Virus record (IMG/VR): IMGVR_UViG_3300045988_046609
Direction: 5' to 3' (one strand)
DNA: 64,000 nucleotides
Source: a virus
Made by a program: the position numbers and the translations under genes
Part shown: positions 1 through 64,000 of the stretch, in pieces
Layout: each line of letters starts with the position of its first letter
Position numbering within the stretch: the first letter of the stretch is position 1
The notes under the pieces: generated by a model
What the model was told of the DNA's origin: nothing
What the model saw: the letters and a program-made list of their open reading frames with translations, nothing else
The model's database searches: none

Positions 1-1107
<1,107 letters not shown>

Positions 1108-1108
1108 T

Positions 1109-1663
1109 ATGAAGAATATAAGTAATAAAATATACTGGAAACAAGGTTTTTATTGTGAACCGATAGACGGAGCGGTAGAAATAACAGAAGAATATTGGTA
1201 GGAATTATTATTTGCTCAATCTCAAGGTAAATTAATATCTGAAAATGAAAGTGGGTATCCTGTAGCTGTAGATTACGTAGCTACTATAGACGAAGTAAAG
1301 AAGATAACTATATAGAATATAGAGCGGTATGACAAATCAGATATTATTAATTCAGTAATTATTGATGGAACTTCCATTTGGCTTAATAAAACGGAGAGAT
1401 TATCTATAAGAGAATTAGCCAATATCAAAAAAGCTAACGGGGAAGCAGATATAACTGTATGGTACAATAATAATAAGACTATCATACCATTAAATCAATT
1501 TAACAGTATAATGGATAGTATAGAGTTATATGCATCTGAATGTTATAATACTACTCAACAACATATAGCCAACATTAAAAAACTAAACAGTAAAGAACAA
1601 ATTAACAATTATGACTATACTGTTGGATATCCAGATAAGTTAATCATAAACTTAAGTAAATAA
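1109..1663 (+). CDS. hypothetical protein of the tail-fibre module (TAG read as sense)
   Basis: ATG 1109 lies 1 nt after the upstream stop. Frame is open to TAA 1661-1663 with two in-frame TAGs and no TAA/TGA (read by hand). Confidence 0.6.
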
Positions 1664-1672
1664 CATATAACA

Positions 1673-2179
1673 ATGAAAGAAAACATAAATTTTAAAGCTA
1701 GTGTTACAGCTCCAGATCCTAAGGAAGTAAATTACTGGATTGATCTAAAAGAAGATCCAACAGGTGCTGTAATTAAAGTTTATAAGAATTCTGGTTGGGC
1801 TCCTATCAGTGGAGACACAGAAGTAATAGAACAACTAGAAGAGAAGATCGATAACAAAGCAGATAAGTCTGATACCTATAATAAGGAATAGGTAGACGCT
1901 AAGGTAGCATCTGTATATAGAGTGAAAGGTACTGTAGCAGACTTTGATTCTTTACCTGAGGTATCTGTAGTCGGAGATGTATACAACGTGGACGATACAG
2001 GGGCTAATTACGTATGCATTAATGCTGATCCAGCAGAATGGGATAAATTATCAGAAACTGTAGATTTAACTAATTGTATATCATCAGAGGTTGTTAACAA
2101 TATAGTTACTATGACTCAAGCAGAATATAACTCATTACCTAATAAAAATTCTAAAACATTATACTTGATTTACGAATAA
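1673..2179 (+). CDS. hypothetical tail-fibre-module protein (TAG read as sense)
   Basis: ORF-track fragments 1673..1891 and 1922..2179 share a frame and are joined across one TAG. Ends at TAA, 2 nt before the next ATG. Confidence 0.6.
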
Positions 2180-2181
2180 TT

Positions 2182-3423
2182 ATGGAACTTGGAGATAAAA
2201 ATATTGTAGCTGTCCGTTTAGGAAACGCTAACGTATTTACTAATTATTATGGGGTTAGTTTCCCTATAGAACCTCAAAGTACTACTTTGACTAGAATTGG
2301 TTATATGCCTTGGCATAAAGAATTACCGATTCAATCTAAAATGAAATCATGTACACTTACTGCCGATGGTGTGGTTAAATATCTTAAAGCAGACGATAGA
2401 ACTAAATATGAAGATGGTTCTGATAGAGATATGACTTTAAATACTATGGTAGAAATACCTGAGTTTTGGTATAAGTGTATGAAGGATGACAATACTGTAT
2501 ATCTAAATTTGTATCCTGCAGATCCCATGATACCTGGAGTAGAGCACGTAGAGAAGTTCTATATTTCAGCATACGAAGCATCTAATGTTGAAGATGTATA
2601 TAAATCTATTAAAGGTGATAATATTACTCCTTCGGTTAATATTGCAAGAACCACAATGCAACAAAGAGCTAGGGCTAATAAGGCCGGTAGTACCAATTGG
2701 AATATATATACCTATAATGCACACAAGGTACTTACTATACTATATTTAGTAGAATATGCTTGTACTAATTCTCAAAAAGCATTTAATGCTGAATTAACCA
2801 CAGAAGGTTATCATCAGGGAGGTCTAGGAGATGGTGTTACTACCGGTAGTATACAAGTGAATGGAGTAGATAAATATAGCTTCATACCCTGTGGTAGTAC
2901 TGATGAACACGGTAATTCTACAGGAGTTACTTCAGTTACTGTTGATAGCAGTGATGCAGAGGGAGTTGTTACTCAGAAGACTTATAGTGTTCCTACTTAT
3001 AGAGGAATAGAGAATCCATTTGGTCATGTATGGAAAAATTGTATAGACATACTTATACATTATAATGCAACTTCTACGAAAAATGATGTTTATGTTACTA
3101 CCGATGTAAGCAAATTTGGTTCGACTAACATTTCAGATTATAACTTACAATGTAGTACTGTAACTAATGAAGGTTATAAGAAGAGACTCATCTATAATGA
3201 ATCATTTGATTTGTTTCCACCAATTGATGAGGCATATGGAGGAAGTGCTACTACATACTGGTGTGATTATAACTATACTAATGATAGCACTTCAAATAGA
3301 ACCTTATTTGTAGGCGGTGGCACTGATACTGGTGCGCTTTCCGGTTTGCTCCGTTTGAATTCTCGCAATGCGCTTGACTCTGCTTATGCCTCTGTCGGTA
3401 CTCGGTTAATCTATATACCGTAA
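2182..3423 (+). CDS. DGR variable (target) protein 1, receptor-binding/tail-fibre-like, C-terminal variable region
   Basis: 413-aa uninterrupted ORF. The last ~37 codons (VR1) match the downstream template repeat except at template adenines. The C-terminus ...YWCDYNYTNDSTSNRTLFVGGGTDTGALSGLLRLNSRNALDSAYASVGTRLIYIP resembles C-type-lectin/FGE-fold DGR targets. Confidence 0.85.
   Translation: MELGDKNIVAVRLGNANVFTNYYGVSFPIEPQSTTLTRIGYMPWHKELPIQSKMKSCTLTADGVVKYLKADDRTKYEDGSDRDMTLNTMVEIPEFWYKCMKDDNTVYLNLYPADPMIPGVEHVEKFYISAYEASNVEDVYKSIKGDNITPSVNIARTTMQQRARANKAGSTNWNIYTYNAHKVLTILYLVEYACTNSQKAFNAELTTEGYHQGGLGDGVTTGSIQVNGVDKYSFIPCGSTDEHGNSTGVTSVTVDSSDAEGVVTQKTYSVPTYRGIENPFGHVWKNCIDILIHYNATSTKNDVYVTTDVSKFGSTNISDYNLQCSTVTNEGYKKRLIYNESFDLFPPIDEAYGGSATTYWCDYNYTNDSTSNRTLFVGGGTDTGALSGLLRLNSRNALDSAYASVGTRLIYIP
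3313..3408 (+). repeat. DGR variable region VR1
   Basis: Ungapped alignment to TR at offset +144: 96 positions, 27 differences at TR adenines, 3 elsewhere (3326, 3377, 3404). TR codons in the VR frame are mostly AAT/AAC/AGT. Confidence 0.9.
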
Positions 3424-3436
3424 TTTAAATATAGAT
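3409..3436 (+). promoter_or_regulatory. inverted repeat immediately 3' of VR1 (possible DGR target-recognition hairpin)
   Basis: atctatat (3409-3416) and atatagat (3429-3436) are perfect reverse complements with a 12-nt spacer, starting right after the last VR1/TR-aligned base. Confidence 0.5.
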
Positions 3437-3456
3437 AAAGTTGTCCTCTGTCATTA

Positions 3457-3552
3457 AGCAGTAACACTAGTAATAGTACGAATTCCAGTTTGCTCAATTT
3501 GAATTCTAACAATACACTTAGCAATGCTAATGCCAATGTCAGTACACTGAAA
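3457..3552 (+). repeat. DGR template repeat (TR)
   Basis: Non-coding, A-rich copy of VR1 between the target gene stop (3423) and the RT start (3681). It also matches VR2 at 60680-60745 on the minus strand. Confidence 0.9.
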
Positions 3553-3680
3553 CCTTAACAAAACATATCTGAATAATAAGATGAAAAAAACTGTTAGAGG
3601 AGACTTTACCACTAGGTAAAAAATGACTAATTAAAATCTTCGTGTTAGTAACTTTGTGAAAACTCGAAATAGGATTTCAG

Positions 3681-4688
3681 ATGAAAAGATACAATAATTT
3701 ATTTGATAAAATAGTAAGTTTAGATAACTTATATGAGGCTGATAAAAGAGCTAGAAGATAGAAATCACATAGACCTGAAGTAATGTTATTTGATAAGAAC
3801 AAAGACAAGTTACTTTTAGATCTACAGAGAAAACTAATAAATGGGGAATACGAAACTTCCGAATATTATGTTTTCAAAATATATGAACCAAAAGAAAGAG
3901 AAATATTTAAGCTACCATACTATCCTGACAGAATTGTACATCACGCAATTATGAATATAATGGAGCCTATATGGGTATCTGCATTTGTAAAAGGAACTTA
4001 TAGTTGCATTAGAAAGCGCGGTATACACAAAGCTTTAAAAGATGTTAAATTTGCTTTAAAGGATGAAATAAATACGCAGTACTGTTTAAAGTTAAATATC
4101 AGAAAGTTCTATCCTTCTATAGATCACGATATATTAAAAACAATAATAAGGAAAAAAATAAAAGACAAAAGACTATTAAGTCTGCTAGATGAAATAATAG
4201 AATCAGCTTAGGGAGTACCTATTGGTAATTACTTATCCTAGTTCTTTGCTAATTTATACCTTACTTATTTAGATCACTGGATTAAAGAACAAAAGAAAGT
4301 TAGATACTACTTTAGATATGCAGATGATATTGTAATATTGGGTGGAGATAAGTAGTAGTTACGAGATTTATTCTATAATATACAGGATTATCTTAATAAT
4401 AAATTAAAGTTAAACTTTAAGGATAATTGGTAGATATTTAAGGTAGATTCGAGAGGTATAGATTTTGTAGGATATAGAGTATTTCATACTCATACACTAT
4501 TAAGAAAGCGTATAAAAAAGAAATTCTGCAAAAAGATAAACAAGTTAAATAAAAAATAGAACCTAGATAAAGATACATATAAGCAAAAAATATGTAGCTA
4601 TATAGGTTGGATTAAATACTGTAATGGACGTAACTTGTTAAATAAAATGTCTAAATATAAAAAGCTATTAGAATATATTAAAGAATAA
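3681..4688 (+). CDS. DGR reverse transcriptase (7 in-frame TAG codons read as sense)
   Basis: Frame is open from ATG 3681 to TAA 4686-4688 if TAG is sense. Contains YADD (4317-4328) and GVPIGNYLS-TAG (TAG 4239-4241), where DGR RTs carry the (I/L)GxxxSQ motif. N-terminus MKRYNNLFDKIVSLDNLYEADKRARR-TAG-KSHRPEV. Confidence 0.9.
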
Positions 4689-4751
4689 TTAGACTAAGAA
4701 ACTATATATAAATATATACGTTTTATAAGTATATCAAAACAATATTATCAG

Positions 4752-4790
4752 CCCTGGCAGACTAATTATCAGCTAGGGTTTTACTTTTCA
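4752..4790 (+). terminator. intrinsic terminator after the RT gene
   Basis: ccctggc (4752-4758) pairs with gctaggg (4772-4778; one G-U pair), followed by tttt. Confidence 0.55.
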
Positions 4791-4801
4791 AAACACTTGC
4801 T

Positions 4802-5335
4802 ATGATTCACAATATGGGAGATCCGGTTATGACACTATTAAAAAGTATGTTCAGCAGTGCACAAAAAATATCTGCTGGAATACTAGCGGGAATCACTAGC
4901 TACTTTGCACCAATTTCAGTAACTGTTGTTTGCGTATGTTTATTTATCATTGTAGATGTAATCCTTGGTTATAAAGTTTCTCGTAAGTATGGTCATAAGT
5001 AGATAGAGTCCTACAAATTATGGAAGACTATAAATAAGTTATTTGAGGCTGTACTGTTGATAGCAGGAGCACATGTAATAGATACTAGTATAGTTACTTC
5101 TATAGATTTGCATACTGTAGAGTTTATATCTGGTATGATATGTGGAACAGAGTTTATATCTTGGCTTGAATCTATGAAAGATTTACATCCAGATTGCAAG
5201 ATTTGTAAAGTAATAGAAAAAGTTTTAGGAAAGGTTATCAAATCTAAAGGTGAGAAATATCTCGGAGTAGATATTGACATTAATGATTTAAAAAATACCA
5301 ATAATGATAATAACAGCAATACTCACAGTAGTTAA
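4802..5335 (+). CDS. holin (TcdE/phage holin family 4-like; one TAG read as sense)
   Basis: Fragments 4802..5002 and 5057..5335 share a frame across one TAG. Multiple TM segments, and IIVDVILG...AGAHVIDTS...GTEFISWLESM resembles holin family 4. Confidence 0.6.
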
Positions 5336-5942
5336 TTGGTTGAAAGGAAATTTCAAAGCACTTACCATAAGTTTCATATGTATTCTAACGGTAAGTGCTT
5401 TTTTTATGTACAACCAACTGAAAAAAAAGGATGCAGAGATAGCGAGGCTAGTTAATAATACTAGTTACTATGAATCTCTATTTGACAAGAAAGATTAGGC
5501 TAATAGAACATTATAGCTTACTATAGATTAGTTAAAATGTAGTAAAGACAGTATAATTGAATAGCTTAATGAAACCAAAAAGAAATTAAAAGTTAAAGAT
5601 AAGAACCTGGTACAAGCTCAAGTAATCAATGCAGAAGTAAAGGATTCAATCAAAACAGTAATCCAAACAAAAGAATCAGATTTTAGTAAGGAGTTAAAAC
5701 TCAATAAATTAACAACAATCATAGTAAGTAGAAAAGATTCAATCTTATCAGTCACATTAGATTTGAAGAATGCTTAGACATTGTTCATAGAAGAAAAAAA
5801 AGTGTATCGTAATTAGTACAAATCGTGGCTGTCCAGGTTCTTTCACTTTGACTTTAAAAAAGATAAAATTCGCAAATTTACTATAGATAATTCCAATAAA
5901 CTTATCAAAGTAACTGATACCAGAATAATAGAAATCAAATAA
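5304..5942 (+). CDS. membrane-anchored coiled-coil protein, possible spanin-like lysis component (7 TAG read as sense)
   Basis: N-terminal TM (MIITAILTVVNWL...ILTVSAFFMY). Frame checked by hand from 5304 to TAA 5940-5942: only TAG interruptions. Overlaps the holin 3' end. Confidence 0.5.
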
Positions 5943-5977
5943 ACTATTATTATAAACATAAATTAATCAATAATAAT

Positions 5978-6580
5978 ATGCATAGAATAATCCGTACAAA
6001 AGCTTATGAAGCTGAACACGGTCCTCATTTCAATGAAGAACATGCTCGTAAAGCTGTAAATAAAATGGAAAATGAAGACGGAACAAGAGGTCAACATTGG
6101 TCATTAGAAGAAACTACAGCATTAGCTAATCAATATGGTATTCGTTTAGATGAAAAGATAAACAAATATGATTGGTACGTTGCATTGAATATGGTATACT
6201 CTGATTACTATCGTGTCATTGTTAACATTACCGGCACTAACAATACGAAGTTCTTCGTAGAATTAGCTAAAGCTTGGATCTGTGACAAAGATATAGATGA
6301 AGGTAAGATGTGGTTCTACTATATTTATGTCATGTGTGATAAGATTAGAAACGCTGAAGAAGATCTTTATGAAAGACATTACAGCAAGTACGAAGATGAT
6401 GACGAAGAGGAACGTTATGGAAACTACCGTAGAATGGGTAGATCTTCATATGGTAGACGTAGAGAATACGACAGAGAATACGATGAAAGAGACTTTGAGA
6501 AGGAGAGAGAAAGAGAAAAATCCTTTCCTATGGAAGAAGAATTCAAACGTGGTCGTTCTGTGCGCTACATTAGATATTAA
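5978..6580 (+). CDS. hypothetical protein with Arg/Glu/Asp-rich C-terminus
   Basis: 200-aa uninterrupted ORF in the late block. No motif recognised. Confidence 0.6.
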   Translation: MHRIIRTKAYEAEHGPHFNEEHARKAVNKMENEDGTRGQHWSLEETTALANQYGIRLDEKINKYDWYVALNMVYSDYYRVIVNITGTNNTKFFVELAKAWICDKDIDEGKMWFYYIYVMCDKIRNAEEDLYERHYSKYEDDDEEERYGNYRRMGRSSYGRRREYDREYDERDFEKEREREKSFPMEEEFKRGRSVRYIRY

Positions 6581-6612
6581 TCAAATTAAATCAATCCTAA
6601 ATAAAATCAATT

Positions 6613-7482
6613 ATGTTAGAAGATAAAATTATCCTTCAAGACCGCGGTTTCGACGCTGGTCTAGCTGCTTTAATGCAGAACGCAAATAAAGGTATGGACC
6701 CTGCTGCTTTGATGGCTATGATGAATAACAATGGAGGTTTCGGCGGTAACGGCGGATGGTGGTGGATCTGGATTATCCTGATCTTCTTCTGCTGGGGCGG
6801 TTGGGGTGGTAATGGCTTCGGTAACAGAAGTTGTGAAGCTTCACAGCTTGCTTCTCAATTAAATACTGATGCCAATACTAATCTGCTAATGCAAGCAATC
6901 AATGGTAACAAAGAAGCTATCGGCACATTGTCTAATACTTTGAATTGTGATATTAATTCAGTTCAAAATGCTCTGAATACTATTAATGCAAGTGTAAGTC
7001 AGATAGCTTGCGATACCAAACTTACGGGTGCACAAGTAATTAATGCTATACAGAGTGGTAACGCTAGTCTTGCATCACAATTGGCTTCTTGCTGCTGTGA
7101 TGTACGTAACGCTATAACTACTCAGGGTTATGAGAGCCAATTAGCTATTGTAAATCAGACTAATACTCTGACAAGCAATGCTAATACTCAGTTCAATATA
7201 CTGGGTGCTAAAATAGATGCTCAGACCCAAATCATCAATGACAGATTCTGTCAACTTGAAATGCGTGAAATGCAGAACAAGATCGACAGCCTTCGTGAAG
7301 ATAAAGCTACATTGCAGTTAGCTGCTTCACAGCAAGCTTAGACAGCTAATATCGTTAATCAAATTAGACCTTGTCCGGTTCCTGCATATCTGACATGTAA
7401 TCCTTACGGATGTAACGGTGGCTTCTCAGACTATGGTTATAATGGTTATGGTTACTCTGGCGGATGTGGTTGTGGATGCTAA
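6613..7482 (+). CDS. hypothetical membrane protein, Gly/Trp-rich TM, Asn/Gln/Thr/Ser-rich (possibly helical) middle, Cys/Gly-rich tail (one TAG)
   Basis: ORF 6613..7341 continues through one TAG to TAA 7480-7482. Contains GGFGGNGGWWWIWIILIFFCWGGWGGNGFG and ends ...CNGGFSDYGYNGYGYSGGCGCGC. Confidence 0.6.
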
Positions 7483-7497
7483 GAAAAGGAGGTAAAT

Positions 7498-7932
7498 ATG
7501 TTTTTCAATTTTAATCCTTATCCGTTCAACAGAAGTAGAGTAAGAACTATAGATAACTTTGGTATACCATCATTAAGAACAATATATGTTACTACTGATA
7601 CTACCAATAATACTGTTACTTATGGTATATGTCCTAGAATATGGAGACAAATGCCATGTGAAGGAATGTTTTTACTTAATATAGTAAATACTCCTGCATC
7701 AACAGTAACAGCAGCTTCTCTAGTAAGTATTGACTCAACTAGAACAGCTAATCAAGTAAGTCCTACGACTACTACTTCAACAGGGGCTAGAGCTCTTATA
7801 AATGGCTCAGGTGATCAAATGGTTACAGAAGAAATTTCTACTGGAAATAGATATTTAATTTATTACAATAAAGCAAATGGTATATTCCAGACTGTAAACC
7901 ACATAGTGTTGCCTACTACTGCTACTGCGTAA
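7498..7932 (+). CDS. hypothetical small abundant virion protein
   Basis: 144-aa ORF preceded by aaggagg 7 nt upstream (unusually strong SD for this window) and followed by a hairpin. Confidence 0.65.
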   Translation: MFFNFNPYPFNRSRVRTIDNFGIPSLRTIYVTTDTTNNTVTYGICPRIWRQMPCEGMFLLNIVNTPASTVTAASLVSIDSTRTANQVSPTTTTSTGARALINGSGDQMVTEEISTGNRYLIYYNKANGIFQTVNHIVLPTTATA

Positions 7933-7943
7933 TTTTTTAATCA

Positions 7944-7967
7944 AAAGGGCTCTTAACGGAGCCCTTT
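7944..7967 (+). terminator. hairpin terminator
   Basis: aaagggctc / gagcccttt form a perfect 9-bp stem with loop ttaacg. Confidence 0.6.
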
Positions 7968-7981
7968 AATAAATACTTATT

Positions 7982-8550
7982 ATGATAACATTTGCACAAT
8001 TAAATATAGGAGATCCTATACATGTATTAGAAATAACTGGGACATTCAAAAAAAAGTACTACTTACTATAAAGGTACTGTGATGAATGTGTCCAAGGTTT
8101 ATGATGAACCACTTCCTCCTCAACAGTTCCCTTTGCCTAATTAGAATAGAAAGAAATTAGTAGACATAACAATAGGGTGTGATGGCGAATAGAAAAAATT
8201 ATCTGTAGAAGAAGGTAAATCCATTATAACAGATGGAACTGTAGGTTTAACTATAGCAACTGATAAACAACAGATAATAACAATGGTAAAAAAATAATTA
8301 TAACGAATACAAAGCAAAGAAGGAGGCTTTAGCTAAGTATGAAGAAGAGATGAATAAGTGCGATGCAATACTCAAGTAGTTAGATTACTAGGAAGAAAAC
8401 ATAAAACAAGAAGACCCTAGAATAAAAGAATTACAAGAACAAGTTGCAGAGTTAAAAGGATTAATAAAGCAAGCAGGAAACATGGTTCCACCTTAGATGA
8501 AATAGATGTTACCATAGAATATGCAAAAAGCAATGAATGAGGCTAGTTAA
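7982..8550 (+). CDS. putative ~189-aa coiled-coil protein that needs two +1 frame changes at poly(A) runs (plus TAG read as sense)
   Basis: Three consecutive open segments: frame 2 7982-8071, frame 0 to 8297, frame 1 to TAA 8548-8550. The junction windows contain A8 (8048-8055) and A7 (8288-8294). The unit is bracketed by terminators at 7944-7967 and 8540-8565. Confidence 0.4.
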
Positions 8551-8565
8551 TACTAGCCTTTTTTA
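8540..8565 (+). terminator. intrinsic terminator
   Basis: aggctagt / actagcct form an 8-bp stem with loop taat, followed by tttttt. Confidence 0.75.
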
Positions 8566-8682
8566 TTTTAAGCCTTTTATTTAAACGCTATTACTATATC
8601 TTGTCAATTGTACTACTTTACATATAAAGTGTCTAAAAAGTCCTTAAAATACGTTATAGATATATTTAATAAATAATGCATT

Positions 8683-9334
8683 ATGAAATTAAACACATTG
8701 AATACTATTATTGATGATATTTTACTTGAATTGCGCAATAGTTCTGTTTCTGAATCAGAACACATAAGTAGAATATAGATAGAGCAATGGATTAACAATT
8801 ACCGAGCTTTACTAATTAAGCAAGACATAGATAAGGGTAGAGATATTAATCCCATGTATGTTCAAACTATTAGATGTATACACTTAGAAAGAGTGTATAC
8901 CAGGTCACTTTGTATATGTTAGTGATATAACGTTACCTAAACTCATAGACTTTCACTTCAGAACAGGTCTAGTTTCTGTAAAGGATATGTATGGTAATCT
9001 GATATAGTTAGGTAGTGAGTCCAAAATGAAACTTTAGAAGTATAGAAAATATACATGTAAGGATTATATTGCTTACTTAAAAGATAGTCGTATATACGTA
9101 GAAGGAGGTAACAATCAGTTAGAATATATAGAGGCTGATGTTATACTAGAGAATCCTGCAGATGCTAATGAATGCTTTGATCCAGACGAACCGTATCCAG
9201 CACCTGCACACATGATTCCTACTATAAAAGATCTTATATTCAGTAAAGAGCTGAATATTATGCCCAAGATGCCTGCGGATACTACTAATAACTCTAATGA
9301 CGATATGTAGAACATATATAAACAATAGCAATAA
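8683..9334 (+). CDS. virion structural protein, apparently split by a +1 frame change near 8887-8893 (TAG read as sense)
   Basis: Frame 1 runs 8683..8925 (MKLNTLNTIIDDILLELRNSS...). Frame 2 is open from 8816 to TAA 9332-9334 (...ECIPGHFVYVSDITLPKLIDF...). The two could also be separate overlapping genes (8683..8925 and 8858..9334). Confidence 0.45.
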
Positions 9335-9780
9335 TGAATAAGAAATCATATACTATAATGGACTTTTATTAGTTCTACTTATCTAATATAGAAAGAGATA
9401 CTGTATACGATGTTGACTACAAAGTATATAGACAGATAGTTGAAGATTACTTTAGATTTATAGTAGAAGAAATAATGGAGCATGGTAAAGAATTTAGATT
9501 ACCATGTAGATTAGGATACTTAAGTATTGTTAAGAGATAGCCTAAAAACTTCGACAATAAGAGTCTTAGAATAGACTATCACGAGAGTGCTATACAAGGT
9601 AAAGCCGTTTACTTTATTAATGAACATTCCGATTATTTTAAGTACAGATTTTTGTGGTCTAAAAAGGAATCATTATTAACTAATAAAACAAGATATTAGT
9701 TTGTAGCAACTAGAGCTAATAAAAGAAGATTAGCTCAAATAATTAAGAATAGAGAACATGATTACGTGGAAATTAAGTGA
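9334..9780 (+). CDS. hypothetical protein (3 TAG read as sense)
   Basis: ATG 9334 overlaps the previous stop. Frame read by hand to TGA 9778-9780. Confidence 0.6.
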
Positions 9781-10576
9781 TATTTAGTATATACCAAAAC
9801 AAGCCGGAATATACCAAATTAAGAATGTCTTAAACGGTCATTCTTATATAGGTAGTACTAATAACTTTTATGATAGATTAATACAGCATCGTTCTCATCT
9901 AAGAAAGTAGAAACATCATAGCATCGCGTTGCAAAGAGCTTATGATAAATATGGAGAATATAATTTTGAAGTAAACGTACTAGAAATATGTTCTCCTGTA
10001 AGAGATACTTTATTGTATTTAGAACAAAAATATTTAGATTTAAATCCAGAGTATAACATAAGTAAAATAGCAAGTCATCCATCAAACACTGGGCATAAGA
10101 TGCCGGAGCAAGCGAAGAAAAGATTGCATGATCTATATTACGGAAAGAAAAGAGATCCCAAAATAGTAGATAAAGCAACAAAAAATAGAATAGGGAAAGG
10201 ATGTAAAAATGTATATTGTTATAATAAAGATGGAGAATTTATAGGGTGTTTTCTAAATTCGAAACAAGCAGTCAAGTTATTAAATCTTAATGTAACTCCA
10301 GGTACAATAAACAAATGTTGCACAGGATTATGTAAAAGCATTGGTGGATTTATATGGTCTTATGATTATAAGACAGATATTTCTTATAAAAAAGACAATG
10401 CAAAAAGAACTAAAATAGTTAGAATTTATAAAGATGGAATAGAAAAAATATACAGTTCTATTACTGAAGCTGCTAAAGATACGGGAAACATAAACAATAA
10501 ATCTGCCATATCTGATTGTTTACGTGGTAGAAGAAAAACAGCTTATGGCTCTAAATGGAGGTATTACAATGATTGA
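9758..10576 (+). CDS. GIY-YIG homing endonuclease (2 TAG read as sense)
   Basis: MITWKLSDI-TAG-YIPKQAGIYQIKNVLNGHSYIGSTNNFYDRLIQHRSHLRK-TAG-KHHSIALQRAYDKYGEYNFEV: GIY...YIG...R...E layout with a NUMOD-like C-terminal half. Overlaps both neighbouring genes. Confidence 0.85.
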
Positions 10577-11477
10577 TAGATTAACTACATCTAAAGAAAT
10601 AATTGCTAAAATTATAGCAGATTATGATTTAAAGGAAGACGAAATTAAAATAACAGACATCAAAGAGTGGATTGGTGAAGGTATGGAGAAAATAGGCGCA
10701 GTACAATAGCTTGAACACAAAACAACTAATTTAATAGTTGAGAATTATCAAGCTAAACTGCCTTGTGATCTTTATAGATTGGGACAAGTTGCATTCTCTT
10801 TTGAAAATGGCTGTGGTTGGTTACCAATGAGAAAGGTTACTAACTCTTTTGGTATATATAAGAAATGTAGTGGGTGCAATCCCAAAATGCTAGTACAAGA
10901 TAGTGCCTTGATTCCATTGGTTAAGAATATCTTCAATCTAGATGATGATAAGGAAGCTTTAGAGATACTTAATAGTGATAAGAATATTAAACAAACCTTA
11001 GATGCTTTAGTAAATCAATATACTGTACCTAGTAATAACGGAAGACTGATAATAGGTAATCCGGCTACTTTTAATACCAGTCTACAGTACTCTACTAAAC
11101 CTGGTTACATTACTGTTAATGTGCCGTGTGGTTGGGTTAAAATATCTTATCACGCTATACCTACTGATGAAGATAGTATGCCTATGATACCTGATTTACC
11201 TTCATATAAAGAAGCGTTAATGTATTATATAGGTACAAAAATACTATACGCAAAATGGATAAAGGGGCAACTATCAAATGAAATTTATTATTCTATTAAA
11301 AGATCTTGGAATTTCTATAGAAAGTAGGCTTATGCTGAAGCTATGATGCCTGGTCCAGATGAACTTCACAGTATTCAAAATTAGTGGAACCGTTTATATC
11401 CAGAATTAGGAGAACACGATAGCTTTTTTGAACATTTGGGTGAAGAACAATAGATATATAACTAGAATAATTACTAA
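10569..11477 (+). CDS. virion structural protein (TAG read as sense)
   Basis: ATG 10569 overlaps the GIY-YIG stop (atgattga). Fragments 10524..10709 and 10779..11327 share a frame. Ends at TAA 11475-11477. Confidence 0.6.
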
Positions 11478-11488
11478 AAGGAAATGTT

Positions 11489-14400
11489 ATGAGTAATACT
11501 TTCTAGACAAATAGTTTCATCGAAGGGATGAATTTGGATATTGATATTACTGCTATACCAGAATCACAATACAGGTATGCAGAGAATGTACGTATCCTTA
11601 CTAATAAAGACGGTACTAGTGGAGTACTTTAGAATATACAAAGCACTAGATTGATACAAGGTGGTGATTTCATGGACAGTGACGAGGTAGTATTAGCTAC
11701 AGCCATAATTAATCAATATGGTATCATACTTACTGCAGATCCATATGGTATAACTAGAATATATAGAGTAGAAGGTTACGAAGAAGGATTAATACAGCAC
11801 ACACTAGTATTAAAAGGGAGGCTTAACTATAATAGATTTAGCAGAGTAAAAATAGTCGCTAACTATGAATCTGATTCTATTATTAAAATGTATTTTACAG
11901 ATGGAGAGAGTAGTATTAGATCACTAAATATAATGAGCGATAGATACGTGCAAAACTCTGAAGGTGCTAATCCAGCATTAGATGAAGAAGGTAATATAAA
12001 GAATCCGGATTCGTTGGATATAATACCAAGCACATTGTTAGTTGCTCCTAAAATAGTTAGTCTTGGAACTAATGGGTCATTATTATCTGGACAAGTATAG
12101 TATACTTATCAGTTATATAATGAAAGAGGTTCTAGTACTGGATATGCTCCTGCTAGCAACACTATGCACTTAACATCTAGTAATACTACTACCGATTCTG
12201 CAGAATATCAAGGAGTAAATAAAGATGTCAATACTGGCAAAAGTGCTAATATTGTAATTGATTTATCTAATGTAGTTTCTGGATTATTTGACAAGTGTAG
12301 AATAGTAAGAATACAATATGTGGATAATACCGAAATAGCTAATATAGATGTTATTGACGAAATAGATTTACCTTCTGGCAATTCTTTAACATATACCGAT
12401 TTAGGTAATAAAACGTTGAATACTGTGACTATAGAAGAATTTAACGCTAATATCGGTAGTGATTTCACTGTAGCTACTCTAGAAAAAAAAGATAATATAT
12501 TGTTTGCTGCAGATGTTAGAGAAACTACTTGGAAACCAATGATAAATGGAGAAGAGTATGATGCTAGGTCGTATAGATTTACTGGAAGTAACAAATTAAT
12601 ATTATAGGCAGCTGATTCAGGGTCTAGTATATCTGTTACTCCTACAGATAGTACTTTAAAGTAGGTATTATCATCTATAGATAAAAAACATGATTGTATA
12701 TGTCCATTAAACTTATCAGATTATAAGCTTAATGATAACACTGTTTCAAAATATAAATTTAAGTCTTCTTCAGAATAGTTACTAGTATTAGGCGGCACAG
12801 GCTTAAATATAGATTATGAGTTTATAACTACAGACATAATGTTGGATACTACTCTAGATTATAATTTCATGAGTGTACCTAGAAAATAGGATGAAGGAAG
12901 GGTAATATATCAAGTTAGTGATGGTAGTAGTACTGTAGTAAAATATCCAGAAGTAAAACAAAGAATACCTAATTATTGTGACCCTTATATAGACTCAAAA
13001 TATAAAGGATATTAGAGAGACGAAATATACAGATTTGGTATAATATTTTTTAATAATAAGAATGTCGCTAGTCCTGTTTATTGGATAGCAGATATCAAAT
13101 TCCCGCATTCATTTGAAGTATCTCCTTGGTATTTTTATATGTAGTTTGTAAATGGAAATCTTACTAATTCTATTACATAGGAATTTATAGGTAAAGCTAT
13201 AGGGGTTAAGTTTAATATAAAGAATTTTCCGGACGGAGCTGTGGCATACGAAATAGTAAGATGCAAAAGAACAGCAGAAGATAGAACTGTATTAATGTAG
13301 GGTATATTGTCAGATACTACTGCATTTCCTTGGCCTAATGCTACTACAGGTACATGGCTAAAAAGTGAAATGGATACAAGACCTAGAATACCTCTTGGAG
13401 TTACAGATACTAACATGTCTATATGTGGAGGTGTTAGTTTCTATGATGCACCTACTACTTATAGAGACGGAGAACTTTATTTAAATTAGGATCGTATAGT
13501 TAAAAATATATTCAGTTTAATAACTCCAGAAATAGATTTTACAGGTGATGAAGTTATATCTGAATTAGGTGACAATACTTATCTAGACCTGTGTCATTGG
13601 TGTGACACTAGAATGCCTAACACTACTAGAACTATACCTGTGTTAAACAACCAAAATATAAAGTTAGAGGGATTTGTTAAGTATTTTCAGACTCCGTATC
13701 AGACATATGCTATGAACACACAGACTGCCTACGTTCAACCAAGTTTCTTAGGATCAATATTCAAACAAGATGGATTCTTTTATAATGCGGTTAATATGGA
13801 TAGTTCTGATGATGACGAGATGGTAGTTAATATGATAGGAAAGAGGTATATCACTCACTATCAGAATTTATAGGGTGGAAATAGAATACAATTTGACATA
13901 AATAGAGCAATAACTACTCCTATTATACCTAATGGAGAATTAGGTAATATTCAAGCTTACTATAGAGGCATAGGATCACGTTCCTATTTAAATTTTGGAG
14001 TTATGTGGAATAACTAGGAATAGTTTGATTGGCTTAGCGCAAAAATGTGTTACTTTGGAAGTTGTGCTGTAGTAGAACTAGATGGTTATTTTCCTAGACA
14101 ACATTCTATTGCAGTAGATGATAAGATAGCTGTGGGAGAAGGGGTTAAGAGTTTGATAAATTTCTATAATCATACTCCTTTCTCAACTCCTGTAGTAAAT
14201 ATAAAAAGGAGAATTGTTCCTTATGGAGGTAATAATTATAATGCTAGAAGCAATTCTACATATATATCCACATCATCATATAAGTTAATATCTGAAGTAG
14301 ATAGTAATGTTAACTATGTATTCGGGGGAGATACCTATCTTGGAGTATTAGATCATAGAACTGGCTCACCTATTGCAGACGGGCAAGGAGGAGGAAAGTA

Positions 14401-15661
14401 TGATAGTAGACAAACTAAAGTGAGTTTAAGTGACTACATTCCGTTAGAAACTACTATCAATCTAAATCTTGCTTATGGTGAAAGTATGAGTAGACAAAGA
14501 GGAAATTGTCCTAATCCATACTTAACTAATTATATACATGGTTTAGGTTTTTCTAATTAGACTAAACCGTATTATGCATATAACGATGTATACTCATTAT
14601 AGCCTAGTACACAGATGTATGTGGCAGATTCTACTACTTCTATGGCTAACTTAAGGTTGCCAAACAAAATAATTTATTCTGAGACTAAAACGGCTAATGA
14701 GATTACAGATAGTTGGGCTCAGTTTAAACCTGCCAATTATATGGAAGTAGATAGCCAATACGGACCTGTTACTAATATGAAAGCTTTCGGAGATAAGTTA
14801 TTCTTCTGGCAAGATTCTGCATTAGGAATAGCATCTGTAAATGATAGATCTTTGATTACAGACAATAATGTTAGTACTCTTACTTTAGGTACTGGAGGAA
14901 TCCTTACTAGATACGATTATGTATCTACCAATAATGGATCTTCTATATCTAACGATTAGAGTATAGTAGCATCAGATGCTTCTCTATATTGGTATGATAC
15001 GGATAAGAATGAGATATGTTCTTTTTCTGATAGGATACATAAGTTATCTAAAGAAAAAAATGTATAGACTTACTTGAATAACAATCCAGATATTCAAGTA
15101 CGTACTAGCATATACGATAACAAATTTAATGAAGTACAGATGTGCTTCGATAATGCAGTACTAGTATTTAATGAATATACTTAGAGGTTTACTTCATTTT
15201 ATACGTTTAATCCTAAAGCTCATCTCAGATTTTCTGATAAGTTATTGTATATATACAATAATAAGATAATGGAAAATGCAGATTTTCCGTTAAATACTAT
15301 GTAGTCTAAGTTACAATATGTAGTTAATAAAGATCCATTAGTAACTAAAACATTTGATAATGTTTTCTTCAGTGGCTAGTTCAGAGATATAAATAGCATG
15401 TTAATAGATGCAAAGTTTACTACTAAGAATTAGGTTGGTACTATATAGGAAAACTATCTAACTGGAGGATATGCTATAGATTATAGAGAAGATACTTATA
15501 GGTTTGCTATAGGTAGAGAAGACACTCATGAAGATGAATTATCACTGCCTGGTAGGTTAAGAGGCAAATATTTGATATGTGATTATACTATTAATTGTGA
15601 TAATCAACATAATTTCAATCTTCCAAATATTAATACAACATATAGATACTCATTAGTATAA
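11489..15661 (+). CDS. large tail protein, 1390 codons (TAG read as sense)
   Basis: Six ORF-track fragments (11651, 12164, 13307, 13613, 14045, 14615) are all in frame 2. Gap 12608-13307 was read by hand: only TAG interruptions. Ends at TAA 15659-15661. Confidence 0.7.
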
Positions 15662-15663
15662 TC

Positions 15664-17805
15664 ATGAAAAGTAAAAGAAAAATTAAAGGTATTAAGAAAT
15701 ACCAATACGGTGGAGTAGATTGGCAACGTTAGATGACAGAATAGTTATTAGGAGTACCTAATTTTTCTAAGTATGGTCCTAATGCTGCTCAAAGAGCATC
15801 TCTTGGGCCTACTGGAAATACATCTACTTCTACTAATAATATAAATATTACAGATATATTAGGCAAAGGTTCAGATATAATAGGAGGTGTGACTAATATG
15901 GCCAGTATGTTAGCCGGTCCTTCTACAGCTACTACTAAAGGAGAAGCAGTACAACAATCAATACAAAATGTAATAGGAGGTGCTGCTACTGGAGCTCAGA
16001 TGGGATCAGTTGCTGGTCCAGTTGGAGCTATTGTAGGTGGAGCTGCAGGATTTGCTACAGGATTAGTAGGTAAGAAGGGTAAAATATCAGGTGGTGGATT
16101 TTATGAAGATCCTACTCTTACTCTGGGTACAGGCATACGAGGAGCTATTGGTAATAAGGGTTTAAAACGTAGGTACGAAGCTGCTAAAACTTTAGCGGGG
16201 CAACATAGAATTGGAGCTAGTATTGGAGCGCAATCTCAATAGGAATGGGATGAAGATTATGATCAAAATGTGTATACCATGGAGTCTGGAGGTTAGATTC
16301 CTTCTAGCATGGCATATGTAGACGATGGAGAACTAATCAACACACCTCAAGGACAGATACTAGAAGTTCCAGAGGAGGGAAAACCAACAGATAGTAATTT
16401 AGTAAATTTACCGGAAGGTAGTAGAGTATTGAGTGATACATTAAAAGTACCAGGAAGTAAAGAAACATTTGCACAAATGGGTAAAAGATTGATGTCTAAA
16501 CAGAAGACAAAAGGTAAAGATAAATATGCAGAGAATTCTGCAATGCTTAACGAAATGAACGATTAGGATATTCATGACGAGTTGTTTACTATTCAAGAGA
16601 TAATCAAGAATAAAAGATCTAAGGTTAAGAACGGTATATAGGCAGCAGCAGACGGTGACATAATTACTAGAAACGGAAGAGAATGGATAAGAGATAGCAA
16701 GACTGGGTATTATATTCCATACAAAGGATAGTCTGTTGGTGGTATATACGATATACAACCCAACATTAACATAGATAAGTTGGTCAGTGGTTATTCTTTT
16801 GGTAACAACTTACCGACGTTTGAAGCTAATAATATAAATTTCTCAAACAATTCCTTAAAAAAGAATGTTTGGCCGTCTACTCCATCTATTACTCCTAGTC
16901 AACAAAATACTGCTAAAAGAATATCCGTTAGCACTCCTATAGCTACTACCTATAACATGGCGACAGCTATTCCGGATACTAAAAAATTATCCTCTACGAG
17001 TAAGAAACCTATAATTTCTCCTGCTATTAACAAAGTTGTAGCTAGAAGTATAGAACCTATCACCAATGACCTAGATCTAAGTAGCGAAACAATATCTAGA
17101 GTAGAAGATGAGGCTATACCATATGAACCTATAATTTCTACAGTAGTAAATAATCAGAATAAAAAAGATAACAATAACGAGAACCCTCCTAAAGATAAAA
17201 ATGATTGGAGAAAAATTTTAGGAGATATCACTTCTAACATATCACAAATAGCTCCGATATTTTCAAATCTAATGGCAAATCCAGAAAATTTTGAAGCTGT
17301 ATACAATCCGTATGCTGATAATATTATAAGAACAATGTCTGGTAGAAAATTTGATATTGCACCAGCTAAGAGAGCTATACGAGAAAATAGAGCTATATCA
17401 AATTATAATGCCTCCCAATACAATCCTACCACAGGAGCTAATTTAGCATATAGACTATAGAGTCAAATAGCAGCTAATAAAGCTATTGCGGATTTATACT
17501 CTACTGCAAGTAATGTTAACAATCAATATGCGGGAGAATATGCTAATACTTTAAACAGTCTCGGACATCAAAGAGTTAATGCTACTAATATGGCTGTTGA
17601 CATGAATGCTAGAAGTAGAGCTACTGCTAGAAATATTCAGATAGCAGCTTTGAGTCAATTAAGTCAATATGCTCAGAATAAGCAATTAATGAAGAATCAG
17701 GAAAGTAGAGATATGGCTATGTTAGATATGTATGGACCATTTCTTGAAGCTGGTTATAGTTCTAAAGATTTTGCATCATTTATGAAAAAATTTAAGAAAG
17801 GATAA
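15664..17805 (+). CDS. Gly/Ala-rich internal virion protein, 713 codons (TAG read as sense)
   Basis: Fragments 15889, 16309, 16780 and 17590 are all in frame 1, starting at ATG 15664, 2 nt after the previous stop. Confidence 0.65.
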
Positions 17806-17807
17806 TT

Positions 17808-19607
17808 ATGGCAGCGAATATGTATGATCAAGCCGCATAGGCTCAATTTATAAATACTTATGTACCTATTAATTTTGGAGAGTTATATAGAATAGGTGCA
17901 GCACAGAAAGCTGCTGTAGATGAAGCAGCTCAATAGTTTGGAACATAGTTATAGAAGTTTGGAGAATTTAGAGCTCCATCCACAGTAGATACTGAAAATT
18001 ATTACAATCTCACTACAAATAGAAGTGACTTTCAAGATGCAATTACTCAAATAGCTTCAAACCCCGATTATCTTAAGGATGCAGCTAATAGAGCGCACTT
18101 ACAGTCGTTAATAAATAGTGTAGACTACTCCGCACTTAGCCGGCTGAAAGAGAGTGCTGATTACTAGAGAACGGGGCTACATATTAGGGCTAAGATGAAA
18201 GCCGAAGGTAGACTCAAAGACAGTTGGGACAAGTCAGATATAGCTAACTACGATACTCTAGGTACTGGTAAAATATTTGATGATATTACTCCAGTAGCTT
18301 ATATGAATCTGAATGAACTTAGTACTCCTTACTTTAATGATCTGAAACCGGGTTTCTTAGGTACGGATTATGTGAATGGTACTAGATATGTAGTAACTGG
18401 TAATAATATGGAAGATCTTATGGCAGTAGCTACAGCTAAGTTCAATGATTTAATTGATACTCCTCAGGGTCAAAAGTACTTTGAAGAGTATTTAGCTATG
18501 AATAACGGTGATGCAAATGCTGCCAAATCTCAATTTATTAATGCAGTAGCTCAATCACAGATTGATAGAACTCGTAGACCTAAGTATGATGTAGACCCTG
18601 CTTTCATAGAACAGTTGGGATATAGTTTAAAGGCGAAAGCTGCTAGAGCTTCAGAAGCAAGTCAAGCATTGCCAGACTTATCTAGAATACTAGCTACTAC
18701 TACTGTACAAAATAACTTAGCTACTCTTGGAGGTTTAACTCCTGAAGAGAGATCAGCAGTTGCTAGTGGACAAGCTAATTCTGAAGTATATCAGAAAGCA
18801 AGTAGAAATATGAGCAATAACCTCAAGACAGCGTGGAATAGTTTGAGTAAAGCTTCCGGAATAAACAGTGCTTCTAGAAAACTATTAGATATGATTAGTC
18901 AACCTCTATCTAAAGAAGTAGACACTAGCCTACTTGTAGAAGGTGGTGGAGAAGTTCTAGGTAAAGATGCAAAGCTTACCAATAGTACAGCTAGTATGAC
19001 ACTTGGTACAGATATGACGTTTGGATTACTTGGATATGAGAATGGAGCTCTAGGTTATACATTGAGTAACATGTAGAATGCTTCAGATGAAAAACAAAAG
19101 AAAGCTTGGAAAGACAGATCTGTAGCAATGGCTACTATTCAACAAGCTTGGTACAACGACCAATTTAGAGATGTTATTGTTAAAGGATCTGGTCAAGTAC
19201 TCAGTGACAATAATGAGGTATACCACAAACGTAAGGTATACATACCTATAGGTCAATTAAGAAACATCGGTTTTGAATCAATTAGTAAAGGAGACTTCTC
19301 TAAGTTAATCGGTAGTAAAGTAGTATCTCTGGGAGATATTATAGATAAACAGTAGATAGAAATCAAACAAGAATATGATCCAGAAACTGGAGAAGTATTA
19401 AAAGGAGAAACTACTAAGAAGTTAACTAGAAAGAAATTGGATGACTCCGCTCTGTATGTAGAGTTTGATGCTGCCTATCCTCTATAGATAGGTAATAATG
19501 AAGCTACTATTACCAGAAATGCCAACTACGAACGACAAGTCAGAACTCTTGGAACTAAAGAAAAATATTTATAGGCGGAAGATTCAGCTAACAGATATCT
19601 AAGATAA
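17808..19607 (+). CDS. virion protein, 599 codons (TAG read as sense)
   Basis: ATG 17808. Fragments 18195 and 19128 are in the same frame. Ends at TAA 19605-19607. Confidence 0.65.
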
Positions 19608-19608
19608 T

Positions 19609-22600
19609 ATGGAAGATAACAAATTCATGGTAGGCGCTCCCAAAATGAACGCCATGACTTATGGTTCTATGGATACCATGCAAAATATACCTACTACTTC
19701 TGAGAGGAAATAGTAGGTATAGGAGTATGATTATGATATACCTTCTAATTTAGCGGATATATATACTAGGAGTATATCTAGGAATGATGATTCTGATAGT
19801 ACAAAAAGTAAAAACGATAGTAACAGATCATGGGGAACACCTTTTGCTCCAAATCTTTTTATAGCTATAAAAGGAGCTTATGATCTATACAATAGTTAGA
19901 TAGGGTAGTCTATTGTAGAAAAAGCAGTAGAAACAAATATCAAATCCTTAGAAGGTGATTTGGCCAGAAAAGAACTACGTACTATGCAAAGCATAGAGTT
20001 CTTGAAAGACTATGAAGAGAAACTACAAAAATTAAATCAGATACAAAGTACAGGAGAAGGTGATCCATAGGAAGCAACCCAGTTATAGACGTATTTGGAT
20101 CAGAATGCTTAGACTTATGAGTTATTAATAAAAGGTAACAGTAAGTTAGCTCCTCTGTACTACGATGGATTTGAAACAAACAGTATTACTGGAAAGAAAA
20201 CAACTTCCATAGGGCTGCAAGTAGATTCTAAGAAAATACCATTATGGGATAGACTTATGCTTATTCTATCTACTGTGTTCGATAATAAAGCTGAAACATA
20301 CGAAGAGTATGTTAAAGCTGGTTACGGGGACGCTGTATTAAATGTTAAGCCTAAAAAAAGTGTATGGAATAATCCTGATAGAACTGGTATTATAAACAGT
20401 TTACAGAAGGTATACGATGATAGTATAACATCTCAAGAACTTAAAGTACAAAAGATTAAAGACCGCCAAAGTATATTAAAAGAAGGTAGCTGGTTCTTTG
20501 ATCCTAATCAAATATCCCCAGAGTTTAGAGAGAGAGTAAACAATAATGAATTTGCTTGGGGGGATCTAGAATCTTATCCTTACGCAATACCATAGTTGGG
20601 TTCTTCTTTAGGAGAAATTGCTTCTACTGTAGAAACTGCTACTCTTGGTAGATTAGTAAGTATGGCTGCAAAAACTGCTGCTAAGAGAGGAAATCCCTAT
20701 TCGGCTGCTTTATTAGCTATTGGGGAATTTGGTTTAAATGCGGCTAACAGTTATCATCAACGTACTCAAGAAACCAATGCTGAAGTGTTTGATACTTACT
20801 TGAATAACATAGTAAATCAAATGGATTCAGGTAATCTGGACGTAAATAGAATATTAGACCAAGGTATTGAAAAACTATAGGTTAGAGGGATTAATACAGA
20901 TGAAATGACCATGCCGTAGATTCTTGAAGATATGCTTCTGTACAATATCAAAACAGATGATCCTAACTTTGAGAATATCAAACTTAGTGCATACAATGGT
21001 CTGGATAATGTCGTTACTTCTAATATGGCTTTAGGAGTATGGGATGCCATGGATATGGCTTTATACTCTTATGGAGGTAAACTCGCTGTGAAATCAGCAA
21101 AAGAGTTACTTAAACAAGGAGGTAAAGGATTAGCAAAAGCTACTGGACTTACTAAGGTTGCGAATATAGCTGATAAGTTTATAGATAACAGAATAAACAA
21201 AGCTCTATACAGAATGGCTTCTAAAGACGTATTTAAAGCCAATAAGTATAGAGATGTACTTAATACTGTAGTAGGTTTAGGTACTAAACTTGGAGTAACA
21301 GCATTCGGAGGAGGTACAGAAGAAGGACAGCAGTACTTAATTCAGAGAGATTACGAATTAAGTACTAAGTATGATCCTAAAAAGATGACATTGCTGGATG
21401 CATTCTTTAAGAATTTCCAATATGGTGCAGAAGCCAACATGGCTCTGATGGGTTTACATCCTGATGAAGCTTTAAATAATGATAAAGAACTAGAGCAGAA
21501 CATGAAAGTTGGTGCTCTTATCGGTTTGTTAATGGGTGGCGCTGGTACTACTATATCTGATGGTCATCAACTTATTAGAGATGTGAAATCTAATAAGATA
21601 TTGCGTAATATGGCGGCTTATGACATTAGTAATAAAGAAGAAGATGTTAAGGTAGACAGATGGTATAATGCAGTAAAGAAGGGCTATACTCAAGATGTGA
21701 TTCAGAATCTTCAGGACATTAGAGATAGATTTACTCCAGAAGGTCTTACTCAAGAAGATATAGATGAAGATATTAAGAAAGCTAGACAGTTAGAGGGTAT
21801 ATACTATAATCCTAATGTATCTGAGAACTTAGATCAATTAGGAATTAGAGTAGGCAGTGAAGAGCATAAAACGTTTGCTAAGAATGCAATGAAGGCATAC
21901 GACTTAGAACGTGTATTTAACTCTCAAGCTAAAGATGTTAACAAGAAACTCGCTGAAAAAGTAAATCAAGTATATAGTTCTGATGAGTTTAAAAACGCAG
22001 TAGATGAGTATTGGAATAATCTATCTGATGCAGAAAGAGAAGCATGGGGAGTTAAAGAGAACCTAGTTAGCATAGTAAGAGACGCCCAGTAGGCATTCAC
22101 TACTCTTAACGTTCTTAATAAGCTGAAGAAACAGCTCAAAGATATGCAATCCTTTATTGCTCAAGCAAAGAAAAACGGTTTGGATGTTAGTGACGAGAAT
22201 ATAGCTTCTGTAGTATATCACATTAATCGTAAGCAGAAATAGTTAGAAGATGCTACTAAGAAGGATAAGTAGATGTTCAAATAGCTTAAAGATACATTTG
22301 GAATCAATACTGATCCAGAACTAGAACAATTGATAGCTGATGAAAATATAATTGTTGGATTACTTAGTAAGGCTGTAAACAGACGTGCTGCATATTAGAA
22401 CGGAGTAGTACTTAGAACTGATATGAACAGACGCGCTGACTTCAATATTCGTAACTGGTCACAGTTATCAGAACAAGAACAACAAGAAGTACGTGATAGA
22501 TATACAAAGGAAGCACAAGACAACGGTCAAGAAACTCCTAGCGATAGATCTATAATTGCTAGATACAATAGAGACGTACAGCAAAATGATATTATAGACA

Positions 22601-25600
22601 AGTCTGTAAATGCTGCTAGAAAGTATGCTAATGATATTATTAAGGCAGATCTTGATAGATATACTTAGAATGACAGATCTTATAGTGAAGTAAGCGAAAT
22701 AGAGGATGCTCAGAATGAGGACACACAAGATACTCAAATGACATCAGAAGAAGAGCCCGACTTTACTCCGACTGGAGAAGGGGATAACTCTGGATCTCAG
22801 ATAGCGTCAACTGACTTAGATGTCAAGTAGAGAGAAGAAGAGACTAGTTTGGTGAAGGATGTATATACCGAATCTGAAGAAGATAAATTAACTAATAAAG
22901 ATGAAGAGACCGGAGACATAGAAGAGATGGATATAAGTGATCTGGTTACTGTAGCAGATGATGCGGAAGATGTTTCAGATAAAAGATCCGCTGAAGATGT
23001 AACTGAGGAAGATATAACTGGAGATACTAAAGACGATACACAGGATAAGATAGATATGGAGAATCTTATGGATGCATCTAACTTTAGAGATCCTAATGAT
23101 GACTTCGGTTTAACATCTGATGATAATCCTTTCTTAGATCCTCAAACAGAACCTGAGATTCCAGATGCTATAAAAGCTACTATGATAGAAGATCAACCAG
23201 AAGAACTTCCTTTCATTGATCCGGTAGCTCTAGAAAGATCAGCAAATAAAGCATTTCCTGATGCCGAGGACTACTTTATAGATAATCAAGGTAGAATGTT
23301 CTTGAATGGTAAAGAGGTTACTAAAGAACAGATTGAGAAAGAGAATCTAGCTGAACAATACTCTGATGATTCTACTAAGACTCTATCGGAAAAAGCTAAT
23401 GAACAGGAGAAGGAAAAGGGTATAGTACCAGGTCTTTCGTCTTCTACTAGCATAATGAATAGTTGGTTAGTAGGAAGAACACTGTTCTATAGACCAGATG
23501 CTACTAAGCCTATGGATCTTCCATTCAAAGTAAAAGGAGCAAAGAATATACACTCAGGAAAGGAGTTAGGAGAGGCTATGGGTGACCCTAATTTCTTATC
23601 TGATGCTAAGGTATACTTTGTTCCGGGACCCACTATGTCCTCAAATGAAGCTGCTTTTGATCCTAATGATCCTACTACATACAGAAATGCAGCCGTATAC
23701 ATGATCATAGACAAGAATGGAGAGATATATGCCGCAGCATATAGAAGCAACGCTAAAGCTGCAATCGACTATCAACACAGACTAGGTAGTGTACCTAAAG
23801 AGTCTAAAGCTGCTGAAGACTTAAATACTCTTGCTGCTCAAAAAGAAAAAATAGTATCTTTCTACTTATAGAAATGTAAGAAGGACAAGAATGGAAAATA
23901 TGTACTACCAGAGGAAGGTCTTACTCATGTAGTACCTACTCAAGTAAATGTATCTAATGGTACATTTAATAACCAAAAAGATGGTAATAAACCTATCTTC
24001 AGAAAGTTATCTGAATGTAAAACATTCCAGATTCCTTTGGATCCTAATAAGATACTGACTGAATGTACATTTGGTTATGGAGTTGGTGGTATTCAAGTAG
24101 GTTATAAGGCGGATCCGTTTGCTATCAAACAGTTAGGTACTGATGAAGTATTAGCTAGTGGTGGAGGATTTGCTGGCAAGATGGTTATATTTCCAAAGCC
24201 TTCTGCTACTCCAAGAGGTAGATATACTGTTCCAGTATACTTGAGTGAAAAATTCTTTAGAGACGAAAGTATTAAGAAACCTTCTGACATTAAGTTGAGA
24301 AGTCACGATGAAGCTGGAAATCCTACTCCTAATGGATAGTATTCTAACTTTATGGAATATGTACTTGATTTGATTACAGATGGTGATCCGTATGGAGTAT
24401 TACCGTTGATAGTTAATCAAGGCGAGAAAACACGTCTATCAGCTAAGAAATAGGAAGAAGTACAGTTCCTAGCTAAAAAGCAATTAGGCTTTGACCCTGA
24501 AACAGAATTGTTCTACTTTGCTAGTCCTAGAAGTGATAGAAATGGTCTATACTTTAGAACTGATGTACCATTAAGCGAAGTAAAGACTAACCCAATAGCT
24601 AGGAAGGCTATCTTGTGGTATATGATGTAGAACTACCACTGGAACATGGATAAGAATGTTCTTAGTCAATCTTTACCAGAAAGACTTAGAGATCTTGCAG
24701 TTCGCGTACTTAAACCGAGAGATGAAAAACTAGTGCTGTATCCAGGAGAGCTTGAGTTTACTTTAGCTGAATTAGGTATCTCAGAGAAAGAAGGCAAACT
24801 AGTAAAAGACAAAGTCGCTCCACCGGCAATAGCTTGGGTGGTTAATAGTGGTAAATTGTTAACTGATGTGGGTGACTATGCCTTTAGAGACGGTTTTATA
24901 TACGCAGAAGACATAACTGTGAATGAAGCTCAGACCCCAGTATCAGTATCTACTGAACCGATTAGTGTAGCACAACCTGTTGAGACTAAACCAGAACCAG
25001 TAAAAGAACCAGAAGTACAGCCTGAAAAACCAGTAGAGGAAAAGGTAGAAGAACAACCTAGAGTAAAACCTACTTCTGAGAATCGTTAGAGTAGAAGAGC
25101 TAAGGCTCAAGAGCTAGTAAAATCTCTTAAACAGCCTGACGCTAGTGCACCTAAAGTAGCTAGATATATGACTAGTGAGGAACGCGAACAATTCGCTGCT
25201 TCTCTTGGTCAGAAGGTATCTAAGGAAAACTTCGTATATTTATATGATTTGGATGGTAAACCTCAGATGTTCATCAAATCTATGTTAGAGAAGGTATTCA
25301 AAGAAGTTGGATTAGAACCTACTTTCTATGTTACTGGGATGTATTCTACTGAGGAAAATGAAGTGAATAGAATATCTCAAGACTTACGTGAAGCTAAATC
25401 TTGGTTAATGGATAAACTAGGTTTATCTGTAGATCAAGTAATGGTATTCAATGGAGTAATGAGAGCCGCTTCCAATGGTCCTAGAGTATATGGTGTTACT
25501 AGATTAGCTGCTAACGGAATAGGTAATATTATCCTTGGACAAGGTGCTGGGAAAGGTATTCAGTATCATGAAGCTTGGCATTATATAAACCTACTTGTAC

Positions 25601-28600
25601 ATTCTCCTAGAGAAAGACAGATCGTATACGATGATTATGTAAAACATCATCCTGAATATAAGAATGCTTCTATAAATGAAGTAGAGGAAGCTATGGCAGA
25701 AGACTTCCGTAGCTGGGCTATTGTTCAGAATGCTAAGTGGTATAATCTTGGTTACTAGACTATTAAGCTATTTAGAGCCATAAAAGACTTTGTTAAGTCT
25801 ATGTTCAATATATCTGATAGTCTCTATACTACTATATATAAAGGTATAAACAAGGGAAGATATTCTCAATATGAACTGAACTCTGTATCTATGGAGGAAT
25901 TCCATAAGGCATTTACAGACAATGGTACATTCTTCTCTATACCGGGAGTACCTCAAGACAGATTGAAGAACATGCCTTCTATCATTAATCCAGATGTATT
26001 TTATAATGTATTAGACTCACTTACTAGTACATTGTTATCTGTGTTTAATGTTAGACAAGCATCTGATATATCTAAGTTAACAGAGAATCTAGATTATATT
26101 CCTTCTATTATAGAGGGAAATATGATGGCTGGTCTTACTCCTGAAGAGAATGAACAACTTATTGAAGAAGTACTTGATAACTGGGATATCTTCAGAAAAG
26201 AAATGGCAGAGCAACTATCTACTTTGAATATCAAAGCTGAAGAAGTAGAAGTAGATAAAAATGGTGATACAGAAGGGCAGAATAATAATGAGAGATACGA
26301 TAGAGTTGCTTTTGAATTTTCAAAGAAGCTCAACATGTCTTTCAACGCTAAGCTATTCTTTTATTCTATTCCTAAGATGGAATATGATAAGAATAAGGAA
26401 CTAGTGCCTGTAGTAGATCCTATCTTTGGACTCAATATGACTGAATCCTTTGATGTGTCTTGGAATAAAATAATGGAAAACCTATGGGATATCGAAAGAT
26501 GGGAAGATCTAGAATCTAGATGTTTAAGACTTGGTAATGCCGATCCATTCTTTAAATCTCTATACAACTACATTAGCGGAGACAACAAACCCGATGAAAA
26601 CACTTGTACTCAAATTCTTACTACTATTAAAAGTGCTAAAAACGAAATGACTTCTATAGAATTTAAGGAAGCGTTCGAAAAAGCAAACAGTAGAATACAA
26701 GATGAAGATTTAGTATTGGATGTAAAAACATCAATGAGAGCTAAAGCTGGTAAATGGCGAATCCTAGATTCCTCTTTACTTAGACTATAGAACAAATATC
26801 CTAGACAATGGGGTAAACTATTCTATGTGTCCGGTATGATAGACAAGAGTAATCCTAATAAGTTTGAAATAGACTAGGACAAACTTGAGGATTTGAATGT
26901 CGACTTTATGCTGATAAAAGAGAAGATAGACGAAATAGCTGCTCCATTTACTTCTAAGAGACCTAAAGCCATTACATTCACAGAAGATGATATCCGCAAG
27001 GCTAGTGTTACAGCAAAAGAGGAATTAGTGAACTGGTTGAACGGAATAGGTATAGACGTAGATATTAAGTCTATAGACTACTTATTATACGGCATGAAGT
27101 CAATAAATCCTAAACTACCTACTATTGAAGGGTTCGATAAAATGTACACCTTGCTTAATGACTCTAGTAAAGGAAATATTCGTAATCAGATATTAGGTAA
27201 TTTAGATGCACTATCTAAAGGAGAAACAAAACTATTAAAGCTAAATAATCCGTTCCCTGTAACAGAAGACAGTTTTATATAGAAACTAGCTATTGCTCAT
27301 GGTAAATCTCACCCAAATCCCTCTGAATTTAGTGTAACTGGTCCCAATAATACTACAGTATACCCAATAACCTAGAATAATTATATGTCTGATAGAATTA
27401 GATGGTTTAATACAGATCCTTCAGAAGTATCAAAAACTAGGAAGGCTGTGTATAATCGCCACTCTATACTGTTGCAGGCACTAGAAGACGGATCTAAATT
27501 AAGTTTAAGTACCTTTATTGCAGTTCGTAACGAAGATAATAGAACTAGTAGAGATTACTTCTAGATATCTCCGGTAGAAGACTATATATCTAAAATGGTA
27601 CTTGCTCATAATGATAGAATACTACTACCTACTATGGCGGATAAGAAGACATGGTATTCTATTAGTGGAGTTAAATTGTTCCACGATATGTTGTCTAAAT
27701 CTAGATTGACTGAAAGACAGACAGATACGGGTATACAGGTTCAATATGTTGATGATCAGATGTATCATTATTCTGATGATACACTACAGACATTTGCAGA
27801 TTATTTCCTTGATGAATTTAATGCTATAGAACAGTATTACGCAGATAAATCACAAGTAGAATAGAATCCTAATCTTGCTATTGATAATTACCACGGTAAA
27901 ATAAAGAATGGTAAGATGGATAATATGGGTAATGGAGGGTATTTCAGATATTTCTCTTCCATCAGAATGAGAGGAGAAGATGGAAACTATAAATACGTTC
28001 CTTTGAACCAGATGATTTATGCTTGGTCAAAATTTGATTATGATAATAATCAAAATCAAATGCCAACCAGACTTAAACAACTTAAAAATACTTTGTTTAG
28101 TAATAGAGAAGCATTATTCGATATGATAAATGCAACTCTACAAGATAAGGTATAGGAAGAACTTGATTTCTTAGTGGATAAAGGTATAATCAAAAAGTAT
28201 GCCAATGGTGAATATGAGAACTTGTTAATACCATCTAACATGCTAGACGATTATCATGAACGTTCTCGTTCACTTCCTAATGGAGATTCTTCTAAGAGAA
28301 GTAAGCCTGCTGCACTTTATTCATTAATTGCAAACCATGTAGCTAACTAGATGGTTTCTATCATAGAAGTAGAAAAAGCGTTTGTTGGAGATCCGGCTTA
28401 CTATAAATGGAAACGCGATAAGAAACAACCATGGATAATAGTAGAAAGATCTGTAGACAAAATTAAACGTCTTGGTTCTGTATTGTCTACTGGAGATAAC
28501 CTTAGAACTTATTGGGGAGACGGAGATCCTAGAAATAACTCTAAGTTCACAGTATTACATATGAGTGACAATGAGGTAGGATCCATCAAATTTGACGAGT

Positions 28601-31600
28601 ACAAAAAGATGTTTACTGCTGCTGAAGTAATGAAACATATTCAAAGAACTAACCCAAATATAGACCAGAAACGACTGGTTAATATGGTTAGTAAAGAGAA
28701 TATTAACAACACTATGAAAACTCTTAATGCTAAAGTAAAGAAATCTATAGAGGATTCAGTAGCTAGACAGATTGCTGCATATGGTATTGATGAAAACGGT
28801 AGAGGTAGGATAAACCAAGCCGATGCTGCTGTGTACATTAGACCTGCATTGTATAAGAGAATTGTTCAAGCAGTAGGAGAATGGTCACCAGAAGTAGAAA
28901 GAGCGTTCGATCTATTAGAAAGTTCTGATGAATCATGGTTGTCAGATCCTAAATTATACGCACAAGCTATAGAGACTCTTATCAAACCATTGAAGATGGT
29001 ATACTTTGGTAATCATGAACTTACTAAGTTAGGATTGAATGTACCAGTGTTTGACAAGATGGCTATTTTCCCGATGTTCAGAGTGATGGCAAAAGCAGAT
29101 AACTATCATCTGTATAACCGTATGAACAATGAAGAATTAGGTGCTATTGATATGCTTACTTTTGAATCCGCTGTTAAAGTAGGTGGTAGAAAGAAATTCA
29201 AACCATACAAAGATGCATAGAACAGTAGATTTAACTTAGAAGATCTGAATAAACCGTCTACTTCTATAGTAAATGGTGAAACTAACTTCGAAGGTTTAGA
29301 TTCTGGCAATTCTAAGTTGCCTACGTATATTCAAGATTTGCGTAATCTTAGATTACAGATGAATACAGATCCACACGAACATACTGATAGATCGTTAGGT
29401 ACTCAGTTTGCTAAAGTAGCACTAAGTAACTTGGTTAAGAGTAGACCGTATGGATTAAATAAAGGGGTAGAATATACTGGTAGGTAGATTATAGATAATG
29501 TGTTTAATTCTATTAATAGATTATCTGATCTAGGAGCATAGAAGATGTATGATGAATTTACCGATGATGGAACATTATCTACTAGAAAGTTGTCTAACTT
29601 CTTAATACGTCAAGCTAAAGATAGTGGATTATCTAGAGATGTAATATCTTCCTTTGAGATAGATGAATCTACTGGTCAAATGCGTGTTCCTCTGTCAGCA
29701 CAGAGTAATAGAAGATTTGTTGAAAGTAGAATTATATCACAAGTAGGAAAGAGAGCTATTGATATTAATACTCCGGGTGGTTCTGCTATCCAGCACGCGT
29801 TCTTTGGATTTAAGAATACAACTATAACAGATCAAGAATCTGTAGGTAGAGCATTCAACGATGGTAAAGATCTGAGTCCTTTGAATGAAGATGGTAGTAT
29901 GGACTGTATGCTTAGTACCAACTTCTTCAGACATGTAGTACCTGCTTCAGTAAGAAAACAAGGTTATACAGCTATCAGAGAATGGTTAATAAAGAAGAAT
30001 ATAATTGGTCAGAATGCTAAGCCATATGCATTAGGTTATCGTATTCCAACGCAGGGTTTATCATCTACCGCATCTCTTAAAGTAACAGATGTACTTCCAG
30101 AGTCTATGGGTGATGTTATTATAGTTCCTAATGACTTTACTGCAATGACTGGTTCTGACTTTGATATTGACAAGTTGTATATAGTTACTGGTTACTATGA
30201 TAAAGATGGTAATTACTTAGAATGTAATTGGGATGATATAGATAGTAACTCTGAACAGCAATTAGTAAACGGATTAATTGATATGTATCGTATTGCTATA
30301 TCTGACGATACTAACATAGATCAAACTAAAGCTCCTCTCGATAATCTTACTGAAAAAGTAAAATCAAACATTCTTCCACTAGTAATGGGTACTGCCAAGA
30401 ATGAAGCTAAACCAATGTACGAGTTACTTCCTTCTTATCAGTTATTTAAAAAGTTTGAATATACTGGTGGTAAAGACGGTATTGCTCCGTTTGCTCTAGC
30501 TTCTACTAATCATGCACTTACTCAAGCACTGAATCTTAAAATGGATTTAGGTGAAGTAGCCGATTTATACGACTTAGGTAATATAAATGATATAACTTCT
30601 CAGGATGGTGAAAGAATACTTGACTGGCTATCTGCCATGATTAACGCTCACGTAGACGTTGCTAAAGATCCTTACATCATTAACTTGAATGTTAACTCTG
30701 TTACTTACAGTATGACTGAATTCTTGCTTAGAACAGGTAAGGGAGAAGCTACATTCTACTTCTTATCACAGCCTATTTTGAAAGATTTTGCTAACATGAT
30801 TATCAAATTGAACGGTCAATATGGTGTAGATCCTCAAGACGTTTCTTATAGCCAGTTAATAGATGATACGTTATCTAGTTTAAAGAAACAGTATATGAGA
30901 GAGTTTGCTAACTTTGTTGACTCACAATCTGATGAAAATGTTAAAAGGAGATTAAATCAAGAATGGGCAGGTCTGTTGGATTTTGAAAATAGTCCAGATA
31001 CTCCTAGACGTGCAGTAGATGTAGAGTTACTTAAAAAAGCACTTACTTCTAATATAGAGGGAAATAGAGATTTAAACTTCTATCTACAACAAGTATTAGT
31101 TGCTACAGCCTATCAAGACATGTTACCATATGCAGAAAGACTAACAAAATTAGTTAGATTATCGCAAATTGATACTAAGAAATATGGTAATACTCTAGCT
31201 CAGTAGGCTAACTATAGTAAATCAGTATTTGATTTTATCAGGAACGATGGTGAATTATTCTATCAAACTGATGATAAAGATGTAAAGATAGAAGATGAAA
31301 ATCAAAACGCTCTGCTTAACTATTACTCTAATAGCTTCTTAATGAAGAAACTAAAAAATGCGGTAGATATTCCTAGGTTTATATTACATCAAGATTTTAT
31401 TCAAGCTACTGATATGTATAGTGGTTTGTTCAATAATATGATAAACTCTATGGTAGGAGAACGAAGTGGAATAAACAAACAATTAGCCATGAAGTTGGAT
31501 TCCATTGTAGATAGTGTAATCAGAGCTAGAATTGCTAATAGCACTCCAGCTATGCATTTAGAGTAGGGAGAACTAAAGGAAATGGTAATGGGTAATAGAA

Positions 31601-32994
31601 CTGTTCCTAAGAGGTTGCATCAACTTAAGTATGCTATATATAGAAATATAAATGGTAGATACGATAACTTGCTTAATGGAGATGGATCAATAAGTAATGC
31701 TTTCTTAAATTACCTAATTCCAACTCTAGCTACAGACAGTACAGAAGGTGGCATTGATGCAATGTCTTTACTTAATAGTTCTATGGCTAACAGCTCTAAT
31801 TTCGAAAATAGATTGATTGCATACTTTAGTGACTTGATGTCCAGTGAAGATGCAGCTGTAAGACAATTTGCAAATAGATTAGCATTGTATGCTTACTATA
31901 CATCTTATGACAATAAGGCTCCAAATACGTTCTCACATTTGATATCTAGTCAGTTTAGAATTGATTCAGGTTATGCAGATAACATAAGACAAGCTATAGG
32001 TGATATGAATACTGGACAATGGTTAGGAAATGTGTTTAATGAAACTATAGACGAACCTACGTTAAGCTCATATCCTTCTATCGCATTAAATATTGCTAGA
32101 AACAATGCTCAGGATTCTGAAGTAGTTAAGAATGTAGTTAAACCTAAATCCAATAGATATAATAGTAAGTCGTTTATATATGCTCCATCCCCATGGACCG
32201 ATGGTACAGGTACATACCTTATGTCATTCAGTACTAAACCTAGAAAAGACGAAAGAGATTTCTTATCTATTGATTATCCCGTTTACGGAAAGAGAAATAC
32301 TGTATTATATGTCAAAATAGGTAGACTTGAAGTATACGATAAAGAGAAAGGTAAAAAACTAGGATAGGCTGGACAGACAATATACGCTGCTGTACCTAGA
32401 TTAGGAATACAGTCTGGATCAAATACAGTAAATGAGTATTATAAAGACGCTTATTCTCTATCTGACTTTGATGAAAATAATATAAGCGTGTTATCCTACA
32501 AGTATTTAAATGACTTCTTTAATGATCAATCTAAATATAAGATGTGGGTTAAAGGAGTAGACAGCAAAAATATAGATATATCACTTATACCAAGCCAATA
32601 TTTCAATGAATAGTTCAATGCTCATGGATTAGACAGATTAACAGAAGATGTAGATCTATCAGAGAATTCTGCTGATAACATTATCAGTCAAGAAGTAAAT
32701 GACGAGAAGCCTACTCAACAGAGTGAGAAACCTAAATCTAAAGCAATGGAAACTAAAGAGTTAGATAGAGATATAGCAGCAGAAGCAGGTTTGTTAGATA
32801 AAGGTAATTTAATGACTAAAGTAAACCAACAATTACTAATGACAGAAGCAATGATGGAAGCAGTTCCTTATGAAGATCCTAATGCTGGAGCAGAATCATC
32901 TGGTGAAGATATATCAGACATGTTTACTTCTGAAGATGATCTTAATGAGGATAATTTCTCAGACGATGCTTATAATAACTGTAAAGGTAAATAA
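19609..32994 (+). CDS. giant virion protein, 4461 codons, crAss-type virion RNA polymerase polyprotein (TAG read as sense)
   Basis: All 18 ORF-track fragments from 20257 to 32746 are in frame 1. I read every gap by hand and found 39 in-frame TAG and no TAA/TGA until 32992-32994. Contains GSDFDIDK (DFDID at 30157-30171) and HEAWH (25567-25581). Confidence 0.8.
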
Positions 32995-32996
32995 TT

Positions 32997-35900
32997 ATGG
33001 CAAAAGGAATATGTCCAAACTTAAGTGATCCGCAGATTAAAGCGGAGTTTGATGAAATGGTAGCTGCTCTTGGTGAAAAACAAGCATATGCTATCTGGGA
33101 TATGAATAATGGTTATAGTTTAGATAAGGCTCCGAACGGGGAGCCTTCTGTACTATTCGAAACTCTGTTAGAACATAATAACTAGAATAGAGTAAATGCA
33201 TTATAGGCTAAAGCTAAAGTATATACTAATAGTTTTAAAGCTTGGTTTGGTGACTGGGTCAATCCAAATGCAAAAGATGTATCCAAAGTAGTGGATAAGA
33301 ATGGTGAACCTTTGGTAGTATATCATTACTCAGAGCAATAGATAGAGGAATTTAAAGAAAGTTTTCCGGAAAACTATTTCGCTAAACATAAAGGAGGTAC
33401 AGATAGGGCTATCTTTTTTACAGATAATTCAAATCCAAAAGGTTCTTTTCTTGCAGATAGACCTTATAATAATCCAGTCTATCTGTCTTTAAAAGATGTT
33501 AGAGAAAAACATGGCACTAAGGATAATCTAAGAGAATCTGGAGAAGGTTTTGTGGATACTGTTAATAATGCTTTAGCAGATGAAAGAGACGGAGCCATAT
33601 TTAAAGAATTTGATGACAATCAACTTTAGAATCAAAATGTATTTGTAGCTTTATCTCCTAGATTAATTAAATCTATAGACAATAGTGGATCGTTCAATCC
33701 AAGGTCTGCGAATATATTTGATAAACAAGACTCTCCACTTCAACAACAGTCTATGTCTCAGATAGATGAAGCTATGAAGAGATTTAGAGCTGAACGATAC
33801 GATTTTGATAAGACATTAGATACGTTAAGACAACTAATAACTAATGCTGTACAAGCACGTATTAAGTCTATTCAGAATCGTAAGATAGCTAACAAGACTG
33901 CTTTATTAGTTCCTTTAGAGCAATAGCTATCTGCCCTCAAGAATCCGAATATCGACTCATTACAGACCATAGTATACTGTTTATCGGATATAAAGAGAAC
34001 TATGACTCGTCCAGTTAATGCCATACTTACTGCTCAAAAGAATCTTAGAGAAGGTAGGGATAGTGGATTTAGTAATCTAGCACTAATACAACTTCAATAG
34101 GATTATTTTGGTATGTATAATAACGTGCTAGAGGAAATTGCTAGAAATGTATTTGATTCTGACATTTATAAAGACATACTTGGAGCATAGAGTTTCGATC
34201 AGATGAAGACTATGATATCCAATATGCGTACTCAATTTGCAGCAGCTAGACAAGGACTTATTGAACTTACTACGGATTTAGCATAGAAGACTATGTTAAA
34301 GTATGGTATTAAAGATGAACAAAGTAGAACAGAATTGGAATAGTATGTAGGAGAGGATCTTATTACTACTGAAAATGATGTTAGTTCTCTAATGAGATGG
34401 ATAGGGTCTGGAGATAAGATGAACGATAAGGCTGCTAGAGTTATGTTCGATATGATAGCAAACACTAATAATAAGACTCGTTTCGCCACTCATAAGTTCG
34501 GTAATAAACTATTACGTTTACAGAAACAGATATCTCTGGGAGATCAAATGAGATTGTTCGAGTATGATTCGGATGGTAAAAAGACTGGTTACTTCATTAG
34601 AGATAGAAAGTATGGAGAGTTTCTTAATAATCTTGAGAAAGAACGTAAACGCTTAAAGACTAAATATAATGTTCCAGAAGGATAGAATATGCCTTTGGAG
34701 AAAGAAGCTAGAACTGCTTTCAATAAGGAGATGAATGACTGGTTGAGTAAACATTGCGAACGTAGATATACTAAGAAATATTATGATGCATTTAATTCAC
34801 TTAGTCAAGAAGCCAGAGATGCTCGAGACGCAATACAATTTAAGATATACAAACTACTGGATGATGTAAGAGATAGTAGAGGAAAAGTACATCTTGAAAA
34901 TCTAGACGCTAAACAATGGGCACAATATGAGAACTATAACATATAGAAGAAGCAGTTGATGTCCATGTACTATGAAGACGGTACTCCTAAAACTGATTTA
35001 GATAAGCAGGTAGCAGAAGAACTTACTGAATTAAACAAGATGCTTCATGAGGGAATGCATTATGTTACCAATGAATAGAAGTTCAACGAAGCTAAACGTG
35101 AAGCAAAGGAAAATCTTACTCCAGAACAGTATGAAGCATGGAAGAAGAGATATACCAGAGTATAGATTAGTGATAAATTCTATAAACAACTATCTTAGAT
35201 AGAGAAGAAAGAATACGGAGATAGGTACATTGAGTTAAAGAAGATAAGAGAAGAGCTTACTAAACCGTATAGAAATGAGTATACTGGAGGTATTGATGTA
35301 CAGTATATGTCATCTACTCTACTGCATACTTTAAATAGTTTGGATAGAGAAATGCGTAAAGAGAGAAAGAACGCTCGTAAATCCAAATCTAAGAAAGAAG
35401 AAGAGTCTATAGAGGGACTTAAATTCGAAGACATTGCAGAATCAGTGCCTACTGAACAATATAAAAGAGATAAGTAGGCAGCTGTAAACAGAGGTATAGA
35501 GTTCTATGAACTATGGGAAAATCAGCATCATATCAAATACTACATAGGTGAGAAAGAAGTAATAGTTCCAAAATGGTACTATACTAAGATAGTTCCAAAG
35601 GATGAAAGACTTATAAACTATGAAGCACCTACTAGAGAGTTTAGTGAAATAGATCCTAATTCAGAGTATTTCAATAGTAAATTCGATGTAAATATTGACG
35701 AGTACTATCAACCTAAAGAATCTCTTTACAAGAATAAAGAGTATGATAATTTATTTAAAGTAAAGAAGGATAAGAACGGTAATGAAGTAGCTACTAGAAA
35801 TATACCTCTGTGGAACTTATATAAAGAGTTACTCAATGGTATGGAAACATCTAATGATAAACTTACTTTCTTGACCAGAAATAATCCATATAAGTTACCA

Positions 35901-37703
35901 CAAATGAGTGGTAGTATGTATCAATATGCTAAAGGAGATGGTATTATAAAAGGATTCTTACAATATACCAGACAAGGTATAGTAAAAGACGTAGATGATG
36001 TAGGTTACGTTGATGCTCCTACAAGTAGACCAGATGGATCTGCTTAGAGAATGATTCCTACTTATTATATAAACAAGTTAGACGATCCTAATAAGATTAC
36101 AAATGACTTAGTTGGTTCTGTTATAGCTTACTTCAAGATGGCTGAAAACTTCAAGAATAAGACAGAGATACAACCAGACCTAGAAGTAATAAAGATGTAG
36201 ATGGCTAATCGTGTATATACTGGAAAACCTATAGGATTAGATGCTCTCAAAAGAAAGATATTTAAGCAGAGTGATAAGAAAGTAGGTGCTGATACTAATA
36301 CTTATAAGTTTATAAGTAGGTTTATGGATATGCAATTATATGGAGAAGAATCTAAATCTATACTTAAGAAATTTGCAGAGGATAGTAAGATAGGTAAATT
36401 CTTTGGATTAGCAGGTAAAGAAGTAAACTTCTCTAAAGTAATCCACAGTATTAAGAACTATGGTCAATTACTTGGATTAGGTCTCAACTTAGCTGTTGGA
36501 GCTACAGGTATGGCTACAGCTTTTTTGGCTCAGCTAGGTATGGCCGCTAATGGTAGATATTTCGATTTTTCTTCTTTTTCCAAGGCATATTTCAATATGG
36601 TAAGTAACTTGTTTGGTATAGTATAGTATGCAAAAGATACTACCACTAACAACAAGTATGTGGCATTGATGCAGAGATTCGAAATAGGCACAGAATTCTA
36701 GAATGCTTTTAGAAACTCTAATAGAATTGGTATAATAAACACGATAAGTAGGAACTGGGCGTTCGGAATTTTTTCATTTTCTGATTTTGTAATCAAAGGT
36801 ACTATACTAAATTCGATTATGAATAACTATAGATACTACAATGGAAGATTCTATAATAGTCAATAGTTCAATTAGTTATTCTCTAACAAAGAAGATGCAA
36901 AAAACATCTGGAGGACTCTATAGAGTACTTATGATATAATTGAAATAGAAAATGGAAATATTGTAATTAGAGATAAAGCATAGGCTAAAGCTTTTGCTGA
37001 AGTATAGAATGAAATTAGTAATAGTGCTAGATCTCTTTCTGCTACAGCTGATGGGCAATTAACAGAAGAACAGAAAGCACAATTCGCTTCTAACGCTTTT
37101 GGTTCTCTTATAATGATGTTTCGTAATTATATACCGAATATTATTAGTGAAAGAATCACTATGAAAAAATAGTATGACTATAATTTAGGTATGGAACGTG
37201 AAGCTTTATTAAGAACTATAGGTAGAGTAGTACCTATGTTAATAAAGGATTGGAATAGTCGTAAACAACTAGATGCATCTGATATAGGAAATATTAGACA
37301 ATTTAGTTATGAAATGACTATGATTGCTTTATTATCATTTGTAGTTAAACCTTTATTAGTTGAAGTTGCTGATGATGATCGAGACAATTGGGTTAAAAAC
37401 TTCTTAGCTCTTCTAGTAACTAGAACTGGATTTGAGTACGGTAACCAATATAATCCTCTAGACTTACTTAATACTATTACTTCAGTAAGTTCTATATTCG
37501 ACATTATGAACCCATTCACTAATCTTATATCACTTAGTGAAATGTGGGAAATTGCTGTTAATAATAAGAAAATTAAGTATGGAGCTTATAAGGGCGACAC
37601 AAAATTAGAAAGATGGTTATGGAAAATGACTCCATTTAAGAATGTCAAAGAAATTCAAGATCCCGCAATCAAACGAAAATATTACGAACAATTATACAAA
37701 TAA
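32997..37703 (+). CDS. large virion/ejected protein, 1568 codons (TAG read as sense)
   Basis: Fragments 34392, 34689, 35841, 36201 and 37191 are in frame 0. Most gaps (33181-33730 and 34921-37191) were read by hand and the rest scanned less strictly: about 25 in-frame TAG, no TAA/TGA seen. The N-terminal VVDKNGEPLVVYHYS...AIFFTD segment is reminiscent of polyvalent-protein ART-like domains (weak). Confidence 0.7.
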
Positions 37704-37707
37704 AAAT

Positions 37708-37733
37708 AAAGGCTACTATTTCTAGTAGCCTTT
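37708..37733. terminator. bidirectional terminator at the convergence of the two gene blocks
   Basis: aaaggctacta / tagtagccttt form a perfect 11-bp stem with loop tttc, A/T-flanked on both sides. Confidence 0.8.
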
Positions 37734-37755
37734 ATCGTTTGAAGTGCCTTGGAGG

Positions 37756-38259
37756 TTAGCACTCTTCTGACATGTCTTCGAAGGGATCTTCGATAACATC
37801 ACCAAAAGGTATGACGGATTTTACTTCATGAAATTCATTAGTAAACAACACATTTGGTAGGTTAGTATGAATACCATTGAATAACTCAAGTGTTTTACTC
37901 ATTTCAGATTTACTTAGTTCTGCAGGTCCACCGCTGATTAGTATATCTCTACGAGTTTTAATTTCTTTAGGTAAAGTAAATACAGCTATTTCATACCATT
38001 GGTCATTTATTCGAATCTGACGTAGACTATGAAAATACTTATTCTTTCTTAGCTCGTATTGAAGATTTAACAATGCTTTTATTGTTGTTTCTCTATACAT
38101 CACAAATAAGTTATCACAGAAATAAGGTTCATCTGGATAATCTGTATATACATTTACAAGATTTTCGTTTACTAACTTCTTATTGTCTATCACTAAGTGC
38201 AACAAACAAGCTGTTGCTTCATTTAAGTTCTTCAGTTCCATTTCCTTCGTAATATTCAC
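37756..38259 (-). CDS. hypothetical protein
   Basis: 167-aa ORF, last gene of the minus block. TAA stop. Confidence 0.6.
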   Translation of the reverse strand: MNITKEMELKNLNEATACLLHLVIDNKKLVNENLVNVYTDYPDEPYFCDNLFVMYRETTIKALLNLQYELRKNKYFHSLRQIRINDQWYEIAVFTLPKEIKTRRDILISGGPAELSKSEMSKTLELFNGIHTNLPNVLFTNEFHEVKSVIPFGDVIEDPFEDMSEEC

Positions 38260-39193
38260 GAGTATGGTCCCAATTTCCCGTTTGATAGTGATATGAAATT
38301 TCTGTTAAAGCATTTGCTATTAGGTCTTTGCGGTCCAATAACTCTTTTTCATTTAACATATTAAATACTCTTACTCCGTTATTACCATTGCTTTGAATTG
38401 CAATAATGTATGCTTCTAAATCAAATTCCTCTATATTATATCCTAGATCAGACATATACCATGTAAGAGCTAAAATATAGAATGCAATTTGTCTATAGTA
38501 GTCATATTCTTCTACAGAATGCTTAAAATTATAAACATCTGCTGTAGTTTTTAAGTCTATAAGGATTATCTTCTTATTAACAAAATCAATTTTAACTCTA
38601 TCTAATAAGGACTTACAAGATACTCCTTGTTTTGTTGCTTCCCAGTTTATATGAAACTCATTATTACAGTCCCAACCAGGATTATTTGTAAGTAAATCTT
38701 TTGCTTTTTTATGATTATTAATATTCTCTTCTATTCGTTTAAGCATATTTAAATCAGCAAATGATATTACTGTAAATGTTTGATCTTTATCTAAAAATTC
38801 AATATACTCTGCAAACTTGAGTTGTAACTCTTTTGCTTTCTTTAACATGGCATCTTTAGACATATTATTGCCAGAGTATGCAGATTTATATGCATCTAGT
38901 AATTTATCTTCTTCTAATAATTCTGTAGAATGAAAATAACGTTCACAAAATGCAATCTGCTGTGCTGTTTTAGGCTTCTCATAGTCAATAATCATATAAT
39001 TATGCCAGAATTCATCTGGCTGAAGTAAGTACATGTGTATCATAGTACCTTTTTCAAGATACTTTCCACTTATACCTTCTTCTTTACCGTCAAGCATATC
39101 CTTGAGGTAACGTGGTCCTTTTTTCAAGAACCACCCTATTGCTGAATTTGATATTCGCGTGTTATCTTCATAATACGGAATTTCTATTTTCAT
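38219..39193 (-). CDS. PD-(D/E)XK family nuclease (RecB/Cas4-like exonuclease)
   Basis: IILIDLKTTADVYNFKHSVEEYDYYRQIAFY matches the D...D/ExK...Y..Q..Y layout of PDDEXK_1 nucleases. Confidence 0.6.
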   Translation of the reverse strand: MKIEIPYYEDNTRISNSAIGWFLKKGPRYLKDMLDGKEEGISGKYLEKGTMIHMYLLQPDEFWHNYMIIDYEKPKTAQQIAFCERYFHSTELLEEDKLLDAYKSAYSGNNMSKDAMLKKAKELQLKFAEYIEFLDKDQTFTVISFADLNMLKRIEENINNHKKAKDLLTNNPGWDCNNEFHINWEATKQGVSCKSLLDRVKIDFVNKKIILIDLKTTADVYNFKHSVEEYDYYRQIAFYILALTWYMSDLGYNIEEFDLEAYIIAIQSNGNNGVRVFNMLNEKELLDRKDLIANALTEISYHYQTGNWDHTREYYEGNGTEELK

Positions 39194-40065
39194 GCTGCTT
39201 CTTCTAATTCTACTTTAGGAGTATCTTCTTCCTCATCATAATCACTACAGAAACTTCCAGAAGTATCCCATTCATTATTGTCTTCTCCTAGAGCTTCTAT
39301 AAACTCTTTCTGCATATCAAGAAAAGTATTACACTCTTCTAGAGTAAGAGGTTTATTTCCATTTAGTTTAAAGTAGTCTCTTATAACAAGTTTTAAGTAC
39401 TCTATAAATTCAGTTTTTAATGTAATTTCTTCTTGTGTCATAAAATCTAATGTTACTATATTTAAATCCTTTTTAAAGTTATAACTATTATCTAATATAG
39501 AACAGTTATATTTTCTGTGATTTTTATTAGATACTCCTTCATGCCAATGTCCAAATAAATGAATTTTGGCTTTACCAAAAGTATAATGACCTAATGCATT
39601 ATTGTAATTAGGATTATCATGAGTAATTAGTATATCACATTTTGGTATCTTATTATATAGTTCATTATCTTGCAATTCAAATGCCCACCTTCCTTGCTGA
39701 AACAAAATAGGGTTTATCCATGGTGTTCCGTAGAAACTAATTCCTTTATAAGTATAAGACTCATCAATAAGCATTTCTACTTTATCATTAGTTATAGCTC
39801 TCATAAGTGCTTTAACTACTTCCCATGTTCCTTCAATATACATTCTTTCAAGATAGAAATCATGATTTCCAGGTACTATTATTACTTTATTGCACGGTAA
39901 ATTATTTATCCATTTAATAAAGTCTTCAGTAAACCATTTATCAGATTCTTTTATATCTCTCTGAATATTTAAAGGAACTATATCACCACAAATGCACAAT
40001 ACATCGCACTTAGGAATCTCATTATATAGATTCCCGTGTATATCACTAATTCCACATATTTTCAT
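39190..40065 (-). CDS. calcineurin-like metallophosphoesterase
   Basis: GISDIHGN, ICGDIV, VPGNHDF and GHWHE motifs in the canonical order. Confidence 0.8.
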   Translation of the reverse strand: MKICGISDIHGNLYNEIPKCDVLCICGDIVPLNIQRDIKESDKWFTEDFIKWINNLPCNKVIIVPGNHDFYLERMYIEGTWEVVKALMRAITNDKVEMLIDESYTYKGISFYGTPWINPILFQQGRWAFELQDNELYNKIPKCDILITHDNPNYNNALGHYTFGKAKIHLFGHWHEGVSNKNHRKYNCSILDNSYNFKKDLNIVTLDFMTQEEITLKTEFIEYLKLVIRDYFKLNGNKPLTLEECNTFLDMQKEFIEALGEDNNEWDTSGSFCSDYDEEEDTPKVELEEAA

Positions 40066-40116
40066 ATTGTAAGAATTTAGTAAGTTTATAAATAAGTATT
40101 GAATAAAATAGTATCA

Positions 40117-40965
40117 TTAGGATAGATCTTCAATTATTTCATCCTCATTAGAAATATTAGTTCCTGTTCTTATTACTCCATTTAAGCTAAGATTCATATC
40201 TTTAGCTAATTCATCTAATGGAATATCTTCGAAGAGAACAACTTCATCTAAGAATGCTGAAATATTATCAAATGATTTAACTTCCATATGCTCGACAATG
40301 AAGTTCACGACTTCATCTATATTCTTTATTCCTTTATCTTCTGCCATACAGCGTACAAATGCAGAATTAGAGTTTGCTTTGTATTCTTTAAAATAACGAA
40401 CACGTGAACAACGATCAAAGAAGTTATCGTCTATCTGATCTGTTTTGTTACAGGTCATCAATACTAGTTTTTTAGATGTAGCTTCCACACCGTCTAAGAA
40501 TCCTAATAGATCCTTAGTTTCCCACCAATAAGTGTTTTTTTCAATCTCATCAAACATAACTGCTACAGGAGTAGTAAAATGTTTAAAGAAACTAGTAAGT
40601 TTATTAGCAGGGTAGTCGTTTGCGACTATGATAATAGGTAAATTACTTTCTAGGGCAATACGTTTAGAGAGCATTGTTTTGCCTGTACCTTTAGTACCTG
40701 CAAGTAATATACCGGTTGTCTTTCCAGAATTATCAGAATTAAAATAACTTAATACACGTTTGATAAATTTATTATCTTCTTCTAGTTTGTATAATTTCTT
40801 TGGCATGTTCAAATCACCATTTTCTTTGAGATAAGATCTACCTTGCATTCTATCATACTCTAGATCGTATACTTTGTTACTTATGAGTTCATAAGAAATA
40901 CCTTCTAACTTAGGTTTAACTGTAATCTCATTTCCGATCTTAATAAATTCTGCCATAATATTCAT
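40117..40965 (-). CDS. AAA+ ATPase
   Basis: Walker A GILLAGTKGTGKTML and Walker B VAVMFDEIEK. Confidence 0.8.
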   Translation of the reverse strand: MNIMAEFIKIGNEITVKPKLEGISYELISNKVYDLEYDRMQGRSYLKENGDLNMPKKLYKLEEDNKFIKRVLSYFNSDNSGKTTGILLAGTKGTGKTMLSKRIALESNLPIIIVANDYPANKLTSFFKHFTTPVAVMFDEIEKNTYWWETKDLLGFLDGVEATSKKLVLMTCNKTDQIDDNFFDRCSRVRYFKEYKANSNSAFVRCMAEDKGIKNIDEVVNFIVEHMEVKSFDNISAFLDEVVLFEDIPLDELAKDMNLSLNGVIRTGTNISNEDEIIEDLS

Positions 40966-40968
40966 TTT

Positions 40969-41361
40969 TTATGTTTTCAACTTGCTGATTAACTCATCAA
41001 CTTGTTTCTGTGTATGTACCACATAAAACGCTGTATTAGGTTCATGTGTGTACAAATAGTAGTTAAATAACTTTTCACGCAAAGCCCATGTATCATTTGG
41101 ATAGCCTTTGCATTCAATAATAAACTTATCACCTACAAAATCAGGTTTATAAGTTATTGCCCTATATTTCTTATCACCAAAAGTAAAAGCTGGAAGCAGT
41201 TCGTATCGTTGAGTTTCATACTCAGCTTTAATATTTGACTCTTCCAGCTTCTTATATGTATATGTCTCAAGTTTGCTTTTAAACCTAATACCATTATACT
41301 CATTTGGTGTTGCATTGCGAATTTTGCTTTCGCTAGGCTTATTTCTTTTCCTCTACGTCAT
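40969..41361 (-). CDS. T7 endonuclease I-like Holliday junction resolvase; needs TAG read-through at codon 3
   Basis: Absent from the ORF track. ATG ACG TAG AGG... gives MT-TAG-RKRNKPSESKIRNATPNEYNGIRFKSKLETYTYKKLEESNIKAEYE...YKPDFVGDKFIIECKG. No ATG/GTG/TTG start lies downstream of the TAG until near the C-terminus. Stop TAA 40969-40971. Confidence 0.55.
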
Positions 41362-41412
41362 TAGTAATATTAGATTTTCTGGAAATAGTTTTCCTTTCTG
41401 CGGTGAACCATA

Positions 41413-42387
41413 TCATTTGTTAATATTTTTAGTTAACCAATTTTTTACTTTTTCAAATCCATTAGCTTTAATAGCATCAGATATATCCTTTGCCTTAAAT
41501 TTCTTATGGATTAACATACCTTCTAAGCCTGTTTTTTGACTCATTTTACGAAGATATTTTACTCCAGCTCTGTCACGATCAAATAATATAATAATGCGCT
41601 TAAAACGCTTCTTAAGTCTATCTAATACCTTTTCAGGTATAAAGGTTGATTCTGAAGACGGAGATATTGCTGGTATTCCCATTTCGTATAAACACATGAC
41701 GTCTTTCATACTCTTTGTAATAATGAGTATATCTCCAGTCTTAGGTAACTGTTTATAACCTTGAATATCTAATTCAGTTAGGTTATTACGCCATTTTGTA
41801 TATTTGTCGGCTAAAGGTTTATATATCTTAAAATGATTATAAACTTTATATGCATACATTGGATTATCTTCTTTGTAAACGCTTTTTACTATGCCGTTGC
41901 ATAGGTAGTACTTTATACTACTTACTCCAAACTTCTTTAAAGTATCTACCGTAATATTAAACTGCTTCCAGTAATTGATGTCAGTATCAGTGAAATTCTG
42001 ACGTACTACACCAATTACTGTTTCAGTTGACGGTATATATTGCTTAGAGCTAACTAATTGCGTATCTTTAGTAATTTTAAGTTTCTGAATAATATCCTTA
42101 AGTATATCATTATAATTTGTTAATCCAGTATAAATACTTACAAATTTAATAACGTTACCGCATTCTCCAGTTCCATGATCTTTAAACATTAACTGTTTAC
42201 TAGTTCTACTATAGAAACATCCAAATGATGGGTTTCTATCTTTACGAAACGGACTATTGTAAATCATCCCTACTTTAAAATTACCTATATACGCAGCATA
42301 TATATCATACTCCGTTACTTTAGAAAGTATATAATCTAAAGTAATATTATCATCATCGTTTATTATTTTCGTTGTATCGTAAGTCAT
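41413..42387 (-). CDS. DNA primase (zinc-binding plus TOPRIM)
   Basis: NSPFRKDRNPSFGCF zinc-finger-like region and ILFDRDRAGV TOPRIM motif. Start set at ATG 42387 (MTYDTTK...) because the track's 42411 start overlaps a tRNA-like element. Confidence 0.75.
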   Translation of the reverse strand: MTYDTTKIINDDDNITLDYILSKVTEYDIYAAYIGNFKVGMIYNSPFRKDRNPSFGCFYSRTSKQLMFKDHGTGECGNVIKFVSIYTGLTNYNDILKDIIQKLKITKDTQLVSSKQYIPSTETVIGVVRQNFTDTDINYWKQFNITVDTLKKFGVSSIKYYLCNGIVKSVYKEDNPMYAYKVYNHFKIYKPLADKYTKWRNNLTELDIQGYKQLPKTGDILIITKSMKDVMCLYEMGIPAISPSSESTFIPEKVLDRLKKRFKRIIILFDRDRAGVKYLRKMSQKTGLEGMLIHKKFKAKDISDAIKANGFEKVKNWLTKNINK

Positions 42388-42402
42388 ATGATATATTTTT
42401 AG

Positions 42403-42489
42403 TAGGAGCATAGAGATTCGAACTCTATAATAAATAAGAAATATATCTTTTTCTTATTTATACCATATTTCTGAATATCAGAAACTCCT
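42403..42489 (-). ncRNA. tRNA-like element 2 (acceptor stem plus perfect T-arm, two non-tRNA hairpins in between)
   Basis: Minus strand: AGGAGTT..TTTCTGA-TAT-TCAGAAA..ATAAATAAGAAA-AAGATATA-TTTCTTATTTAT..TAGAG-TTCGAAT-CTCTA-TGCTCCT-A. No D-arm or 7-nt anticodon loop. Confidence 0.45.
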
Positions 42490-42493
42490 ATTT

Positions 42494-42559
42494 AAAAACG
42501 TAGGTTGTGCACTATTGTGTGTCACTCATTTTTTCATAGTGCGGTGCACTAACCTACGT
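42494..42559 (-). terminator. long-stem terminator after the SSB gene
   Basis: Minus strand ACGTAGGTTAGTGCAC ... GTGCACAACCTACGT followed by TTTTT. Confidence 0.6.
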
Positions 42560-42606
42560 ATTCCTAGCTTATGCTCTAGGTAGCTACTGTTATTTTATTT
42601 TCTTCT

Positions 42607-43209
42607 TTAAAAAGGAAGATCACCTGTTGGATCAAAAGATGTTTCCATTAGAGGATTAGTATCCTTAGTTTCTACATCTGCTATTACAGGTTTAGTAAAT
42701 TGGTCTATACTCAATTCTGCAATTTTACTCTTTTCTCCTTCAGGAAGATTCATTGGTTCAATAAAAGTAAACTTACAATAATTAGGCAATGTAGTATATC
42801 CCTTTTTATTATATACTATCTTTACTCTAAGTAAAATATTCTTGTTTGCTGCATTTAGCATCATAGCAACCCAATCAACAAAGTCTTTATAAGAAGAACC
42901 AGCAAATACTAGTGCCTCTTTAGGATAGAAACATTCAAGAATTTGCATAATTCTTTTAACTTGTTTACTACCTCTAGTTTGACATTCCTCATCAGACTCT
43001 CCAGGTTTCTTAGTAGATTCCCATTCTGTATGAGTTAAATCTTGTCCTTCTTTAGTAAATTTTACTTCAAGAAAGATATTTCCGTTAATAGACTTGTCAA
43101 CTTTTGCTCCTACAAGCTGTACGTCTTCATGAATACCTGCTTCTAAGTATTTACTTTTTAAAACGTCTGTAGTCTCTATTTTGTTTGCTAATTCTGTGCT
43201 ATAAATCAT
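42607..43209 (-). CDS. single-stranded DNA-binding protein (putative)
   Basis: 200 aa with a C-terminal acidic tip ending ...DPTGDLPF, as in SSB C-termini. Sits in the replication module. Confidence 0.5.
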   Translation of the reverse strand: MIYSTELANKIETTDVLKSKYLEAGIHEDVQLVGAKVDKSINGNIFLEVKFTKEGQDLTHTEWESTKKPGESDEECQTRGSKQVKRIMQILECFYPKEALVFAGSSYKDFVDWVAMMLNAANKNILLRVKIVYNKKGYTTLPNYCKFTFIEPMNLPEGEKSKIAELSIDQFTKPVIADVETKDTNPLMETSFDPTGDLPF

Positions 43210-43223
43210 AACTTAATCATTTT

Positions 43224-43964
43224 TTATTCAGGTAAATAAATTTTGTCCCAATAAGTAGTAATTACATTATCTGCATCACTTTCTGCTACTACTATATTCT
43301 TTCCTCTTAGATGAGGTGCTCTTGCTTCTCTTACAGAATTATCTCCTCCTTCAAAAGAAATATGAGTTTCATTCTTCTTTCTATATACATAGCCTACTGC
43401 ATCCGCTTCACCACATATAATATTTGCAAGTTTACCTACTAAATCAAGAGACATTTCAGATAATTCTTCTCCTTCTTTATTAATCATCTTATCTTTTAAG
43501 TGACCAATTAAGATTAAATTATCGCATAGTTCTTTAAACATATCTATTACTTTTCTTACAGCTTGTTGTAAATATAAGTAACCAGATCCATTTGGCAGTG
43601 TTCTAACATCAGAACCAGTATAACCTTTCCCCATTGGAGTAGCCTTATACAATTGTACTGCAAAACTCATGCACATTTCTTCTAATCTAGAAGCATTATC
43701 TATAGTAATATACTTATAAGGTTTCTTACCTGTTTGTTTAATTTCTTCTTTAATAGCACTAGCTATATCTCCTAAATCCTTTACGGATCTAGCTTGTACA
43801 GCTAATGCTTCCAAAAACTCTGATCCTCCTTCTAAGTCTATAATTAGATTGTTGTCTAATCTAGATACTAAAGTAGTTTTACCAGCTTTTGGTTTGCCAA
43901 ATAGTATTAAAAATCTAGGATTTTCTACCTTGGCTTTTATCTTTTCTTTTGGTAATACAATCAT
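43224..43964 (-). CDS. P-loop ATPase (AAA_24/Sak4-like)
   Basis: Walker A FGKPKAGKTTL. Size and layout fit phage Sak4-type ATPases. Confidence 0.6.
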   Translation of the reverse strand: MIVLPKEKIKAKVENPRFLILFGKPKAGKTTLVSRLDNNLIIDLEGGSEFLEALAVQARSVKDLGDIASAIKEEIKQTGKKPYKYITIDNASRLEEMCMSFAVQLYKATPMGKGYTGSDVRTLPNGSGYLYLQQAVRKVIDMFKELCDNLILIGHLKDKMINKEGEELSEMSLDLVGKLANIICGEADAVGYVYRKKNETHISFEGGDNSVREARAPHLRGKNIVVAESDADNVITTYWDKIYLPE

Positions 43965-43987
43965 AAAGCTTATTTATGTTATATTCC

Positions 43988-44016
43988 TCTGATAAGTTTC
44001 TGATAAGTTTCTGATA
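43988..44016. repeat. tandem 11-bp repeat tctgataagtt x2.6
   Basis: tctgataagtt tctgataagtt tctgata, located in the 70-bp gap upstream of the ATPase gene start. Confidence 0.8.
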
Positions 44017-44034
44017 TATGGAATAATTATTTTA

Positions 44035-44550
44035 TTAGAATAAACCACGATTTTTAATCTTAATCGTGATATTGATAATAGTTTTCTTAGTTTTAGGTTT
44101 CAAATGGTTTAATGAACCTGGCATGATTGGAATAATATCGTATCCAATCTGTACGAAATTATCGAAGATCTTAATAGGAGTACCAAATTCGTCTTCAAAG
44201 TCATAATCTTTCTCAAACGGATAGTTTTCTTTAGCAAATATATCAAGAGCATTAATTGCTTTAAAGAATTCTTTCTCAAGATCGAAATTAATAGTATCTT
44301 CGTTCCAACACTTAAACGGGCAGTTAGCACATTCTTTAGGAAGCCAGCTAACTTTATGAGTATTGCTCAACCCAAGAGTAATAATATCTCCTGCAGATGC
44401 ATACTCTACACCATTATTAGAATATGGATAATCAAATTTACTATCTACTGTCAACCAAGGGTAGGCAGTGATTACTCGTTTCAACAAATTATCTTTATAA
44501 ATTTTTGCAGTATCTTCTTTCTTCGGTAATGTAATTGTATATGTTTTCAT
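44035..44550 (-). CDS. hypothetical protein
   Basis: ORF 44035..44625 trimmed to the internal ATG (MKTYTITLPKK...) that follows the helicase stop. Confidence 0.55.
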   Translation of the reverse strand: MKTYTITLPKKEDTAKIYKDNLLKRVITAYPWLTVDSKFDYPYSNNGVEYASAGDIITLGLSNTHKVSWLPKECANCPFKCWNEDTINFDLEKEFFKAINALDIFAKENYPFEKDYDFEDEFGTPIKIFDNFVQIGYDIIPIMPGSLNHLKPKTKKTIINITIKIKNRGLF

Positions 44551-44566
44551 AATTTTCAGCCTTTTT

Positions 44567-45553
44567 TTAATTGTTATTACTAAACGAAAATTTCTTTGCT
44601 GGTTCTTCGTCTCGTACTGTTTCAATTAAATTATTGTATTTTAGATCGTTATCAAACTCTAATATTGAACATTCGCCTGCATCTCTGTTTTTTAGTATAT
44701 GCAGATAGACTTTGTTCTTAACTAGTAAACGATTCGGTCCATATTGTTGTATATTGAGTAGTTCTGGTCTATGAATACAAATAACATAATCAGAAGCATG
44801 AAATATTGTATCAGCAGAAGAAATATCGCTACGCATTGGATAATGCATAGAAGGATTGTTAATTCTATCAGGAGCTTCAATGTTTCGGTTCATCTGTGAT
44901 AACTGAATTATAGTAGTATTAGGGTATTTTTTTACCTTAATAAATAGTTTCTGTAAATCCGAAATCACTTGCAAGGCAGAAGCTTGACCTTCAACAAGTA
45001 ATGTATGATCTAATATGATCACAAATCTCTTGCCTTTAGCCTTATTCTCATAGAAGTAATCTATAGTAGAAGCTATATTGTCAACTGTTCCCGGTGTATC
45101 TACATAATATATCGGATATGACTTTATTTGTTGAGTTGTTTCTTCAACATTCTCTAATAATTCATCTGTAAGACTATTATTAGCGCTATATAGCTCAGCA
45201 GTAGTTTGCCTTAACTTACTGCTTATTTTTCTACCTACTTGCCTAGAACTTAGCATCTCAAAAGAGAAGTTAAGTACTATAACATCCTGATCAGAATTGA
45301 GATCTATTAAATCGTTTTCTAACGTATTCACAAATGAAGACTTTCCACTACCAGATATACCTACTATAGTATAAATAGTATTGGGTTCAATTCCTCCCAT
45401 ACATTGAGTATTGAACTTCTTCCACCTTGTCTTAAGAGATTCAATCTCATGATTTTTTCTCTTCTTTATATATTCTACTGTCTCTATAGCTGCAGAAGAT
45501 ATATGACGAAATGTAAGTGTATTAGTAGATATCTGTTCCATAATTATTTTCAA
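44567..45553 (-). CDS. DnaB-like replicative helicase (RecA-fold domain)
   Basis: Walker A VGISGSGKSSFV and Walker B FVIILDHTLL. Confidence 0.7.
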   Translation of the reverse strand: MKIIMEQISTNTLTFRHISSAAIETVEYIKKRKNHEIESLKTRWKKFNTQCMGGIEPNTIYTIVGISGSGKSSFVNTLENDLIDLNSDQDVIVLNFSFEMLSSRQVGRKISSKLRQTTAELYSANNSLTDELLENVEETTQQIKSYPIYYVDTPGTVDNIASTIDYFYENKAKGKRFVIILDHTLLVEGQASALQVISDLQKLFIKVKKYPNTTIIQLSQMNRNIEAPDRINNPSMHYPMRSDISSADTIFHASDYVICIHRPELLNIQQYGPNRLLVKNKVYLHILKNRDAGECSILEFDNDLKYNNLIETVRDEEPAKKFSFSNNN

Positions 45554-46088
45554 TTAATGGTTGTTCTACTTTCATTTGCTCTTCATAGGTTTCCCACTCA
45601 TGTTGAGTGAGCCATTTCCACATAGTTTTCATATAACCTATTTTTCCAGTAAGCATTTTATTCTCTATCTCAAATTTAAGACAGTTGCATATATGCTGAT
45701 GCATAGCTTTACTTTTGCCTACTATACGATTATATTCTTTCCTACATTTGTTTACATTAGCTCTTAAGAACCCTTTAGTTCCGTCAGGTCTTATAACATA
45801 AACTGGAAATAGGTCATAAAATTCATCAAACATAGATTTATCTTCTTTTAGAAGTTCAATTAATTTTGATGTTTTACTTATGACTTGGCTACTATCAGAT
45901 TTTGTGATAGTTATTAAACCTTGATTTTCTAACTCTTGTATTTCTTCTTCATTAACTAGGCTGAGAAGTCTCTGAATGTCTTGATTGATGGTTTGATTAT
46001 CATTCAATACAAGCGTTAGGAATACTAACTGATTAATAGATAAATTTTCAATCCGTTCAAGGATTGAGGTGTCTATTTCTAAAATCAT
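45522..46088 (-). CDS. hypothetical replication-module protein
   Basis: 188-aa ORF between the polymerase and helicase genes. Confidence 0.55.
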   Translation of the reverse strand: MILEIDTSILERIENLSINQLVFLTLVLNDNQTINQDIQRLLSLVNEEEIQELENQGLITITKSDSSQVISKTSKLIELLKEDKSMFDEFYDLFPVYVIRPDGTKGFLRANVNKCRKEYNRIVGKSKAMHQHICNCLKFEIENKMLTGKIGYMKTMWKWLTQHEWETYEEQMKVEQPLIENNYGTDIY

Positions 46089-46146
46089 ATTCTCATATTT
46101 TTTACATGAGCTATGTTTTTTCTGAAATATATTTGATAAGTCTTTG

Positions 46147-48096
46147 TTAATCCCATAGACTCATTTGTAACGGTTTTAATTCACGGATTATTTTATAGGC
46201 TTCCATAATATAGTACCTATAATTAATCTTTCTCTCTTCAATTGGTTTATCATCTAAGTAATTTAATAAAGTAACACCAGACGCAGTAAGCATATTCTGA
46301 TACTGTTTTTCTGTAGGACATGGAATACTTATATCAAAACGATTAGTATCTTTTTCCTTCCATTTCCATAGATAAGCACCATTAGTACTTGCATAGAAAC
46401 GATTAGTCCTTTGTTGTTCTTTATTATTATACTCAATATGCCATTGTTTACCAGTTTTTTCAGCCATTAGAAAATCTCTAATATCTTGGCAACCTTTTAT
46501 AGTTTCTTCTACTGGTACTCCGTTCTTAAAAAAGTTTATTACTGCTTTCGGTATGATCTTCGGAGTTAAACCTTTCCCTAATTTCACAGTAGTAATAAAC
46601 ATACCCTTTTCTTTTACTTTATCATCTTCAGTAATAGCAAAGTAGTCATTTATAGCACATTGATACATAGCCTTAAAACGTTCCTCTTCTAAAGTAAGTT
46701 TAGTAAGTTGTTCCCATTCTCTACATACTTTGTTTACACTAACATATACAGATTTTTTAAGTAATACAAACAAACCGTCTGTATTAGCTTGGATGATTCG
46801 GCATCCTAATTGGGTTAGTTTTTCAGCTAGCATTAACAATAGAAGCTGACCGTTAATTCGGATTTTCATAACAGCTTCTGGACTATAACAGAAATTATGT
46901 GGATTCTGTAAGTTACCTGATAATCCATTGAGAGCAAGCTTTAAGGTTTCGTTTTTAACCTTATTGCCATTGTGTTTAGCTTCGATACGCTCATCTTTAA
47001 TTTGCTTATATACTTCTAAGAACTCAGGTCCTAAATGTTTAGGATAGAACCCATATTCTATTAGCATACTTGGATATAGTGATGCAACATCTATATCAAT
47101 GAGCATTTCATCTTCTTTTGGTATAACTATTTCAGGATCATTTACTGAATGAATTCCTCCAACTCCTACAGAATATCTTAGTCCTTCAAATATGAATTTA
47201 TTTTCATATCCTTTTCTTCCTGGAGATACTATTTGACTTTTCATATCATCTAGTACTCCTTGAAGTATCGGACTGTCATACTTAATAAATGGTAGTATTA
47301 CCTTATTTAATGGTATTACATCCATTGGAGATCTTAAATCTTTAATATCATACCAGGTTTGACCTGTTTTTTCAAGATATTTCTGTGTTAAAATCTTCAT
47401 TCCAATGTTTACTCCGTCTTTACTAAGTACTCTTACTCCGTATTCATCTTCAATAGCTAACCTTAAATCTACATCTTTTTTACATCTATTGAGTAATTCC
47501 TCAGTAGAATTAACATCATTAATATTATATTCAATCATTGAATCTATCTGATTTTCAGGTAAATCTGCCTGCCAATCTGCAACAAATTCTTGTACATTTT
47601 TGTATTGCATTGTTACTTGAATCTCTTTCAAACCTACTCTTAACTTATTACTATAAAGCATAGTAAGAATATCAAACGAATCAAAACAGATCATATATTT
47701 CCACTTACTCCATGCTCTAATATCATCTTCGCTAGAAGTAGTAATTACTTTACTTAAATTAAATATAGATCTACATATATCTCTATATCCTTTGTATTTC
47801 ATTATAATATAATAATCTATTATGTAATTTATAATAGGATTATCGTAATGAAGATTATTATAACCACAAAATAATTTATCAGTATTTAACTGAATTTTCG
47901 TAGTATATAAATCTCCGAAAGTATAATCTGTATCAACGGTATGAAAGAAATTAACTAATTCATCTAATTGATTTCTTCTGCAAGATATTTCAAATTTATG
48001 CAACTCACCTGTTTCTGTATTTTTTACAGTACAATGGAAAACATTGGGGAATACCTCAATATCATATACATAAACAATCTTATCTCGTATAATCAT
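46147..48096 (-). CDS. family B DNA polymerase
   Basis: Exo motifs (YNNLHYDNPII, YNINDV) and pol motifs DVASLYPS, KLALNGLSGNL and QANTDGLFV, in canonical order. Confidence 0.85.
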   Translation of the reverse strand: MIIRDKIVYVYDIEVFPNVFHCTVKNTETGELHKFEISCRRNQLDELVNFFHTVDTDYTFGDLYTTKIQLNTDKLFCGYNNLHYDNPIINYIIDYYIIMKYKGYRDICRSIFNLSKVITTSSEDDIRAWSKWKYMICFDSFDILTMLYSNKLRVGLKEIQVTMQYKNVQEFVADWQADLPENQIDSMIEYNINDVNSTEELLNRCKKDVDLRLAIEDEYGVRVLSKDGVNIGMKILTQKYLEKTGQTWYDIKDLRSPMDVIPLNKVILPFIKYDSPILQGVLDDMKSQIVSPGRKGYENKFIFEGLRYSVGVGGIHSVNDPEIVIPKEDEMLIDIDVASLYPSMLIEYGFYPKHLGPEFLEVYKQIKDERIEAKHNGNKVKNETLKLALNGLSGNLQNPHNFCYSPEAVMKIRINGQLLLLMLAEKLTQLGCRIIQANTDGLFVLLKKSVYVSVNKVCREWEQLTKLTLEEERFKAMYQCAINDYFAITEDDKVKEKGMFITTVKLGKGLTPKIIPKAVINFFKNGVPVEETIKGCQDIRDFLMAEKTGKQWHIEYNNKEQQRTNRFYASTNGAYLWKWKEKDTNRFDISIPCPTEKQYQNMLTASGVTLLNYLDDKPIEERKINYRYYIMEAYKIIRELKPLQMSLWD

Positions 48097-48116
48097 AATA
48101 TAATAATGTTAGTTTG

Positions 48117-48233
48117 TTCCCTATTTCGGATTTGAACCGACGACCTCCCCTAACATATACGAATATATAGTAATACGAATATTACATCAATATATACGAA
48201 TTACAGGATGCTCTACCACTGAGCTACTAGGGA
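48117..48233 (-). ncRNA. tRNA-like element 1 (canonical acceptor, D and T arms; anticodon arm replaced by a ~61-nt AT-rich rod)
   Basis: Minus strand: TCCCTAG-TA-GCTC-AGTGGTA-GAGC-A-TCCTG-[51 nt with 3 copies of ATTCGTAT]-TAGGG-GAGGTC-GTCGG-TTCAAAT-CCGAA-ATAGGGA-A. No U33-NNN-R37 loop found. Confidence 0.6.
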
Positions 48234-48242
48234 TCCATGAAA

Positions 48243-48854
48243 TTATGCTGCAAGCAATTTTGACTTAGTATAATATATAATATTATTATCTTTACTATCC
48301 TGGATTCTAATACCAGTTACATCATCATTGTCTGCATATTTTTTAGCTATTTTCATAGCTTTATTTTTAGCGTCTTCACGAGAAGATGCTTTAAAATAGT
48401 CTGTCAAAAAATCATAATCTCTTTGTGGATTATCTTCTGACTTTTTCTGTACTACATACTGAAATGTACGTATATCAGCTTTTTCTTTTATTGATAATTC
48501 AGCAGCAGTATATCCTTTCTGAATCTTTTTATTAACAAATTCAGAAATATGTTTGCGCTCTTTAAGCAATTGTTCTCGTAATCCTTGCTTAATTTTAATG
48601 CGCTCCTTTATCTGTTCTTTAGTTAACGTAACAGGTTTTGGTTTTTCAAATAATTTGTTCTTTACAATACGTGTAAATTTACGTTTTTCCTTACTAGTAT
48701 ACTTGTTAGTAGGATCATATCCTGCTTCTTTAAGTATTTGTTTAATGCGTTCTTTCTTAGAAAGCTTAGCATTTTTATTCTCATTACGAGATTCTGTTGC
48801 TATTTTTGTTGTATATTCTGCTTGACGCTTATCTATATAAATAACTTTTTCCAT
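48243..48854 (-). CDS. Lys-rich hypothetical protein
   Basis: 203-aa ORF with TAA stop. Confidence 0.6.
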   Translation of the reverse strand: MEKVIYIDKRQAEYTTKIATESRNENKNAKLSKKERIKQILKEAGYDPTNKYTSKEKRKFTRIVKNKLFEKPKPVTLTKEQIKERIKIKQGLREQLLKERKHISEFVNKKIQKGYTAAELSIKEKADIRTFQYVVQKKSEDNPQRDYDFLTDYFKASSREDAKNKAMKIAKKYADNDDVTGIRIQDSKDNNIIYYTKSKLLAA

Positions 48855-48868
48855 AATCTTGATAATTT

Positions 48869-49072
48869 TTATTCTTTATTACTTGTTAAGTAAAATCCTT
48901 GTATTTTCTTAGGAGACTTAACGTTACTATTCTCTTTGTACTTTATAGTTACATAATTATAACCTAATATAATATGTTCTATATCTGTACAAGTATTAAG
49001 AGCATCGTTTACACGATGCTCAAAATGCTTATTAGTTTCAAATAAACCTTTTCTAATATATTTAGCTTTCAT
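48869..49072 (-). CDS. hypothetical protein
   Basis: 67-aa ORF abutting its neighbours. Confidence 0.5.
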   Translation of the reverse strand: MKAKYIRKGLFETNKHFEHRVNDALNTCTDIEHIILGYNYVTIKYKENSNVKSPKKIQGFYLTSNKE

Positions 49073-49581
49073 TATGCAACTAAGGCTATAGGAGCAGATT
49101 CAATATTTAGTTCTGCACTATTATTGAAATCTTCAAGTTCCTTATTAAGTTTATTAATTTCTAATTGTAATTTATTTTTTAAGTTTGTTATATATGCAGA
49201 AGTTAGTTCTTCTGTAATATTCAATCCTTTCTTACTCTTAGCTCGTTTGATCTTAGGATCGATAGTACGTACTTTAGTAAGATGAAATAGTTGTTCAGAT
49301 TTCTCACTTAGTGAGAAAATAGTAAAATAGTTATTACTAGTAGGAAGCTCTGAAAACTTTTTATATCCCATATTAATACATTGCAGATATAGCTTCATTA
49401 GAATGCGTTCTTCTGCCATTTCTTCAATTTTTGTTAAAAGCACCTTCAAATCAAAATTGCGAGTTGCTTCTTTAGATATAACATTTTCATTTTTAATAAT
49501 ATTCCAGTACTTAGTAATTTCTTTACTTAACTCGTCACGACGAGTTTTTGCATATTTAGATGTAATTGATTTCATATTCAA
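49072..49581 (-). CDS. hypothetical protein
   Basis: 169-aa ORF. Confidence 0.6.
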   Translation of the reverse strand: MNMKSITSKYAKTRRDELSKEITKYWNIIKNENVISKEATRNFDLKVLLTKIEEMAEERILMKLYLQCINMGYKKFSELPTSNNYFTIFSLSEKSEQLFHLTKVRTIDPKIKRAKSKKGLNITEELTSAYITNLKNKLQLEINKLNKELEDFNNSAELNIESAPIALVA

Positions 49582-49630
49582 GTGATTTGTTTTTTAAGTT
49601 AATACTTGACCGAAATCGTTTACTAGTTTG

Positions 49631-49697
49631 TCATGCATAACAGATTCAAACTGCTGTCTCTATTAAATAGCGCTCTAATCAACTAAGCTAATGCATG
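49631..49697 (-). ncRNA. tRNA-like element 4 (67 nt; perfect acceptor, D and T arms; miniature anticodon arm)
   Basis: Minus strand: CATGCAT-TA-GCTT-AGTTGATTA-GAGC-G-CTATTTAATAG-AGAC-AGCAG-TTTGAAT-CTGTT-ATGCATG-A. Only 15 nt lie between position 26 and the T-stem. D-loop A19 and T-loop U56 replace the usual G19-C56 pair. Confidence 0.6.
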
Positions 49698-49700
49698 AGA

Positions 49701-49756
49701 ATTAAAAACTACCCAATTCAGCAGTTTTTATAAAAAAAGTACCCAATTCAGTACTT
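49701..49756 (-). terminator. two tandem intrinsic terminators with near-identical loops
   Basis: Plus strand aaaact-acccaattcagc-agtttt and aagtac-ccaattca-gtactt. Each is followed by a T-run on the minus strand. Confidence 0.65.
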
Positions 49757-49782
49757 AGAAATGTTTAATCATTAGGTCCAAT

Positions 49783-50361
49783 TCAACCTTTTCTGATTTT
49801 AACAATTTTGTTATTTAGCTTTCCGATGATCGGTAATATCCGTCCACCACCGAGATCTACACCTACGCCAATCTCAACATCACCGTCAAGACTGTACTCG
49901 TGTTTATACTGTTCACGTTGTTCTTCTGCATATTTTTTTGCATTTTCCTGATTGATATATTTAGAATGTAGTTCCCCGTCTGAACAATTCCTCATACTAT
50001 CAAACAAAATATCTACTACACAGTCGAAGTCGCGTTCTTTTACAGCTTTATCAAGAATACTTTTAGTAATTCCGTCAAAAGCAACATCATTTCTGGATCC
50101 ATTAGATCCAGTAATTGCGTCTGCTATACGAATTGATGCATCTATAATACTTACCGATTCATAAGAATTACAGCATCTTTGCCACCAAATTGGTCCACGT
50201 CCATAATAAAAATAGACGGTTCCATTCTCTTTAATTTGAACCTTTTTAGGAGTTTCAATTACAGCTCCGTTCCGAATCTGAACTTTGCTGAGAATTGTTG
50301 GCTCTGAGCAAATAAGTATTCGCAGAAGCTCTACTCTTATAGGAGAAATTCTGCTATTCAT
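49783..50361 (-). CDS. hypothetical protein
   Basis: 192-aa ORF, more GC-rich than the replication genes. Confidence 0.6.
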   Translation of the reverse strand: MNSRISPIRVELLRILICSEPTILSKVQIRNGAVIETPKKVQIKENGTVYFYYGRGPIWWQRCCNSYESVSIIDASIRIADAITGSNGSRNDVAFDGITKSILDKAVKERDFDCVVDILFDSMRNCSDGELHSKYINQENAKKYAEEQREQYKHEYSLDGDVEIGVGVDLGGGRILPIIGKLNNKIVKIRKG

Positions 50362-50368
50362 AACTTAC

Positions 50369-51016
50369 TTATCCCTGGGCTTGTTCGATAGTTACGTTTA
50401 CTTCTACCTGATCTTCGTTAGTGATCCCACACTGCCGTAAGTACTCTACTTGAGCACGATCCTGTTGGTCCATAATGTTCCGGACAGTTTCTGCAAGTTG
50501 CATGTTTTTACGGGCTTGTTCCTCATAGAAATTCAGAATAGATGAGTTATGCATCTTTAAGCATGTATTCAACTGCGGAAGTTCAGAAGGACCAAAGAAA
50601 ATAGGTCTTGTAGGATTTGTTGGATCGTTCGGCTTGGTTAATGTTGCAATACAGGCCATTACACTTTCCCGGGTTGCTTTCTGGAAATTCGGTTCAGCAA
50701 GATCAAATACCAGTGATGGATCCTGAGACTTCGGATTCAGAATTACCTTTGGATGACCGTCAAAGTCCTTTTCACAAAGTTCAATACCTGTAATATCAAT
50801 AGGCTTGACTATGAAAATCCGGACATCCTTCCGTAATGTGTTCTTGTCATTCTGAACATCTTCTTTCCATTTCAGATCTGGGTTGTGTGATACAATTGTA
50901 TAGATCTGGCTACTAAAGTATTCTCCATACTTTTTACAAACTTGCCGATATCGAGCCATAATAGAAGCTAACTCCGTGTTAGGAGTAACCATTTGTATTT
51001 TACTATTTTGTTCCAT
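50369..51016 (-). CDS. hypothetical protein
   Basis: 215-aa ORF. Confidence 0.6.
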   Translation of the reverse strand: MEQNSKIQMVTPNTELASIMARYRQVCKKYGEYFSSQIYTIVSHNPDLKWKEDVQNDKNTLRKDVRIFIVKPIDITGIELCEKDFDGHPKVILNPKSQDPSLVFDLAEPNFQKATRESVMACIATLTKPNDPTNPTRPIFFGPSELPQLNTCLKMHNSSILNFYEEQARKNMQLAETVRNIMDQQDRAQVEYLRQCGITNEDQVEVNVTIEQAQG

Positions 51017-51207
51017 AAAAAATGTTCCCTTCTTGATTCCGTACTTGATATACCAATACGGATCATTTTTAGTTTTTAAGTTAATAATAAGTTAATGCTC
51101 TCCACTGTTCGATTATTTTATAGTATTACAATAATGGTAATAGTGAATTCAATCACATAATCTACTAAGTATATTTGATAATAAATGTTAATTTATTCGA
51201 AAATATC

Positions 51208-51240
51208 TTTTGATAAATTCTCTGATAAATTTTCTGATAA
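51208..51240. repeat. three tgataaa(t) units at a 12-bp period in an AT-rich tract
   Basis: tgataaa at 51211, 51223 and 51235, resembling the tctgataagtt repeat at 43988-44016. Confidence 0.6.
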
Positions 51241-51244
51241 TATG

Positions 51245-53140
51245 CTTTAACGTCCCGTTTCGACGGTTAAGATTCAATTTTTTCGATGCTTAACGCACCC
51301 CTCACCGTTATTTTATATCGCTATTAGTTGCAATATAAAAGACACAGATCATCGACTAAGTAAGTCTACCTGGTATTTCCGTATTATCGAAATTCATAGA
51401 ATTACGGTCGTTTATCTAACGTTACCAACTCATGAGCTCATTGCTTAAAGCATGACCCACTCATACCATGCATAGGATTTGTTGTTTATAACTGCGCGAA
51501 CACGAGGATTTCCACCTCTCATCGTCTCCTTGTTGCTTGATTGTTATTACGATCAAGTTAAATACTTCGTCCTTTAATCTACCGAGACAGGGTGATAGAC
51601 GACAGGTTATTAACGAATCAGCGTTCTCTTTACGTATATATTTGCGATATATACTTTATGAGTTTCTAATGTCAGCGATAACGGTTGGCAGTCTGGGGGT
51701 GACTTATACTCCATACGGTCTGTCTTACAAATGACAATTTGCTACTTCTGTACTATCATTGGACTTCCCCAATTTCTATGTGACTCATAGCCTTCCTACA
51801 CTATGCAGTCTGATTAATAATATTAATTTATTCCCTTAGAACAGATTTAACTAGGCCGGTTCTATTCGGCATTAACTTTCAGATGCAGTAAAGTAACATC
51901 ATCTGTTCACAATCTTACCTCTCTGGTTCCAGGGTTCTAAGCTGGAGCAGCTTGGCTCTTACTTATTAATTTATTGTTTTTGACTACTACTAATATCTCC
52001 TACTCTGGAATGAGTGTGATAATCTAGTAATACACCTTTTACATATCTTGAAAGGTATAAGCTCTGCTGTTTTTAGAAGGAGTTCCAAAGCTTCTCCTTA
52101 GTATTATTTTATGTCATAATCGTACTTGCTAAAGGTACGTGACAACTAGAATCAGGGTTATTGCGCCCTCAAACCGCTTAGACATCTTTGTCTATTCATT
52201 CCTCATTCAATTATACTCACACGAACGAATAAGCACGTGAGTCACTTTAGACTTGAAAGACGGTATCAATCTCATATACCTCATCCCTTATACGTAAATT
52301 CTTTTGCGGCACGCTAGTTACGGTAGCGCACAGGATTGGCTCCTGCTCCCTGGTAATCAGTCGGATCATGGATCTGCACGTAGCTTCACTCCCCGGATCA
52401 TTGCATGTCCAGCCTTCATATCTTTACTTTGTATAAGTATGTACCATAACACGGTTATCCTTACATTAGTATCAGTAATTACTCCCTTTATATTATGAAC
52501 CAGTTATCATAAAAACACTAGAGTTAGCCTATTTTTCCAATCAGGACGTATAATTACGCTTTTGTATAAAGCGAGGTTGGAGCCCGCTTGTTGCGTTAGT
52601 CAGCCATAATATTATTCAATAATCCTTTTCCAAGGGATTATTCAAGAGCCCTTTGCTCTTGTTTCAGCATCGTGTTCATATTCCTTCTTGAGTCACATCT
52701 TGATTGACGCATACGAATATAGAGATTTCGTTCTCTTTTTGAGGATTAAGGACTTTATCTTTTACAGTTTTATTTGTTTATTGCTGCGATTCAGTCTCCT
52801 CTTGTTTGAATTAATTTGTAACTAGGGTATCTTCTTGTTGCTCCTATATTACGGGTTCTTCACTCTTAATATCACCAGACGGTTCTCATATTAACAGCGC
52901 AGGCTATTCACCCTCTCCTGCTTTCTTATACCTTTTTCACCAGCATAAGTTATTATCCTACCTTTTGAGTATCTTACGGTGTTAGCCGCTACGAAGCATC
53001 TCATAACTACTTCTTACATATTCTCGGATTCTGTCTTTTTCGGGCTATGTATAAATGAATACAAACTCCCTGACGCAGTAGTACTTAAAAACTTCCTTCT
53101 GTGACTGCCGGAGTGATTTACGCTATAGTTTTACTCCTCT
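51245..53140. ncRNA. ~1.9 kb ORF-free, hairpin-rich block: candidate large structured RNA or intron-like element (strand unknown)
   Basis: No ORF over 65 aa in any frame across 2.1 kb between two minus-strand genes. Perfect or near-perfect stems at 51247-51270, 51634-51654, 51939-51953, 52618-52642 and 52644-52660. GC is locally high (35/60 in line 52321-52380). Confidence 0.35.
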
Positions 53141-53144
53141 CGAA

Positions 53145-53609
53145 CTATGATATAATTATAGTATTTATATAGCGGTTATTATCATTAACTTTTTCCGCTG
53201 AGGGTTTATCTTCCCCTACACTAAGTTGCTCCGGTTTTATACAGAAAATTTCTCCTGAAGATAAGTTAATATTTGCAACTATTTTCTTACCTCTGCATAT
53301 ATCTACTATGCCGTTTTTTATATCATTACTACTGATATAATCAACTGGATCCATTTGTCCTGGGTCAAAACCGTCCAAGCGAACACAAATCTCACTTACA
53401 GACGAACGTAAGTACTGCTCTACGAATAAGATATTCTCGCAACTAGCTTTAGCTTGTACCTGAATTAAGTTAGTACTTTGTCCTTGCACAATAAAGTAGT
53501 TTGATTGGTCTATTACGAAATCTAAATTTCGTCTAGCTTCTTTAATGTTACGTATGATACGCGATAGACGTGCCATACTATTTAACATAATGTAATTTTT
53601 CTTATTCAT
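53145..53609 (-). CDS. hypothetical protein (TAG stop)
   Basis: ORF trimmed to ATG 53609. Stop is TAG 53145-53147, with TAA 9 codons downstream. Confidence 0.6.
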   Translation of the reverse strand: MNKKNYIMLNSMARLSRIIRNIKEARRNLDFVIDQSNYFIVQGQSTNLIQVQAKASCENILFVEQYLRSSVSEICVRLDGFDPGQMDPVDYISSNDIKNGIVDICRGKKIVANINLSSGEIFCIKPEQLSVGEDKPSAEKVNDNNRYINTIIIS

Positions 53610-53611
53610 CA

Positions 53612-54001
53612 CTATTGTTTTTTGGTAAAAGGAGAAAGTGGTTTTACATCCTCTGGTAGGTTAGCTATACTACTTACCTTTGGAAATCCTGTATTTACTT
53701 CTTTTACTTTGGTCCTGTATTTAACTATAGGTTTTACTTCTCCTGTAGTTGTTACATTTACAATTGCGTCCGTTGTTCCATTTACGGATACTTCGTGGGT
53801 ATTAATATCTACTGATACATTAATCGTATCTATACCCGCGGACTTTTTCTCTTCTGTTTTAGAATGTGTCATAGACATTAATTCTAAATATGAAGGAATA
53901 ACAGGCTGAGCCTGTACTACTTCAGTAGTATTTACTAAATTCCAGCCAATATAAATACTCGCAAAGAATATTAGTACTACTGATACGATTCTACTATTCA
54001 T
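53612..54001 (-). CDS. membrane-anchored hypothetical protein (TAG-TGA tandem stop)
   Basis: N-terminal TM segment. TAG at 53612-53614 is followed immediately by in-frame TGA. Confidence 0.6.
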   Translation of the reverse strand: MNSRIVSVVLIFFASIYIGWNLVNTTEVVQAQPVIPSYLELMSMTHSKTEEKKSAGIDTINVSVDINTHEVSVNGTTDAIVNVTTTGEVKPIVKYRTKVKEVNTGFPKVSSIANLPEDVKPLSPFTKKQ

Positions 54002-54055
54002 TTTGATGATGATTTAGTGAATAACTTTCTAAAGGTAATAATTTGTTTCCAAATT

Positions 54056-55594
54056 TTAAGGATCTGGCTTAGCTTTTTTTTCAACCTTATCCTCTTTTGA
54101 AGGAAACTCTCCTGTAGTAGGAGTAATTATGCCTTCTTCGTATTCTGCAAGACGATCCATAGGATCACGATACAGATTGATAATCTGGCCTATCTTCATA
54201 CGAACTTCATCTTTAGATGGATGCTGTCCTTCTGGAAAATAGTTCTGACTTACTAGATCAAACTGCTTTTTTGCAAGTTTGAGTGCTTCTTGTTGTTCAC
54301 TGTAGTCTTTATCTCCCGGTTTAGATGTTACACCGGCAGAAATAGTATTGAATAAATCATCAATATACTTTCTACCAACATTTCCAATTACTGCTTGAAG
54401 TGCTTTATCGTCAGTTGCCTTCAGATTTTCATCACTCTTAAGTTTGTAACGGAAGTTTTCTTGCAACAGTACTTTTAAAGTACTTGCAATCTGTTCTTCA
54501 CTCCAGCCACATGGTGCCATATGCTTATGTAGTAAGGAATGAGCGGAGACCGGAGAACCCTGTGCAGCAGTATATAAATATACTGTACGTCCAAGACCAT
54601 TCATTAGTGGAACACTGTTGATAATATGGAAGATCTCTTCAATCCACTCTGCTACAGTGCGATTGTCAAGTTCAATCTTCTTTTCTGCATTATCTTCTTT
54701 GTTGATACAGTATACACGATACCATTCAACTGTGTTAACAATATTAGTTGCAATATTGCGATCTTTACGCATAAGATGATCTAGGACAGCAGCTAATTCT
54801 TCAAGAGAATTGATGTCCTTAGGATCAAGCGAAATAGGTTTTGTAGGAGCCTCAGCTTTGTTTTCCTTCAACTCATCAGGAATTTTAGTATCTGGAGAAT
54901 TGAAATCAATTGCTAATTGACCTTCATTCTCTTTTCCCGGAAGTGCTTTAGGTTCAGCTAAAGTAATGCCAAGAGAATCTGCAATATCCTGCAATCGGAA
55001 GATCTGTTCAGCAGGTAGTTTACACACAAACTCACCGGCAGCAGATCGTTCTGCAAATTCATTCTTGATATCAATCATTCCAAGCAACCATACTGCGTCG
55101 ATAGATCGAGCTGTATTTGCATATGATTCTGGACTTTGGTTCTTATACTCTTCATTATTAATGAATCGTTGATAACCAACATACGCAAGCATTGCTTTCG
55201 CATCAGCAGAAGAGCGATTAGATCCAATAGGGATTCCATTTCCTATTGCAGGGATTTTACCAACTTTTTCTTCCACTTCTGGAATTATTGTAGGAATCTT
55301 TGGACTCTTCTTTCCTTTATCAGCCGTTTGTTGGGTAGGCTTCTTTTCTTCCTTTTTCTCCTCCTTCTTAGTTTCTTTCTTAGAAACTTCCTGACTCTTT
55401 TCTTGTTTAGAGTTTGCTGCAGGTTTTGGAGCAGATTTCTTCTCCTGGGTTGCTGAAGTATTATCAGCTACTTGCTGAGTATCCTCAGCTTTACTGTTCT
55501 CTGATTTAGCATCAGCTGATTTTTTGTCAGCTAGACTTACTTTTGTTGCAACTTTTGCTGCATTTCCTCCTTTATTATTCTTTGGTTTTGACAT
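54056..55594 (-). CDS. hypothetical protein with Lys/Glu-rich N-terminal region
   Basis: 512-aa ORF, relatively GC-rich. Confidence 0.65.
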   Translation of the reverse strand: MSKPKNNKGGNAAKVATKVSLADKKSADAKSENSKAEDTQQVADNTSATQEKKSAPKPAANSKQEKSQEVSKKETKKEEKKEEKKPTQQTADKGKKSPKIPTIIPEVEEKVGKIPAIGNGIPIGSNRSSADAKAMLAYVGYQRFINNEEYKNQSPESYANTARSIDAVWLLGMIDIKNEFAERSAAGEFVCKLPAEQIFRLQDIADSLGITLAEPKALPGKENEGQLAIDFNSPDTKIPDELKENKAEAPTKPISLDPKDINSLEELAAVLDHLMRKDRNIATNIVNTVEWYRVYCINKEDNAEKKIELDNRTVAEWIEEIFHIINSVPLMNGLGRTVYLYTAAQGSPVSAHSLLHKHMAPCGWSEEQIASTLKVLLQENFRYKLKSDENLKATDDKALQAVIGNVGRKYIDDLFNTISAGVTSKPGDKDYSEQQEALKLAKKQFDLVSQNYFPEGQHPSKDEVRMKIGQIINLYRDPMDRLAEYEEGIITPTTGEFPSKEDKVEKKAKPDP

Positions 55595-55653
55595 TTTGAT
55601 AATGCTTTAAATTGTTAGTAAATAAGTTAATTTTAATAGTGTTTTTAGAGAGG

Positions 55654-56028
55654 TCAACTATCATCCTCTATGTCAGGTGAATCTCGTCCCTTAGTGATAT
55701 GATTGCTAACTAATATGTCTGACATAAACGGTTCAGTAAATAATGCAATGTAACTCACAGCTCCTGGACGGCTAGTAGAACCTTCTGTCACTGTTACTAC
55801 GCACTGTGTGCATGCATCATTTCCGTTGTCAACAATATCAATTAGCTGAGTAATAGAAGCTGTTATTCCTGTCTTTTTAGACTGTTTTACAGCTTCTTTA
55901 CTCAACATACCTACTAATAGACCAGCCATAATGGCAGACATAAATATCCACCACATTTTTGTACTACGAAAAATTCGAGTACAAACAAATGCTACTATAA
56001 GTAACACAATAATCCATGCTGCTGTCAT
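55654..56028 (-). CDS. two-TM membrane protein immediately downstream of the sigma factor gene
   Basis: 124 aa. N-terminal half has two hydrophobic helices. 11-nt gap to the sigma gene. Confidence 0.55.
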   Translation of the reverse strand: MTAAWIIVLLIVAFVCTRIFRSTKMWWIFMSAIMAGLLVGMLSKEAVKQSKKTGITASITQLIDIVDNGNDACTQCVVTVTEGSTSRPGAVSYIALFTEPFMSDILVSNHITKGRDSPDIEDDS

Positions 56029-56039
56029 AATTAGTAAAT

Positions 56040-56606
56040 TTAGTTGTTGTTTAACAATTGTTTTAATTTATCTCTAGCTTTATTAAGCTGAGATTTTACT
56101 TGAGACTCAGAAAGTCCCAATTGTTCAGAGATTTCTTTGTAAGACAAACCTTGAACAGTTCGTAGTTCAATTATATTTCTGTACTTAAAACGAAGTCGCG
56201 ACAAGGCACTATCTAGAGCATCACTTGTCTCTGCAAAGACATAATCGTCTTCTGGAGAGTAACTGGCCTGGTTACTCAATTGCAAAGAGTTGGCATCGTC
56301 GTCAATCCAATAGTTCGCTTTTTCTTTTTTCATACGTCTGATATAATCAATACTACTATTTATAGCTATAGTTTTTAACCACATTTCAAATGAAATATTG
56401 TTAACATAACTATCTAGCTTACTAAAGGCTTTAATAAATGTAACAGATAATAAATCATCTGCTACATCTCTATTCTTTACTATATTGTATATAGTAAGAT
56501 ATATAGTTCTTTCAAATCTATTATAAAGCCTTGTGAAGGCAGATTGTTTGCCTTCTCTCGCCTGTTTGATCAGTTCAAAAATCTGTTGTTTTTCTAAATC
56601 TGTCAT
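56040..56606 (-). CDS. ECF-type sigma-70 family RNA polymerase sigma factor
   Basis: Region 2-like DDLLSVTFIKAF...WLKTIAINSSIDYIRR and region 4 HTH RNIIELRTVQGLSYKEISEQLGLSESQVKSQLNKARDKL. Confidence 0.75.
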   Translation of the reverse strand: MTDLEKQQIFELIKQAREGKQSAFTRLYNRFERTIYLTIYNIVKNRDVADDLLSVTFIKAFSKLDSYVNNISFEMWLKTIAINSSIDYIRRMKKEKANYWIDDDANSLQLSNQASYSPEDDYVFAETSDALDSALSRLRFKYRNIIELRTVQGLSYKEISEQLGLSESQVKSQLNKARDKLKQLLNNN

Positions 56607-56663
56607 AATTACGGGCTCTAGTAGATATAAGTTTGATAAAAACTTGTATCTATTTCTTAGTGA

Positions 56664-56689
56664 ATATAGGGCTAATCAAAGCCCTATAT
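56664..56689. terminator. hairpin between the 56691 gene and the sigma gene
   Basis: atatagggc / gccctatat form a perfect 9-bp stem. Confidence 0.45.
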
Positions 56690-56690
56690 C

Positions 56691-57074
56691 CTAGAATGGT
56701 ACACCTACAATCCAGCGGCAGTACCAATTTATATAGCTCTGATAGAATTGCTTATAAGAATCCCATATACACTCCATGAATTCTCTTTTTAAATCAGGAG
56801 ATAGAGTATCAGGTGATATCTTATTAATCATTCCACAAACTATTCTTATTCTCACGTCTAAAGTAGATTTTTTTTCACAGTTTATTTTACATAATACATT
56901 AGTATCAAACCAATATATTATATGATTAATTGGTTTAGTATCTCTGAAAGTTTTGTTCTTAACTTCTTTATCTCCAAGGTTAAGAAAAATTCTCCAGCTT
57001 TCTCTCCAATTAAACTTTTTGTACTGTATTCCCCAAGGAGTATATGCTCGATTAGTTAAACTATATGCGACCAT
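56691..57074 (-). CDS. hypothetical protein (TAG stop)
   Basis: 127-aa ORF. TAG stop with TGA 5 codons later. Confidence 0.55.
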   Translation of the reverse strand: MVAYSLTNRAYTPWGIQYKKFNWRESWRIFLNLGDKEVKNKTFRDTKPINHIIYWFDTNVLCKINCEKKSTLDVRIRIVCGMINKISPDTLSPDLKREFMECIWDSYKQFYQSYINWYCRWIVGVPF

Positions 57075-57519
57075 GTTTCCTTAGTTTATTGATAATCTGT
57101 AACACAATAACGTGAGCTTGTGGTATAGACCATTCTGTTTTACTTACGATATACATTTTAGTTGCCCATATTCCTTTACCAGGAGTACGAGCATCTTCAA
57201 TGTATCTTTGTGTGAAATCCTCAAATTGTTCATCGGTTATATCTGGTATTTTAACTCCACGAGTTGATTTACGACGAGAGGGTAGATCACAAACCTCTGA
57301 GTATTCATATTCAAAGAATATGAATTTATCAGGTTCTGTTAATACTGCTTGAATCTCATAAGATTCTTCAGTAACCACATGAAATAATCCTTTTTGAATA
57401 AGGTCATTCATTACTAACGCATTTGGTATACGTAGCATTGGAGCTTCACCAATAACATTTGCGAGAAGTTCAAAATCTTCTCCTATGATACGGTAAATTC
57501 CAGGATGATTTAGTTTCAT
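57061..57519 (-). CDS. hypothetical protein (TAG stop)
   Basis: 152-aa ORF. TAG stop with TAA 3 codons later. Confidence 0.55.
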   Translation of the reverse strand: MKLNHPGIYRIIGEDFELLANVIGEAPMLRIPNALVMNDLIQKGLFHVVTEESYEIQAVLTEPDKFIFFEYEYSEVCDLPSRRKSTRGVKIPDITDEQFEDFTQRYIEDARTPGKGIWATKMYIVSKTEWSIPQAHVIVLQIINKLRKHGRI

Positions 57520-57701
57520 AGTTTATTCAATTCTTTTCTAAAGTTATCTACTACACCTGCTACTTCATATTGTTTAAGTTCAGGATATAATTTCATAATC
57601 TTGGCAATTGCCTCGATGTCTGAGCGGCAAGAGTTTAATAATTTGATAAACTCTGTTTTTTCATGTTTGGATTCAAACCAAGCAAAATATCTTATCTGCA
57701 T
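57516..57701 (-). CDS. hypothetical protein
   Basis: 61-aa ORF with overlapping start/stop junctions. Confidence 0.45.
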   Translation of the reverse strand: MQIRYFAWFESKHEKTEFIKLLNSCRSDIEAIAKIMKLYPELKQYEVAGVVDNFRKELNKL

Positions 57702-57970
57702 GCTTCTATGTATTCTTTGATTTTATCATCTAATACCTTCCATTTATTTAAATCAATATCTGTTGCATCTACTAAATAGTATATTGCACAAGTTGATCTA
57801 AATACACCACGAATGTAGTTTATTCCCTCTTTATAATGATATTTATTCTTATAAATTCTGGGAACATTTGCATGTAGACGAGTTATTAACTCTGTCTTCA
57901 TCTTCAGTTCAGTTGCAGCTTTCTCCCAAGATTCTGGTAGATTAGCTCTAATAAAGTTCATTAATCCCAT
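57692..57970 (-). CDS. hypothetical protein
   Basis: 92-aa ORF. Confidence 0.5.
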   Translation of the reverse strand: MGLMNFIRANLPESWEKAATELKMKTELITRLHANVPRIYKNKYHYKEGINYIRGVFRSTCAIYYLVDATDIDLNKWKVLDDKIKEYIEACR

Positions 57971-58006
57971 TTCAAATTAATTTATTGATTAAACTTAATT
58001 TATTTG

Positions 58007-58065
58007 TAGCATTAGAGGGATTTGAACCCTCTACAGCTCTTACGTCTGATCTAGCCTGATATGCT
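58007..58065 (-). ncRNA. tRNA 3'-half-like element 3 (perfect T-arm plus acceptor strand, no D or anticodon arm)
   Basis: Minus strand: AGCAT-AT..29 nt..GAGGG-TTCAAAT-CCCTC-TAATGCT-A. Only 5 bp of acceptor pairing is possible with contiguous sequence. Confidence 0.35.
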
Positions 58066-58445
58066 TAACCTCACTAATTTTTAAAGTAGACTTAACTACC
58101 GGCTAGTTACAACCGGGCTTTTTACGACATTAGCTTAGCCGTTCAGATTACTTCACGCTACTAAGCGTGTATAATCCATTACATAACTTGTATTGCCAGT
58201 TATCTGCTTATTGACCTATTCTACTTCACATTGTTGCAATCAAAACCACAATACCCCGAATCTACCGTTCTAAGATTTAAGAACTTGGCACACGGTAGAA
58301 CACGATCAAATACCCTAGTTCTTTTCCTTAGTATTGCTTTGAAGCTCTAGGTGAGCGTGGAGTATGAGGGAGTCGTCTTATTTATACATTTTTATTAACC
58401 TTTCTCCACATAAATCGTTTAACTGTTTAAACTAAAATTAATACT

Positions 58446-59051
58446 ATGCAAAAGTATAAATTACATAGAAGTTTAATTACTGTTATATGTGATCAATGCG
58501 GTAAAGAATATCTTAAACCTTTATCTGAGTATAAAAGAAATAAAGAATTAGGACGTCATAGTTTTTGTTCTAGATCTTGTTCTTGTAAATATAATTGTGT
58601 TCATTCATCTAATAAAATGCTAGAATATTCTAGATCAGAAAAAAATAAACAACGTTTAAGGTCTCTAAATGAAATAAAACGCTTAAAACGTCCAGAAGCA
58701 GTATTTTCATATTGCCTACGAAACTGTAGAAAACGATATAAGGAGTGTACTATTACATTAGAAGACTTACAAGAACAATGGAATAAACAAAAAGGTATAT
58801 GTCCTTATTCTGGAATATCTTTATTAGTTCCTACATATAAGAAAAATCATAATAATCCAATATATAGTGCATCAGTTGATAGAATTGATAGTACTAAAGG
58901 TTATATTCCTGGTAATATTCAATTTGTATCTACATGCATTAATTATATGAAGAATACTATGTCTGATGAAGAAACAAGGTTTATGTGTAAATGTATTGCA
59001 GAATATTTCTATTCTGAAGGGACTATTTCATCATCTGTCATTACTGCTTAA
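58446..59051 (+). CDS. HNH homing endonuclease (opposite strand to all neighbours)
   Basis: N-terminal Cys clusters (CDQCG...CSRSCSC) and C-terminal CPYSG...SVDRIDSTKGYIPGNIQFVSTCINYMK HNH-type motif. No in-frame TAG. Has its own terminator. Confidence 0.75.
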   Translation: MQKYKLHRSLITVICDQCGKEYLKPLSEYKRNKELGRHSFCSRSCSCKYNCVHSSNKMLEYSRSEKNKQRLRSLNEIKRLKRPEAVFSYCLRNCRKRYKECTITLEDLQEQWNKQKGICPYSGISLLVPTYKKNHNNPIYSASVDRIDSTKGYIPGNIQFVSTCINYMKNTMSDEETRFMCKCIAEYFYSEGTISSSVITA

Positions 59052-59152
59052 GATGTCGGACGCTCTAGCTGGTTATTAAGGAAACTATATTCCTCCAGTA
59101 GTCTCTGCACTTTTATAGAGTGTACTCTATACTTAGCTCAAGATTAGCATGA

Positions 59153-59180
59153 ATAAAGCTAGTTTTGAGCTTTATTTTTA
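59153..59180 (+). terminator. intrinsic terminator after the HNH gene
   Basis: ataaagct / agctttat form an 8-bp stem with loop agttttg, then ttttt. Confidence 0.65.
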
Positions 59181-59731
59181 GCTTTCCTTGAATTCATCCG
59201 ATTATTCAATATACATTTCTGTATAAGGGGTCCGAATTTCACAAACCCTCGTCTTACAACTGATTCATAGACCTAACAGTCAATTGTGACTATGTAGGCG
59301 ACCAAACCTACATAGCCTTTGGTCTTTTAAATTATTTTACTTATAAGTTTTGATAACTGATCATTTATAGACTAGTACAGAAGTATTACTACTCAACATT
59401 TGCTATAATGTTTGCCGATTTGATATCATAAGAATGCTATTTGCATAATATACTCTTTGAGTATAGATTCAATACTATATATTGCGCAATTATTATAATA
59501 CATCCTCACGATCTTAGGCACTTGATCAGTGGCACGTTTTCTAGTCCAACTCCAGTATTGAATAGTTCTCACTATCGTACATTTGTTTGTTTCCTGTCAA
59601 TTCAGGATGAAGCTGCTTATTGTAGATACCGATGTACATGGATCTCACCATTTGCTTTCAATCTTCTTCGGATTCTCTATAGAATTAATATCTCTATTAT
59701 TCAAGTATCTTTCCTGGACCTTGTGTGGCTA

Positions 59732-60196
59732 TTATCTTCCGACGATTGCATCGTCATAACGCCAACTGTATCTTGCTTCCGGATACTGGTTGTCGAGTGC
59801 ATTACAGGTTTCCTCATACCATTTGTCGTTTTCACGCAATGCTTTTACTGCAATGTTTTTGGCTTCTGTTGCCTGTTTCTGGAACTCAGTAGTAGACAGA
59901 GTTGCATTTCCGGATTTGAGATCTTCTACCAGAGCAGTATACTTCTTTAAGTATTCTACTTTGATATTTGCCTCTTTCTTTGTCTTTTTCATAGACAATA
60001 CCATACGCTTGTGCGTATAATCAGCCTTGTTTACAATTGAAATTAACTCTTTCGTTAACTGCTCTTTCTTTGCTTCTGCAACTTTTTTTGCAGCTGCTTC
60101 TGCAATTTCAGCAGTTACTACTGCACCATTTTTGATAACATCCTCGATGTTTTCAGTAGACAGAATATCTGCTACTTTTACTTCTTCTTTTGCCAT
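59732..60196 (-). CDS. hypothetical helical protein
   Basis: 154-aa Lys/Glu/Ala-rich ORF. The overlapping + strand ORF 59441..59950 is treated as a shadow. Confidence 0.6.
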   Translation of the reverse strand: MAKEEVKVADILSTENIEDVIKNGAVVTAEIAEAAAKKVAEAKKEQLTKELISIVNKADYTHKRMVLSMKKTKKEANIKVEYLKKYTALVEDLKSGNATLSTTEFQKQATEAKNIAVKALRENDKWYEETCNALDNQYPEARYSWRYDDAIVGR

Positions 60197-60435
60197 TTCT
60201 TGATAATGTTTAAAGATTGATACTATTATTAATTAACACTAAGTTTTAAATTAAAAAAAGAACTGTTCTGCATATTTGTATACCTTATTTTGCAGATAAC
60301 CCCTATCCTTCTTCTATCCTATTAGGATTGCCGTTGTATAGCCATTGTACTCTAGTTCTTACGAACTTCCATTAGGGTTCTGGTATATTTACAGTTCTTT
60401 TGGGTTGATTAGAATCCACCATACTAACAATTTAA

Positions 60436-60618
60436 TTAGTAGTATATAACAGCGGGCAGAGGCTCTGGCGGAACCTCTTGCTTGTTATTCGTTGTCATTC
60501 TGAGTTTACACTCAAGATCACATTCACTACAGTTGATAATATTATCTTGTGTAGGACATTCGTTAGAAATCGAATTTGAAGTTTTCATGATCATCTCGAC
60601 CAAATAAGTGTTTGACAA
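60436..60618 (-). CDS. small Cys-containing ORF overlapping the 3' end of the VR2 gene
   Basis: 60 aa (alternative ATGs at 60594 and 60588). Contains C-x9-C-x2-C-x3-C. Confidence 0.3.
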   Translation of the reverse strand: MSNTYLVEMIMKTSNSISNECPTQDNIINCSECDLECKLRMTTNNKQEVPPEPLPAVIYY

Positions 60619-60970
60619 TCATAGGCTTACATATTCTTACAAATTCTTTTGCTGTATCTTTGTCTTTGAATTCCAAAGAAGTACCGACATAGGCAAAAGC
60701 AGCGCCAAGCGCACTGCTAGAATCCAAACGGAGCAAACCGGAAGGTTTTCTGTTATCTGTACAATTCCAACCCCATACGTAATATCTTACCTCTCTTGGA
60801 TCCATTGTTGTAGGTTTCCAGCCTTCATTTAAAGCTTTTGCAATGGTTTCTAACTTGATGAAATTCCTAGTTTCATCTGTTAATTTGTAGCTTTTATAAT
60901 TAGCTACAGGACGAAGACCTAGTATTTTACATGCGTCTTCATAAGGTTTTTCTTTACTTAATTTAATCAT
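60563..60970 (-). CDS. DGR variable (target) protein 2, 135 aa
   Basis: Residues ...NRKPSGLLRLDSSSALGAAFAYVGTSL... parallel ...GALSGLLRLNSRNALDSAYASVGTRL... of target 1. The DNA matches the TR except at adenines. ATG overlaps the upstream stop (atga). Confidence 0.8.
   Translation of the reverse strand: MIKLSKEKPYEDACKILGLRPVANYKSYKLTDETRNFIKLETIAKALNEGWKPTTMDPREVRYYVWGWNCTDNRKPSGLLRLDSSSALGAAFAYVGTSLEFKDKDTAKEFVRICKPMIVKHLFGRDDHENFKFDF
60663..60679 (-). promoter_or_regulatory. inverted repeat immediately 3' of VR2
   Basis: tctttg-aattc-caaaga forms a 6-bp stem starting at the base after the last TR-aligned position. Confidence 0.45.
60680..60745 (-). repeat. DGR variable region VR2 (remote, opposite strand)
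   Basis: The reverse complement aligns ungapped to TR 3481-3546: 66 positions, 18 differences, all at TR adenines; 5 TR adenines unchanged; no other mismatch. Same codon register as VR1. Confidence 0.85.
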
Positions 60971-61065
60971 GCCTTTTTGCGATTATAAGGTTCCATTTTC
61001 TTATGCTTAGGACGTTTTTTATATTCCGTCTTAGTTTTTACTTCTTTCTCCTTATCTTTTCCCAT
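60967..61065 (-). CDS. 32-aa highly basic micro-ORF coupled to the VR2 gene
   Basis: MGKDKEKEVKTKTEYKKRPKHKKMEPYNRKKA. Starts 1 nt after the upstream stop, and its TGA overlaps the VR2-gene ATG. Confidence 0.35.
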   Translation of the reverse strand: MGKDKEKEVKTKTEYKKRPKHKKMEPYNRKKA

Positions 61066-61066
61066 A

Positions 61067-61552
61067 TTAAACAAGTTCTACTACGTCGTTGATTTCTTTT
61101 ATATACTTACCTATATTCTCTAGATGAAAATCTTTTAGAACATTTATTACAACTGATTTGTTAGTTTTTACTCCTACTCCTTTTACTAAGTAAGTTATGA
61201 CTTCTTTATGATCAGTTCTAAACGTACTGTCATTTACAAAATACTTGATAAACTCAAGTTTAAAGTCTTCAACAGTATGAAACAATATTGGATCTCCAAC
61301 TGTTTCATGTATCTTATTACAGAAGGATATCAATTTGTTTTTAAATGTATTTACGCCTTTAAATGTGTTATCATCTATATTAGGCATCATTAACTTAAGT
61401 AAATCAGTTTCATCGTATGTCTCTACATTAAGAGCATTTGCTCCTTCAGCATCTGTATTAGTACACACAGTAGATATGATATCTTTAATCAAATCTTCTT
61501 CATGTTTATTACTTCGGTAATTACCGTTGATTAAAATTAATACTGCTTTCAT
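61067..61552 (-). CDS. hypothetical protein
   Basis: 161-aa ORF. Confidence 0.6.
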   Translation of the reverse strand: MKAVLILINGNYRSNKHEEDLIKDIISTVCTNTDAEGANALNVETYDETDLLKLMMPNIDDNTFKGVNTFKNKLISFCNKIHETVGDPILFHTVEDFKLEFIKYFVNDSTFRTDHKEVITYLVKGVGVKTNKSVVINVLKDFHLENIGKYIKEINDVVELV

Positions 61553-61554
61553 AA

Positions 61555-61800
61555 TTATTGATTAATTATTGTTATTTCTATCTCATATTCATCTAACTGA
61601 TTTTTAATTTCATCAGTAGATAATTCTGAGTTAATTTCAAAGTGTGGATTTAACTCCACTGTTACACCTGGTTTGCTTCTAGCTATAGGTTTAGCTATGC
61701 TTATAGGCATTCCTAGTATGCTTTTTAATCCTAATAGGATTGCCAGAAATTGGTCACTATGCTGTGTTACAGAAGTGACATACCTCTTGTTTTTATTCAT
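61555..61800 (-). CDS. hypothetical protein
   Basis: 81-aa ORF. Confidence 0.5.
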   Translation of the reverse strand: MNKNKRYVTSVTQHSDQFLAILLGLKSILGMPISIAKPIARSKPGVTVELNPHFEINSELSTDEIKNQLDEYEIEITIINQ

Positions 61801-62296
61801 TTTACATAGGCTTTAAATTGTTAGTTAATAAAATTGATGACGTTACTCTAGGGTATTCTAGAGTAAGAAACACATCTGTTAACGAATGATTCAAGTTATA
61901 ATACCATAACTTTGAGACTAATACTAAAATGATTTCAAATGCACTTAACGCTTTGTGTTAATAAAGAAAATCAAATTTTAACATTACTTGTTAGAGTTTT
62001 ATTCTATGACTCTCATATGTTTTAGGATTACTCCAGAGTACATACAGAAATAGCTGTCAAACTAAATCTTAGAACTCACCTGATTTTTACGTCCGCACGA
62101 TCGTAAGCACAAATACGAGTATTTCTATACTTATCTTATCGTATTTAGTACAGTATAGATATGCACTTACTTACGCCCCACAGGCTTGTCATCTTCTGAA
62201 GACTAACCTATTCTCACGAACCAGTTAGCTATAAATTCACATTTAACTATTAATCTTAATAAATCTTTGTTAAATACTACTATGCATATACTTTCT

Positions 62297-62746
62297 CTAA
62301 CGCTTTAGAGAATCACGAGGATTCTTCACAGAATCTGTTGGGGTAATTATATCACGTTGAATAACTGCGCCTTTAAGTATATCTTTAAAATGAGATTTGT
62401 TTGATTCATATATGGTAACTATGTCTCTATTAGACAATGATGTACCATGAGTCATCAAAATATCAATTAAGATTGCATCTGGCATTGCTAAAAATATACT
62501 ATCAATGCGCATTCCCTCTTTTACGTCTTCTCTAAATTTGAGAACTTCCTGTATAGTTAATACAGGTTCTACTGCTTTCACAGTATCAATGCAAACTGAT
62601 TCGTCTTCTGACGTAACAATTTTAGCAATAGGTTCATGACACATAAACACTATTACTCCAGTAGCGATTACAGCTGCAATAGCTACTAATAACCACCAAA
62701 ATCCCTTTGATGATTTTCTTAATACTGGATATTGATTATCTTCCAT
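62297..62746 (-). CDS. single-TM hypothetical protein (TAG stop)
   Basis: 149 aa with TM FWWLLVAIAAVIATGVIVFM. TAG stop with TAA 9 codons later. Confidence 0.6.
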   Translation of the reverse strand: MEDNQYPVLRKSSKGFWWLLVAIAAVIATGVIVFMCHEPIAKIVTSEDESVCIDTVKAVEPVLTIQEVLKFREDVKEGMRIDSIFLAMPDAILIDILMTHGTSLSNRDIVTIYESNKSHFKDILKGAVIQRDIITPTDSVKNPRDSLKR

Positions 62747-62932
62747 TTAACCCTCCGTTTCTTCGTACAATGATTGAACAACTTGGATACTTTCAGTTAC
62801 TACAAATATTCTGTCTGAAGAACCTATTTCGGTATTTCCGTCACATACTTCTGCATAACAGAATCCGTCACTAGCAATGAGAATTTCTTCTCCTGTCTCT
62901 TTGTCATGTACAATAAAACTTTTCTTTTTCAT
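62747..62932 (-). CDS. hypothetical protein
   Basis: 61-aa ORF abutting the next gene. Confidence 0.45.
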   Translation of the reverse strand: MKKKSFIVHDKETGEEILIASDGFCYAEVCDGNTEIGSSDRIFVVTESIQVVQSLYEETEG

Positions 62933-62958
62933 TTTGATAATGTTTTAATAGTTAATAA

Positions 62959-63258
62959 TTATTTAATAGTATCACCAACAAAGTATACATTCATATATAA
63001 GTAATCTGTAACGTATACTTTATATTCTTGATCAGTAATTGGATTTACTAAACGAAATACATAATCAGTTTCACTTTCTTGAAATTTATCTGAGACTATA
63101 TAACGTTTATACCGCATTTGCAAATCCACAAAGTTATATGGATCTTTAGGAACATATTCTTTAAACATATAACAAATAATTATAATAGTTATAGATACTA
63201 TTAATAATTTACTTATTCTGTTAAGAATATCAAAGTGACTTTTTACGCGTACTACCAT
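62959..63258 (-). CDS. hypothetical membrane-anchored protein
   Basis: 99-aa ORF with a hydrophobic N-terminal segment. Confidence 0.5.
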   Translation of the reverse strand: MVVRVKSHFDILNRISKLLIVSITIIIICYMFKEYVPKDPYNFVDLQMRYKRYIVSDKFQESETDYVFRLVNPITDQEYKVYVTDYLYMNVYFVGDTIK

Positions 63259-63336
63259 ATTATTTATTTATTTCTTTCCATAACATAATACATTCATACA
63301 CTACAACTACTACTACTACAATAGTAGCTGCAATAG

Positions 63337-63618
63337 TTATTGTTGCGAACCACATTTATCACAGATTTCATTATAGATATCTTCCCAGAATTTAAAACCT
63401 TCTTTAGTATACATCCAAGGAAATGAGCATATTAGTATTCTACTTATTGGTCTAATACTAAATAACCTAATCGCATTATCATTATAATTTGTAGTAATTT
63501 CTCTCTTAATAATTAAGTTAGAGATATAAGAGGATAATGCATTATTTCTAATTAATGTAATTAATAGTAAATAAGGCATATTGACCACAATAAGATGTCT
63601 TTTACTGTTTTTCTTCAT
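63337..63618 (-). CDS. hypothetical protein
   Basis: 93-aa ORF. Confidence 0.5.
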   Translation of the reverse strand: MKKNSKRHLIVVNMPYLLLITLIRNNALSSYISNLIIKREITTNYNDNAIRLFSIRPISRILICSFPWMYTKEGFKFWEDIYNEICDKCGSQQ

Positions 63619-64000
63619 ATATACTTTGATTATTGATTAATACTCTTAAATAATTTAAATACATTAGCTTCACATGCAAACTAGGAAGGTTTGTTTTTTA
63701 ACATGTTACTAGACTCTATCACCACGATGAGGTTGTATTTATTGATAGAGAATACTACTACAATACCTTATTAGTATTAGGTTTTACATGTAGTAGTTAG
63801 ATACGTGACATCGTATATAATATTTTAATTAGTAATCAAATAAAATAAAGTAAGCGCATTAATATAATAACTAGGTATATAAAGATATATTAGATATCTC
63901 ATTTGAAAAAGTTATTATAAGCTATGCTAAGAGCTATCTTGGAGATCTCGTTTTCTCTTACTTTGGTTGCATTAAAGTTAGCAGTCTTTCTAAACTGCTA

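Follow-up and report, generated by a model that had tools for sequence, protein, structure and literature searches.

A large multi-domain structured RNA locus predicted in crAss-like phages of the family Suoliviridae

To our knowledge, few classes of very large structured non-coding RNA have been found in bacteria and phages, and each of them opened new RNA biology, the RNA-only cages of GOLLD and ROOL being an example. GOLLD (about 800 nt) and ROOL (about 580 nt) are often phage- or prophage-borne and lie near tRNA genes. OLE, HEARO, and raiA, at about 200-650 nt, are encoded on bacterial chromosomes. Among the structured RNAs of bacteria and phages, we know of only rRNAs and group II introns that are comparable in size to the element described here. 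Cryo-EM identified GOLLD and ROOL as RNA-only multimeric assemblies (PMC12286853). A covariation survey of IMG/VR intergenic regions defined 8,495 csRNA motifs of 29-151 nt; it describes no unit of ~2 kb, and crAss phages are absent from its main text (PMC10690425). Fragments of the present locus may be among those 8,495 motifs.

The window analyzed is a 64,000-nt stretch of DNA (IMG/VR record IMGVR_UViG_3300045988_046609) from a human-gut crAss-like phage. Over positions 40000-64000 this DNA shares 98.6% identity with the uncultured phage cr56_1, a Buchavirus of the Loutivirinae (Crassvirales; Suoliviridae). The plus strand carries late genes over 1-37.7 kb with TAG read as a sense codon, and the minus strand carries the genes from 37.7 kb onward. 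Stop-to-stop frames of 150 aa or longer total 17.4 kb in the 37.8 kb plus-strand block and 36.4 kb once TAG is read through, a figure that sums frame lengths, some of them overlapping, and that bears out the dense gene packing described in a first-pass annotation of this DNA. The biggest gap of the minus-strand block lies at 51017-53144. The next-biggest gaps hold a group I intron together with RAGATH-20, and a Hatchet ribozyme. Rfam matches elsewhere in the window are RAGATH-9, RAGATH-20, the Hatchet ribozyme, the group I intron (58999-59254, 85 bits), and one tRNA. RAGATH-9, RAGATH-20, and the Hatchet ribozyme are located on the minus strand of the same gene block, 6-9 kb from the gap, and Rfam found tmRNAs in relatives.

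The gene order around the gap is a sigma factor, a small gene, a gene of ~500 aa, one or two small genes, the gap, two genes of ~200 aa, and DNA polymerase further on. The immediate neighbors in the window are minus-strand genes of 155 aa upstream (53145..53612) and 215 aa downstream (50369..51016), both without a known domain. GC content rises from 0.25-0.27 at 51000-51300 to 0.35-0.47 further inside the gap, compared with 0.29-0.31 in the polymerase gene, which agrees with the patchy, locally high GC noticed in the first-pass annotation. Pfam and PHROGs searches with the neighboring proteins recognized the ECF sigma factor alone, and PDB profile searches with these proteins returned nothing. 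The conserved 512-aa neighbor has 119 homologues, none with a Pfam domain, and the alignment consensus of its N-terminal region is rich in lysine and alanine. The AlphaFold model of this protein (mean pLDDT 68) has a disordered N-terminal segment of 126 residues followed by a helical body, and a Foldseek search with the model gave no PDB match at E < 0.3. No functional clue was obtained from the neighboring proteins.

The longest start-to-stop ORFs in the gap on both strands are 65 and 64 aa, as expected from the initial statement that none exceeds 65 aa. Each of the six frames contains TAA, TAG, and TGA at high frequency. Under the standard code no stop-to-stop frame is longer than 80 codons, and the maximum is 94, 115, or 108 codons when TAG, TGA, or TAA, respectively, is read as sense, whereas a coding control of the same length has a frame of 404 codons. 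A coding frame under another code had been named as a finding that would refute the RNA proposal; reassigning any one stop codon opens none. To measure periodicity and variability, the gap and both flanks were aligned from 17 representatives (68-97% identity). The 3-base periodicity power of substitutions is 0-1.7 over the whole gap versus 10-32 in both flanking genes. Mean column variability is 0.11-0.17 over most of the gap and reaches 0.22 in a hypervariable part of it, whereas the flanking genes have 0.16-0.27. Indels of any length occur between the conserved blocks of the gap. These comparisons indicate a non-coding region in which purifying selection on the nucleotide sequence is strong, and stronger than in the flanking genes. 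The recoding of TAG in the late genes lends some appeal to a protein-coding region read by multiple reassignments, frameshifts, or many small exons, but we give this explanation almost no credence given substitutions without 3-base periodicity anywhere in a gap whose two flanks show it strongly, tolerance of indels of all lengths, and a high density of all three stop types in each frame.

The gap is conserved in 16 of 16 deposited genomes examined, and these cover all five Suoliviridae subfamilies. Some deposited annotations put small ORFs on the gap and disagree with one another. A homologous gap of 2068-2128 nt is found in eight GenBank phages of three Loutivirinae genera, and IMG/VR contains 117 distinct Loutivirinae gap sequences of 2020-2224 nt. 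Across the five subfamilies, a gap of ~1.85-2.5 kb occupies the same gene neighborhood. Its length is 2205 nt in cr115_1 and about 2050 nt in cr114_1 (Uncouvirinae); 2171, 2223, and 2037 nt in cr7_1, cr272_1, and cr131_1 (Oafivirinae); 2080 nt in cr6_1 (Bearivirinae); and 2514 nt in cr50_1 and about 2450 nt in cr10_1 (Boorivirinae). The unclassified lemur-gut phage Dulem virus 42 has a gap of 2116 nt in this neighborhood. The candidate is present in all examined members of the Delta group discussed by Yutin et al. One cultured phage of the Intestiviridae was used as a control; its early half has no gap >750 nt, and it gave no matches to the models described below. A two-motif RNA signature was detected on 9 contigs only among 185,579 bacterial and archaeal species, each represented by one genome. 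Seven of the nine contigs are 98-101 kb, the size expected where crAss-like genomes have been binned into MAGs, and the other two are shorter fragments. This distribution suggests that the RNA is phage-specific.

An alignment of 47 full-length sequences (A2) was made from sequence, and its consensus fold was calculated with RNAalifold, which returned 452 pairs in 95 helices. Standard pairs form in 95.0% of the cells compared with 36-41% when the partners are shifted by 1-3 columns. Both sides have changed at 182 of the 452 pairs versus 43-57 in shifted controls and 120 in shuffled alignments, and none of 500 shuffles attains 182. The covariation score of 0.248 compares with 0.045-0.066 in controls, and three or four Watson-Crick types are seen at several pairs. 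Alignment of syntenic relatives, the comparison on which the RNA proposal had been made to depend, thus revealed both conservation and covariation. These results predict about 90 helices in the region, many of them proven by compensatory substitutions.

The flanking proteins have diverged to 20-50% identity across the Suoliviridae, and a cross-subfamily protein alignment was too divergent for retrieving loci. A nhmmer profile search showed that distant subfamilies share colinear sequence blocks in the gap, and covariance models were therefore built. RNAalifold gave just 23 pairs for the 5' domain in the first alignment because of a clade-specific insertion. The domain was re-aligned without the insertion-bearing sequences and its structure was hand-curated to yield model R1 (window 52816-53074, 52 pairs). 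R1 matches once per genome and at full length in 50 of 50 sources with E values of 1e-8 to 1e-59, and it also matches four more genomes (cr114_1, cr6_1, cr50_1, and cr10_1). The match is always at the 5' end of the gap and on the gene strand in all five subfamilies. Model R2 (3' domain, window 51488-51773, 57 pairs) matches in the gap of 43 of 53 sources and is absent or weak in Boorivirinae. In the eight genomes measured, which represent all five subfamilies, the distance from R1 downstream to R2 is 1.06-1.3 kb, with both matches on one strand. In the R1 and R2 alignments (A6 and A8), which were fitted to the model structures and therefore inflate the pair counts somewhat while leaving large margins over the controls, 48 of 52 and 50 of 57 pairs have changed on both sides, including 6 of 6 in the R2 closing helix. 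The R1 alignment has 90.5% of its cells paired versus 38-41% with shifted partners. Model R3 (central core, window 52145-52493) was found only in Loutivirinae-like genomes, with marginal colinear matches in cr114_1 and cr10_1. Since R1 and R2 are family-wide and R3 is restricted in this way, the ends of the unit appear to be family-wide and its middle subfamily-specific in sequence. The models indicate that the 5' and 3' domains are conserved, colinear, and held at fixed spacing across the Suoliviridae, and that conservation of the central ~800 nt holds within subfamilies; one segment is hypervariable.

Read 5' to 3' on the minus strand, the element starts with a conserved leader of ~40 nt (53145..53186, UGAUAAUAACCG..AAUAAAUACUAUAAUUAUAUCAUAG) that aligns with the intergenic leader of relatives (A2 columns 1-46). 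The leader is directly 5' of the structured RNA, and in the window the upstream ORF runs into it with a 14-codon 3' extension; the proteins of relatives stop ~14 residues earlier. The extension has no counterpart in relatives, and the conserved non-coding unit therefore begins ~40 nt earlier than the gap, with its 5' boundary near 53186. The originally drawn limits, 51017-53144, hold as non-coding sequence, and the conserved unit extends about 40 nt beyond them. Elsewhere in the window the leader motif does not recur, which gives no shared promoter motif. The leader is followed by 5' hairpins at 53075..53144 (A2 helices 3 and 5-7) with an invariant (AG)UUCGAGAGGAGUA at the extreme 5' end. Helix 3 is invariant, and 9 of the 12 pairs in helices 5-7 have changed on both sides.

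The 5' domain (52816..53074, 260 nt, model R1) is closed by a GUC/GAC helix and contains the family-wide motifs GAGAAUAUGU, CAAAAGGUAGGAU, and UGAGAACCGUNUGG. An insertion hairpin of ~70 nt at 52736..52805 (A2 columns 431-502) belongs to one clade only and is present in about 8 of the 47 sequences. Next is a cluster of local hairpins at 52500..52735 (A2 helices 22-32) consisting of GGGAACGAAAUCCC, 52677-52721, 52643-52661, and 52620-52640. Compensatory changes are seen at most pairs of this cluster with 95-100% of cells paired, and the second loop switches between GGAA and UGGA. The central core (52145..52493, A2 helices 35-51) is the most conserved part within Loutivirinae. It contains the invariant blocks GUGUUAUGGUACA, AUAUGAGAUUGAUA, CUUUCAAG, GUGACUCA, and UGAGGGCGC and a 15-pair helix between 52423-52441 and 52282-52298.

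The hypervariable segment (51780..52100, A2 helices 56, 59, and 60) recombines and is still base-paired. About 229 differences separate this DNA from cr56_1, and 175 of them fall within 51700-52100. Pairs changed on both sides number 6 of 8, 5 of 8, and 7 of 7 in helices 56, 59, and 60, respectively. The 3' domain (51488..51773, model R2) has a sub-domain of ~190 nt here, or 230 alignment columns, closed by ACUGCC/GCGCAGU, and it also holds a GNRA-capped hairpin at 51634-51654 and GGUGGAAAUCC..UUCGNGCA motifs. Distal hairpins at 51431-51465, 51311-51340, and 51255-51278 make up 51245..51487 (A2 helices 79-87) and have compensatory changes at most pairs. The structured part ends near 51245. The remaining 51017..51244 (GC 0.25-0.27, A2 helices 92-95) is AT-rich and comprises a tail and intergenic sequence in which some blocks are conserved (UUAUGUGAUUGA); a hairpin at 51037-51063, immediately before the start codon of the gene at 50369-51016, is nearly invariant. 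This tail may be part of the RNA, or it may carry the expression signals of the next gene.

Most of the stems picked out in the first-pass annotation are supported by covariation. All 8 pairs of the 51634-51654 stem have compensatory changes, as do 6 of 10 and 3 of 7 pairs in the adjacent stems 52618-52642 and 52643-52661. The stem at 52303-52340 corresponds to a supported hairpin pair in 52311-52346. Two of the listed stems fared less well: 51247-51270 is weakly supported, and the perfect palindrome 51939-51953 lies in the hypervariable stretch, where the consensus fold pairs the segment differently.

Base pairing at the RNA level was distinguished from pairing in single-stranded DNA by counting wobble pairs in the helices predicted in both orientations with at least 2 Watson-Crick compensatory pairs. 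In the minus-strand reading, 42 pairs show G-U only versus 17 with A-C only. Four-base hairpin loops include 94 GNRA instances in the minus orientation versus 0 on the plus strand, and 44% of the unpaired positions are A. The excess of G-U pairs and the one-orientation GNRA loops place the RNA on the minus strand, and the pairing is accordingly assigned to the RNA level on the strand that carries all neighboring genes. Folding energy gives z-scores of -0.5 and -3.4 for the minus strand and of -1.4 and -3.75 for the plus strand. Stability by itself does not set the region apart, and the z-scores do not separate the strands.

The same measurements bear on the idea of an element acting as DNA, for instance an origin of replication or a packaging region with hairpins in single-stranded DNA. 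Such an element would fit the location of the region beside the replication gene block, the strand symmetry that Watson-Crick covariation in hairpins has by itself, and the similar z-scores on both strands. It does not account for the preference for G-U over A-C, the restriction of GNRA tetraloops to the minus orientation, or the A-rich loops. Cumulative GC skew is monotonic without an inflection in the 8 kb examined around the gap, so there is no skew switch; the AT-rich part is the 230-nt tail only. Iterons and repeats are lacking, with two-copy repeat matches at the chance level only and no repeat families above chance. We consider a DNA-level element quite improbable, and an RNA on the minus strand is the preferred reading.

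Rfam was searched to determine if the region belongs to a described RNA family. There was no match in the gap at the gathering threshold or at E <= 10, and no match at E <= 1 in the gaps of five distant relatives; this check, suggested at the outset, returned no group I or group II intron, GOLLD, ROOL, or other family. ARAGORN detected no tRNA or tmRNA in the gap, and no tandem or dispersed repeats were found there. Rfam, ARAGORN, and the repeat search agree with the early impression that rRNA, tmRNA, group II, and tandem repeat signals are missing. An identity as rRNA, tRNA array, or tmRNA was rejected for lack of an ARAGORN or Rfam match in the gap. Membership in GOLLD, ROOL, OLE, HEARO, or raiA was rejected for lack of a covariance-model match at the gathering score or at E <= 10.

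An ORF-less self-splicing intron, or a decayed mobile element interrupting a gene, is brought to mind by the group I intron at 58999-59254 of the window and by the many introns carried by crAss-like phages (PMC7886860). Group I and II models do not match the gap here (E <= 10) or in the five distant relatives (E <= 1), however, and in the relatives examined each flanking ORF is a complete gene of its own, the upstream one ending at a conserved stop and the downstream one starting at its own ATG. The position is fixed rather than patchy in each family member examined, and the size is far above that of ORF-less introns. An interrupted gene is therefore very improbable. The original interpretation had offered large structured non-coding RNA and a degenerate intron side by side; the comparative evidence favors the former, and the latter has no Rfam signal. 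The locus is real and strongly supported, and this large structured RNA locus is apparently undescribed. Full-text literature searches, in which some of the queries were unspecific, retrieved no account of it, and none was found in Yutin et al. 2021 (PMC7886860).

Our preferred explanation is a large structured non-coding RNA with several domains, about 1.9-2.2 kb long and encoded on the minus strand, as are the transcription and replication genes around it. We assign this explanation a probability of roughly 0.6 from the comparative data. The total length, domain order, and domain spacing are constant despite the divergence of the flanking proteins, which argues for one unit. Helices with support either are local or enclose domains of 150-290 nt. 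In A2, helices predicted across >500 nt are invariant, and covarying stacks >300 nt apart number 102 versus 95 in a parallel control. Long-range stacks are thus at the control level, and a single global fold is not supported by covariation.

This architecture would also suit a fixed array of independent structured RNAs or cis-regulatory elements in a polycistronic mRNA, for example processing sites, stabilizers, a cis-acting structured spacer, or a long structured leader for the downstream gene. The confinement of well-supported helices to local or domain-closing positions, with long-range helices that have no covariation support, is what such an array predicts. The domains also differ in their breadth of conservation, the nearly invariant hairpin (helix 95) is just upstream of the next start codon, and the region has no promoter motif of its own, its sigma-70-like sites being at the shuffle level. 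Independent units would be expected to come and go, however, and length, domain order, and spacing are constant though the flanking proteins are only 20-50% identical. The minus strand has no terminator-like site within the region, and no sub-region matches known small RNA or cis-regulatory families. An array is unlikely on balance, although it deserves serious weight.

For the large multi-domain RNA, a course of events can be proposed. Because no terminator-like site is present on the minus strand, the RNA would be transcribed with, or read through from, the upstream genes. It would then fold domain by domain and act in its own right during infection as a product of the early or middle operon. 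Action as a folded RNA made from that operon is the best supported part of this proposal. Its most likely role would be as a scaffold for an RNA-protein or RNA-only assembly, as proposed for GOLLD and ROOL. The leading guess, which is speculation, is that it helps to reprogram gene expression or translation, since the gene block has tRNAs, a tmRNA in relatives, a sigma factor, and self-cleaving ribozymes, and since the phage switches the meaning of TAG for its late genes. In the most ambitious version of this proposal, one RNA machine of ~2 kb would be fixed in the Suoliviridae as the largest non-ribosomal structured RNA known in phages. It would work as an RNA-only or RNA-protein assembly, be it a GOLLD- or ROOL-like cage or scaffold or a catalytic RNA, and thereby take over host gene expression, perhaps in connection with the TAG-to-glutamine switch and the tRNA/tmRNA/ribozyme toolkit. 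This version is conceivable and tentative, and we regard it as rather doubtful. The candidate RNA would provide a testable handle on how uncultured phages control infection and a new target for RNA structure determination.

Comparison with described RNAs places the candidate closest to the large phage RNAs. RAGATH-9, RAGATH-20, and the Hatchet ribozyme are structured RNAs on the same strand and in the same early block, but they are small (100-170 nt) and dissimilar to the gap. OLE, HEARO, and raiA resemble the candidate as conserved multi-helix non-coding RNAs with invariant single-stranded motifs. With rRNAs and group II introns it shares kilobase size, modular helix-closed domains, A-rich unpaired regions, and GNRA loops; unlike them, it has no SSU, LSU, or group II match, no intron-encoded protein, and no exon context. 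The sole rRNA similarity is a 5' motif that is like the sarcin-ricin loop at 11 of 12 nt, and it was not taken as a family feature because it is confined to one clade. GOLLD and ROOL are likewise large, elaborate structured non-coding RNAs with no assigned biochemical function that were recognized purely by covariation. The candidate differs from them in being carried by a virulent crAss-like family of Bacteroidota-infecting gut viruses. GOLLD and ROOL are its closest analogues in kind, and the predicted RNA, at ~2 kb, is two to four times longer than either and evolves more slowly than the proteins encoded beside it.

The window was compared with cr56_1, an uncultured Buchavirus phage, over 24 kb (window 40000-64000), and the two sequences are 98.6% identical. 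Identity to cr56_1 is ~92% in the gap alone (51017-53144), the minus-strand region that contains the structured RNA. A 400-nt segment at 51700-52100 holds 175 of the ~229 differences from cr56_1, and this concentration suggests that a hypervariable RNA domain has been exchanged by recombination.

In six sequences (L002 and L003, both 4273-4710; L212, 8249-8731; L295, 5396-5581; L292, 9442-9603; and L215, 7569-9684), the deposited annotation shows small ORFs labeled 'hypothetical protein' on the RNA locus. Their strand and position differ from one annotation to another, and they are most likely spurious gene calls. L283-L291 are contigs of ~100 kb, the size of a complete crAss-like phage genome, that lie inside MAGs labeled Gastranaerophilaceae, Bacilli, Sphaerochaeta, Segatella copri and others. 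These labels say nothing reliable about the phage host.

TAG is a sense codon in the late-gene block (window 1-37800, plus strand), where stop-to-stop frames of 150 aa or more total 17.4 kb with TAG as a stop and 36.4 kb when it is read through. ORFs obtained in this way include one of 4464 aa, which contains 39 in-frame TAGs, and two of 1571 and 1397 aa. The early block on the minus strand uses the standard code.

The RNA locus has a family-wide neighbor that encodes a 512-aa protein (54056-55594, minus strand). The N-terminal ~126 residues are rich in lysine and alanine in the alignment consensus and disordered in the AlphaFold model, and the helical body has no match in Pfam, PHROG or PDB. 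The protein may act as a nucleic-acid-binding partner. The upstream part of the same gene block carries a cluster of a group I intron (58999-59254), RAGATH-20 (59510-59607), RAGATH-9 (60256-60412) and a Hatchet self-cleaving ribozyme (62078-62203), all on the minus strand, and these elements occupy the remaining large gaps of the early block. A (permuted) tmRNA adjoins RAGATH-9 in relatives; tmRNA models gave no match within the window. Rfam scores a 117-nt stretch directly downstream of the DNA polymerase gene (48117-48233, minus strand) as a tRNA at 33.8 bits, and ARAGORN reports nothing at this site. Relatives have ordinary tRNAs (His, Arg) there, and the candidate may be an interrupted or unusual form, such as a suppressor.

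The ORF upstream of the RNA (53145-53612) ends in 14 additional 3'-terminal codons (VNDNNRYINTIIIS, window 53145-53190) that are absent from relatives and overlap the conserved RNA leader. This extension is probably a recent frame change rather than functional coding sequence. The 5' end of the RNA contains the invariant sequence AGUUCGAGAGGAGUA (53133-53147, minus strand), a motif limited to the Loutivirinae-like clade. It is identical at 11 of 12 nt to the universal sarcin-ricin loop sequence of 23S rRNA, AGUACGAGAGGA, and the exact 12-mer is present in one relative (L285).

What the first reader, a model, noticed from the sequence alone, without database searches (positions are those of the whole stretch)
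60563..60970. Second DGR variable region 57 kb from the TR, on the opposite strand, in a 135-aa ORF of the standard-code block
Seen: the reverse complement of 60680-60745 aligns ungapped with TR 3481-3546. Of 66 positions, 18 differ and every difference is at a TR adenine. Five TR adenines are unchanged and there are no other mismatches. The codon register is the same as in VR1 (TR AAT/AAC/AGT codons became P, G, R, D, S, S, A, G, A, F, Y, G, T). VR1 and VR2 differ from each other at many A-templated sites, so they diversified independently. A 6-bp inverted repeat (60663-60679) begins at the base after the alignment, mirroring the repeat after VR1. The host ORF lies among small ORFs transcribed with the replication genes. 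It contains no TAG, ends in TAA, and is translationally coupled (atga overlap) to a 32-aa very basic micro-ORF. Established knowledge: DGRs can serve several targets, including remote ones, and known phage targets are typically virion receptor-binding proteins. Inference: this DGR may also diversify a small, probably non-virion and earlier-expressed protein. One possibility is an intracellular binder aimed at variable host factors or defences. I do not know of a described example, but I cannot search.
Basis: partly seen in the sequence, partly recalled or inferred. Interest (0 to 1): 0.85.

Follow-up and report, generated by a model that had tools for sequence, protein, structure and literature searches.

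The report
Second, remote DGR target in crAss-like phage
A gut crAss-like phage uses one mutagenic reverse-transcriptase system to hypermutate both its tail protein and, 57 kb away, a small non-structural protein. That small protein belongs to a family that several unrelated gut phages diversify in the same way, and its function is unknown.

Summary
Only TR, VR1 and VR2 match in the whole window.

The window is a Buchavirus (Suoliviridae, crAss-like), 97.6% identical to cr56_1. In 22 related genomes VR2 follows its own genome's TR: 313 of 419 A sites changed, against 23 of 901 non-A sites. That equals VR1.

Public variants of the 135-aa protein vary almost only at residues 81, 83, 85, 86, 87, 90, 92 and 94, with NNY-type spectra. 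VR2 is therefore an active remote DGR target.

The protein belongs to an unannotated family of small soluble phage proteins (about 2,350 clusters at 90% identity). Members are also remote DGR targets in Bacteroides phage BI-TP1 (LoVEphage-like), phage Versailles and a 50-kb temperate phage group. All lie in early, replication, recombination or counter-defence regions.

A confident AlphaFold model matches no solved structure, C-type lectins included.

Distal non-structural second targets were already reported for Quimbyvirus (2021) and four gut prophages (2025). This is a new member of a known kind. New here are the crAss-like case and the shared target family. Function is inferred only: probably an intracellular hypervariable binder.

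The parts
60680..60745 (-). VR2, the remote variable repeat. It encodes residues 76-97 (PSGLLRLDSSSALGAAFAYVGT). The safe core is 60680-60743.
   Evidence: 18 of 66 mismatches to the TR, all at TR adenines; 0 of 43 non-A mismatches, unique in the window; the same holds in relatives against their own TR.
60563..60970 (-). 135-aa target protein: soluble, pI 9.1, no Pfam, NCBIfam or PADLOC hit, matches phrog_11581. It belongs to a family of small phage proteins that are remote DGR targets.
   Evidence: Homologues: 966 clusters. Family: 257 representatives and 2351 clusters. AF2 model pLDDT 88.3.
60663..60679 (-). 6-bp inverted repeat TCTTTG-GAATT-CAAAGA immediately 3' of VR2. A role in target recognition is doubtful.
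   Evidence: Present. Perfect in only 6 of 45 relatives. An alternative 11-nt-loop register is perfect in 15 of 45.
60967..61065 (-). Conserved 32-aa basic micro-ORF (MGKDKEKEVKTKTEYKKRPKHKKMEPYNRKKA). Its TGA stop overlaps the ATG of the target gene.
   Evidence: Conserved in most of 40 IMG/VR relatives. Annotated as a CDS in cr60_1, cr109_1, cr113_1 and cr52_1.
60436..60594 (-). Conserved Cys4 small ORF (MIMKTSNSISNECPTQDNIINCSECDLECKLRM...PPEPLPAVIYY) that overlaps the 3' end of the target gene.
3457..3546 (+). Template repeat (TR). It is non-coding and rich in AAT/AAC codons. Its 3' end is GTCAGTACA, against GTCGGTACT in both VRs.
3313..3402 (+). VR1, at the C-terminus of the Mtd-like tail protein.
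   Evidence: 17 A-site and 1 non-A mismatch in the 66-nt core. The homology extends about 25 nt further 5' than for VR2.
2182..3423 (+). Mtd-like tail protein (413 aa, phrog_5302 tail protein), the cis target.
   Evidence: Annotated 'tail protein; similar to sulfatase, major tropism determinant' in cr56_1.
3410..3435 (+). 7-bp stem-loop TCTATAT...ATATAGA just 3' of VR1.
   Evidence: kept in 46 of 51 loci, with a compensatory change to CCTATAT/ATATAGG in 5 loci and loops of 9 to 21 nt.
3681..4688 (+). DGR reverse transcriptase, 335 aa, with 7 in-frame TAG codons read as Gln. It carries YADD and IGNYLS-Q, and the Q of that motif is a TAG.
   Evidence: tblastn gives 93% to the cr56_1 RT and 37% to BPP-1 Brt, E 9e-36.

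Best explanation
60680-60745(-) is an active second variable repeat of the phage's single diversity-generating retroelement.

Shown or strongly supported:
- The TR (3457-3546) lies next to a DGR-type RT (3681-4688).
- Both VR1 (tail-protein C-terminus, in cis) and VR2 (57 kb away, opposite strand) are TR copies that differ from it essentially only at TR adenines.
- In each related genome both VRs follow that genome's own TR at non-A positions.
- The two VRs are independent draws with identical variability profiles.
- Variation in public sequences is confined to 7-8 codons.

Inferred from the established DGR mechanism (Bordetella phage BPP-1): TR RNA is copied by the RT with adenine-specific errors, and the cDNA replaces the VR. 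Priming or integration is anchored at the short 3' element CGGTACT (TR: CAGTACA). The 5' junction is resolved by short homology (TT[A/G]CTC), and its position varies between genomes. The RT needs TAG-to-Gln suppression, so it can only be made once recoding is on, probably late. New VR2 alleles would then act in the next infection.

The target is a 135-aa soluble protein of a large, unannotated family of small phage proteins. Members are encoded in early, replication, recombination or counter-defence regions. Members are also the remote DGR target in BI-TP1 (LoVEphage-like) gp84, in phage Versailles and in a 50-kb temperate phage group. The hypervariable residues 81/83/85 and 90/92/94 alternate along two predicted antiparallel beta-strands (82-86 and 89-93). 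They should therefore form one exposed face.

Most likely function (inference only): a non-virion, intracellular hypervariable binder acting in phage-host or phage-phage conflict. The ligand is unknown.

Confidence by step:
- Active remote DGR target: about 0.95.
- Member of a recurrent DGR co-target family: about 0.9.
- Non-virion or early: about 0.65.
- Binder in counter-defence: about 0.35.
For: A-only mismatches and uniqueness in the window.

Own-TR tracking:
- cr56_1 18 A and 0 non-A, cr60_1 17 and 2, cr52_1 14 and 1.
- In 22 IMG/VR genome pairs, 313 of 419 A sites changed against 23 of 901 non-A sites for VR2, and 315 A and 6 non-A for VR1.
- The per-codon entropies of VR1 and VR2 are nearly identical. 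The same three AGY-to-GGY glycines are fixed in both.
- VR1 and VR2 of one genome agree at 35% of free A sites, which indicates independent draws.

Population hypervariability:
- 966 clusters at 90% identity, nearly all 135 aa.
- Entropy above 3 bits only at residues 81, 83, 85, 86, 90, 92 and 94, with NNY spectra.
- About 48% difference within residues 81-94, against 5.5% elsewhere. Window against cr56_1: 18 of 66 inside the VR, 11 of 342 outside.
- The gene flanks are conserved and the VR is hypervariable across five Buchavirus species.

Variable 5' junction: L025 extends the homology by 12 nt.

RT: YADD and GxxxS-Q motifs, 7 in-frame TAG. 148 in-frame TAGs in the + block against standard code in the - block. 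tRNA(CUA) in cr56_1.

Family:
- 257 representatives at 50% identity, alignment A4, 2351 clusters.
- 81 proteins of 181 aa are identical except at 7 NNY-type positions.
- One TR, a tail VR and two small-protein VR types in a second phage group.
- BI-TP1 gp84: hhalign 99.9%, and 0 non-A mismatches to its TR.
- Versailles: hhalign 99.7%, and 0 non-A mismatches in the best 70 nt.

Context.

Soluble, with no hydrophobic segment.

Model with pLDDT 88.3, VR as a beta-hairpin.

Literature precedent for a distal non-structural target: PMC8008677, PMC12629997.
Against: - No read-level data were available, so ongoing diversification within one population is inferred from between-genome comparisons.
- No expression or proteomic data exist. 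'Early' and 'non-virion' rest on gene position, the standard code and the absence of export signals.
- The canonical downstream hairpin is not well conserved at VR2. The 3' element shared by VR1 and VR2 is only about 9 nt.
- The VR is internal and the fold is not detectably a C-type lectin, unlike all structurally characterised DGR targets. The Foldseek negative could not be controlled with the tail protein.
- The gene is dispensable in some lineages. cr113_1 carries a deletion, cr109_1 keeps the gene without an RT, and the L038 orthologue is not targeted.
- Nothing identifies a ligand. No hit in PADLOC, Pfam or NCBIfam.
Confidence: 0.8

Rival explanations
1. The small protein is a virion-associated module, either a second hypervariable receptor-binding tip or a tail accessory. 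It would attach to the particle and broaden or alter host recognition, even though it is encoded outside the structural block.
For: - It carries the same TR-encoded peptide as the tail protein. The same three glycines are fixed and the variability profile is the same, so the local structure is probably similar.
- hhalign aligns the 31-aa VR segment with the tail-protein C-terminus at 95% probability.
- The Versailles homologue is annotated 'tail protein', probably only because of the VR segment.
- Known phage DGR targets are mostly tail proteins (PMC8144416).
Against: - In four unrelated phage lineages the gene lies among early, recombination, replication or methyltransferase genes, not tail genes.
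- In this phage it is in the standard-code block, whereas the + strand block that holds the tail and RT genes carries 148 in-frame TAGs.
- Outside the VR there is no similarity to tail proteins.
- The protein is small, with no recognisable docking domain.
Confidence: 0.13
2. VR2 is kept similar to the TR indirectly. Gene conversion or recombination with VR1 would supply the sequence, rather than direct retrohoming of cDNA into VR2.
For: In cr60_1, VR1 and VR2 share the first 9 free A-site substitutions and one non-A change. Exchange between the two VRs therefore does occur.
Against: - In the other 21 genomes VR1 and VR2 agree at only about 35% of free A sites, the level expected for independent draws.
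- The extent of VR2 homology differs from VR1 and varies between genomes.
- Both VRs keep the VR-type 3' end CGGTACT. Remote VRs hit directly are an established DGR property.
Confidence: 0.04
3. VR2 is a decaying relic of a former target and is no longer diversified in this phage.
For: Some relatives have frozen or lost the system. cr109_1 lacks an RT, cr113_1 has the VR2 region deleted, the TR is corrupted in L098 and L063, and the L038 orthologue is not targeted.
Against: - The window's VR2 has 0 non-A mismatches to its TR.
- TR, RT and VR1 are intact.
- The closest relative (97.6% identical) differs at 18 of 66 VR2 positions against 11 of 342 elsewhere.
- VR2 is as variable as VR1 across genomes.
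Confidence: 0.03

Closest known systems
Quimbyvirus ('Quimbyviridae') distal second DGR target (Benler et al. 2021, PMC8008677), and the four gut prophage species with a distal second VR (PMC12629997, 2025). Represented here by Bacteroides phage BI-TP1 gp84, a LoVEphage-like phage.
   Same: - One RT and TR next to a tail gene, plus a second VR far away on the other strand, in a small protein among non-structural or counter-defence genes.
- BI-TP1 gp84 is homologous to the window protein's family over its full length (hhalign 99.9%, E 9e-31).
- It shows A-only mismatches to its TR.
- Its neighbourhood (methyltransferases, TIGR02757 protein, tRNA ligase) matches the published description of the Quimbyvirus locus.
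   Different: - The phage lineage differs: a crAss-like podophage of Suoliviridae against a temperate phage of about 71 kb.
- The TR sequence is unrelated and the VR is shorter (22 aa against about 37 aa).
- The RT is TAG-recoded here, whereas it is frameshifted in Quimbyvirus.
- The neighbours here are small unknown ORFs rather than methyltransferases.
- The papers call the target a C-type lectin protein and do not define a shared family.
- Identity of BI-TP1 gp84 with Quimbyvirus ORF 80/84 is inferred from the neighbourhood. It was not checked on the Quimbyvirus sequence.
Bordetella phage BPP-1 DGR (Mtd / TR / Avd / Brt)
   Same: - Adenine-specific TR-to-VR mutagenic retrohoming.
- AAY codon design in the TR.
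- An RT of the same clade (37% identity, E 9e-36).
- A tail-protein C-terminal VR followed by a stem-loop.
   Different: - BPP-1 has a single target.
- It has an avd gene, and none lies in this cassette.
- BPP-1 has a long GC-rich IMH. Here the two VRs share only about 9 nt at the 3' end.
- The second target here is not a tail protein and not a detectable C-type lectin.
DGRs of other crAss-like phages: LMMB and Alpha (PMC7290462), Epsilon (PMC11054128), Zeta (PMC12386605)
   Same: - The RT lies downstream of a tail (collar) fibre gene.
- There is no avd gene in most.
- Some RT genes show amber suppression.
- The RTs are related (49-67% identity).
   Different: Those reports describe only tail-fibre targets, with several TR-VR pairs in two Zeta phages. 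None of the papers found in the held library describes a remote non-structural target in Crassvirales.
Multi-target or remote-target cellular DGRs (such as Treponema and Legionella, from my own knowledge; 'remote targets' are noted in PMC8144416)
   Same: One TR serves several VRs, some far from the RT.
   Different: Those targets are C-type-lectin surface or lipoproteins of cells, not small soluble phage proteins. The largest survey states that it could not detect remote targets (PMC8144416).

Membership tests
DGR variable repeat (target of mutagenic retrohoming) | A TR/VR pair whose differences are confined to TR adenines. | tested here: met
   18 of 18 mismatches at A, and 0 of 43 non-A. 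In 22 relatives, 313 of 419 A sites against 23 of 901 non-A sites.
DGR variable repeat (target of mutagenic retrohoming) | A DGR-clade reverse transcriptase next to the TR, with YxDD and GxxxSQ motifs. | tested here: met
   RT 3681-4688 carries YADD and IGNYLS-Q, where the Q is a TAG codon. It has 7 in-frame TAGs. It is 37% identical to BPP-1 Brt.
DGR variable repeat (target of mutagenic retrohoming) | Hypervariability in natural populations restricted to A-templated codons, with NNY amino-acid spectra and no stops. | tested here: met
   Read-level variation within one sample was not testable here.
DGR variable repeat (target of mutagenic retrohoming) | An IMH at the 3' end of the VR that differs from IMH* in the TR. 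| tested here: inconclusive
   Both VRs end in GTCGGTACT and the TR ends in GTCAGTACA. This is conserved in relatives. Only about 9 nt are shared between VR1 and VR2, and function was not testable. Two relatives have self-mutagenised TRs in which this element has become the VR type.
DGR variable repeat (target of mutagenic retrohoming) | A hairpin or cruciform just downstream of the VR. | tested here: inconclusive
   VR1: a 7-bp stem in 46 of 51 loci, with a compensatory change. VR2: the 6-bp repeat is perfect in 6 of 45 and an alternative register in 15 of 45.
DGR variable repeat (target of mutagenic retrohoming) | The VR forms the C-terminal part of a C-type lectin fold. | tested here: inconclusive
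   - The VR is internal (residues 77-97 of 135).
- The AF2 model (pLDDT 88.3) has no Foldseek PDB hit: best E 1.9, TM below 0.25.
- BFVD hits are only uncharacterised phage proteins.
- No positive control was possible. Sequence and profile tests fail even for the tail protein.
DGR variable repeat (target of mutagenic retrohoming) | An accessory Avd gene in the cassette. This is not universal. | tested here: not met
   There is no ORF between the tail gene, the TR and the RT, and holin follows the RT. Absence of avd is also reported for other crAss-like DGRs (PMC7290462).
Small phage protein family (phrog_11581-like; BI-TP1 gp84 / Versailles WAK79127 type) that serves as remote DGR co-target | Full-length sequence homology, with the motifs EDAC..LG, ALNEGW, KYYPWF, VGSRLCFK and ELA.YAG.QF. 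| tested here: met
   Profile search gives 257 representatives. See alignment A4. hhalign gives 99.9% and 99.7% to the BI-TP1 and Versailles proteins. phrog_11581 matches at E 9e-11.
Small phage protein family (phrog_11581-like; BI-TP1 gp84 / Versailles WAK79127 type) that serves as remote DGR co-target | The VR shares its TR with the phage's tail protein and lies far from the RT. | tested here: met
   Buchavirus, BI-TP1, Versailles, and the 50-kb temperate phage group with two paralogous targets.
Small phage protein family (phrog_11581-like; BI-TP1 gp84 / Versailles WAK79127 type) that serves as remote DGR co-target | Encoded outside the structural module, and non-virion. | tested here: inconclusive
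   Gene position fits in all four lineages. Expression timing and virion content are not testable with these tools.

The most novel reading that the evidence does not exclude
The family would be a dedicated class of DGR-diversified intracellular binders, built on a scaffold that is not a canonical C-type lectin. Phages would use it as an adaptive 'antibody-like' counter-defence or host-takeover factor, re-randomised in every lytic cycle by the same TR that serves the tail protein. Unrelated gut phages (crAss-like, LoVE/Quimby-like, temperate siphophages) would have recruited it repeatedly.
Probability: 0.3. Interest if true: 0.9.

Novelty: new member of a known kind. Interest (0 to 1): 0.62.

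Why it matters
DGRs are the only known natural system of targeted protein hypermutation in prokaryotes and their viruses. In phages they are understood only as a way to change receptor specificity. Distal, non-structural second targets have been noted twice (2021 and 2025) without explanation. The largest DGR survey states that it could not see remote targets.

This case adds three things:
- The phenomenon also exists in crAss-like phages, some of the most abundant human gut viruses.
- VR2 is as actively diversified as the tail protein.
- The distal targets in at least four unrelated gut phage lineages are homologous. They form one conserved small protein family, always outside the structural genes, with a fold that matches no solved structure.

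This turns a curiosity into a defined and testable family. Members sit in cultured or inducible Bacteroides phages (BI-TP1, PV4-TP1, Versailles), where deletion, pull-down, transcript timing and virion proteomics are feasible. If the protein proves to be an intracellular hypervariable binder, it would show that phages use programmed hypermutation inside the host cell as well as at its surface.

Tried and rejected
- Pfam, NCBIfam and PADLOC scans of the 135-aa protein and of family members gave nothing significant. PHROGs gave only phrog_11581, of unknown function.
- Sequence and profile searches of the PDB gave nothing for the family, for BI-TP1 gp84, or even for the tail-protein C-terminus used as a positive control. 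hhalign against BPP-1 Mtd was negative for both the tail domain and the family. Sequence tests for a C-type lectin are therefore uninformative here.
- The first AlphaFold run, on a shallow alignment of sequences about 90% identical, was unusable (pLDDT 46). The run with 84 diverse family members was good.
It is too poorly conserved to count as a recognition element.
- Chance similarity is rejected. A relic VR is rejected. Gene conversion from VR1 as the general source is rejected, since it is seen in only 1 of 22 genomes.
- A third VR in this phage was not found in the window or in the rest of cr56_1.
- An Avd-like accessory role for the protein was considered and dropped. The protein is itself diversified and is predicted to be alpha/beta rather than a four-helix bundle.
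- A megablast of the 50-kb temperate phage locus against INPHARED gave no match. Its TR was instead found by a degenerate pattern scan of IMG/VR.
- A literature search for a Suoliviridae or Buchavirus remote target found nothing. A search for a DGR in phage Versailles found no paper.
Full report
**1. The observation**

The reverse complement of 60680-60745 aligns without gaps to TR 3481-3546. Of 66 positions, 18 differ and every difference is at a TR adenine. Five adenines are unchanged and none of the 43 non-A positions differs.

I scanned both strands of the 64-kb window for the 43 non-A positions of the TR. Only three places have 12 or fewer mismatches: the TR itself, VR2 (0) and VR1 at 3339-3402 (1). 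Chance is excluded.

The first two 'A' mismatches (AAT to CCT) sit at the very edge of the homology and may lie outside the VR.

The 135-aa ORF (60563-60970, minus strand) has no in-frame TAG and ends in TAA. It overlaps by ATGA a 32-aa basic micro-ORF.

**2. What the window is**

The region is 97.6% identical to crAss-like phage cr56_1 (NC_055890; Suoliviridae, Loutivirinae, Buchavirus). It is 83-91% identical to four other Buchavirus species.

The + strand block (1-37.8 kb) holds the tail genes and the DGR cassette. It is TAG-recoded: reading through TAG doubles the coding length, with 148 in-frame TAGs. The minus-strand block, which carries the replication genes and the VR2 gene, uses the standard code.

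The RT (3681-4688, 335 aa) has YADD and 7 in-frame TAGs. One of them encodes the Q of the DGR hallmark motif IGNYLS-Q. cr56_1 carries a tRNA with anticodon CUA outside the window. The RT is 37% identical to Brt of Bordetella phage BPP-1.

VR1 lies at the C-terminus of a 413-aa Mtd-like tail protein (phrog_5302). There is no avd gene in the cassette.

**3. Is VR2 an active target?**

Across five Buchavirus species the 135-aa gene is highly conserved, except for a hypervariable stretch that coincides with VR2.

In cr56_1, cr60_1 and cr52_1, VR2 matches that genome's own TR, with 18/0, 17/2 and 14/1 A-site/non-A mismatches. Non-A differences between the TRs of different genomes are mirrored in the corresponding VR2.

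I paired 27 IMG/VR contigs that carry both the small gene and the tail/TR locus. In the 22 pairs with a recognisable TR and a matching VR2:
- VR2 differs from its TR at 313 of 419 A sites, against 23 of 901 non-A sites.
- VR1 gives 315 A-site and 6 non-A differences.
- The extra non-A mismatches of VR2 cluster at its 5' edge, where the junction varies between genomes.

The per-codon entropies of VR1 and VR2 are almost identical. The seven AAY codons carry 2.7-3.4 bits in both. The same three AGY-to-GGY glycines are fixed in both.

VR1 and VR2 of the same genome agree at 35% of free A sites, which is about what independent draws give. cr60_1 is the exception: a run of nine shared substitutions plus a shared non-A change indicates an exchange between VR1 and VR2.

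In the protein database the 135-aa protein has 966 clusters at 90% identity, nearly all of 135 aa. Among the best 120, entropy exceeds 3 bits only at residues 81, 83, 85, 86, 90, 92 and 94, plus 1.8 bits at residue 87. The amino-acid spectra are those expected of NNY codons. Sequences differ at 48% of positions within residues 81-94, against 5.5% elsewhere.

One relative (L025) has VR2-TR homology extending 12 nt further 5'. This replaces RKPS by GATA and looks like a retrohoming event resolved at a different microhomology.

Together these results show a currently active, directly targeted remote VR.

**4. Losses**

- cr109_1 has lost the RT and most of the TR but keeps both VRs.
- cr113_1 has no detectable RT, and a deletion removes the VR2 part of the gene.
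- Two IMG/VR relatives have a TR that has itself lost its adenines.
- One more distant relative has an orthologue whose VR-like stretch no longer matches its TR.

The gene is therefore conserved but not indispensable, and the system decays in recognisable ways.

**5. Recognition elements**

Both VRs end in GTCGGTACT, whereas the TR ends in GTCAGTACA. Beyond that point VR1 and VR2 diverge.

A 7-bp stem-loop follows VR1 in 46 of 51 loci, with a compensatory change in five of them.

An alternative register is perfect in 15 of 45. I treat it as unproven.

**6. What the target protein is**

There is no Pfam, NCBIfam or PADLOC hit. The only match is phrog_11581, of unknown function. The protein has no hydrophobic segment and a pI of 9.1.

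A profile search of 1.84 billion representatives found 257 clusters. They are small proteins of 110-190 aa with the conserved motifs EDAC..LG, ALNEGW.PDW, KYYPWF, VGSRLCFK and ELA.YAG.QF. A second search found 2351 clusters at 90% identity.

Within that set, 81 proteins of about 181 aa are identical everywhere except at seven positions with NNY spectra. They come from a 50-kb temperate phage. There the gene lies between a metallo-hydrolase (Apyc1-like) gene and an HU-like gene, downstream of an SbcC/SMC-like gene and upstream of SSB.

A degenerate pattern scan of IMG/VR recovered three things for that phage group:
- the TR;
- a tail-type VR;
- two different small-protein VRs, meaning two paralogous family members targeted by one TR.

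Family members also occur in cultured Bacteroides phages:
- BI-TP1 gp84 (LoVEphage-like) aligns at hhalign 99.9%. It lies among methyltransferases, a TIGR02757 protein and a tRNA ligase. It shows 0 non-A mismatches to its TR.
- The Versailles protein aligns at 99.7%. It lies between NinB and replisome genes and shows 0 non-A mismatches in the best 70 nt.

The TR sequences of these lineages are unrelated to one another. In each phage, however, the small protein's VR matches that phage's tail VR.

**7. Structure**

With a diverse alignment AlphaFold2 gives pLDDT 88.3 and pTM 0.83. The elements are helices 9-17 and 32-48, strands 66-69, 82-86 and 89-93, a helix 104-123 and a strand 131-134.

The hypervariable residues alternate along the 82-86 and 89-93 hairpin, so they should line one face (inference).

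Foldseek finds no solved structure (best E 1.9, TM below 0.25). In BFVD it finds only uncharacterised phage proteins.

hhalign links the family to the tail-protein C-terminus only over the 31-aa VR segment.

Sequence tests for a C-type lectin fail even for the tail domain, so they say nothing either way. The fold question stays open: either a strongly reduced C-type lectin derivative or a distinct scaffold.

**8. Mechanism and function**

Shown: the anatomy of the TR, the two VRs and the RT; the adenine-specific pattern; own-TR tracking; independent diversification of the two VRs; and the variable 5' junction.

Inferred from the BPP-1 paradigm: mutagenic reverse transcription of TR RNA, followed by cDNA replacement of each VR.

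Inferred from recoding: the RT can be translated only when TAG is read as Gln, probably late in infection.

The function is inferred only. The protein is a soluble, non-structural hypervariable binder. In other phages its gene neighbours are counter-defence, recombination and replication genes. I put about 0.35 on a role in phage-host or phage-phage conflict and about 0.13 on a virion-associated role.

**9. What is already known**

- Benler et al. 2021 (PMC8008677) described a second Quimbyvirus DGR target. It is distal to the structural module, on the opposite strand, and sits among a nuclease, methyltransferases and a tRNA ligase. They stated that previously known phage targets are structural.
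- A 2025 study (PMC12629997) found four inducible gut prophage species with a distal second VR near counter-defence genes.
- Roux et al. 2021 (PMC8144416) state that their survey could not detect remote targets and that annotated VR regions were always C-type lectin.
- Papers on DGRs of Alpha, Epsilon and Zeta crAss-like phages describe tail-fibre targets only. I found nothing on a remote target in Suoliviridae.

The phenomenon is therefore known. New here are the crAss-like instance, the demonstration that VR2 is as active as VR1, and the recognition that the distal targets of several unrelated phages form one family.

**10. Verdict**

This is a real, active remote DGR target and a new member of a known kind. 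Interest is moderate to high (0.62), because it defines a tractable family for an unexplained use of programmed hypermutation.

Noticed in passing
window 3681-4688 (+); whole window: The DGR RT has 7 in-frame TAG codons, and the Q of its hallmark IGNYLS-Q motif is a TAG. The + block (1-37.8 kb) has 148 in-frame TAGs, while the - block uses the standard code. The Mtd-like tail gene itself has no TAG. cr56_1 carries a tRNA(CUA) at 92120-92199, outside the window.
   Followed up: yes
L098 about 2790-2890; L063 about 2370-2470 (IMG/VR relatives, downstream of the tail gene): In two relatives the TR itself has lost its adenines through A-to-G/N changes. Its 3' end has become the VR type (CGGTAC). 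The DGR appears to have mutagenised its own template, which should disable it.
   Followed up: partly
L008 4524-4762 (cr109_1); L004 3137-3394 (cr113_1): cr109_1 has lost the RT and most of the TR but keeps VR1 and VR2. cr113_1 has no RT hit, and a deletion removes exactly the VR2 part of the small gene, leaving an 85-aa ORF.
   Followed up: partly
L025 about 1710-1800 with L067 (contig IMGVR_UViG_3300045988_063141): The VR2-TR homology extends 12 nt further 5' than in relatives, so the protein reads GATA instead of RKPS. This looks like a retrohoming event resolved at a different TAAT microhomology.
   Followed up: yes
L002 3131-3538 and L007 (cr60_1): VR1 and VR2 share the first nine free A-site substitutions and one non-A T-to-C change. 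This implies gene conversion or exchange between the two inverted VRs. The other 21 genomes look independent.
   Followed up: partly
window 3410-3435 (+): A 7-bp stem-loop follows VR1 and spans the tail-gene stop codon. It is conserved in 46 of 51 loci, with a compensatory change from TCTATAT/ATATAGA to CCTATAT/ATATAGG and variable loop length.
   Followed up: yes
window 60967-61065 (-) and 60436-60594 (-): Two conserved small ORFs flank the target gene. One is a 32-aa basic micro-ORF coupled to it by ATGA. The other is a roughly 52-aa Cys4 ORF (CPT..N...CS.C...C ... PPEPLPAVIYY) that overlaps its 3' end. Their functions are unknown.
   Followed up: partly
L102-L128 (IMG/VR and ENA loci of a 50-kb temperate phage group); contig IMGVR_UViG_7000000333_000075 = L110 and L111: In this group one TR serves three VRs: a tail protein and two paralogous members of the small-protein family. 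Many contigs of this phage break at about 12.5 kb, just after the variable gene. This may be assembly breakage at the VR.
   Followed up: partly
L038 with L085 (contig IMGVR_UViG_3300045988_056974): This orthologue is 72% identical. Its VR-like stretch (SGLLYLYSAYGFSDAAYVYA) has 18 non-A mismatches to its genome's TR, although TR and VR1 are intact. It is either a former target or not yet a target.
   Followed up: no
window 58446-59051 (+): An HNH/endonuclease VII-like gene lies on the opposite strand inside the minus-strand early block. It is present in cr56_1 and cr113_1. At the corresponding place cr60_1 and cr52_1 have an annotated tmRNA (cr60_1 also a tRNA). It is likely a mobile homing endonuclease.
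   Followed up: no
P0131, P0140, P0153, P0212 (family members of 247-305 aa): Some family members are tandem duplications of the whole domain within one protein.
   Followed up: no
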